In this document: positions 1 to 64,000 of the stretch, in pieces | Layout: every line of letters begins with the position of its first letter | How positions within the stretch are numbered: the first letter of the stretch is position 1 | From: Anolis carolinensis | Lineage: Eukaryota | Direction of reading: 5' to 3' | Length of the DNA: 64,000 nt | Assembly (NCBI RefSeq): GCF_035594765.1 | Contig: NC_085844.1 | Location: 67,347,923-67,411,922 of the forward strand | Notes under the pieces: model-generated | Told to the model about the DNA's origin: nothing | Database searches by the model: none | What the model saw: the letters and a program-made list of their open reading frames with translations, nothing else | Program-made: the position numbers and the translations under genes

Positions 1-947
1 GCCGTTTTCCATTCATCTCCTTCTCTCACACGAATCAGATTATAAGCCCCGCGAAGATCCAGCTTGGTGTAAACTTTGGCTCCTCGAAGTTGGTCCAATA
101 AATCCGAGATTAGCGGCAATGGGTAGCGGTTCCGCTTCGTGATATTGTTCAGAGCCCTATAGTCCACACAAAGGCGTAGGTCCCCTGACTTCTTTTTCAC
201 AAACAACACTGGAGATGCAGCTGGGGACTGAGAGGGTCTGATGAACCCCTTGCGGAGGTTTGTCTCTAAGAATTCCCTGAGAGCTTCTTGCTCTGGTTCA
301 GTCAGGGAGTAGAGGTGTCCTCGCGGAATTGGGGCCCCCTCAATGAGATCAATGGTACAATCATAAGGTCTATGTGAGGGTAGTTTCTCGGCTTCTTTCT
401 CATTGAAAACGTCCCAGAAGTCTGAATACTTCTTAGGCAGGGTAATGATGGGCTCTGTGTCCGTGGCTTGACAGATCTTGGCTACTAGGCAGTGGTTCTG
501 GCAGTATTTTGAAGCAAACTGGAGTTCTCTGCTAGACCAGGAGATGTTTGGGTCATGGAGCGTCAGCCAGGGGATTCCCAAAATCACGGGGAAATGGGGA
601 ACCTCAGTGACGAAAAAAGAGATTTCTTCCATATGTTCCCTTATCCACATTCGAGTGGGCTCGGTCCATTGGCTTACTGGCTCCGTCTTCAGGGGTCGGC
701 CATCGATGGCTTGCACCACCCGGGCATTCTTGAAATCATGATATTGTAATCCCAGTGAGTTAGCATAGTCTCTATCAATGAAGTTGTTGGTTGCCCCAGA
801 GTCTATCATGGCATGGATCATGACGGGCCCCTTTTTGACTGACCATAGTGTGACCACTAGAAGAAAAAGGACTCCTGTTTGCGGCTCTTGAGTGGAATCT
901 TTGACCGGGTTGGCGAGCCCATCTACACCCGGTCGCTGTCTTCCCCC
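1..947 (-). CDS. pol: Gypsy pol (aspartic protease + N-terminal RT), -1 frame to gag, open to the window edge
   Basis: Manual translation: [82 protein letters not shown]; no stop seen from 950 to 3. Confidence 0.92.
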
Positions 948-2391
948 GCCGGCTTCATTTCGGCCGCCTCAGTAGCCTCCGCGCTCGCGGATGACGCCGC
1001 CGCCAAACGGGTAGGGGGCTTCTTCTTTGCTGGGCACTCTCTGGTGAAGTGGCCCCCATTTCCGCAGTACCAACATAGGTTCAAACGCTGTCAGCGGGCC
1101 TTTTCTGCCACATCCAGCCTAGGCCGCACGTCGCCCAACTGCATCGGCTCGTCTTCGCTTCCCAAGGGATTGGGACCTGGTTGCGGTGGTCTCCAAATGG
1201 GGCGAGGCTGGGCGCTAACGGTGGAAGGGGGTTTTGGCCCGGCTCTTCCACCCTGGCCCCGGAGCCACTGCCTCTTATTGGCTAGCAGAACTTCCGCCCG
1301 TAAGCAATGGGCAATGAGTCTCTCAAGGGAGTCTGGGGGCTCCACCTTGGAGATTTCTTCCTGCATCTCATGGTTAAGACCCTCACGAAACTGTCCTCTG
1401 AGGGCTATGTCATTCCAGCCGGTGTTTTGAGCTAACACCCGGAATTCAGCTATGTACCGTGATAGCGGTCTGTCCCCTTGGAAAAGGCGCCGGAAATTAG
1501 AAATATGGATAGACTCACATATTTATTATCAAAAAATAAAGGAGAAGCAATAAGAGAGACAGATTGGAGTCAAATCACCAATTACTTAAATAAAGAATAT
1601 GGAAAATAGAACAAGGAGAAAAGAATAAGGATAAAATCACCAACAAAAGGACAATATAATAGGACAGGAGGACGTAGAAGAAAGAGATGGAAAATTAAGT
1701 AAGGGATAAGACAAGACCCTCAAGGAAGATGATCGGAAGTCACTCAAGATTTTAATCTCTTTTTTTTTTTTTTTTTTTTTTCTCTTTCCCCCGACTTCTC
1801 TCTCTTTTGGTGGGGTCTTTCCCTGCGGGCTCCCTATTGGTCTATCCCCATCATCACCCCTCCCCCCCCCCCCACCCGAACCCTCAGTCTTGAGACCCAG
1901 TATAGAATTTTAACATGTATATAAAACTCAATAAAGATTATTAAAAAAAAAAAAAAGAAAAGGCGCCGGAGTTTGTGGCCAGCGGCCTCTTGATCATCCT
2001 CGATTCCCCAGGTATTCCGTAGGTGAGCCAAGAATTGCTGTGCGGTAGCCAGGTATGTGGAGCCCGCATCGTAGAGCGCTGTTGCCCATGTGGCCGCAGG
2101 TCCATCTAGGAGACTGTTTATCCACGCCACTTTGAGATCTTCTTGAGGAAACTCCGTGTGGCGGGCTTCTAGGTACGCCATGCACTGGCGGCGAAATACG
2201 TGAACTTTGGAGGCTTCTCCAGAGAACTTGTTTGGCAAAGCCAAAGCAGGGAGACGGGCTCCTCGATCCTTCAAGCCCCGAATCTCCCCTTCTTGCTCCC
2301 GGAGCTTGTCCCGGATCCGGTTAAACTCATCCTGGGAAATGGTGTAGCTGGCCGGCGGTGCGGCCAGTCCGGCTCCTGGTGTCACCGACAT
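923..2391 (-). pseudogene. gag: Gypsy gag, interrupted by an L1 insertion and one premature TGA
   Basis: ORFs 1834-2391 and 1091-1438 join in frame (HKLRRLF|QGDRPLSRYIAEFRVLAQNTGWN) once 476 bp (insert + one TSD copy) is removed; TGA at 1091-1093 precedes [14 protein letters not shown]; natural stop at 923-925. Confidence 0.9.
1495..1956 (+). mobile_element. 5'-truncated L1-type LINE 3' end
   Basis: 14-bp TSD GAAAAGGCGCCGGA (1481-1494, 1957-1970), AATAAA at 1930-1935, poly(A) 1943-1956; 5' part reads IRNMDRLTYLL..ETDWSQI..*, like an L1 ORF2 C-terminus. Confidence 0.85.
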
Positions 2392-2435
2392 ATTGGCCTA
2401 GGTTGCTTGGTGCTTTGGTGGTGGCGGAGACAAAC

Positions 2436-2670
2436 TGTCACACACCAGGGCAGCGGAGCACCAAAAACCAAACACGGAGGCCAATAAAACTATCTAATAT
2501 CTTTATTAAGGAAATATATAAGAAGGATAAAAGCAAGTAGTGAATATAGTTCAGAAACAGACCTTTCAAATGAGGCCTAAAATAGTCCAGGAAAAGTTTG
2601 TCCAATAAATGATATTAGAGTTCAAAGGTAAAATCCAATAACCGAAACACACACTATTGTCAGGCAATAC
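2436..2670 (-). repeat. 5' LTR (3' part) of the Gypsy element
   Basis: Ends ...TGACA on the - strand 45 nt before the gag ATG; AATAAA on the - strand at 2502-2507; far end not defined. Confidence 0.65.
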
Positions 2671-3139
2671 ACAGGACTACAAGGCCCATGAGGCATCACA
2701 AATAAACTCCGATCATTCATTAAATGTAAAGAACTGCTGCAAGTTTCTTAAATAACATGCATAGGTTTCTACCTTCTTTAATCCCCCCAATAATTATCTA
2801 ATTCCTTTTCTAATTCCCTTTGCTATTCTTTTAATACTAAGGTGATAAAAATACCATCTTATCATAATAATGATATGGTAAAGGCCTTAATAATTTACCC
2901 ATTATTAATTAGACTGCTGCTACTATTATATATAACCTTATGAGGCAAATTTATCGTTGAATACTATATTTTCCTCAGTTAAATAAAAATCAGACAAATA
3001 TATTGAATACAGTAGAGCAATTCCTTTGAAAAAACTGCAATTTTAAGCTCTGAAAATATGACAGAGATAGAAAAAATCAAACATGAAGTGAAAGGATTAA
3101 AGACAGTTTTCCTCCCATCTCTGCTTGTTTTAGAACCTG

Positions 3140-3243
3140 GGTCATCAAATGACGGTAACTGATAAGCTCTTTAGCTTAGAAATGGAGATGAGCACCAACC
3201 CCCAGAGTCGGATATGACTGGACTTAGCGTCGGGGGAAACCTA
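3140..3243 (+). mobile_element. Sauria SINE 3' fragment
   Basis: aatggagatgagcaccaacccccagagtcgg...gggaaacct is the reverse complement of the SINE tails at 24605 and 28722. Confidence 0.75.
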
Positions 3244-3553
3244 TGATGACATATATTTATTAGTTCAAATATCGCAGGCAACATGACTCTCTAAATAAGT
3301 AGTTATGGGACTTGAGAAAAAATGCATGACATTAATCTAGCTTGAATGCTAGAAGAGAATGGGTCGACAAAGTAATAGTCTTCCTTTTCATATTAGGGTG
3401 CAGGTGGATATTTCGGTGACCCAGAATAAAAATGGATTATCAGTGTCACATGAAGCTCTCCAATTAGTAGCAAGTCTGAGTGAACTCTTTTGTTCAGTTG
3501 AGGTGGGTGTACATCCCTGCTTGGGGTTAGTTTTCAAGCCTTCCTTCAAAGTA

Positions 3554-3976
3554 TGGACAGTCCCTGAGTTATAAACATCTGACTTACAAATGACTCATAG
3601 TTAAGAACTGGGGTGAGACAACAATAAGTGAGAGAAATGTACCCCTAGGAAGGGAAATTCACTCCTTGTAAAGTTATATATAAAAATGTATCTCAATTGA
3701 AGCTTTATCACCAATCCTTGTTTCCACAACAAGCCAAATTTTCCAAAATCCAATTATCACAGGGGCAGAAAGTGAGATGAAATCTTCTGAACAGAAGCAT
3801 AGACAACAAAACAAACACAACCAGGGTGTTAATCCTTTCCGTTACTATGCAAAGCTTAAAAAACTTATTTTTGACTGCAGTTACACTTTAAAATGTGCAT
3901 GTTCCAACTTACATACAAATTCAACTTAAGAATAAATCTACAGAACCTATCTTGTTTGTAACTTGGGTACTATCTG
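3554..3976. mobile_element. pogo/Tigger-like non-autonomous DNA transposon (degenerate)
   Basis: Imperfect inverted ends (gacagtccctgagttataaac ... gtttgtaacttgggtactatctg) with TA at the right boundary. Confidence 0.55.
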
Positions 3977-4135
3977 TAGTTAGTTTCCACACCCAATGTA
4001 AGCTATGCTTCCCTGGATTAAGATTCAATAGGATAACCCTCATTCATCCCCAAATAATTTCAGACACTGGTCTATAAGTTCCATATGTTCCCTGAGATGA
4101 GTAGTAGAAATGAAAGAACTGGGTAGATTTTGTCA

Positions 4136-6110
4136 TCTATCTATATCTATATATATAATAAAAGTGAATGTTTGTATGTATGTGCCAGCTTTCTGATTGG
4201 CCGAGCGGAATACGTGCCAGCTTTCTGATTGGCCGGGCGGAGTATCTCCCAGCTTTCTGATTGGCCGCCACTTTCACAGGCCACTGGGACCCCTGAGGCA
4301 AAAACTACTATCAACAGGCTTTGGCCTACCCTCTCTCTCTCTTCAGAACGACACTAGCTTTGGTACACTAACAGCCTTCGGCCTACACTTTTGTAATAAA
4401 AAATACCACTGAGACCACCAGGAAGGCCGGACCTGGACCAAACTTGACACACATAACCCCTAGGACCCATGAACCCACTGACAACGGATCTGGACCAAAT
4501 AGACCCAACATGGCCAACTATGCATACTGATAATAAAAAACTTTGGGTGCTAGGAATTACAGTTCACTCACACTTTCACAGCATTCTGAATCCAACTAAT
4601 GATGGAAAATAATTATGTTTTAATGCTTCCTTTTAAACAATGGTTGCGGGTATGTTTATGAAAACTTCTACTCCCTCACCTCACCCCCCTTCAGCGCTTC
4701 TGCTGACATGTCTCGGCCTTTGCAGGCTGCTCTGCCCTGCTAGGCCCCAAAAGAGGACGCCATCTTCCCTCCTCAATATTGTTCCAAAGAAGGCAGCTTT
4801 TCCCTGGCTCATTGGGACACAGTACTATTCACAGTAGATTAAAGAGAAAATAATGACTATCTTTTAAATCTTTCCTTTTAAGGATTGTTTACTCCCCCCC
4901 CCCCCCCCATAGTTTTTACTGAGGCAAAAAACTACCACCAGCAGACTTCGGCCTACTCACTCTAACAGGCTTGACACATACAGTCCCCATGACCTACTAT
5001 ACATCCGGGCACTATTTGGAGTGGGATGGACCATGGATGATGGACTTGAATATGGTAGTTGTAGTTCACCTGCCCCCACTGAACCCCACTGACCCTAGAC
5101 CTAGACTAAACTTGGAACACAGGAAAACAATGCCTTTCTTAAATGACTTTCGCTGGCCACTTTCGTAGGCCACTGTGACCGCCAGGAAGGACGGACCTGG
5201 ACCAAACTTGCCACACATAACCCCCATGACCCATTTTATGTCCTGGTTCCGTTTGGGATGATGGGCCACAGATTATGGGATTTCCAGTATTTTCAATAGT
5301 TTCAGCTCCCACAGATCACTGCCATGCCCACAAGTGACGGAACGAGACCAAACTTGGCAGACAGAGCTCCAATGACCCACTTTACGTCCTGGTGCAGTTT
5401 GGAGGAGGACAGACCAAGGATGATGGGACTTGCAGTACCTTCACTCACTTCCCGACATGACTACAACTGCCAGGAATAACAGAATTGAACCAAACTTGGC
5501 ACACATAGCCCATATGACACAGTGTACATGCTGCTGCAGTTTGGGGTAAGACAGATCAAGGATTATGGGATTATGGCAGTACCTTCACCCGATTCACCTT
5601 CCACAGACCATTGGGACCCCCACAAATGACACAACTGGACCAAACGTGGAACAAAGATGCAATGTGGCCCACTTTACACCCTGGTGTGGTGTGGGGAAGG
5701 ATGTACCATGGACTATGGAACTTGCAGTACCTTCACTAACTTCCTGAGACTGCCATGACCCACACCAATGACCGATCAACACCAAACTTGACACACAGAG
5801 CCCCAGTGACCCCTTCTACATCCTGGTGCAGTTTGGGGGACATGTACCATGGACAATGGGTACAGTATCTTCACTCACTTTCCGAGACCACTACCACCCC
5901 CACCAATGACTGATCAAGACCAAACTTGCCACATAGAGTCCCCATCACCTATTTTACACCCTGGCGATGTTTGGAGGGGGATGGACCAGGCACGATGGGA
6001 CTTGCATATGGGAGTTGTAGTTCACTTTCACCCACTGATCTCAGCTGACATTAGATTTTGGAATACAGGAAAGCAATGCCTTTCTTAAATGACCCGGGCC
6101 CCCAAGCTAG
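4136..6110 (+). mobile_element. Non-autonomous Helitron with internal tandem repeats
   Basis: Starts A|TCTATCTATATCTATATATATAATAAAA, ends GACCCGGGCCCCCAAGCTAG|T, no TSD; internal ~120-bp units (ccaaacttggcacaca...cctggtgcagtttgg). Confidence 0.72.
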
Positions 6111-9100
6111 TTTAATATAAAGGAAATCATTTTACAAAAATATTGTAGATAATGCGACCTTTATGGGACTTGAGCATCCATGGATTTGGATATCCATGGG
6201 TGACCCCGAAATCCAACACCAATGAATACCAAGATTCCATTGTAACATGAAATATCAATAATTATATTTGCAAAAGTAATGCCATCCCTATCTGTGATAC
6301 ATTTTTGAAATAGAATGTTTTCAGTCCCTCATTACTCAAAACCGTAATGAGTCATAAGTACCAATTCTATTTATAATGGCATACTTCCAAGCTCTATTCC
6401 TGGCAAAAGGACAGAAATGTTGAACTTGGTCCAGCTCTACACATCACACTACAGTGAAATACTTTTGAGTTTGCATTGCAAGAAAGCCTCTGACATGAAG
6501 TTAAGTCAAATGGTACTTCAAGGGAGAGGTATTTCTTTCTGAATACAGAAGGCTTAAGATAGCAGAGTCATATGTAAAGGGTTTCCATGGCCCGGAGAAG
6601 CATTTGCAAAGGCTCACAACAGCTTTTATGAATTTAGATGGGGAGGAAATGGTCCTCCCCACTTCCATGCCAAAAATGGAATTAAATCAGTTGTGACATG
6701 ACCTTATCTCACAACATAGCAAGTTCACATACTCAGTTTTCAGTGACAATAAGAAACACATTTGGGATTTAAAGGAAAATTCCTATTTCAATCTGTCAGT
6801 TCATTCTAAACAGCTGAAGATGACATGGCAGCAAGAATGCTGTCAACAGGTACAGTATCGCAGCACTGGCAAAAATAAAATCAGCTGTGTAAAGTTGTCT
6901 AATAGTAGCTATTGTTGATGAGTTCATTGCTCCCAGAGTTCATTTTAAGCTTATAAATATCTATATTAGAACAGTAATAATGGTGGGGTTTTTTGGTCCT
7001 TCAATACTTTTGAGCAGGTGGTGGTGATTATTATTCTATTCAGAATCTCTGCTTTGGTTTAAGATATTCTTTTGCATGGTTTCGTTAATGTAATATTTAT
7101 TCTGACAAATCCCTTTGCTCCCAACATACAATACTAGAGATCTAAGTAGATAGCTACCATCTTTTACCATAAATATTATGTTTTACTTCGCATGTGAAGG
7201 TCAGAATGTTCCATTCTGAACACTCAAAAGAGGATGCAGTTTCTCAATAATTATGTGTTCGCATAGTATGACACACACTTTCATTGTGGTAAACAACATT
7301 TATCTTGTCAGATAACAGATTCCAATATCATGCAAATGTATCAAGCATTTATAACAGAAAATGCCATTTTACTTGAATGAAAATGGTAGGGAAAACATTG
7401 GCATTTTCTTTCTTAGTGAATACTGTTATTTAGCATTCTGATTATTTATTTCCTCTATGAGCCTTTAGTATTTTGCTTCCATCACCTTTAAAAAAATCTT
7501 CTTGATCATTTTGTTTGGGGTTTTTTGCTGGTCATACAGCACATCCACTCTTCACTTAAATTTTCCTTTGATTTCTTAGATTTTTGTGGAAGAAATCCTC
7601 CTTTGTCCCCTCACTTCTGTAATCTCTTTGTCACTCCAGCCCTTGTCATTCCAGGTGATGGCCGACTGCCAGGATCCATGTCACCCTCTCCAATTCTTGT
7701 CATGGCAGGCCCCAGGTACAACATGGGTCCTGCTGGTCCCTTGTTGCTTGCAGTGATGTCATCTGGGATGCCAAAGAGATAAGAGAGGAGGAATCACCGT
7801 CATCTCTTGCCTTCCTTCTCCAATAGCGTTCTCACCTATGTCACTGTAAGCAATGAGCGACCTGTCTGCATGTGGCACCTGGAGACTGCTGCAACAAGGA
7901 GAATGGTGTGGAATGGAGTGCTATCCTATGTCTCAAGGCTGCCTGAACATCTCAGGACTAGCCCAACTATTTACATGGTCCCAAAGTCAGAAATTGCTTC
8001 AAATTCTACTCCAGAATTTGGAGCAACCTGCAACTGCAGTTAATGTGGGTCAAGGTCATGTTAAGCAACTTTAGCCTGTATTAAACCATATCTGTGCATA
8101 GTTTTGGACACCATGGAATCTTATTCAAGCACTCTTCATACTAAGTGGTCAGTATATGTGTGTCCTTAGCAGGGACCTTCTTCCTTTTCATTGAGCTTCA
8201 GGAAAGAGATAGTTTTGCAACCTGGAGTGGTGTCTATCCCAATCCCACTATTCTATTTTTGGTCCACCATTTTTTGTATGAAGTTTCTCTCAGTTATTCT
8301 ATTCTTGCCTGTTCTCTCCTTTCCCCTCTTCTTATAATGGCATGCTATGAAACAAGAGCAAGGACAATCTGGCTGAGATCACAAGACGAAGTTCATCTTC
8401 TTGTCTTAGTTTTCACTACACTTAGGATTTAAAAGAAAATACCAATTTGTATTATCATGCTGTGATAACAACTCATAGTAACTCTTTTGTTGACAACTCA
8501 GATATGACTTGAGTGCTTCTTTTAACTTAGCCTCTGTCTCTATAAGTTTGTTATTGATTTCTATGAATAGTTTAATTCTATTTTCATGCTTTTTTTGTAT
8601 ATTTTTAATTTTAGCTGCTATGAGTCCCAGTGTTTGGGAGAAACCAGGATGTCAATAGAAGAGGAGTAGGAGTTTTTAAATGGTGTTTTAAAAACTATCC
8701 AGAAATTGGTAATACTGTATATAGACTATTAGAATAAATAAAATACCATAAAGTGTCTCTTCAAAGGATAATCAGGAGGGAGGTGTCTATAAAGATAATA
8801 TTGTGACTGTTGTTTCAATTGCAGAGGACATTAGAGAAGGATGTGTAAATGTAGCTGATTTTTAACAAGAAGGCCTGTTATGACCCTGAAAGCCTCCATA
8901 ATTATGCTACACGCTTGCCTAATGTTGCAGTGCTTTGGTTACTCAATAGTAATAAACCAGAAGCTGGTTAAAATCCATACTCTTTTTTTTTTTAAAAAAA
9001 TGGAATGAATATTGCATTTGGAACAGTTTCCCTCCCACAAATTTACATCTGAGATGACATATAAAAGAACATTTATTTAGGGAGAGAAGTAGAAAAAAAT

Positions 9101-10369
9101 AATGCAGCTGAAAATTGCTAGCAAATGTTCACTAAGGCATATTCAAAGGTATATGTTTGGAAAAAATATGTACAAAAATTTGTATGCATTTTCATGTGGT
9201 CTAAAAAGGTTTCTATAAAGTGTAAAACTGGGAGAGATTTAGTGGTGAAAATGAGACACCAAATGTAATAAGGCTTGGCTGATTCATGCATTCCTATTAC
9301 TATATGGTGATCAAGGTTCATAATGTATTCCCAGAAATATGTCCTTAATGTGCACTTGGCATGTATTGTGTCTCAAATGTTCCAGTGCTAAGCTCTGATG
9401 GTAAAGAAGAGTATGTGGAGTTAATTCATCTGTACATTCACTTGTGTCAGATTTTGCTCAGATTAAATTTTTACTGTAATATAAAGCCCTCTGTCTGTTT
9501 ATGTATTGACCTTGTGGACTGGAGAAAGGCAGGGGAAGTAGACATGGCTCATCAAAATGCTGATGAATATTCCCTGTTTATTGGTTTCTCAGAATTAGGC
9601 TCAAACATGTGTGTATTTTGTGTTAGTGACAGCTCTTTTTAAAATGTCTGAAATGCCCATAATTTCTCCTACATGAATACTATGCTACTCCAGCTGAAAA
9701 ATCTGATTTCACTCTAGTTAAAACAATATAACAGTCACATTTTCTAAGTGATTTTCAGGGGGCATTCTCCTCCCTACTACAGTATTAACTAAAGTGTGTT
9801 TTGTAGACTTGCAACCTTGTCACATGACTGCCGGAGTCGCTCCACATCATTGGGAGGTGTGCTCTCCACACCCCACATCACCAGTAAAGGGTGATCCCAT
9901 GGGAGTAAGTGTCAATTGTGCAGCTCCCTCCTCCCCATGGTTTCCTATAGGGAAGCCTCCCATGTTGCCGCAGTGGCGGCATATGCCATCTCTGCCCTAC
10001 ATCACCCATGGAGCCCTGCCGGCATTGTTTGATGAGAACTGATGGGCTCTGTGGTTGACTGGGGCATATACTGCCAATTTTAGCCCTTTGTGATGAGGTT
10101 CTTGGGGTCACAGCAGTGGAAATTACCATTAAAAGAGGCAAAAGGTTGGAATTAATACTGTGGTATTGAGAACAGGATTAGATCTTTTTCTTTATTTTTC
10201 TTCCTTGGTAAATAACACTATTTGTCAACTCCAAACTGATTATAGTAACAGGATCAGCACTAGTGAGGAGAAAAAGCAAAATCCCGTAATACGAGCATTC
10301 CAAATGTTTCTTATTTGAATGTACATTTTTTTCAGTTCCAATTTCAGAAACATTGCAATGCATGTTAAT

Positions 10370-10560
10370 TGGAGAAAGAACGTTATATACACAACAAGGC
10401 TGAAACACCAGCAGCTAAAGAGTAAATTGTAAAAACTTTTAAAATGGCAGAAATGGACAAATTGGCAATGATGCTCAGGGAAAAAAATCAAAATGACTAC
10501 AAAAGGGCAGGGATCATATTTGAACTTAATTTAAAAAGAGAAAGATGCTATGAGAAACAG
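10370..10560 (+). mobile_element. Old L1 ORF2 C-terminal remnant
   Basis: MAEMDKLAMMLREK resembles the MDRLTYLL motif of the L1 piece at 1495. Confidence 0.4.
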
Positions 10561-11405
10561 AACTATGGACTGAGGGATTCAAATAAGTTTGAAGCAGGAA
10601 TAATTAATTCTGCATTAGAAATATCTACAAACAATATTTAGCTAGAGGGTTCAGCTTAATGTTGTCATCTTGGAAGATATCTGTTATATGTGTTCAAAGT
10701 AGTAATGTCTCCTACCCAGAAAATAGGAAGCCAACAGAGAAGATGGGGAAGTGAGGGGAAACAATTGTACTACTGTATTATATTTTACAGTGAACAAAAC
10801 ATGTAATGCATGCAATACAATAATGGAAGAAAGCAAATAAAAAATGGAAAAAAAACATTTAAGAGGAAGTGTGATTGGCACGAAATATTCTAAAGATATT
10901 TTCCTTCAACTGAACAAGCTAAAGAAACAACCAAGCTACCTTCATATGTAAGATGTGTGCATGTTTCCCTTGTCAGAGAAATTCTTCTTTGAACCCTTGC
11001 AAAGGATTCAAAAAATTTATTCGTTTATTTCGGCATCCTGTTGCTAGAGTAAATGGCAACCTGTGGTGAAAAGTACTTTTCTTTTGTGGGTTGTGCTGCA
11101 CTAGCCTCTGCATTTCCTGTTATTATAGGAAATACAATTTGATCATGATGGTAGTGACACTCTTTCCTCAGCTGGTGTAAATTGTTATTTTAATGCCCTT
11201 TTAAATGATATTATTGGAAGCTCCTGCAGTTAGAGGGAGAAAGCCTTGGAATGCAGAGATAGAACAGTTGGATAAAACTATTCACTGGTGGGCAGTTAAT
11301 TTGATACAGGTCAAGAATCCCTTTTCTGGAAATCCCAAACCCTCCAAAATTGATTGTCTAGATTTTTTTTTTCTGTGTATCAGGAGCGACTTGAGAAACT
11401 GCAAC

Positions 11406-13248
11406 TCGGAGAAGAAGGAAGGTGAAAGGAAACAGCGATAGGGGGAGATATGCCCAATAAAATGCACAATTCCAGAGGTTAGCCAGGAGAGACAAGGAAC
11501 TATTTTTGAACAAGCAATGCATGGAAGTGGAAGAAGACAATGGGATAGGAAGGACAAGAGATCTCTTCCAGAAAATCAGAAACATCGGAGGCAAATTTCA
11601 GGCAAAAATGGGCATGATCAAAAACAAAGATGGCAGGGACCTAACAGAAGCTGGAGAGATCAAGAATAGGTGGTGAGAATATACAGAAGAGCAGTATAGG
11701 AAGGATAATAATATAGAGGATAGCTTTGACGGTGTGATGAGTTAATTAGAACCAGACATCCTGAGGAGTGAGGTTGAATGGGTCTTAAGAAGCATTGCTA
11801 ACAACAAGGCAGCAGGAGACGACGGGATCCCAGCTGAACTGTTTAAAATCTTGGAAGGTGATGCTGTCAAGGTGATGCATGCCATATGCCAGCAAATATA
11901 GCAAACACAAGATTGGCCATCAGATTGGGAAAAATCAATTTATATCCCCATACCAAAAAAGGGAAACGCTAAAGAATGCTCAAACTTCCATACAGTGGCA
12001 CTTATTTCCCATGCCAGTAAGATAATGCTCAAGATCCTGCAAGGCAGACTCCAGCAATACATGGAGCGAGAGTTGCCAGATGTCCAAGCTGGATTCAGAA
12101 AAGGCAGAAGAACGAGAGACCAAATTGCCAATATCCGCTGGATAATGGAGGAAGCCAGGGAGTTTCAGAAAAACATCTATTTCTGCTTTATTGACTATTC
12201 TAAAGCCTTCAACTGTATGGATCATAATAAACTATGGCATGTTCTTGGTGGTATGAGGATACCAAGTCAACTTGTCTGTCTCCTGAGAAATCTGTATAAA
12301 GACCAAGTAGCCACAGTAAGAACAGATCACGGAACAACAGACTGGTTCAAGATTGGGAAAGGAGTACGGCAGGACTGCATACTATCGCCCTACCTATTCA
12401 ACTTGTACGCAGACACATCATGCAACATGCGGGGCTTGAGGAATCCAAGGCCGGAGTTAAAATTTCTGGAAGAAACATTAACAACCTTAGGTATGCAGAT
12501 GATACCACTCTGATGGCTGAAAGCGAGGAGGAGCTGAGGAGCCTTATCACCAAGGTGAAAGAAGAATGTGCAAAAGCTGGGTTGCAGTTAAACGTCAAGA
12601 AAACCAAGATCATGGCAACTACACCTATTGATAACTGGCAAATAGAGGGAGAAAACATGGAGGCAGTGACAGACTTTCTACGTGCGAAGATCACTGCAGA
12701 TGCAGACTGCAGCCAGGAAATCAGAAGACGTTTACTTCTTGGGAGGACAGCAATGGCCAACCTTGACAAAATAGTGAAGAGCAGAGACATCACACTGGCA
12801 ACGAAGGTCCGCATAGTCAAAGCAATGATATTCCCCATAGTAACCTATGGATGCGAGAGCTGGACCGTAAGGAAGGCTGAGCGGAGGAAGATAGATGCTT
12901 TTGAACTCTGGTGCTGGAGGAAAATCCTGAGAGTGCCTTGGACCGCAAGAAGAGCCAACCAGTCCATCCTCCAGGAGATAATGCCCGGCTGCTCACTGGA
13001 GGGAAGGATATAAGAGGCAAAGCTGAAGTATTTTGGCCACATCATGAGGAGACAGGAAAGCTTGGAAAAGATCACAATGCTGGGGAAAATGGAAGGAAAA
13101 AGGAAGAGAGGCCGACCAAGGGCAAGATGTATGGACGGTTGACCTTGAAGGAACTGGGGGGCGGTGACGGCCAACAGGGAGCTCTGGCGTGGACTGATCC
13201 ATGAGGTCACGAAGAGTTGGAGACGACTAAACGACTGAGCAGCAGCAA
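11406..13248 (+). mobile_element. RTE-BovB LINE, 5'-truncated, with stops and frameshifts
   Basis: ALISHASKIMLKIL, QAGFRKGRRTRDQIANIRWI, FIDYSKAF, LRYADDTTL, YGCESWT, DAFELWCWR; ends gtcacgaagagttggagacgactaaacgactgagcagcagc. Confidence 0.95.
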
Positions 13249-14675
13249 GACTCGGATCTTAGGTAAGATCTGGGTCTTGGCAGGTGTGGGCCCTGTGTGG
13301 ATTAAGCCTGGGGACTGCGTCACGTGATCCCTGAGCCCAATCCACACAGCCATCTCAGTTTTTCGTGCTCCATGAGCCTGAAAAACTGAGAGGGCACCCA
13401 CCACCTCCCCCAAACCCCAAAAGAACCCTTTAAAACTTTTTTTAAAAATTTACCTGGCCTCCTCGAACTTTCCTGGCATGAGCAAATGGAGATGTGGGGA
13501 GAGGATGAGGAGCCTTAGCCTGCTACATCTCCTGATGCATCATTTCCACACACCAGGAGGGTGTGAGGAGAATCATAATGGCAGCTGGATAAGTTTTTAA
13601 AGTTTCAAGGGTTGTTTTGGGGGGCTTCGGAGTGGCTGAATGCCATCCCATTTGGTATTGGGATGGCATGTAGCCAACCCCCCCCCCCCCCCCCCAAAAG
13701 AAAGTATGGGTTTTTTGGGTGGGAATGGGAACAGAAATGTGCACCATTGCGGGTTTTGAAAACCCATTTTGGCATGCATTTCTTGGATGTCTGGAAGTGC
13801 CCCTAGAAATTCTAGATAAATATTCTATCAGGAAAAATACCTAGCAATGTATTCATGATTTTTCACTTTCACAGTAGTCCTGTGCCCTCACCCCAGTAAA
13901 TAGAAAGAGCTAACTACATAGCTATATTTTTGCCTATTTAAAGGCTGGCACTGAATTTCACTACAGTTGCTAGCATATTGTCAATGCTCTCCCACAGTAA
14001 CTGATCTGTATTTGATTACAACCAGTGGCAACAAAAAGTAGGCCAGAGATAAAAGAGTTGCTAACTGTTCCTAAATAATTGAGTGGGCTTGTATGTGACA
14101 ACAAGATGTCTTGTGTAAAATATGCATTCATTTACTATGTATTAGTGATGTCTATCTTCCTGGTCTTATTATTTATTTATTCGTTTACAAAGACTTCCTA
14201 TTTATAGGCTTTAAAAACATGTGGTGTTGTTCTCCATAAAAATCACTAAGGATGTGCTTTCACCAGATTAGGGAATTTTGCCTAAACCCAATGACATAGA
14301 TTCAAAATATTACATAGTTGTAGATCTGCACTTTTTCCATCCATCAATATGTCCTTCCATCAATTCCATAGGACTGCAGACTGAAATGAAAGTTGATCTG
14401 AGAGTAGCTAATTTTTATATTGTTTTGCTTTCAATTGAATGCATAAAACACAAGGCAGGATGTGTTGTCTGCCAGATTTTAAACTCATAGTAATTCCTTG
14501 TGTAAGGTCAGGCTGTAAGTTTCAAATGATTTTAGGATAATCTATTAGGCTTCATAACTTTTGGGAGCTTTAAAATGTGAATTTCTTCAGTTTCAGTCAA
14601 ACTATCGGATCATATATGTTTTAAAAAGCATTGTACACATCTCCTCTGAGTGTTCAGCTAGGACTCTGGAGTTTT

Positions 14676-14851
14676 ACACCACTTTGACTGCCATGACACA
14701 ATGCTGTGTAATTCTGGAACTTGTAGGTAGAAGTACTATTTGGCAGAGAAGACTGAAGACCTTGTAAAACTGTACTTTCCATGATTCCATAGCACTGAAC
14801 CATAGCAGTTAGTGTGTGGAAATGCCTTAATTCTGTAGTATAGTTGCATCC
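14676..14851. mobile_element. MITE fragments (GGGTGCATCTACACTG-ended family)
   Basis: Similar to the 37796-38239 and 63878-63975 copies. Confidence 0.55.
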
Positions 14852-16487
14852 AAAGTTGTTTTCGTTAATCACTGTCAAGTCAAATTTGAGTTATGCAGCC
14901 CTGCCAATGAAAGGATTATTCCCTGGGTCGAATGCAATCTGTAAATTACCATAGTTACTCAAATCTACTGCACCATCAAATCTAATGCGCACTTCAATTT
15001 TCAAAATCCTGAAACCAAAAAAGCATTTGCAGTGACAAAAGTGTGCTCTTTGTAATTTGGCCAAAAAAGTGCACATTTCAGCTGCTGCACACTTAGAATT
15101 TCTTCTTTTAAAAAAGGTGTTAGATCACCAAAACTTCCAGCAATGGGAAAAAAACATTGCTGTAGCATGAATCCACTTGGTTCATTGTTATGGAATCATG
15201 GGGGCTGTAGTTTTACAAGGTCTTGAGCCTTCTCTGCCAAGGAATGCTGGTGGTTCACCAAACTTCAAATCCCAGTATTGCATAGCATTGAACCATAGCA
15301 ATTAAACTAGAGATGAGGCGCCTTAAATTAGAGATCCTGAAGCAGCTTCCCCTTTTGCTTTGGCTCAACACTAAGATTACCGATGCGAATCGAATGTGCA
15401 CCCTAATTTTGGCAGGGTAATTTAGCAAAAAAAAAAAAAGTGAGTATTACATTCGAGTAAATAGGGTATATGTGACCTGTGAGCCACATGTTTTTCACAC
15501 CAGAAGCATGGACATCACCTTTCAGTTACAGTCTTTTAGTCAAAATCCTGTTTTATGCCTAGTATATGTTGGCATAATTTGCAGTGGCAATATTGCAGCA
15601 GCAAGAGTTTAAAAAAAAAAAAAGCAACAGTAATTCCACATTGCAAAGAAATGATGACAGATTCTTCATGGGTGTTACTGAGAAATGAAGGCTGCTAACT
15701 GCAGAAGACTGTTTCTTTGGTGCTGCCCTTCTGAAAAGTAACAAGCTCCCTGGGAATGATAGCTTGCAAAATTGCTTATTCCCTGGCAGAGACAATTTTG
15801 CAACTCACCCTTGTCAAAGCTGTTTTTGCTGTAAGAACTCCCTTGAAGCCCAACATTGAAGAAATAGAATATGTGAAGCTAGCAGCCCCTTTCTCCCATT
15901 AACGGCCACAATGTTTTCTTTGTGTAACAATGAAACCCAGAGAAAGTGCAAAATGCATAATAAACATGAACTAATTACTGTATATTTAAAGTTGGAGCCA
16001 GCATGGAATAAAGCTTTGAGTGTTGGACTAGTACTCCAGAAGACTAGTGCTCAAATCCATGCTTAGCCATGAAAAATCCATGATAAGTTTGCGTTATTAT
16101 AGCTATGAATTGGAAATAATTTCAAGGTGCACAAGAACCTATTGGAAGTTGCCATCTGATTTTATGTGATATGATATAAAAACTAAATTACTATAACATA
16201 TTAAAGGTAGGGAATCGAAGTGTATCCTCTAGGGCTCTGTCCATAAATTGGGCTACTTTTACAACAAATGTTCAAACCACACACCACCCTTGTCAAAATT
16301 TGTTACCAGATTTTTTGTAAAAATATTTTCACATTTTGCCTAGCACATAGTTCAAGAGCAAACATCTGAGCTCAAGTACATAGTTTTCTGCTTCTTGTTA
16401 TTATGGCTTTATATGTTAAAGTGCAAAGAAGCAATAATATCGTATACCTTTTGGTGAAGAATAAGTGGTAAATCAAATTATAGAACA

Positions 16488-16488
<1 letters not shown>

Positions 16489-16538
<50 letters not shown>

Positions 16539-17045
16539 TATATCCCATTTTATCTCCCCCGAAGGGGACTCAAAGCAACTTATCATAAAAGCATCAGCAT
16601 AGGGGCCGGGCTGTGGCGCAGCTGTTGAGCAGCTGCCTTAAATCACTCTGACCATGAGGTCATGAGTTCGAGGCCAGCCCGTGGCGGGGTGAGCACCCGT
16701 CAATTAAAAATAAAAAATAGCCCCTGCTCGTTGCTGACCTAGCAACCCGAAAGATAGTTGCATCTATCAAGTAGGAAATAAGGTACCACTTATAAAGTGG
16801 GGAGGCAAGATTAACTAATTTACGACTTGGAATGAGGAAGTGCCGTCAGTGTGGATAATGAAGCAGCTGCTCCCCCCTGTGGCCAGAATCGAACATCCCC
16901 TCAGGACAAGGTTAACTTGCCTCTGCGTGTGTCTCTCAGTCTCTGTTTGATGTGTTTATGGGCATTGAATGTTTGCCCTATGTGTGTTATAATGTGATCC
17001 GCCCTGAGTCCCCTTCGGGGTGAGAAGGGCGGAATATAAATACTG

Positions 17046-17076
<31 letters not shown>

Positions 17077-18335
17077 CCATTTCAAATATACAAACATTAA
17101 AACAGGACTAAATATAAATAGTATTAAAAATTCCCAGTTAAAATCATTAAAACAAATTGATTTTAAACACCTTCATCTTTAAAAACCTGCCTGAATAAAA
17201 AGGTTTTAGCCTGCCACCTGAAAGACAGCAGGGAGGGGGCCATTCTGGCTTCCCTGGGCAGGGAGTTGCACAGTTGAGGTACAGCCAATGAGAAGACCCT
17301 CTCTCTCGTTCCTACCAACCGACCTTGAGATGGAGGTGGGACCGAGAGAAGGGCCTCTCCTGAAGATCTCAGAGCCCAGGCAGATTTGTACAAGAGGATG
17401 CAGTCAGCCAAATAGCCTGGATCCAAACTGTCTAGGGCTTTAAAGGTCATAACCAGCACTTTGAATTGTGTCCAGAAACAGACTAGCAGCCAGTGGAGCT
17501 GCTGCAACAAGGGGATTGTCCACTCCCTGTATCCAGCCTTAGTTAGCAACCTGGCTGCAGCTTTTTGGGCCAGCTGAAGTTTCCAAGCACTCTACAGAGG
17601 CGGCCCCATGTAGAGCACATTACAGTAATCCAGACAGGATGTAACTAAGGCATTTACCACCATGTCCGGATCTGGCTTCTGAAGGAACAGGTTCAGTTGG
17701 CGTACAAATTTTAATTGTGCAAAGGCCCTCCTGGCCACCACCGATATCTGGGCCTCCAGGTTCAGTGCCGAGTCCAGAAGGACCCCCAAATTGTGAACCT
17801 GTGTCTTCAGGGGGAGCATAACCCCACCCAGCACAGGTTAAATCCCTATTCCTTGGTCTGCTTTCCAACTGACCAGGAGTACCTCTTGTCTTGTCTGGAT
17901 TAAGTTCCAATTTGTTTGCCCTCATCCATTCCATTACTGATGACAGGCACTGGTTTAGGGTCAGGACAGTTTCCTTGCCATTAGGTAGAAAGGAGTAGTA
18001 GAGCTGGGTGTCATCCGCATATAGGTGGCACCGTAGTCCAAAACTCCAGATGACCTCTCCCAGGGATTTCATGTATATGTTAAACAGTATGGGGGACAAG
18101 ATGGAACCTTGAGGGACCCCATAGGTCAATGGCTGAGGATTCGAACAGGAGTCCCCCAGCACTACCTTCTGCGTTCGGCCCTCCAGGAAGGACTGGAGCC
18201 ACTGTAAGACAGTGCCTCCCAGTCCCATCCTGGCGAGATGACCCAGAAGAATCCCATGGTCAATGGTATTGAAAGCTGCTGAGAGATCCAGGAGAACCAA
18301 CAGAGACACACTCTCCTGGTCTGGCTCTCTTCGTA
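16489..18335 (-). mobile_element. L2 LINE 3' part (RT), with nested SINE
   Basis: LLVLLDLSAAFNTIDH, GVPQGSILSPILFNIYM, LYADDTQLY, LDYCN; 3' stem-loop tail and (TAA)n microsatellite at 16489-16539. Confidence 0.93.
16602..17076 (+). mobile_element. tRNA-derived SINE with an L2-type 3' tail
   Basis: A-box-like TGGCGCAGCTG, B-box GAGTTCGAGGCC (16664-16675), tail ccgccctgagtccccttcggggtgagaagggcgg then (TAAA)n. Confidence 0.85.
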
Positions 18336-20244
18336 GGACTATGTGAATGCAGCCTTGTAAAATTGAATTCCTATAGAGCCGTGACTGCACATCTAATTTT
18401 TTTTATATTATGAAAATTGTTGAATCAATCTTCATATTACATTGTACAACCTCAGTCATCTGTTTTCAAATTCACCTATTTCTTATATCATCTATTCCTA
18501 AAAATTACACTAATTCCTGAAGTTTTCTGGAATGCATTTCTTAATGCTATTAAAATAAGTAGGCCTAGACTGTGTCTGCAGCACTCAAAATATTTTTAAA
18601 TAATTTTCTCGGGATCTGGGCCTGATACAGCATAAGAGCATCCCCAAACTTCTTTGAGGTCCAGATGAATGGATGTAGGTATCTATCCAATCTATACATC
18701 CGCTTCCACTGTTTTGCCAACCAAAAGTAGCTCCCTGGCAGAACCTTGTTGCTGGTGAAGTCATTTCTGGTGAGGTCACAACGGGGCACCTGTTCATGTG
18801 ATCATCAGAAATTGCATTGCCAGCAAGTTTCTGATGGGGACCTACTTCCAACTGATGATACAGTAGTGGGTCTCTTTGATGTGTGAACATTATTTTTTCC
18901 CCAAATCCAGCCAGAACCAGCTGTACAACCTCAAAAACTCCAGGATCACTCCAAAGTTTTCTGGATAACTTGTGGTTCTCCTTATGCCGGATTAACATCC
19001 GGAAGCAATGCTTCTGCTGCAAAGCTAGTCATATGTCTTGTGGACTGCTTGCAGACATTACAATGTGATTTGGCCCTTGTTTAGTCAAAAGGGACAGAAA
19101 CTAGGTAAAAAGATGTGGAAGAATAGTGAGGCATATTAATGAAGAATGAAGAAAAGTGAATAAAATTGTTATGCAATGACAAGGAATTTACTATTGTGAA
19201 ATCATTATTCATTGAAAGTCTAGGTGTTCACTTTTTGCTATCTTTCCTGGAAATCTGCTATGTTGTCATATTATTTTCAAGAGATAAACCTGTAGAGTGA
19301 AGTTACTGCTACTGGAAGAGGACAGTGATATCTGCTTTCATGATTCCCATTTCAGTTGGACAAAAGCCTGGTCTGTTGAAAAGTTTCTCAACTCATTTAT
19401 ATGCTGTTAGGGGCAGGACTAGCATTTGAATGTGTAGCTGAAGTCATTAGCACTCTTCAAATGGCTTGTTGAACCAACTGTGAATGCTGAATGGAGGGAT
19501 ACCAAATAGCAATCTTGTCAGTAATAACAAACCTACTAAAGGAAAAATAGGAATGATTTTTAATTGACAAGACTTGTATGTGGATCAGGTGTTTGCTTGT
19601 TTGTCTGCTTGGATGTTTAGAATATTTGTATACTGAATCTCAAGGTGGAGCCTCCACATGAAAAAAGACATTAAAACAATAAACTACAACATGGACTTAA
19701 TTAAAACATAAACATAAAATGTGTAAAATGTTAATAACAGTAAAATCACTCTATAAAGGACATTCAATTGAAAGAAGCCAGGAATAAGCAGGATTTAAGA
19801 CCTATTTAGAACCAGTTTTTGGAGGGCAGCCAGGCTCATTTCTTTGGGTGGCACAAACTCTCTTTCAATTGGACCAACTTAATAGATGCTGCAGGAGGGT
19901 ATGTGTCTCATGTTTTCTGTTTTGCATAGGCTTGGTTCACATGAGTATTAGGCAGTCTTTCAATAACCAAATTTAAAGCAATGTATGTGATAAATTAACC
20001 ACCAAAATAGCTTGGTAATAATGCTGTGAGTACTGTGCGTATTGGTCAACTGTAGATTTTCTTCAGTGCAGCTTTCTTGGTAATACTTCCAGTTGTATAC
20101 ACTCAATTTTATTTAATAATTTCTGGGGCAGGGCTTTGTATTACAAGATATTTTGCTTTCCTAATATAGTTTTTTTTTTCCCCCCGTTACCTTGATGCAT
20201 TGTGTCTGTATTGTGTTGTGGCTATAATGTTGTGGCTGTAAATA

Positions 20245-20714
20245 CAGTAGAGTCTCACTTATCCAACATAAATGGGTTGGCAGAACATTGGATAAGCGAA
20301 AATGTTGGATAATAAGGAGGGATAAAGGAAAAACCTATTAAACGTCAAATTACGTTATGATTTTACAAATGAAGCACCAAAACATCATGTTTTATAACAA
20401 ATCGACAGAAAAAGCAGTTCAATACACAGTAACAATATGTAGTAATTACTGTATTTATGAATTTAGCACCAAAACATTGCAATGTATTGAAAACATTGAC
20501 TTCTAAAAAATTGACTACAAATAAAGATAGAATTGCATGGAATGAACTTACAGTAATAATATTGTTGGAAGTTAAATCCATAAAAAGTTCAGTCCTGTGA
20601 AGAATTTCTCCTTGCCTGCCTAGAGAAACAGCTATTGATCCGGGTGGGAGGTAGACTGCATTGCATAATACAGAATGTTGGGTGAGTGAAGTTTGGATAA
20701 GCGTGACTCTACAG
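20245..20714. mobile_element. Tc1/pogo-type MITE (TIR CAGTAGAGTCTCACTTATCCAA), long variant
   Basis: TIRs at both ends, TA flanks. Confidence 0.85.
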
Positions 20715-21012
20715 TATTGGAATTATAACTAATTCCTATTTTAAAAGTACAAAGCTGTGAACAAAAGAGAAGATAATATTGTTAAAGCAAATATCAGAAT
20801 AAACAAAGGCAGAGCTGTTGTTGTTTACTGCCATCAAGTTGACAGGACTTATGAATACCCTATGAATGAGAGACTTCAGAGTCACTTTATCATCAGCAGA
20901 CTTGGTCAGATTTTGAAAACCCAGTGCCATGGCTTCCTTAACTGAGTCTATCCATCTAGAACAGGGGTCCTCAAACGTTTTAAGCAGAGGGCTGGTTCAC
21001 AATCCCTTAGAC

Positions 21013-22069
21013 CAGGGGTCCCCAAACTAAGGCCCGGGGGCCGGATGCGGCCCTCCGACGTCATTTACCTGGCCCCCGCCCTCAGTTTTATAATATAATA
21101 TATTGTATATACATATAATATTGATAATAATATTATAATGTAATACAACATAACACTAATAATAATACCATATAATAATATTTATTATATGTTCTATATT
21201 ACATATAATATTACTAATAATATTACAGTATAGTGGTATAGTTCAATATAGTAATATATAATGCTAATATTGTGCTATGCTAATAATATAATATATTGTA
21301 TGTACAGTAGAGTCTCACTTATCCAACACTTGCTTATCCAACGTTCTGGATTATCCAACGCATTTTTGTAGTCAATGTTTTCAATATATCATGATATTTT
21401 GGTGCTAAATTCATAAATACAGTAATTACTACATAGCATTACTGCGTATTGAACTACTTTTTCTGCCAAATTTGTTGTCTAACATGATGTTTTGGTGCTT
21501 CATTTGTAAAATCATAACCTAATTTGATGTTTAATAGGCTTTTCCTTAATGCCTCCTTAATATCCAACATATTCGCTTATCCAACATTCTGTCGGCCCGT
21601 TTATGTTGGATAAGTGAGACTCTACTGTACATATAATTTGTAAGCCACTCTGAGTCCCCTTTGGGGTCAGAAGGGTGTGATACAAATGTAGTAAATAAAT
21701 GCAGTAAATAAATAAATAATAAATAAATAAATTTTAGACTTAGGCTCGCCCAAAGTCTGAAATGACTTGAAGGCACACAACAACAACAACAACAATCCTA
21801 ATTAACTTGACTATCTCATTGGCCAGAAGCAGGACCACACTTCCCATTGAAATCCTGATCAATGTATGTTGGTTAAAATTATTTTTATTTTTAAATATTG
21901 TATTGTTCTTTCATTTTTGTTGTTATTGTTGTTGTTTTTGCACTACAAATAAGACATGTGCAGTGTGCATCGGAATTGGTTTTTTTTTTTTTACAAATGA
22001 TAATCTGGCCCCTCAACAGTCTGAAGGATTGTGGACCAGCCCTCGGCTTAAAAAGTTTGGGGACCCCTG
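21013..22069. mobile_element. Inner hAT MITE (TIR CAGGGGTCCCCAAACT)
   Basis: Perfect 16-bp TIRs and 8-bp TSD CCTTAGAC (21005-21012, 22070-22077). Confidence 0.92.
21305..21627. mobile_element. 323-bp Tc1/pogo-type MITE inside the hAT element
   Basis: TIR CAGTAGAGTCTCACTTATCCAAC, TA flanks; same length as the 47261-47583 copy, opposite orientation. Confidence 0.9.
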
Positions 22070-22216
22070 CCTTAGACTGTTGGGGAGGTGAACTATAGTT
22101 TGGAAAAAGCATAAATTCCTATGCACACTGCACATGAAAGAACAATACAATATGTAAAATGAAGACCAATTTTAACCAACATAAACTTTTTATTGGTGGC
22201 GGGGTATAAAAATAAA

Positions 22217-22269
<53 letters not shown>

Positions 22270-23011
22270 GAGATAGTCAAGTTAATTAGGATTGTTGTTG
22301 TGTGCCTTCAAGTTGTTTCAGATTTAGAGTGACCCTAAGTCACACATTTAGGGTGGGAGGCGGGTAGTAAATGCGCTTGGAGGGCTGCACCCGGCCCTCG
22401 GGCCTTATTTTGGCCTGAATCAAATTGCATCATTAGCCACTGCGCTAGTCAGAGTTGTTCTGTGCTTGAGTTTTGAACCAAACAATCAAACTAAACATAT
22501 TCCTTTTTAAGTTGCAAGCAGCCAAGGTCTGCGGCAGTTAGTTCTTTTGCTGCTCTGTTTTAACTGCATTGGGGGGGGGGGGGGGGGAGTGTCACAAAAT
22601 TATGTTGAGGGAAAAGAGTCAAAACTTTCCAGCACTAAGCAACCTTGCTTTCATTATCCTCGCTGTACCCATAGGCTTCCTTCATCCTGCTACCACAGCC
22701 TAAGCTAGTATAATTAAGACAACATAGATACAAACAAGAGTTCCTGACAGAGATAAATTCATTTTATTTCATGTAGATTCATTTTCCTGCATCTCTTTCA
22801 CACACACAAACAATAATGTCATGGAGGTTAAAAGCAAGAAAGCTATACAAGAAGCAAGTGGTAGCCCCTGTTTTGTAGCTCTGTCCCAACTTGGAGTCAG
22901 GGGTCCCCTGTATTACATCCTAGTGGCTATACATTACGTGGGTTTCTGTAAATTATAAGATACTTGTTTTAAGAACGAGAATGAATATAATTCCCTTAAT
23001 TTTTCTTGCAG

Positions 23012-23119
23012 ATTTTCAGAAGATGTTGGCTAGTTTTCAAGAAAGCTTCTAGTAAAGGACCCAGAAGGCTAGAAAAATTTCCAGATGAGAAGGCAGCATA
23101 TTTCAGAAATTTTCACAAG
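23012..23119 (+). CDS. DOK6: Docking protein 6, coding exon 2 (PH domain)
   Basis: 108 nt between ttttcttgcAG and GTagga; translates in phase 0 to [36 protein letters not shown], matching the vertebrate DOK6 PH-domain sequence as I recall it; not in the ORF track. Confidence 0.96.
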
Positions 23120-24604
23120 GTAGGACATACTGTCTGTGAATATGGACTGTACGTTGTCAGTCACAAAGTTAAATAACAGGATATTATCTTTTATTTATTT
23201 TTGAAGTTGTTAGAGTTGACAGTAACACTACTTAATGATGTCATTAGAGGCTCAGTGAGATCCATCATTTCAAAACACAAGAGTATGCTTTCTTCCTTTG
23301 TTTTTACATGTATATTTGCTATGGGCGTGTTAATATAATGTTTTGAAGATATTTGGAAAAAGATTAATCCCTGTAATCCCTGCCAATTACCGAATAATCA
23401 ATATGAAATTTAAAATGAAGATGCATTTCTTTGAAGAGATTGCTAGACTTAGCATCTATTTGAGACTGCAAGGATTTGAAATATTTGTATGTAAAAGCCA
23501 TAGTTTAGATTAGAACATTTATTATGCAACTTCTGGTGTTCAATACATTATTACATGTTATTTCAGTGGAACTTTTCCTTCCACTCATATCTCACAAAGC
23601 ACCTGTAATTGACTTGGATGCCTATGGAGCAATCTTGACCCTACATTTATTGCTATCTGTTTATGGCTATGAAAGAACACTTGGCATTTTCAGTACTACT
23701 TATTTGTACTCAGCTGCAACAGGGTAATTTAGTTCCTACAAACCAATATTCAAAAGAATATACTGAGTACTGATCTTGCTAGGCTTAAGCACCTCAAATT
23801 ACAGGTAGAGGGTTTCACATTTGATTCTTTCCCATTAAAGTAGATTCATTTTGTATCAGAGCTAGGCTGAGCTTCTCCATGTTGTAGCTGTGGAAAGGAA
23901 AAATGAGGGTATTGCCCTTCCAAATAAGAATCCCCCCCCCTCGAACTAATTTGTTTTATTTATGCTGTGTTAATTGGTTAATTTTCCTGACCCTTTTCTT
24001 TGGATGCCCAAAGTATATACCCTAAAATGTCAATGAAAAAATTATTTTTTTTGTGGCAGGGGTAGAGATAATTTCAATGGGGGCAGAGATCTTATTGCCT
24101 TTATTTTGTCTACCCCTCTAGGGTTTTTTTGTTTTGTTTTACAAAATTCAGAAGTTTATCTTCTAAAAGAAACCATTCAGCATCATCCACCAGAGCATCA
24201 GCCACTTCTCCATTTGAATGGATTTCAGCATATCATTATATTCATTCTTATTACAACTTCCTATAAGTAATTTCCTAGATCCTGAGATATAAGTACGAGT
24301 ATAGATATGGGGACCAACACATTATCCACTTCCTATAGTTGGATCACGGACTGTCCAACAAAAATAGTAGTTCATGTTTTTCCTGGTCATTATTTTTAAG
24401 ATAGTGGACATAAAGCACATGGGCATGGGTATAATTTAACATTTGGTATTGTTCTCAACCCACCTATATCTTGTTTCCATATTAATGTATTCTCCAAAGA
24501 TCCGAAAGGTCTCAGTGGACAATGTCATTATTTTCTGCCTGAATATAGGGGCTTCCTTGACAGGACAAATGAGAACATTACTGGCATTATTAGTAGTGAT
24601 AACT

Positions 24605-24936
24605 GGTAAAGATAAAGGTTTCGCCCTGACATTAAGTCTAGTCATGTCTGACTCTGGGGGTTGGTGCTCATCTCCATTTCTAAGCCAAAGAGCTGGCGTT
24701 GTCCATAGACACCTCCTAGGTCATGTGGCCGGCATGACTGCATGGAGCGCCATTACCTTTCCGCTTGAGTGATACCTATTGGTCTACTCACATTTGAATG
24801 TTTTCAAACTGCTAGGTTGGCAGAATCTGAGGGGAACAGCAGGAGCTCACCCCACTCCCCAGATTCAAACTGCTGACCTTTTGATCAGCAAGTTCAGCAG
24901 CACAGCAGTTTAACCCGCTGTGTCAACAGGGGCTCC
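24605..24936 (-). mobile_element. Sauria SINE, full length
   Basis: (ACCTTT)-type tail, tRNA-like head ending gggctcc; ATTATTAGT flanks both sides as an imperfect TSD. Confidence 0.88.
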
Positions 24937-24949
24937 ATTATTAGTGATA

Positions 24950-26480
24950 GAGAACTTATATTGCAAAGAAGCTTTTGGAGGAAAAAGAAGTAATTCTGCT
25001 TTTGCCATATTTTTAGGCAAAGATGAAGTATCCATGCTGAGATAGCTAAAAGCCGTGCTGTAATAAAATGTTCAGTATCAGAAAAATGCTTTAGGGTGGA
25101 AACATATAGTTGAGTTTCATCAGTATAAGGATGATATTCGGAAACTGTAAGAATAAATAAGATAATCCAGAGATAGGATATAAAGAAAAGCAACAAAGGG
25201 TCCAGTACAAAATGCTGAGGAACATGAAATGAGAGAAGATAATATGGTGATGTAAAATCTTCAGCCACATGAAATGACTGGCTTGGGAGATGACAGGTGA
25301 CCCAGCTGAGGATTGGATCAATAATCTCTGTGTCATGAAGAAAATTCAACAGAAGGGATAACTGAGTCCATGATGCAAGGAGAAATCTGGAATAAGGACT
25401 GGATCTGAGCCTTTTCACATAATCAAAATAAAATTATAATTATAATTGTAAGGGCTATCTCCACAAAGTGCAAAGAACATCATCCATATTAAATAGATCC
25501 ATCATAGAAATACCAGGAAGTTGAGCCAAAGTACATGAACCCCACATTTCAAACTTCCAAGGGAGAAGACAACAGTGAAATGGGAGAATAAGTAGGAAGA
25601 TAATATGAAGTGAAGGCTTCTTAAAAATTAAAGAAACAGTAGCATATTTAATTCAGGCCTCAAGTATAGTAGCCATTTAATGCATTTAAACAAGTACTGA
25701 AGAAAGTACTCATAGGCATTTAATGACTTTTTTCACATGCTGTTGTGAGAGTTTCTTGTTTGATTGTAGCAGCAAGCTAGCTTTAAAGTTCATTAAATAG
25801 TGTAGATGGAGTTGCAGAAGGAAATGATAAGTCAATAGAAAGGGACATAGTAATAATGTGGAGAAAAGAATAGAGAAGGACAGGGACAACGGTACCAGTA
25901 ATTTAAAAAGTGAATCAGGGCAGGATTAAGACAACAGGTAACAGAATTTGAAGACCTCAGTGGTTTCATCTAGCAAAATGGTGTGGGAATAGAAAAATGA
26001 GAAGAAACAGATACTTGGTAAGCTGGAAATGAAGACAGTCCAGAAACAGCAAGATTTGAATTGATAGTTTCAATTTTAGTATTTAAAAAGTGTGTGAAAT
26101 TTAGAATAAAGGAGAAAAGTGGTACAGACGCTAGGAAAGATAATTAAGAATAGAGAATACTATGGATGTTGTGCATTAGAGTGAATCAATGATATATAGT
26201 ATTTCTGATTGGCTAGAATAATTGAACAAACGAGATAAGAAAGAATGAATTTAAAATGAATCCTTTTGTGATCTTGCATAGATGTTAAACTAAGTGATAT
26301 CAGGAACAGTGATATCAAATATAAGGAGCAAGCCAGGGCTGAGGTTTGGTAGCAAGGACCATACATGTTGACAAAGGGGGGAAATGATCAAGAATTAAGT
26401 TTTAAAAAATAAGACAAATGAAATGCAGCGGATAAAAAACAAGGTGAAAGCAAGGTGTGGGGATTGCAGCAACTAAAACA
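24950..26480 (-). mobile_element. Ancient, highly diverged L2 LINE
   Basis: HVPQHFVLDPLLL / YTDETQLYV / ISAWI are decayed GVPQGSVLGPLLF / YADDTQLY / ISAWM motifs; limits approximate. Confidence 0.6.
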
Positions 26481-26515
26481 TGAGTCCTAGAAGGCAACCC
26501 CCTGCCCACACCTTC

Positions 26516-26630
26516 CAGTGTTCTCAATCTGTTGATCCCCAGATGTTTTGGCTTCCAACTCCTAGAAATCCTAACAGCTGGTAAACTGGTTGGCCAAAAC
26601 ACCTGGGGACCCACAGGTTGAAAACCACTG
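26516..26630. mobile_element. Short hAT MITE (CAGTGGTTCTCAACC family)
   Basis: Palindromic element with TIRs, related to 50973-51093. Confidence 0.75.
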
Positions 26631-28373
26631 CACCAACCCTTCCAATAAAACTCAAGAAGTATCTCTAAAAGATGTTTGTCTGTTTACAGATTTGTTAGGA
26701 ATGGGGGGTGTTATTGATATCACTATTTCTACCCCAGATTCTACAATAACATTGTCCAACTCAGTGCTAAGTGCTTCATTATTTATGAATCAGTGAATCA
26801 GGGCAACTAGGACATCTTCTAAAGAACTTCATGGAGAAGAAGTGGTGATAAGAAAACCACTCATGTTTTTCTTATGATCAGGAAGCTAGAAAACAATGGA
26901 TTCTTGTTTAGAACATGAAGATTTCATCAATTCTATTTGCTACCTAATAAAGTTTTAAAATATGTGCACATAATCTAGCCTTACCTTTAAATGGTCATAG
27001 ATGAAATAGGGACTCAAGATAGTCTTTGTGTGCAATATTACAGCACTTGAGATCTATAAGCCTGCTCTCCACGTGTTTTGGGAGCAATATAATGATAAGA
27101 ATGAAGTGACTAAAATGATAATGACAACAGCAGGAGCAATAGTACACCTCGTTCTGTACCATCAAGCACAGTTTGGACTTCTGAGGTTTTAAAAGTAAAG
27201 AACACACAGTGAATCTAATGGCAAGTATTTAAAACTGTGAGATGTTTAAAAAGTTGTTTGCGATATGCTACATATAAGTGGGAAAATTCCACAGAACTTG
27301 GGTGATATCTTGGGAATTCCTGAACTGACCCTTTAAGTTCTGGGTTTGTTGCATTAATTAATTAATTTAACACATTGCATGTGCTAGTCTTTTTGTGGTT
27401 ATTTTCAAACTTAATAAATATTTGATAAGTTGGTTCTAAGAATGTTCTTTTACAATAAATAAAAATAAACGTATGTTATGGCAACTCTTCTAAAATCTGG
27501 GGAAGGGGGTGGATAGATCTCTGCAAAATCACAGTTGCAGATGGAAAAGTTATTAAAACTGCATTAAGGTTGAAAATGGATCTTCACACACTGATAATAT
27601 ATTCAAAACAAATGTATCCCTTATGACAATTAACCTAACAGAATTTTCACATCACCAACCAATAAATCTCATTTAATTTAAAAGCAGATTAAAAAAAAAC
27701 ATTGGAATGACTTTCACTAAAAGATACCATTACTGGCAATTAAAGCTGGAGTTACCTCAAACAAATTGGATCTTAAACTCATCAAATATTGTTCCCAGTT
27801 GCATCTTCCAAATATCAAGCTTAATTGTGTTTCTGTCTCAGGAGGTCTTGAGGAATGTTTAGAGTAATTGATCAATACAAAGTTTAACCACAAATAGTTA
27901 CAAAGCATGATAGGTTTCATAGACATGAAGTGCATTAAAATGGAAGCTCTATTTGTGACATGATGTTTTTGGTTGACCAACCGAGCATGAAACCAGCCAT
28001 GTGGAAATCCCATATGCTCTTGAGGCATTCACTTTGGACTTATTGTCAAATGTGACTCACCACTGTCTTTCCTATACTGTATTAATTCATCATAATTGGC
28101 CATTGGAAATTCTTCTTATGTTTATAATACAGTCTTGTGGTAAACTATAGGTCTCAGATGTATGTTTTGCTCATGGTTTGCTTAAGGAACATGTACAATA
28201 TGGTAGTTTGAAAAATAGTTGAATACTAAGAATAAAGACATTTTCATTAACTGACTGAGAGTTGAAAATGTGCCTTTACTTTGTGATTTATTTTTCTGTT
28301 CATTGTGTTGGCATCCCTCTTTTTCATCAGTTTGTGCCAAGGGTGACTAACAGAAATTACAGATGCAATAAAT

Positions 28374-28376
28374 GTA

Positions 28377-28420
<44 letters not shown>
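28374..28420. repeat. (AAT)n microsatellite
   Basis: Direct read; similar arrays at 22217-22269, 42146-42196 and 55677-55732. Confidence 0.95.
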
Positions 28421-28421
<1 letters not shown>

Positions 28422-28721
28422 GTATTATTATTTTAAAAATAAAAAAAGAATCAGAGAAGACGGCTTGTTCACAATATTTAAACATTGTCTTATAAGCCAA
28501 AAGTATTATGGAACATATAAACTGAATTTGAGAAAAGGCAATAAATGCATATTCATGAACAAAAATTTTCAGGGCCTGGGAGGCAGTCAGTGAAAAAACC
28601 CTTACTCCCATTCCTCGCAACTGTACTTACCATATTGCTCATAACAGCCAGGAGGTCCTATTTGCAGTACCACACTATGCCAATAGCCACATCCTCCATG
28701 ACAGTCTAGGGTAGACCAAAA

Positions 28722-29052
28722 GTAAAGGTAAAGGTTTCCTCTGATGTTAAGTCCCGTCGTGACCGACTCTGGGGTTGGTGCTCATCTCCATTTCTAAGCT
28801 GAAGAGCCAGCGTTGTCCATAGACACCTCCAAGGTCATGTGGCCGGCATGACTGCATGGAGCGCCGCTACCTTCCCACCGGAGCGGTACCTCTTGATCTA
28901 CTCACATTTGCATGTTTTCGAACGGCTAGGTTGGCAGGCGCTGGGGCTAACAGCGGGTGCTCATTCCGCTCCCAGGATTTGAACCTGGGACCTTTTGGTC
29001 CGCAGATTCAGCAGCTCAGCGCTTTAACACACACTGTGCCACCAGGGGCCCC
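28722..29052 (-). mobile_element. Sauria SINE, full length
   Basis: aaaggtaaaggtttc tail, close similarity to 24605-24936, GTAGAC(C)AAAA flanks. Confidence 0.9.
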
Positions 29053-29100
29053 GAGTAGACAAAAAAATCAAATCAGTTAATGTGGATTATCTGTTTGGAT

Positions 29101-29253
29101 AATCTGGATTATATGGCAGTGTAGAAGGGGCCTCAGGTAGGATTCTCTCTACTCATTAAGGTTTTTTTTTGGTCTACCCAAAAAAAAAAAACCCTTAATG
29201 AGTAGAGAGAATCCTACCTGAGGCCCCTTCTACACTGCCATATAATCCAGATT
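29101..29253. repeat. Near-perfect ~70-bp-arm inverted repeat (fold-back)
   Basis: 29101-29170 is the reverse complement of 29180-29253 apart from homopolymer lengths; 9-nt centre GGTCTACCC. Confidence 0.95.
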
Positions 29254-30665
29254 CTGGGCACAGAATCCAATTCTGCCCCATATTCCCAGGCCTCTCCCAT
29301 GTGGAGGGCAGCCAACCAATCTCTTCTCCCCACTGTTGCAGTAAGGCGGAAAAATTGCATTGCAACAGAATTTCTACTGCAATCTGAGGCCCCTTCTACA
29401 CTGCCATATAACCCAGATTATCAAATCAGATGGTCCAGTTTCATCCACATTTACCCACTGCTGTGCAGAGAAAATAGGAGTGCATTAAAGAGCATACACT
29501 TTTCTTTATGTCAGTAAAAGTGATATACTATTGCTTTAATGGAATCATCGATGAGAAAGAGAGTATAAAAATCTCATTTTGTGCATTATTATATCAGTCT
29601 CATCACATTTTTGATAATAAGAGCCACTAGAGAAAATTAAGGACATCTGAATAATTTTACTGCATTTAAAATTACTAAATAACAGTTTTATGAGATGTTT
29701 GTAAACTGTATAGTGGAGCGCCATCTATAAACACTTTACTTCTTTGAACTTCTGAAACAGAACTAAGGATCTACAATTATATTATGAACTTACCTTTTTT
29801 ACTGTGCCAGGAGAGAATAACCTCAACTCTGCTGGCAGTCTTCTTTACGGATTAGGCAGAAATTCATCCAATTTTGGCTGCATTACTGCAGCGTGTTTCA
29901 ATAGACAAAGTGAAATAACTTGGCTTCATGAAAGTTTCTCCCTTGTTTCTCACAAGAGCTTCCCAACATGAATAATTTGTCCTGATGAAATTGACTGGCA
30001 GTCCCTACATGTATAAACTGGAATGCTTTATGCATTTTCTAAAGTAAGTAACAGAATTGTTCATGAAAAGGGGGATTAAAATGCATTGCTTCATATGGTT
30101 TTAACTATGCCCGAAGCAGACAAGTTCTATTTGTATGGTTTTACTAATCTTTATCATTGTGTAGTTATGAAAAAACATTCATAGGAACAAAGGGGGTGCC
30201 ATGAGAAGAAAATTCTGTGATACCAGGTCAGAGGAGAAGAATGTAGAAGAGAAAGTAACCTGGAAATTTTTCAGTAGATAAATTGGAAAAGGGCTGTTAA
30301 AAACACACATACCAGGTTCTTATTGTATTATTGTATTAAATCAAATATAAAAATCCCCCTTATTATCTTGAGATTCATATCTTCGGCGCTTGGCTTTCTA
30401 TGTATTAATATATTTCTGTATAAGTAAAATGGAATAGTGGTTTGAGTAACTTTGGAGATCAGGATTCACATTTCCAGTCAGCCATAAAACCCACATAGAA
30501 AACAAACAAATCTGAACAAATCTGCCACAAAAAAACCATGTGATACAGTCACCTTAGGGTTGCCATGAGCTGAGAGAGGAGCCTCCAAGAGTCCCAGAAG
30601 CCTTCCACCTCAGAGTGGGGCCTACTATCGCCTCAGTGTCTGCAAAAGAGGCGCTGGAGGCCTAC

Positions 30666-31080
30666 TAAGGCAGGAATGAAGGGGTAGGAGGAAATGGCCA
30701 TATAAGGAGGTACGAGCAGGCCAGGTACACAGCCGATGGGTTATCACATGGTTTCCCTGAAATCATGTGTTTTGAGAGAAACGAAAGTAATGAAGAAATG
30801 TAATACTGCACCACAAATATGCACCAATGGTTTGATATGTGGGCGGTCGTAAACTGAACCCACTGAATTGTATAAATAGACACTCGACCCTGTCTGCGGG
30901 GTTCTCCCTTTTCAGCATCTAGTTGTGCGTGGGATGAACCTCTGCAGCTGCAGGAACTCTAGTAAACTGCTTTCTTTGGAAGAAAAAGAAAAAACCTCCA
31001 GTTGTCTGTCTCCTACTTCCACTGCGTCCGCACAAGACACACGACAAGCTGAGAAAAGGGGAAGTCTGGCTTCCGCTACA
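30666..31080 (+). repeat. ERV 5' LTR
   Basis: CCAAT ~30824, TATAAATA 30871-30878, AGTAAA 30961-30966, ends CTACA; no difference seen versus 35031-35445. Confidence 0.97.
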
Positions 31081-31085
31081 TTTTC

Positions 31086-31103
31086 TGGTGACCCCGACGT
31101 GAT
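31086..31103 (+). promoter_or_regulatory. Primer-binding site, tRNA-Trp
   Basis: TGGTGACCCCGACGTGAT is the complement of the 3' 18 nt of vertebrate tRNA-Trp (...ATCACGTCGGGGTCACCA). Confidence 0.92.
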
Positions 31104-31524
31104 TCCACAATAAGACGGGCCAGGAGATCGGAGACGGATCCCGTTGGCGGGACGGTCCCAACTCGGCGGTGGGGGCCAGAGGCAACTACCGTGAGACGAG
31201 AAGGGGCCCCTGAATATTGTAAGACCGGCTGCGGTACTTGCCTCTGATGCCAACGCCGGCCGACGGTGGGAGCCGCAACGACAGCGAGGTTCCAAAGAAA
31301 CCAGGCAGGGAAAAGGATCCAGGGAAAAAGTCCAGGGGCGAAGGTTGGTCCGACGTCTACAGCAATCTGGCAAGTATAGTGGTTAAATGAGACACTAAGG
31401 GAACAGCGCTGGGAGGGACACAAAGGTTCCCAGGGAGAAAAAAGGGGTTCTGTCTTGTGATTCCTGACACACACCGTTGAGTGTCCAGGTGCCCAGTCCA
31501 AGGCAGTCCCCTCTATTAGGCAGG

Positions 31525-31590
31525 ATGGGAGGCAGTGGGTTCAAATCCACCACCCCATTACAGTGTATGTTAGACAATTTCGGCTCAGTT
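31525..31590 (+). pseudogene. gag matrix N-terminal relic
   Basis: MGGSGFKSTTPLQCMLDNF resembles the MG..S..TPL.C.L..F start of class I ERV Gag; similarity is lost afterwards. Confidence 0.6.
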
Positions 31591-32185
31591 GCAAGTAGAG
31601 CCGTAGAAGGAATTCCCCAGAGAACAAGACTTGTGAGGGTGCCCCAAGACCAAGTCGTGCAGGGCTCATGAGGAGTCGCAACTCCCGGGGAAAGGAAAAA
31701 AAAAAACTGTTTGATTTCTTTGTCATGTGTGGGGAATAATGAGTTTCAAGTTCTGCATGTTTCGTGGTAATATTGAAGTGAAAATGAAAAATGAGTCTAT
31801 AGATTTACACAAAAAATGTTGAGCACAAATATCTAGAAATGTTTTATTACGGTTGAAAAAATCTGATTCGAAGAGGGTCTGTGTTAGTTTGCTTTTGCTG
31901 ACAAGCTGCAGAGAGGCGAGAAAAAGGGAGGGAGGCTGTTAAAGTGGCTCAGAAAGTTTTCCTTGTTATTTCTGAGAAACAAAAGCTGTTTTCTTAAAAA
32001 GTTTTCTTTTGCACCTGGGCCTCATGCCAAAAAGATAGTGGGAAAATCTTGGCAGACAGTCCAAGGTAAAAAAACTCCCTGTCATTCTGGTTAAACTCAG
32101 GCGAAATGCCCAGAGAAAGATAATGGAATTCCAGTGGACAGCCAAGGTCAATGAAAGCCGCTGTGAACTAGTGAAGTTTTAAAAA

Positions 32186-32324
32186 NNNNNNNNNNNNNNN
32201 NNNNNNNNNNNNNNNNNNNNNNNNNNNNNNNNNNNNNNNNNNNNNNNNNNNNNNNNNNNNNNNNNNNNNNNNNNNNNNNNNNNNNNNNNNNNNNNNNNNN
32301 NNNNNNNNNNNNNNNNNNNNNNNN
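32186..32324. other. Assembly gap (139 N) inside the ERV
   Basis: Run of N. Confidence 1.
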
Positions 32325-35008
32325 CCTGGATCTTAAATCCTTGCTTTGGACTTATTTTGGGACAACTGGGTGAGAATGTTTCATGAGCTGAGAGAGAGTG
32401 TGTGATTTTATCTAAACAACTAACCACTAATCAGAATTCCTGTGGACCTTGTGTGAATGAGATGTATGTGTTGAATTCAAAATGCATAAAGAGTTATAAA
32501 CAATGTTAGTAGATTTGTTCAGAAGCAATTCGGAAGCTGTAGATATTTTTTTTGGGGGGGGGGGAAATGGTCTTAGGCTTAAAAAAAAAAATTCCTTGTT
32601 TTGAAAGAACAATGCTTCAGTGTTTTTAGAGAACATGGTGATACAACAGATAAGAGCTGGACATCTGCCCAGAAATTGAATCTCAAGGAAAAAAAAAATG
32701 AGCCTGAACAAGTGCACTTTTGAAAACTCAAGCCTCTGTGGGCTACTCCCCCTTTTCCTGTTCTACAGACTTAAAACCCCTTACAGGTTATAGGGAAATG
32801 TTGGAGGTTCTTTTTTTTTTTTGCAGCACTTTGGAATACAGGTGATCTTGGTGAGTCAAGAAGAAGGAGAAGGAATGTGAATGAATGTTTTGGAAAGGAG
32901 AATGCTGGAGGGTTTACATTTTTGATGGACTTTATTTTCTTACTGCGTTCTCCTACATAATAAAGGTGTTTAAAGTTTGAATTTTTAAAAGCATCTTAAA
33001 ATGTGTATAACTACAGAGAATAAAGATTATGTTTATTAAGAAAAAAAATAAAAATAAATTATTTTTGAAAAAAAAAAATTGACCCCATATTCCTGACACA
33101 GAAGGATTAAGAACTGACATTGATTTTTAAATTTTTGATTGACATTTTATTCAAAAAGGGAGCTAGTGCCCAAGTGATAAAAAGTTATCCTTTTGAGAAC
33201 CAAAGACATGATATAATTGGCTACGTCTCATGTTGCTTCATAATAATTTTGTGAGATTTGGATTCTGGACTTTGTGATTTTGGCCCAACTCTTTCTAAAG
33301 GTTACGGAAAGGAAGGACTAGGACTTTTGTAAACGGGACATTAGATCATGCAAATAGGGGCATTTTTTCCATCGCCCCCAGCCTGGATTTTGCCAGATTT
33401 GAGAAGCGGCAGGAGGCTTTTCAACGTGTGTTACTAACAAATTTTGAGTTGTTCAACGAGTCGGTGTAAAAGGGGAATTGAGTAAGTTTAACACTGCAGC
33501 AGGACTGGAGTGGAAGATTGCATTGCAGCAAGTGGATACACGATTGTTAAATCGTTTGCGGAAAGGAAAAGAAAAAGATGCGGAGAAGAAAGATTTTGTT
33601 GGATTTCAAGACAGATGAGTGTGTTGTCAAAGGCACAACCTCTGAGGAGGCCTGCCTTGGATGTGAGCGAAACGACTAGAGAGAGTGCTTCAAGAGCCAT
33701 ACAGCCTGGAAGGATGAGTATTTCCCTCCCCTTCTTTTCCCTCTCATTGTTTTTTGCTACAGGTCCTGAACTCCTGTATGGGATAAACCCAGAAGTCTAT
33801 GAGACATGTTTATTGAGAGGCCTGGGAGGGCCTATAGGTGTTGCTGAGTGTTAAGGCTGTGATGGAGTGTGGCATCAGGCTGGAGGCTGTAAGGGCTGAC
33901 CAACTCAACAACATACAATTTTCTATTTTGACCCAACTCTCCTGGATAGGACCTTTTGTAATGGGACATTGCAAATAATTCGGATTTTTGACGGATTTGA
34001 GAGACAATGAGGGACTTTTTCATATGCCATCTAACAACCTTGCTTTTTAAGCCAAAAGGAGGATATAGCACGGAGACAATGTGACAAAGAATAAAATAAG
34101 TTAACCATTGCAGCAGGACCAGAGTAAAAAGGATTACTGCAGATCGCGAAAGAAGGCCCATGGAGGAATCATTTCTCAAGAGGCCATGGAGGGGTCGTTT
34201 GGGAGCTGAATAGTGGCCTACCTCCCCCACCCGTGGAGAGACAAGGGATTTCAACAAGATTGGCTGAGACAAAAGTGATGCCGAACAGGATGATCGACAG
34301 ATGGGTAATCCGTTCCCCCTCCCCCATTCTCTCTCACTGTCTTCCTGCTTTCTTTTTCAGCTTTTTGGACTCCTGTTCCAAAATTGGAGATCCATAAGGC
34401 ATTGTTACTGAGAGGCCTGTTTTCCAAAATGGAGATCCATAAGGCATTATTACTGGAAGGCCTGTTTTGGAATCCAAAACCCGTAGGAGTTTAAGTCTAC
34501 CCCACGCCACACATACTGGGTATGACAGCTAAAGCCCTGTGAGAGATGGAGATTTTCTTTACAGACTTTTCTTTACACAGAGACAATTCTTAGAGACTAG
34601 AGACTTGATTGGACAAAGAGACTTTCTTCAAATTAACTGAACATTATTCCTTTGATCAAGGAAGAGGAAACACACCCCCAGTTTGACTTTATGCCAAAGA
34701 CTGAAAAGACCTGAAAGTTGGACATGTATGTGAATGGCCACCTCTGGCCATAGCAACAAATCCATCATCGGAAGAAGCCAAATGACTGGGCTAGATCAGA
34801 ATTCTACTGTGGACTATGTCCTTTCTAAAACCTGATTAATATTTTTAATCCTCATGTGTTGTTTACCTCTGGTGATGAAACTATGTACAAATGCTATTCT
34901 GCGCTCATTTTCCACTGAAAAGATAGCTTGGCTGCAAGCTAGAAGGGATTGGAGGGACCCATAAGTCTGCTCATTTAGTTTGCTTCAGCTTTTGTATACA
35001 CGCTTCGC

Positions 35009-35030
35009 AAAAAAAAAAAAAATGGGGGAA
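35009..35030 (+). promoter_or_regulatory. Polypurine tract
   Basis: A14-T-GGGGGAA immediately before the 3' LTR. Confidence 0.85.
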
Positions 35031-35445
35031 TAAGGCAGGAATGAAGGGGTAGGAGGAAATGGCCATATAAGGAGGTACGAGCAGGCCAGGTACACAGCCG
35101 ATGGGTTATCACATGGTTTCCCTGAAATCATGTGTTTTGAGAGAAACGAAAGTAATGAAGAAATGTAATACTGCACCACAAATATGCACCAATGGTTTGA
35201 TATGTGGGCGGTCGTAAACTGAACCCACTGAATTGTATAAATAGACACTCGACCCTGTCTGCGGGGTTCTCCCTTTTCAGCATCTAGTTGTGCGTGGGAT
35301 GAACCTCTGCAGCTGCAGGAACTCTAGTAAACTGCTTTCTTTGGAAGAAAAAGAAAAAACCTCCAGTTGTCTGTCTCCTACTTCCACTGCGTCCGCACAA
35401 GACACACGACAAGCTGAGAAAAGGGGAAGTCTGGCTTCCGCTACA
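35031..35445 (+). repeat. ERV 3' LTR
   Basis: Direct repeat of 30666-31080. Confidence 0.97.
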
Positions 35446-36129
35446 CTACCATTGCCCCTGCCACCAATCCGGAGCCTACCATTGCCATAGCTCCGCTGCT
35501 TGGGTGGGGGCCCCTATCGTTCCTCTGCCACTTCGCTCCCGGATTACGATCCTCCCTCCCTCACTGCTGCTGCCTGCATCGGAGGCCCAACACTGCTACA
35601 GCGGGGCTTGCTGTCACCCTGCTGCCCACGCAGGGACACAAGAGGCCTGTCACCAGCGGGCGGCTGCATCTAGGCTTCACCATTGCCCCGTCACTGAGAT
35701 CAACTGTGGCCTACTTGGCCAGTGAGTGACTACATTGAGCTGCTTTTACCATTGGACATTTTCCATCATTGCCCCCTCTGATGTTGCTGCAGCTGTTGCG
35801 TTCAAACCAGATAGGCTGTCCTGGGGCCTCCTCCACTGTTTAGCCCCTGGCTACTGTGTTCCACTGCTGGCTTGTTTCACCGCCATTATCATTGTTGCCC
35901 TTGGAGGAGATGCTGTTGCTTATCATCACACAGTGTTTGAACTTTTATTAGTAAGCCACTCCTTTGCCCCCCACCCACCCAAGAACAATTGGGTGTGGGG
36001 TGAATTGGACTAATTTTAGGTGGGTGTAAACTGTGTCTGACAACAATTTGAGGGTGTTGAACTGCTATTTATCAGAGTTTTGGCCGTTTAAGCCACCAGA
36101 CTGTAAGATCTGTATTTTTGATATGTTTG

Positions 36130-36315
36130 ATATGTTTTAATCAAGCCTATTTTAATTTATATGTATACTTTTTTGCAGTTTTATAATGTTGTGTTTTACT
36201 GATATTGTTGTCTGAATATAGCATTGAAATATTGCCATAGTTTGTAAGCCACCCTAATCCCCCTTCGGATGTGAGAAGGGTTGGGTATAAGTACAGTAAA
36301 TAATAAATAAATAAA
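36130..36315 (+). mobile_element. L2-type 3' tail
   Basis: tgtaagccaccctaatccccttcggatgtgagaagggttgggtataa + (TAAA)n. Confidence 0.65.
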
Positions 36316-51299: not shown

Positions 51300-51414
51300 G
51301 TAACTGAGCTGCACAACATCAAAAACATAACCAGACTGCCTCGAGAGACAAAGAAGCATGCAGTGGCAATTATCTTTCATGATGAGACGTCAAAGACATT
51401 TGCCTGTGAGTCAG
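51300..51414 (+). CDS. DOK6: Docking protein 6, coding exon 3 (PH domain)
   Basis: 115 nt between cattttaAG and GTaagc; translates to [38 protein letters not shown](+1 nt), continuing exon 2 in frame; exons 1 and 4 not found in the window. Confidence 0.96.
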
Positions 51415-52089
51415 GTAAGCAATTATTACTGCATCTTCAGCTTGAGTAAATTGAGCTGCTTATGAAACAAAGCTTCAGATGGATTAAGATATAGCATTTA
51501 AAGAGACTGCCTTATCTTAATGGGAAAGTGCCACCATATCTTTCTTTAGCATGCAGCATTAGATATCTGTGTGTGTGCGTGTGCATGTGCGTGCGTGCAT
51601 GCATGCATATTTCTTCCCTATTTTAAAAAGATCCGTTTTTGTCCTTGTTTATTATTTGCCTCTAACTTGGTTTGGCCCCAGGATGGATGGAAAACTCTTG
51701 AGGCTTTCAGCTAAAATTCCAGAATTGAGTAAACAATGCCTATGGGATGTTATTAAGACAAGAAGTGATGTGAAATCTCATTTATTTGCCAAGTATTGCT
51801 GTAAGCATTTGCTAGGATAGTAATAATCTTGTCACTGTGAAAGAGCAGGAAAGAACAGCTAAAATCCAGGATGTATTGAACTTCAACTTCAACTTGTTTA
51901 TGATTAGATTAGCTGTTCAGTACAACAAATAAAATTTGTTTATGATTCATTAAATTACTTGCCATTGAGGAGAGAAATCCTTTTTTGTTTTTAAATAATA
52001 ATAATTATATAGAAATAAATGATATTATTGATAAGCAAGTCCAGTATTGTAATTAGCTTTCTTTTACTCTTTACAACAATGCCTATGTC

Positions 52090-52263
52090 TTAGAATCATA
52101 GAATCGTAGAGTTGGAAGAGACCTCACGGGCCATCCAGTCCAACCCCCTGCAAGAAGCAGGAAATCTCATTCAAAACATCCCCGACAGATGGCCATCCAG
52201 CCTCTGCTTAAAAGCCTCTAAAGAAAGGAGCCTCCACCACACTCCGGGGCAGAGTTCCACTGC
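52090..52263 (-). mobile_element. CR1 3' end, short copy
   Basis: Nearly the same sequence as 49323-49495. Confidence 0.9.
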
Positions 52264-52419
52264 CGTCAATATATTATGTTGACAACATAAGAAGAACTCA
52301 TCAGACCAAATACCTATCTACTATCTAGCTCAGTGTACTGATTTCCACCGTATCTAACAAGTATTCTGTGGAAAACCCTCTTCCAGTGGCTTCCTAAATA
52401 TGTAAAAAAGCATAGGGAT

Positions 52420-53700
52420 AGTATTAATCCTTGTGGAAGTTCACAGGTTAATGTCCCGTATGCTGATTAGCAGTCCTGCAGTGCCATTCTCTAGAAACAG
52501 TCAACCAAGAAAGACTGGAAACACTGCAACAGACACAGTTCCATAACAGACAAATTCAGACAAAGTTACATAACAGCCAAACAACCCAAAAAGATACCAT
52601 GATCAATGGTATCAAATGCTAAATTGAAAGACCAACAAGAACATAATCTACCTGTCCAACACCTCAGTGAGTTTGGCTGGGTGGCCCTTGTGGTCTTTTC
52701 CACCTCTGTGATTCTGTAACCAAGCCTAAATCCAGACTGCAATAGATACAAGTAATCTGTTTCCTTCTAGAATGCTTGGAGTTGTGTTGCAATTGCTCAT
52801 TCTAGGACCTCACCTAAAAAATGATATGGCTTATAGTTAGAGGCTGACTAACAGTTACTTAGAGCAGTGAGTTCAATTAGTGTTTTTTCTAACCAAAGTC
52901 TCACTGTTGCTTCTTTTAAAGAGGATGGAATGTAGCCCTCTTTCAAAGAACACTTAGAACTTCCACCTTCCAACTGGTCTGTCCTTTTCAAGAAGCTTTA
53001 ATTAACTACAGCAGACATGGGTTTAACATAACTTCTCCGCATCATCATGTTGAACAAACTGAAATCCATAAAAACTGCAAAGTACATCCCACCATTACCT
53101 TCCCAAAATCTACCTTCAACATGCAGTCCAAGTCTGAATAAATCCAAACAAGTAGGTGATTTGTTGTAGCACTTTTCTGAGGGTTTCCCATCAGCATTCT
53201 GATGGTTAGGATGCAGTGGTCCTTTAATTATCCAGTACAACTGCATTGGACAAGATTGAGCTGATGTAACAGAGGCAGCAAAAATTATTTCTTTGCTGTC
53301 CTCAGTGCTGCAAAGTAAGTTCTAAAATGCCTTCAATCAATGCTCAAACAGATTCAGCTTCTGTCTTTCTCCACCATCACTCTAGTTGTCTACCCACATT
53401 ATTGTCCTGGGCTCCTCAGAAGACCAAGGAACTGTGGTCTGCATCTTGATAAAGAACCCTTGGGAGCAATTGTGTCAATTGACCTGGTCATTTCTCAATT
53501 CCAAAGCTTAACCAGAGCATCAGCAGAATCACCAACTCTAGCATCTGGATTCAGGAATCCTTCTAGATCTGTTTATTGCTGCCAGGAAATTTTAATCAAT
53601 GCAGTACTCTTACAGAGTTTGAGGGTCCCTACAAGTTTGGTGGACATAACTGTCAATCCCCTGAAACAATTCCAAAAGTCCAGTGAGGGAGGATGTCTGT
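52420..53700 (-). mobile_element. Degraded L2 LINE, with a CR1 tail (+) inserted at ~52660-52716
   Basis: LLQSGFRLGY and AFDTIDHGIFL motifs on either side of a CR1-tail-like piece; outer limits approximate. Confidence 0.6.
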
Positions 53701-53750
53701 TTAAAAAATTAGTGGTCATCTCTCTACAGGAACACTTATTCTTCAGTGTA

Positions 53751-54091
53751 CAGTGTTCCCTCACTACTTCGCGGTTCACTTTTCGGGGATTTGCTGTTTT
53801 GCGGTTTTTCAATAAACTCTAAACGACTATTATAAATTTAAAAATTACAATTTATAGCCTAAGGAAGGGAGGAAGGAGAAACCAAAGGGAGAGAAAAGGA
53901 GCCCAAGTGGCAACAGGAGGAGAAGGAGGTGATTTATCAACACACAATTGGTTGATAAAGACTTAAAATAGTGTATAACTGCTAAAATAATGTATAAATA
54001 TTAAAGTAAATATAGTGTCCCTACTTCACAGATTTTCACTTATTGCAGGTGGTCCTGGAACCTAACCCCAGTGATAAGTGAGGGAGCACTG
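53751..54091. mobile_element. pogo/Tigger-type MITE
   Basis: TIR CAGTG(T/C)TCCCTCACT, TA flanks. Confidence 0.85.
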
Positions 54092-54504
54092 TACTTGATA
54101 ACACAGCCCAACCCCCACCCCCACCCTCCAAAAAAAAGAAAAACAGTTTTTTCTTAGTGTCTTTTGGGCCTGTTGTTAGGGTTGTTTGGGGTTCTGGTTC
54201 TTCATTAGCTCTAGTTTCTTAGATATGGTTATCATGATTTTCTATGGGTGAGCAGTTAGCAACTGGTAGATGACATATGTTCTGTATCTCAAAAACTAGA
54301 GCTGATAGAGGGAAACGGGTGTCAATTCTGGAATCAGCAGGTCAGATATACCCAGAAACAGGGCTAATATTTGAGGCATCAAAATGTGTGTTGGCCAGTG
54401 ATTTATCTGTGATGCTGTTTTCCACTGGTTTAACTAGAATAGATGTTAAGATAGCTGGTTCATAATTTCCTGGCTCACTCCCATGCCTCATGTAAATATG
54501 TCAA

Positions 54505-54651
54505 TAAAAGGTAAAGGTTTTCCCCTCACATTAAGTCTAGTAGTGTCCGACTCTGCGGGTAGCTGCTCATCTCCATTTCTAAGCCAAAGAGCCGGCATTT
54601 TCTGTGGACACCTCCTAGGTCATGTGGCTGGCATGACTGCATGGAGCACCA
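54505..54651 (-). mobile_element. Sauria SINE, 5'-truncated
   Basis: Same tail as the 28722 copy. Confidence 0.85.
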
Positions 54652-55675
54652 TCAATAAAAAAAACTATCTATCTATCTATATTCAAATCTTAGAAGTAGG
54701 AACCATTGTAAGACACTTGAACTATAGCAAGCTGCATACTTTGAAAAGTTTCTAATTCATCCAAGTATATTTTTATACAGTAGTGCTGTGGAAGTGTAAC
54801 TAAGGAAGATATTATAATGGAACTAAAAAAATGAGTTTCTTAGAGAAGGCTGAAGTCAGACCTTTAAAGACTTTAACTGTGCCCAATTCAAAAGATGTGA
54901 TGAGATTGAACCCAATCAGTTGTGAGTTTTCTTCCCAGAGTATGAGAACTACCTACCATCATTAATTCAACCTTCTCTAGATTCTATTACACATAGAGGT
55001 CATTTTGATCAGTATGTTGGAGTCAAACAATTCAGTATCTTTTCATCTAGTAGCTTAAAATATAGCCGAACAGAAGAGGAAGTAAAAAGGAATGGAACTT
55101 CATAAAAAGTTTTAAGCCATATTTGTTTTAGTAACAGCAGTAGTGACTTTTGGAGTGATAGTGGATATCTACATAGAACTGTTTTATCTGAGAGTGACAT
55201 AAATTTGATTTTCAAATTAAAGCAAAGACATTTCGTTCACCTGAAAAATTCCAAATCTCTGAATGTTTCAGAAGAGCTGTTTAGTTTTGGAAAGATTCAA
55301 ATGCTGGCTTCCCAGTTCATATTTCGGTGATTCATAATTCTGAATTACCCAAATCTCCCAAAATACGAAACGACTTCTGAAATTTTGCACACCCCTATCC
55401 TGAAATAATTTTTGATTTTGGCATTTCAGATAAAGGAAGCTCCATTTGTATATAATTTGCAGAATTTGGAAGCCACGTTTGGGGGGTGAGGGGAGAAAAA
55501 AGCTTGGATGAAGAACCTCCAAATTTTTCTGTGCCCCTCCACTCAGACACATCTCTTCTCTGATCTGGCAAACTATTTCACTGATTCCAAGAAAATGTTA
55601 CTGAGAGACAAGAACTACATATGTAACAAATCCACACCTGATTCCAACTCACTTCTCACCCACTCATGTTTGACA

Positions 55676-55734
<59 letters not shown>

Positions 55735-57868
55735 CTTCAGCATGTCTATCTTGTTTGCTGTGTCATACAATAAAATAATGATTTTATTTATATCCCACTC
55801 CCTCTCCCCGCAGGATCTCGGAGCAGCTCACAACAGTATAAAATCACAAAAAATATAATAAATAGATATTTCAAATTAAATTCACAACCAACAATAAGCA
55901 AATTACAAAAATTAATCAAACCATAATAGACAAAGAAGGACTTTGTATATAAAAGATAAAATACATAAATACTATAATACTTACTTCCACTGTGCTATTA
56001 CTGATGTGACATCTGCTGGCCATGTGTTAAGAGACCTCTGGCGGATATATGTCAGCATAGTGGCAAACCTCCAACCTCACCAACAAATTGCATTTACTGC
56101 AATGTTTTAGTCCCTCCATAATGACCTGTATGGGATGCTGGGTATGCACCCTTAAAAGATGGTTCTTTTTTTCCATTCATACACTTAAGAAATTAAGGAG
56201 TGGTTCATTCTTAAATTAAGAAAATTAAACTAAACAAACCTTTCAAGAATAGGCCTTGTGTCTATTTTATAACTTTTAAAATAGGAGTAGATTTTTTCCC
56301 TGATCATTCTTCTGCACACTGCTGATTTCATTCGGAAAACATCAGAGGAGCAAACATCAAATCATTTTGCAAAGCCACGGTAAATCTTACAGATTTAAAT
56401 GACTAGGGAATTAAACCATCTAAGCAGTAAAGACTATATTGTTAATGCTCCCAATGGGCTAGATTGTCATTAACTCCCATGAGACGTAATTGTGGAAGCA
56501 AAACAAGTAAACATTTGCTGCTGATATATATTCATACATGTGGTAGGTTCATGGATTCTCAAGAGATAATAATGCAGCCAGGGACTATATTATTACAACT
56601 TACTACAATCTGCAGTTTCGTTAAATCCAGGTAGCATTGCAACAAGTTGGCTTTTACAGTCAGAGGTGTTTGCTGGAAATAATATCTGAACTGCACTTTA
56701 TTTCATTGTCCAGGTTATATGAAGTGAATTAAACCACCATATTTAGCTAACTGACTTAATGTTGCCAAAGTAATACAGTATATTTATTTTTCTCTTTAAT
56801 GGCTTTCTGTTAAAAAAAAAACAGCCCCATTTTGTTGCATCTGTTGCAGAGGGAGGTAAAGACAAAGAAAGAGTAAGATCATATAGGTTCTACCATAGCA
56901 CTATTGCATAAACCTGAAAGGTGATCTTGTTTTGCTGTTCTTACAGATTGCTCATACAAAGTTAGAGGTCTGGTTTTGTAGCAGCAGTCAGAATCTAAAG
57001 GCAATGTGTCAGCTTGCATATCACAAAACAAAAAGGAACTATTCATTGAATTCCTTTGTCGAATTCATACATGTTTTCCATTTATGTTTTGCCTTTTTCT
57101 GTGCTGTGCAGAAAATTCCCCCCATTCAGCTACTGACCAGAGCTAGACCTACTTTGCTTCACCAAATTTTCTGGAACATGAGCCTTCAGTCTTAAATGTT
57201 TTTCCTAGTCTTGACTCTACATTCAGAGCAATTTCAAAACTTTAACAGAATGGATAAAGCTTCTTCAAAAATGACCATGGCATAATCATGTGTTTCTCAA
57301 TGTTACTGTCTATTCAGGAATTGCCCTTACTGCGAGTATTCCTTATACATATAATCCAAAAAAAGTTTTTTGTTCACTGTGTCTATTAAGCTTTATATAA
57401 TTCTCAATGACTACCACCTTTTCCAATTTTGGATTTTTGAGGAAACTGGTTTTAAACAGAAAAGAAAGACTATAAAAATATAATGGCAGCTCTGTCACAA
57501 AAGTCTCGACTAGCTTCATCTAAAGAAAAAACAAATATATGATAATTTAACTTTGTCACTCTGGTTAAATGAAAGTGAGGAATTCCTTCACATGGGTATT
57601 GGTTTTGCCTGTAGACCCAGTAAATCGTAATAGAGATGCAGTTATTGGATTTAAGTGAGTGACTTGTAATAATTGTAAGCAAGATCTGCACACCTCTGTA
57701 AACATAACGTATTTATGATTTCCATGACTATAAGGATACTACTATCAAACAATACAATTTTGCATGACCAGTTGACTCATTTTAGTACCCTCAACATTTC
57801 TGCTTTCTGTTTTGTTTACCTTTTACTACTCTTTCAGAGATTTTTTAAATGTTTTTAACTGTAAGGAT

Positions 57869-58632
57869 ATTTATTTATCATATCAGACATGAACAAAGGA
57901 TACAGTTGTAATGTATTTAGAAATGCAAACACGGTTTTAAAAACTTGGCGTTATACTAAATGTCCTTTAACCAGTATCTAGCCACTTGGAGCCCCTCTGG
58001 TGTTGCTATAAGAAGGTCCTCCATTGTGCATGTGGCAGGGCTCAGACTGCAGTGTAATAGGTGGTCTGTGGCTTGCTCTTCTCCACACTCATATGTCGTG
58101 GACTCCACTTTGTGGCCCCATTTCTTAAGGTTGGCTCTGCATCTCGTGGTGCCAGAGTGCAGTCTGTTCATCACCTTCCAAGTCTCCCAGTCTTCAGTGT
58201 GCCCACGAGGGAGTCTCTCATACAGTATCAGCCATGGCTTGCCATGCAACTTTTGGATTCTCGCTTGCTGGGGTGTTCCTGCAAGTATCTCTGTAGATCT
58301 CAGAAAACTATTTCTTGATTTAAGGCATTGGCATGTTGGCTGATATCCAAACAGGAGATGGGTTGGAGATGTCACTGCCTTGGTCTTTTCATTATCGGCT
58401 GCTACTTCCCGGTGGATGTCAGGTGGTGCAATACCAGCTAAACTGTATAATTTCTCCAGTGGTGTGGGGCGTAGACATCCTGTAATAATACAGCATGTCT
58501 CATTAAGAGCAACATCTACTGTTTTAACGTGGTGAGATGTGTTCCACACTGGGCATACGTACTCAGCAGCAGAGTAGCAAAGTGCAAGGGCAGTTATCTT
58601 CACTGTATCTGGTTGTGATCCCCAAGTTGTAT
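57869..58632 (-). mobile_element. Vingi (ingi/I-group) LINE 3' end
   Basis: ORF 57956-58603: TALALCYSAAEY.CPVW, IITGCLRPTP, AGIAPPDI, NRL.SG, degenerate C-terminal C.CG....TDHLL.C zinc motif. Confidence 0.85.
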
Positions 58633-61143
58633 GAATGGTTTCATTGTTTTAAAAAGTGATCTTCATATAACTATTGCTATTGGTTTTTAAAAATGCTTTT
58701 ATGGTGTACTGTCTTTTTTGCATCCCCTTGTTGGGGGGGAAACACACAATATAAACGATGATGATGATGACGATGATGATGATGATAGAAGTCTGCCAAC
58801 AGCAATTGACTGAAAGATAATACTTTTGAAGAAGCTTACTGCTCACTTGTGTGAATGAATGAGTTTTCTTACAAGGTGACACACAATGTTCAAGTATTTA
58901 TTTATTTATCTATTTAGAATACTTATTTAGACTCCAAACATCCCAGTCATAAAAACGATGTGAAACAGTTCTGAAAAAATATAAATAATATAAAATAATT
59001 GACAATTTTAACAGCAGAGGACACAAAGGAAAGGCAATCCTGAAATTCAGTAGATCAAAACGAAGCCATTATCAGTAATTTCCAAAAGCTTAGGAAATCA
59101 TTTAATCTTAACGTTGTGGCAGCAAAACAGCCAACAGCTGTAGCCATTGGGCTTTTGTATTTCATCATGTATGCTTGAAAGAACTGCCATTTTTTCAGAT
59201 TGCAGTCATTCCATACCACAGTTATGGCCAATTTCCACCTACGGATTAGAGAAACCCTTCAAACCTATTTAGACAGGCCTTCAGTTGGCAAGCATACAGT
59301 TTGCCACCAAGAAGAGACTTACCTGCTTGATAAAGCCTGCCAGGATTTATGCCTTGATAGTCCACAGTCATTTACCACCACAAAGAAGCAGGTGTTAAAA
59401 TTTCTGGACAGGAAAGAAGTGCTTGATGCAAAATCTTCTTAATTCAGTTCACATGATAAAGAAGCAAGTAACAAAACAATATTTTATCTATGTATGAAAT
59501 TGTTTCTTGTCTTTAACATCTCCAGAAACAACAGTCAGCAGGTAACAAAACTGACTTTTAAGAATGCTTTCCCCTAGTTAGAACTTCTTTGTGACCAGGT
59601 TCCCTTCCTAAAAGCTGCCATATTTTACAAAACTTAACAAACTAGCTTTTGAGGACATTTTTGATCATGTTTGCAAGATGATATAAAACTTTTACAGTAG
59701 ATTTTACCATACAAAGTTGTTGAATAAAGTACCATATTCCATCCAAATTCTTAAAATATTGCATATATAACACTGTCTTTGTTGTGATTCAAAAACTCCA
59801 TGATTATTGTCCTGACATAAAGAAGGGTCAGAGAGTATATTTCATTGCGTCATGGCATATCGTGTGAAAAATTACCATCAGTAACTTTTCCATCAAGGAA
59901 TTAGCAAAGAAAGGCTTGACCCAGTTTGGCACTTTGAATGCAAACAAACTATAAATTATCCTGGCTCAAAAGTTTGTGAGCAGCAATGTCTGGTTTTAAA
60001 AAATATTTGATGTATGTTTATTATATACCAATGAAATCACCATGATTCCTTATTCTTTGGCGTGTAAAATACAGAACCTCTTACCGAGAATATCATTTAT
60101 ATCAATGACTTCTTGGAGTCTATGAACCAGAATATTTGATAGATAGTCTTTTTTTCTTAGCCATGGAAGGTTAAACTCACCATCCTTCTCATTTTCTTTT
60201 CTCCTGCCTCTTTCTAAATAGCCTCCAGTTAGAGACCTTAAAAATGCTAAAGTGTACACATTATATACTTATATTTTCAGATAAGAGAGATAAATAAATG
60301 GTGGTAGATAAGTAACTTGGTTGTATAATTAGGTCATGACATGGTCAATTATGAAAAAGTTGTGATTCATATGAGGGTAAAGTAAGGAAGTAATGTTATA
60401 TTCTGAGAGATAAAAGTACTCCAATCCCAAGAATGATATTTGGCTCGCACTACTGCCTGGGCAAGCACTGTCATTTGCTTTAAATGACTATTTCTCTGTT
60501 CAGTTAATGAGTTTGGAAAGCTGAACATGAGTCAGCCTAATCCATCCAGACTTTAGCAGGGTCAGGCACTAAGCCTGGAGGGAAATTACTCAAGATGGCA
60601 TATAGACTTTTGTGATGATTCTCAAGTTCTGTGGAAGCCTGTGAATCTGGCACATGATTCTTGCCAATTTCTTAGGGTAACCAGCTTGTTTTAAGATTAT
60701 GTTTTACAAGGTCTTTGTGTGAATTTGATGGGAGAAAAGCAGATTAAGTCTGATAATGTATTCTAAAGTTAAATATAACCATGCATTCAGAGAATTCAGT
60801 CAACACAAACTATAATCCTCCATCCATGTGCCCAAGTAGCAAAAAATCAGACAGCTTAATATTGTGCGTTAGAGTTAGTTGCTAAGGTTCAAGCCGTTTG
60901 ATATGTAAATGCTGCAAGCATAGAAGTGTTTTCCAATCCTATCACATTACATATTGCCTTTTACAACTACTACTGATCTCTAGTACCAAGGCTCATAAAT
61001 GATCCATATGATAAAATACAAAAACCATAACAGATTCTGCTAGCCAAAAATCCCTGTCCTGTTCTTAACCCAAACCTCATGATCATTAGATTAGCAATTA
61101 GACCTTCTAGCCTAGCATTTTGGTAATACTTGAATATTGTTGG

Positions 61144-61995
61144 CAGAGCCGGCCCTAGGTATTTTTCAAGTGTAGGCGAACAGAATTTTGGCGTTCCCCC
61201 CCCCCCCAAACCAATCACTGAAAAATAAAAGTGTTGGATAAGCAAAAATGTTGGATAATAAGGAAGGATAAAGGAAAAGCCTATTAAACATCAAATTACA
61301 TTATGATTTTACAAATTAAGCACCAAAACATCATATTTTACAACAAATCAACAAAAAGCAGTTCAATACATGATAATGTTATGTAGGAATTACTATATTT
61401 GCGAATTTAGCACTAAACATTGAACAGGGATATAGGGCAGTGTGGACTTAGATAACCCAGATAGCCCTCAGTATTAAAAAAAACTCTAAAATCAGGACAA
61501 TAAATAAAGAACAACACTCTGAAAACAGAAGAAATCCAGACAGTAAACAATTAGGGACAGCTAACTCCTCCCAAAAAAAGATTCTCCCAGGCAAGAAGAA
61601 GCAAGGCCTTGAAGCCACAGGTCCATTAAATGCTAATCAAGGTGATTAATTACAACATTCACACCTGCTTCAAAGAAAAGTTCTTTCTCCCACCCTGGAC
61701 CTTCTACACATATATAAACCCCACATACCTAGCTTCCAAGTTCCCACAGACCTCACAATCTCTGAAGGCCCCAAAGGTGGGCTCGCGTGGTGCGAAGGTG
61801 GGTCCACGCCGGCCGGAAGGCCCAGCGCGGGCACCGGGAGGCCCAGCGCGGCCGCTGGGAGGCCCAGTGTGGCCGCCGGAAGGCTCGAAAGAGAAGGAGG
61901 CAGAGAGTGGTGCCCTCCTCCCAGGACGATGGCGCCCCCAGGACGATGGCGCCACAGGCAAGTGCCTAGTTTGCCTTATGGTTGGACCGCCTCTG
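61144..61995. mobile_element. Composite hAT-type non-autonomous element
   Basis: TIR CAGAGCCGGCCC / CAGAGGCGGTCC, 8-bp TSD ATTGTTGG (61136-61143, 61996-62003). Confidence 0.85.
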
Positions 61996-62311
61996 ATTGT
62001 TGGTATTTTATCTGTAGAGCCATTTATTTAAATGGCTTCCAAAACTTTGATCACATCCATAGATTCTGGGCCTCTCTGGATCACATCCATAGATTCTGGG
62101 CCATTCACCTCCGAGTAGGCTCGGAGGTGAATGGACTCTGTGGCCATTACACAATGCATTTGCCTTAACATGGGAAAAAACGCTTAATGTAGCCTTGTTC
62201 AATGGTAAGAAAAGTTGTGGAATGCTCTAGAGAAGTGGTTCTCAACCTGTGAGTCCCCTTGTAGTACAAATATAACTATTTTCATTCCATGGTCATTATT
62301 TGACCCTTCTA

Positions 62312-62521
62312 CAGTGGTCTCTTAGTGTCTGCTGGTGTTTGGTTCCAGGAGCCTGCAAGAATACTAAAATCTGTGGCTGCTCAAGTACCATTCTATACAG
62401 TGGCATAGTAAAATTTAAAATGGCAAAATTTAGGTTTTCTTGTTGGATGTTTACAAATATTATCAAGCCATAGATGGTTGAATACATATACACAGAATTC
62501 ATGGATATAGGGGGCTGACTG
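62312..62521. mobile_element. pogo/Tigger-type MITE (degenerate)
   Basis: TA|CAGT...ACTG|TA ends; related fragments at ~6163-6243 and ~43974-44054. Confidence 0.6.
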
Positions 62522-63703
62522 TACCTATATTTACTTTGTACCACAAGGCAGTGGTTTTAAAAAAATAAATTCCCATAAAAAGTAAATGAATTGTAATTAT
62601 TTCAATTCATTTTTTAAAAATAAATATTTTAAAAGTAATTTTTAAAATACTTTTGGAGACCTAGATAATATAACTAATTACTTCTTAAACTGTTTAACTA
62701 CTAATTGCATTGTTGATATCTTTCCTTACATATAATGAAAGAATAATGTTTGCTGCGGATGTATGAGCCGTAGTCTCGATCCTGTCTTTCTTTTATTTAG
62801 CCAGAATACAACACTGAATCATAATGCCAAGACAGATTCGCATGGCATTTAGACTAGTCATTCTTGGAACTACTCTGAGATTCAGGAACTATGCTTACAG
62901 TAGTTGCCTTAATAGCTTGAATAGCACAGGGCATAAAAGAGAGTCCTTTGATACAGAAGCACTTACTCCATATTTCAAATACTCAAGAATTAACTTTCTA
63001 TTTTTAGACAAACCAGTCTTCTCTGAGCTATCCTAATTACAATTAGCTATGGACGCTTGCTTCTCTTTGGCAAAGTCTGAAACCTCTGTACCACCCTGGT
63101 TAAAGGATGAAAGCTTTTGCTATAAATTAGGACTGCAGCATTTAAATAATTAAGCAGTTCAATGTTGTTGTTGTTTTATAGAAGAATTTAATCAGCAAAA
63201 AGGTTTCTTCTGATAAATCGGGCAAAGTGTGTCTATATTAAAACTATTATCTATATCTATATTACATTGGTTACATTTACTTATCTCTATACATTATCGT
63301 AGGGATAAATACAAATGCATCTGATAAAAGATATATATTTTCTTTTTAGAGGATGCATATATGTGTCATAGAAGAGGTACTTCTAAGAGACATAACATTT
63401 TAAAGAAGTGATTTCTGTGCCCACCATTTATAGACACTTATTCTTTGATTTATGCAACATGAAAACAAGTTTTTCCAAAGAGGGAATATTTTAAGCATAT
63501 GTGCATAGTTAAAAAACCAATATATTCATTCAGATGTATTGACTTTTATCTCTATGAAGATATATTGCAATGTAGATAAATGTAACCAATAATGAATTCC
63601 TGTTCATACAATGAATCGATTTTAACATTTTAATCCTGTTGTAACTATAATATATTTACAAATATAAGGGAATATTGCTATACTAACTGGAGTTTGGAAA
63701 ACT

Positions 63704-63823
63704 GAGGTCCCTTCTACACTTCAATATAATCTAGATTGTCAAAGCAGATAATCCACATTATCTGCTTTGAACTGGATTATATGAGTCTACACTGCCATAT
63801 AATCCAATTCAAAGCAGATAACC
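63704..63823. mobile_element. MITE fragment (GGCCCCTTCTACAC family)
   Basis: Same end motif as 29221 and 29388. Confidence 0.65.
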
Positions 63824-64000
63824 CAAAGTAGCAACAATTGACCTTTGTTCTCAAGACCATAGAAGTAACATACTCTGGGTGCATCTACACTGTAGAATTA
63901 ATGCAGTTTATCACCACTTTAATTGCCATGGGTCAGTGCTATGGAATCATGGGAGTTTACTTTACAAGACCTTTAATACTTTAATACTTTATTTTTCTAT

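What the first reader, a model, noticed from the sequence alone, without database searches (positions are those of the whole stretch)
30666..35445. Very young but coding-dead ERV: identical LTRs around a non-coding interior
Seen: no difference between the 415-bp LTRs on reading; perfect TSD, PBS and PPT; yet only ~20 codons of gag survive and the rest is AT-rich with homopolymer runs. Inference: the interior had decayed before integration, so this is a non-autonomous family recently mobilised in trans by a helper retrovirus. That implies a recently active, possibly undescribed, squamate class I retrovirus. This is the best candidate in the window.
Basis: partly seen in the sequence, partly recalled or inferred. 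Interest (0 to 1): 0.7.

Follow-up and report, generated by a model that had tools for sequence, protein, structure and literature searches.

The report
Gene-less retrovirus hitchhiker in green anole
This gene-less retrovirus remnant is one of well over a hundred young copies in the green anole genome, other anoles carry an empty site at this spot, and it is likely copied by an already reported intact anole retrovirus whose packaging region it appears to have borrowed.

Summary
Observation confirmed: the 415-bp LTRs are identical, with a 4-bp TSD, tRNA-Trp PBS and PPT, and no long ORF. The element belongs to a young non-coding family: 150 exact PBS-leader matches and 378 LTR starts. All 67 paired siblings examined are non-coding; 23 of 36 chromosome-1 pairs have identical LTRs. 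The empty site is present in 3 of 3 runs laid on both flanks, so the insertion is polymorphic. The likely helper is not new: it is Acar.ERVi.1 (Wang & Han 2023), about 200 copies here. It shares the U5 end, PBS, leader and PPT. New detail: the leader is 89-95% identical to helper leaders, inside the helper's own range, while gag start and LTR are only 72-77%. An older element therefore likely captured the invader's packaging region by recombination. The interior is a patchwork: decayed pol, an old duplication, a Penelope-like scrap and an env tail. It is a VL30/ETn/recKoRV-type parasite, a new member of a known kind. Trans-mobilisation is inferred, not shown.

The parts
30662..30665 (+). 5' target-site duplication (4 bp)
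   Evidence: single copy in the empty allele
30666..31080 (+). 5' LTR, 415 bp, TA...CA termini; CCAAT 30824, GC box 30841, TATA 30871, polyA-like hexamer 30961
   Evidence: motif roles are inferred
31086..31103 (+). Primer-binding site, tRNA-Trp type
31071..31524 (+). Block shared with the helper: U5 end, PBS and leader up to the gag ATG (predicted packaging region); likely captured by recombination
31525..31671 (+). gag stub: about 31 matrix codons homologous to the helper, then unrelated; 48-codon ORF
31617..34835 (+). Non-coding core, homopolymer-rich, mostly without detectable homology
32186..32324 (.). N stretch; the matching span in siblings is short and AT-rich
33247..33422 (+). Decayed pol remnant (RT thumb/connection region)
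   Evidence: 8.9 bits vs shuffles up to 4.0; 27.7 bits vs controls up to 21.6, next motif colinear (2 of 300 shuffles reach it)
33269..34473 (+). Old tandem duplication of about 600 bp (33269-33868 vs 33917-34473, about 68% identical)
   Evidence: E 2.6e-15; score 152 vs shuffle maximum 77.5
33634..33711 (+). Captured scrap of a common host repeat with a hammerhead-type core, changed at stem II and at the presumed cut site; likely Penelope/Poseidon-derived and inactive
   Evidence: assignment inferred from passages of PMC11167929; Rfam gave no hammerhead hit
34376..34465 (+). 45-bp tandem pair
34836..34964 (+). env tail: last 42 codons (membrane anchor end, cytoplasmic tail) and stop
34965..35030 (+). 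3' untranslated stretch and polypurine tract (35009-35030); 90% gap-free identity to the helper
35031..35445 (+). 3' LTR, identical to the 5' LTR
35446..35449 (+). 3' target-site duplication

Best explanation
This is one recent, polymorphic insertion of a non-coding class I ERV family of the green anole, likely packaged, reverse-transcribed and integrated in trans by the co-resident intact ERV Acar.ERVi.1. Shown: family size, youth, lack of genes, polymorphism, and cis signals shared with Acar.ERVi.1. Inferred: the 5' LTR makes a full-length RNA in the germ line; helper Gag recognises the shared leader; helper RT primes on tRNA-Trp and the shared PPT; helper integrase accepts the TA...CA ends and leaves 4-bp duplications. 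Also inferred: the lineage is old (LTR, gag stub and env tail 25-40% diverged from the helper) and gained the helper's leader recently by template switching between co-packaged RNAs, which would explain the burst.
For: Family: 150 exact PBS-leader matches, 378 LTR starts, 0 in reversed controls. 67 of 67 paired siblings non-coding. Youth: 23 of 36 chromosome-1 pairs have identical LTRs, 0.15% mean substitutions over the 34 unsplit ones; 8 solo candidates against 40 proviral copies on chromosome 1 (hand tally). Empty allele with one CTAC in X1, X4, X6. Helper: 376 exact shared U5-PBS junctions; 7 of 22 sampled helper copies have full-length gag, pol and env frames, 7 of 22 identical LTRs, 21 of 22 matching 4-bp TSDs; RT equals Acar.ERVi.1. 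Leader exchange: window and an older sibling are 88.5-95% identical to 24 helper leaders (helper-helper minimum 86%), gag first 90 nt 72-75% (helper to helper 92-100%; one copy with a deleted gag start left out), LTR 73-77% (84.5-99%). Identity steps from about 43% to 89% at the U5 end and falls to about 70% at the gag ATG. The second intact ERV family uses another PBS and gave no DNA match.
Against: No packaging, transcript or new insertion was observed. The U3 end is TA while the helper's is TG, so the helper integrase must tolerate it (untested). The LTR bodies differ, so co-expression is not guaranteed. Only the best 150 of about 500 Gag_p30 and integrase candidates were scored, so a rarer, closer autonomous family cannot be excluded. 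The leader tree has no outgroup and keeps the non-coding copies as one clade, so the direction of exchange is not fixed. The leader folds no better than shuffles (z -0.76), so its packaging role rests on position. Contigs cannot show whether the three animals also carry the filled allele.
Confidence: 0.83

Rival explanations
1. A closer, still unseen autonomous parent (same TA-start LTR, same gag start and env tail) supplies the proteins; Acar.ERVi.1 is only a cousin.
For: LTR, gag stub and env tail are 25-40% diverged from Acar.ERVi.1, so a separate parent lineage once existed. Family searches scored only the top 150 candidates.
Against: No coding copy among 67 paired siblings, including 36 of the 37 LTR pairs on chromosome 1. 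The long copies hold nested insertions, Gypsy-type where read. The interior carries a 32%-diverged duplication, so the parent's genes were lost long ago.
Confidence: 0.08
2. Same helper, but the high leader identity reflects selection to stay packageable since a common ancestor, not recent recombination. This rivals the capture step only.
For: Cis signals are what a parasite must keep; PPT and U5 end are also conserved. Diagnostic sites in one intermediate helper copy are interleaved, not in a block.
Against: Among helpers the leader changes faster than gag or pol (88-93% where pol is 96-98%). It is unlikely to stay at 95% while the adjacent gag start falls to 73%. The block has sharp edges.
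Confidence: 0.2
3. Another resident retroelement (the 9.2-kb tRNA-Pro ERV family, or Gypsy elements) does the mobilising by promiscuous packaging.
For: That family is also young with open frames. Mouse VL30 is packaged without an identified conserved signal (PMC4859993 passages).
Against: Different PBS, no DNA similarity to the element. The element shares primer, leader and PPT only with Acar.ERVi.1.
Confidence: 0.06
4. LTR identity is an assembly collapse or gene conversion in an old insertion.
For: No reads from the assembled animal were laid; the window has an N stretch.
Against: The window's two LTRs match each other better than any other of the 40 scored LTRs. Most siblings show the same within-copy identity while differing between copies. 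The empty site exists in other animals.
Confidence: 0.02

Closest known systems
Acar.ERVi.1a/1b, invading ERV of Anolis carolinensis (Wang & Han 2023, PMC10435555; abstract, first 10,000 characters, passages and supplement searches seen)
   Same: It is the helper family found here: RT rows match by eye; published lengths 8,312-8,317 bp against 8,300-8,387 bp for 18 of 22 sampled copies. Shares U5 end, PBS, leader and PPT with the element.
   Different: [quoted passage not shown] It lists two loci; about 200 shared junctions here are helper-type.
Mouse VL30 (PMC4859993, passages seen)
   Same: About 5-kb non-autonomous class I-type element; LTRs, PBS, PPT, TSD; stop-ridden gag and pol remnants; 42 of 86 full-length copies with identical LTRs; packaged by MLV.
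   Different: VL30 packaging and retrotransposition are tested. VL30 has no env trace, more solo LTRs than full copies, and no conserved packaging signal was found in mouse copies. No sequence comparison was made here.
Mouse ETn with MusD helper (PMC12283350 passages; Mager & Freeman 2000 and Ribet 2004 seen only as reference titles)
   Same: Non-coding family mobilised in trans by a related coding family with which it shares cis regions.
   Different: Class II, tRNA-Lys primed; ETn and MusD share LTRs, whereas here the LTR bodies are only about 74% alike. The anole helper keeps an env gene.
recKoRV (KoRV x older degraded retroelement; Lober et al. 2018, PMC6112702, abstract and opening seen)
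   Same: Recombination between an invading retrovirus and an older degraded element yields non-coding copies that spread in the germ line.
   Different: recKoRV keeps the invader's ends (recalled). Here the old element keeps its own LTRs and appears to have taken only the leader.

Membership tests
Non-autonomous class I ERV (VL30/ETn kind) | Paired LTRs, PBS, PPT and a short TSD | tested here: met
Non-autonomous class I ERV (VL30/ETn kind) | No intact gag, pol or env in family members | tested here: met
   67 of 67 paired siblings
Non-autonomous class I ERV (VL30/ETn kind) | Amplified as a non-coding unit (dispersed copies, distinct TSDs, young LTRs) | tested here: met
Non-autonomous class I ERV (VL30/ETn kind) | Coding relative in the same genome sharing cis signals | tested here: met
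Non-autonomous class I ERV (VL30/ETn kind) | RNA is packaged and copied by the helper's proteins | not testable with these tools
   Indirect only: leader exchange
Acar.ERVi.1 (the element itself as a member) | Intact gag, pro, pol, env and the helper-type LTR | tested here: not met
   No genes; LTR 73-77% gap-free identity, shuffle baseline 62%. It is a partner family, not a deletion copy.
Acar.ERVi.1 (helper family found here) | RT sequence and length match the published entries | tested here: met
   RT compared by eye with the trimmed alignment rows
recKoRV-type recombinant | Segment of the invading virus joined to an older degraded element | tested here: met
   Leader block 31071-31524; direction of transfer not fixed
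recKoRV-type recombinant | Invader's LTRs retained (recalled feature) | tested here: not met
   The element keeps its own LTR
Existing Repbase/Dfam Anolis ERV1 entry | Match to a catalogued consensus | not testable with these tools
   No such library is on hand; paper search for the naming pattern gave 0

The most novel reading that the evidence does not exclude
An ancient gene-less ERV lineage of the green anole was revived by capturing the packaging leader of the invading retrovirus Acar.ERVi.1 and now spreads about as fast as its helper, as a heritable defective-interfering parasite that competes for the invader's particles in a reptile germ line today.
Probability: 0.4. Interest if true: 0.65.

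Novelty: new member of a known kind. Interest (0 to 1): 0.45.

Why it matters
Screens for invading ERVs keep only intact proviruses and miss parasites like this one, which here approach the helper in number and are on average younger by LTR divergence (0.15% vs 0.44%). It offers a reptile case, in a model lizard with population data, of how an old element can hijack a new retroviral invasion through one leader swap. It also adds many polymorphic 4.5-kb promoter-bearing insertions as markers and possible mutagens. The kind of system is known from mouse and koala, and the helper is already published.

Tried and rejected
The 9,866-bp copy (L031) looked like a helper but is a sibling with a nested Gypsy/chromovirus-type insertion; other long copies also hold insertions. 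The second intact ERV family (L156-L158) was rejected as helper or parent. L140 was first read as a one-step recombinant; its diagnostic sites are interleaved and it fits an older helper sublineage. My first frameshift-aware script was insensitive and mis-tracked starts (best 40.4 vs shuffles up to 38.8), so it was replaced. The second duplicated unit shows no pol signal (91 of 200 shuffles reach it), nor does the rest of the core. nhmmer of the core against nine autonomous-type loci found only the host-repeat scrap. Rfam found no hammerhead at that scrap. Leader folding was not significant. ARAGORN found no tRNA in the window. Run X2 was laid on the 5' flank only; run X16 was uninformative at the site. 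Dropped rows: L174, L176, L178 (second LTR not located) from the helper count of 22; L204 (3' LTR end not found) from the chromosome-1 count; L048-L050 are solo LTRs. The pattern caught only one helper LTR subtype (87 hits) and was not used as a count. PMC525684 and PMC112243 are not held. The main supplementary PDF of PMC10435555 was too large to read and may bear on the helper's placement.

Full report
Observation. The element spans 30666-35445. Its LTRs are identical over 415 bp and bounded by CTAC on both sides. The PBS is of tRNA-Trp type and a PPT precedes the 3' LTR. The longest sense frame is 120 aa and 7 interior frames gave no Pfam match. The termini are TA...CA. The host is the green anole: the helper's Pol is 99% identical to an A. 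carolinensis UniRef entry, as earlier scan notes also said.

Family. Exact patterns give 150 PBS-leader junctions, 378 LTR starts and 70 junctions of the window's LTR subtype, with 0 in reversed controls. I examined 67 distinct paired siblings: 37 chosen by similarity and 30 more from a chromosome-1 census. All keep the same layout and none has gag body, pol or env body. On chromosome 1, a hand tally gives 85 LTR starts: 37 pairs, 3 further proviral copies and 8 solo candidates, 7 of them confirmed with TSDs. Scaled up, that is about 175 proviral copies (extrapolation). Of 36 pairs measured, 23 have identical LTRs; the mean over the 34 unsplit pairs is 0.15% substitutions. One identical 415-bp pair alone bounds divergence only below about 0.7%, which is up to a few million years at recalled, uncertain lizard rates.

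Polymorphism. In runs X1, X4 and X6 (three studies) one contig each (862, 470, 352 bp, same depth in both calls) lies on 30511-30665 and on 35446 onward with a 4-base overlap. That is the empty site with one CTAC. X2, laid on the 5' side only, runs on past 30665; X16 was uninformative. Contigs cannot exclude a filled allele in the same animals.

Helper. Gag_p30 and MLVIN_C searches returned 502 and 468 candidates, 150 scored each; about 105 of the 150 best integrase hits sit in frames of 1,184 aa or more (hand count, best-scoring and so biased). The family has matrix, capsid, protease, RT, RNase H, integrase and a gamma-type envelope. It shares the U5 end and PBS exactly; 376 junctions carry this shared word, leaving about 200 as helper-type. 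Of 22 sampled copies (5 picked from earlier hits, 17 from chromosome 1; 3 more dropped), 7 have all three full-length frames, 7 identical LTRs, mean 0.44%. Its nearest Pol relatives in other species are squamate at 52-59%. Wang & Han 2023 list Acar.ERVi.1a/1b as polymorphic intact ERVs, and their RT rows match this family by eye. So the helper is published.

Mosaic. Against the helper, the leader from PBS to gag ATG is 90-93% identical, the first 90 nt of gag 73-75%, the env tail 61-67% and the LTR 73-75% gap-free with a shuffle baseline of 62%. Across 24 helper copies, the window's leader is 88.5-93% and an older sibling's 91-95% identical, within the helper-helper range (minimum 86%). The gag start stays at 72-75% where helpers are 92-100% alike (one copy with a deleted gag start left out). 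Helper leaders change faster than helper pol, so selection alone is a poor explanation. The block has sharp edges at the U5 end and the gag ATG. I infer template switching between co-packaged RNAs. The tree of 44 leaders keeps the non-coding copies as one clade attached among helper sublineages, but it has no outgroup.

Interior. One stretch, 33247-33422, is decayed pol: 27.7 bits against at most 21.6 in 10 shuffles, antisense, reversed and 5 flank controls, with a colinear second motif reached by 2 of 300 shuffles. It overlaps a 600-bp duplication whose units are 68% alike, so the lineage has been non-coding for a long time. A 78-bp scrap matches a common host repeat with a hammerhead-type core, changed at the presumed cut site; I assign it to Penelope/Poseidon by the description in PMC11167929, not by direct comparison, and Rfam did not call it. 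The rest has no detectable origin.

Mechanism. Likely: LTR-driven full-length RNA, packaged through the borrowed leader by Acar.ERVi.1 Gag, primed on tRNA-Trp, and integrated by helper integrase despite the TA end. The anatomy, copy number, youth and polymorphism are shown; transcription, packaging and the enzyme source are inferred. Whether spread is inside cells or by reinfection with helper envelope cannot be told.

Known and new. It works like VL30 with MLV or ETn with MusD, and echoes recKoRV. Six searches with Anolis terms listed no paper that by title or abstract describes this family; apart from passages of PMC5753468 I saw only the listings. Repbase and Dfam could not be checked, so it may be catalogued. 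Verdict: real, well supported, a new member of a known kind; the leader capture is the most interesting part. Interest 0.45.

Noticed in passing
L039, L125, L129, L145, L147 (vs L043; helper copies): Five of 67 siblings read ATAA before the 5' LTR and ATAT after the 3' LTR; only one has a perfect ATAT, while 4 of 4 helper ATAT sites are perfect. One sibling (L034) has a 3-bp TSD. It may be linked to the TA end; unexplained.
   Followed up: partly
L156-L158 (G000:C2:117455300-117465290 and others): A second young gamma-like ERV family, about 9.2 kb, tRNA-Pro-type PBS (recalled), 559-bp LTRs 99.8-100% identical; 45 matches. It is not among the two Acar.ERVi entries seen.
   Followed up: partly
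L031, L141, L143-L144, L154: Other retroelements with long open frames (Gypsy/chromovirus type in L031 and L141) have inserted into these young ERV copies, so they are younger still.
   Followed up: partly
L151-L152 (G000:C2:1410900-1423000): Tandem array of the non-coding element with shared LTRs, about three units.
   Followed up: no
L116, L118: A further ERV family with about 530-aa env frames and broken pol.
   Followed up: no
L111-L114: The helper's gag ends in TGA in frame with pol, not the TAG recalled for MLV-type readthrough.
   Followed up: no
window 861-2487, 11902-13258, 17163-18402, 57956-58648: Ordinary broken retroelement fragments (Gypsy gag, RTE-like, CR1/L2-like and another LINE), labelled from recall of their translations.
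   Followed up: no
window 29083-29437: Short inverted and direct repeats of a common anole repeat just upstream of the element.
   Followed up: no
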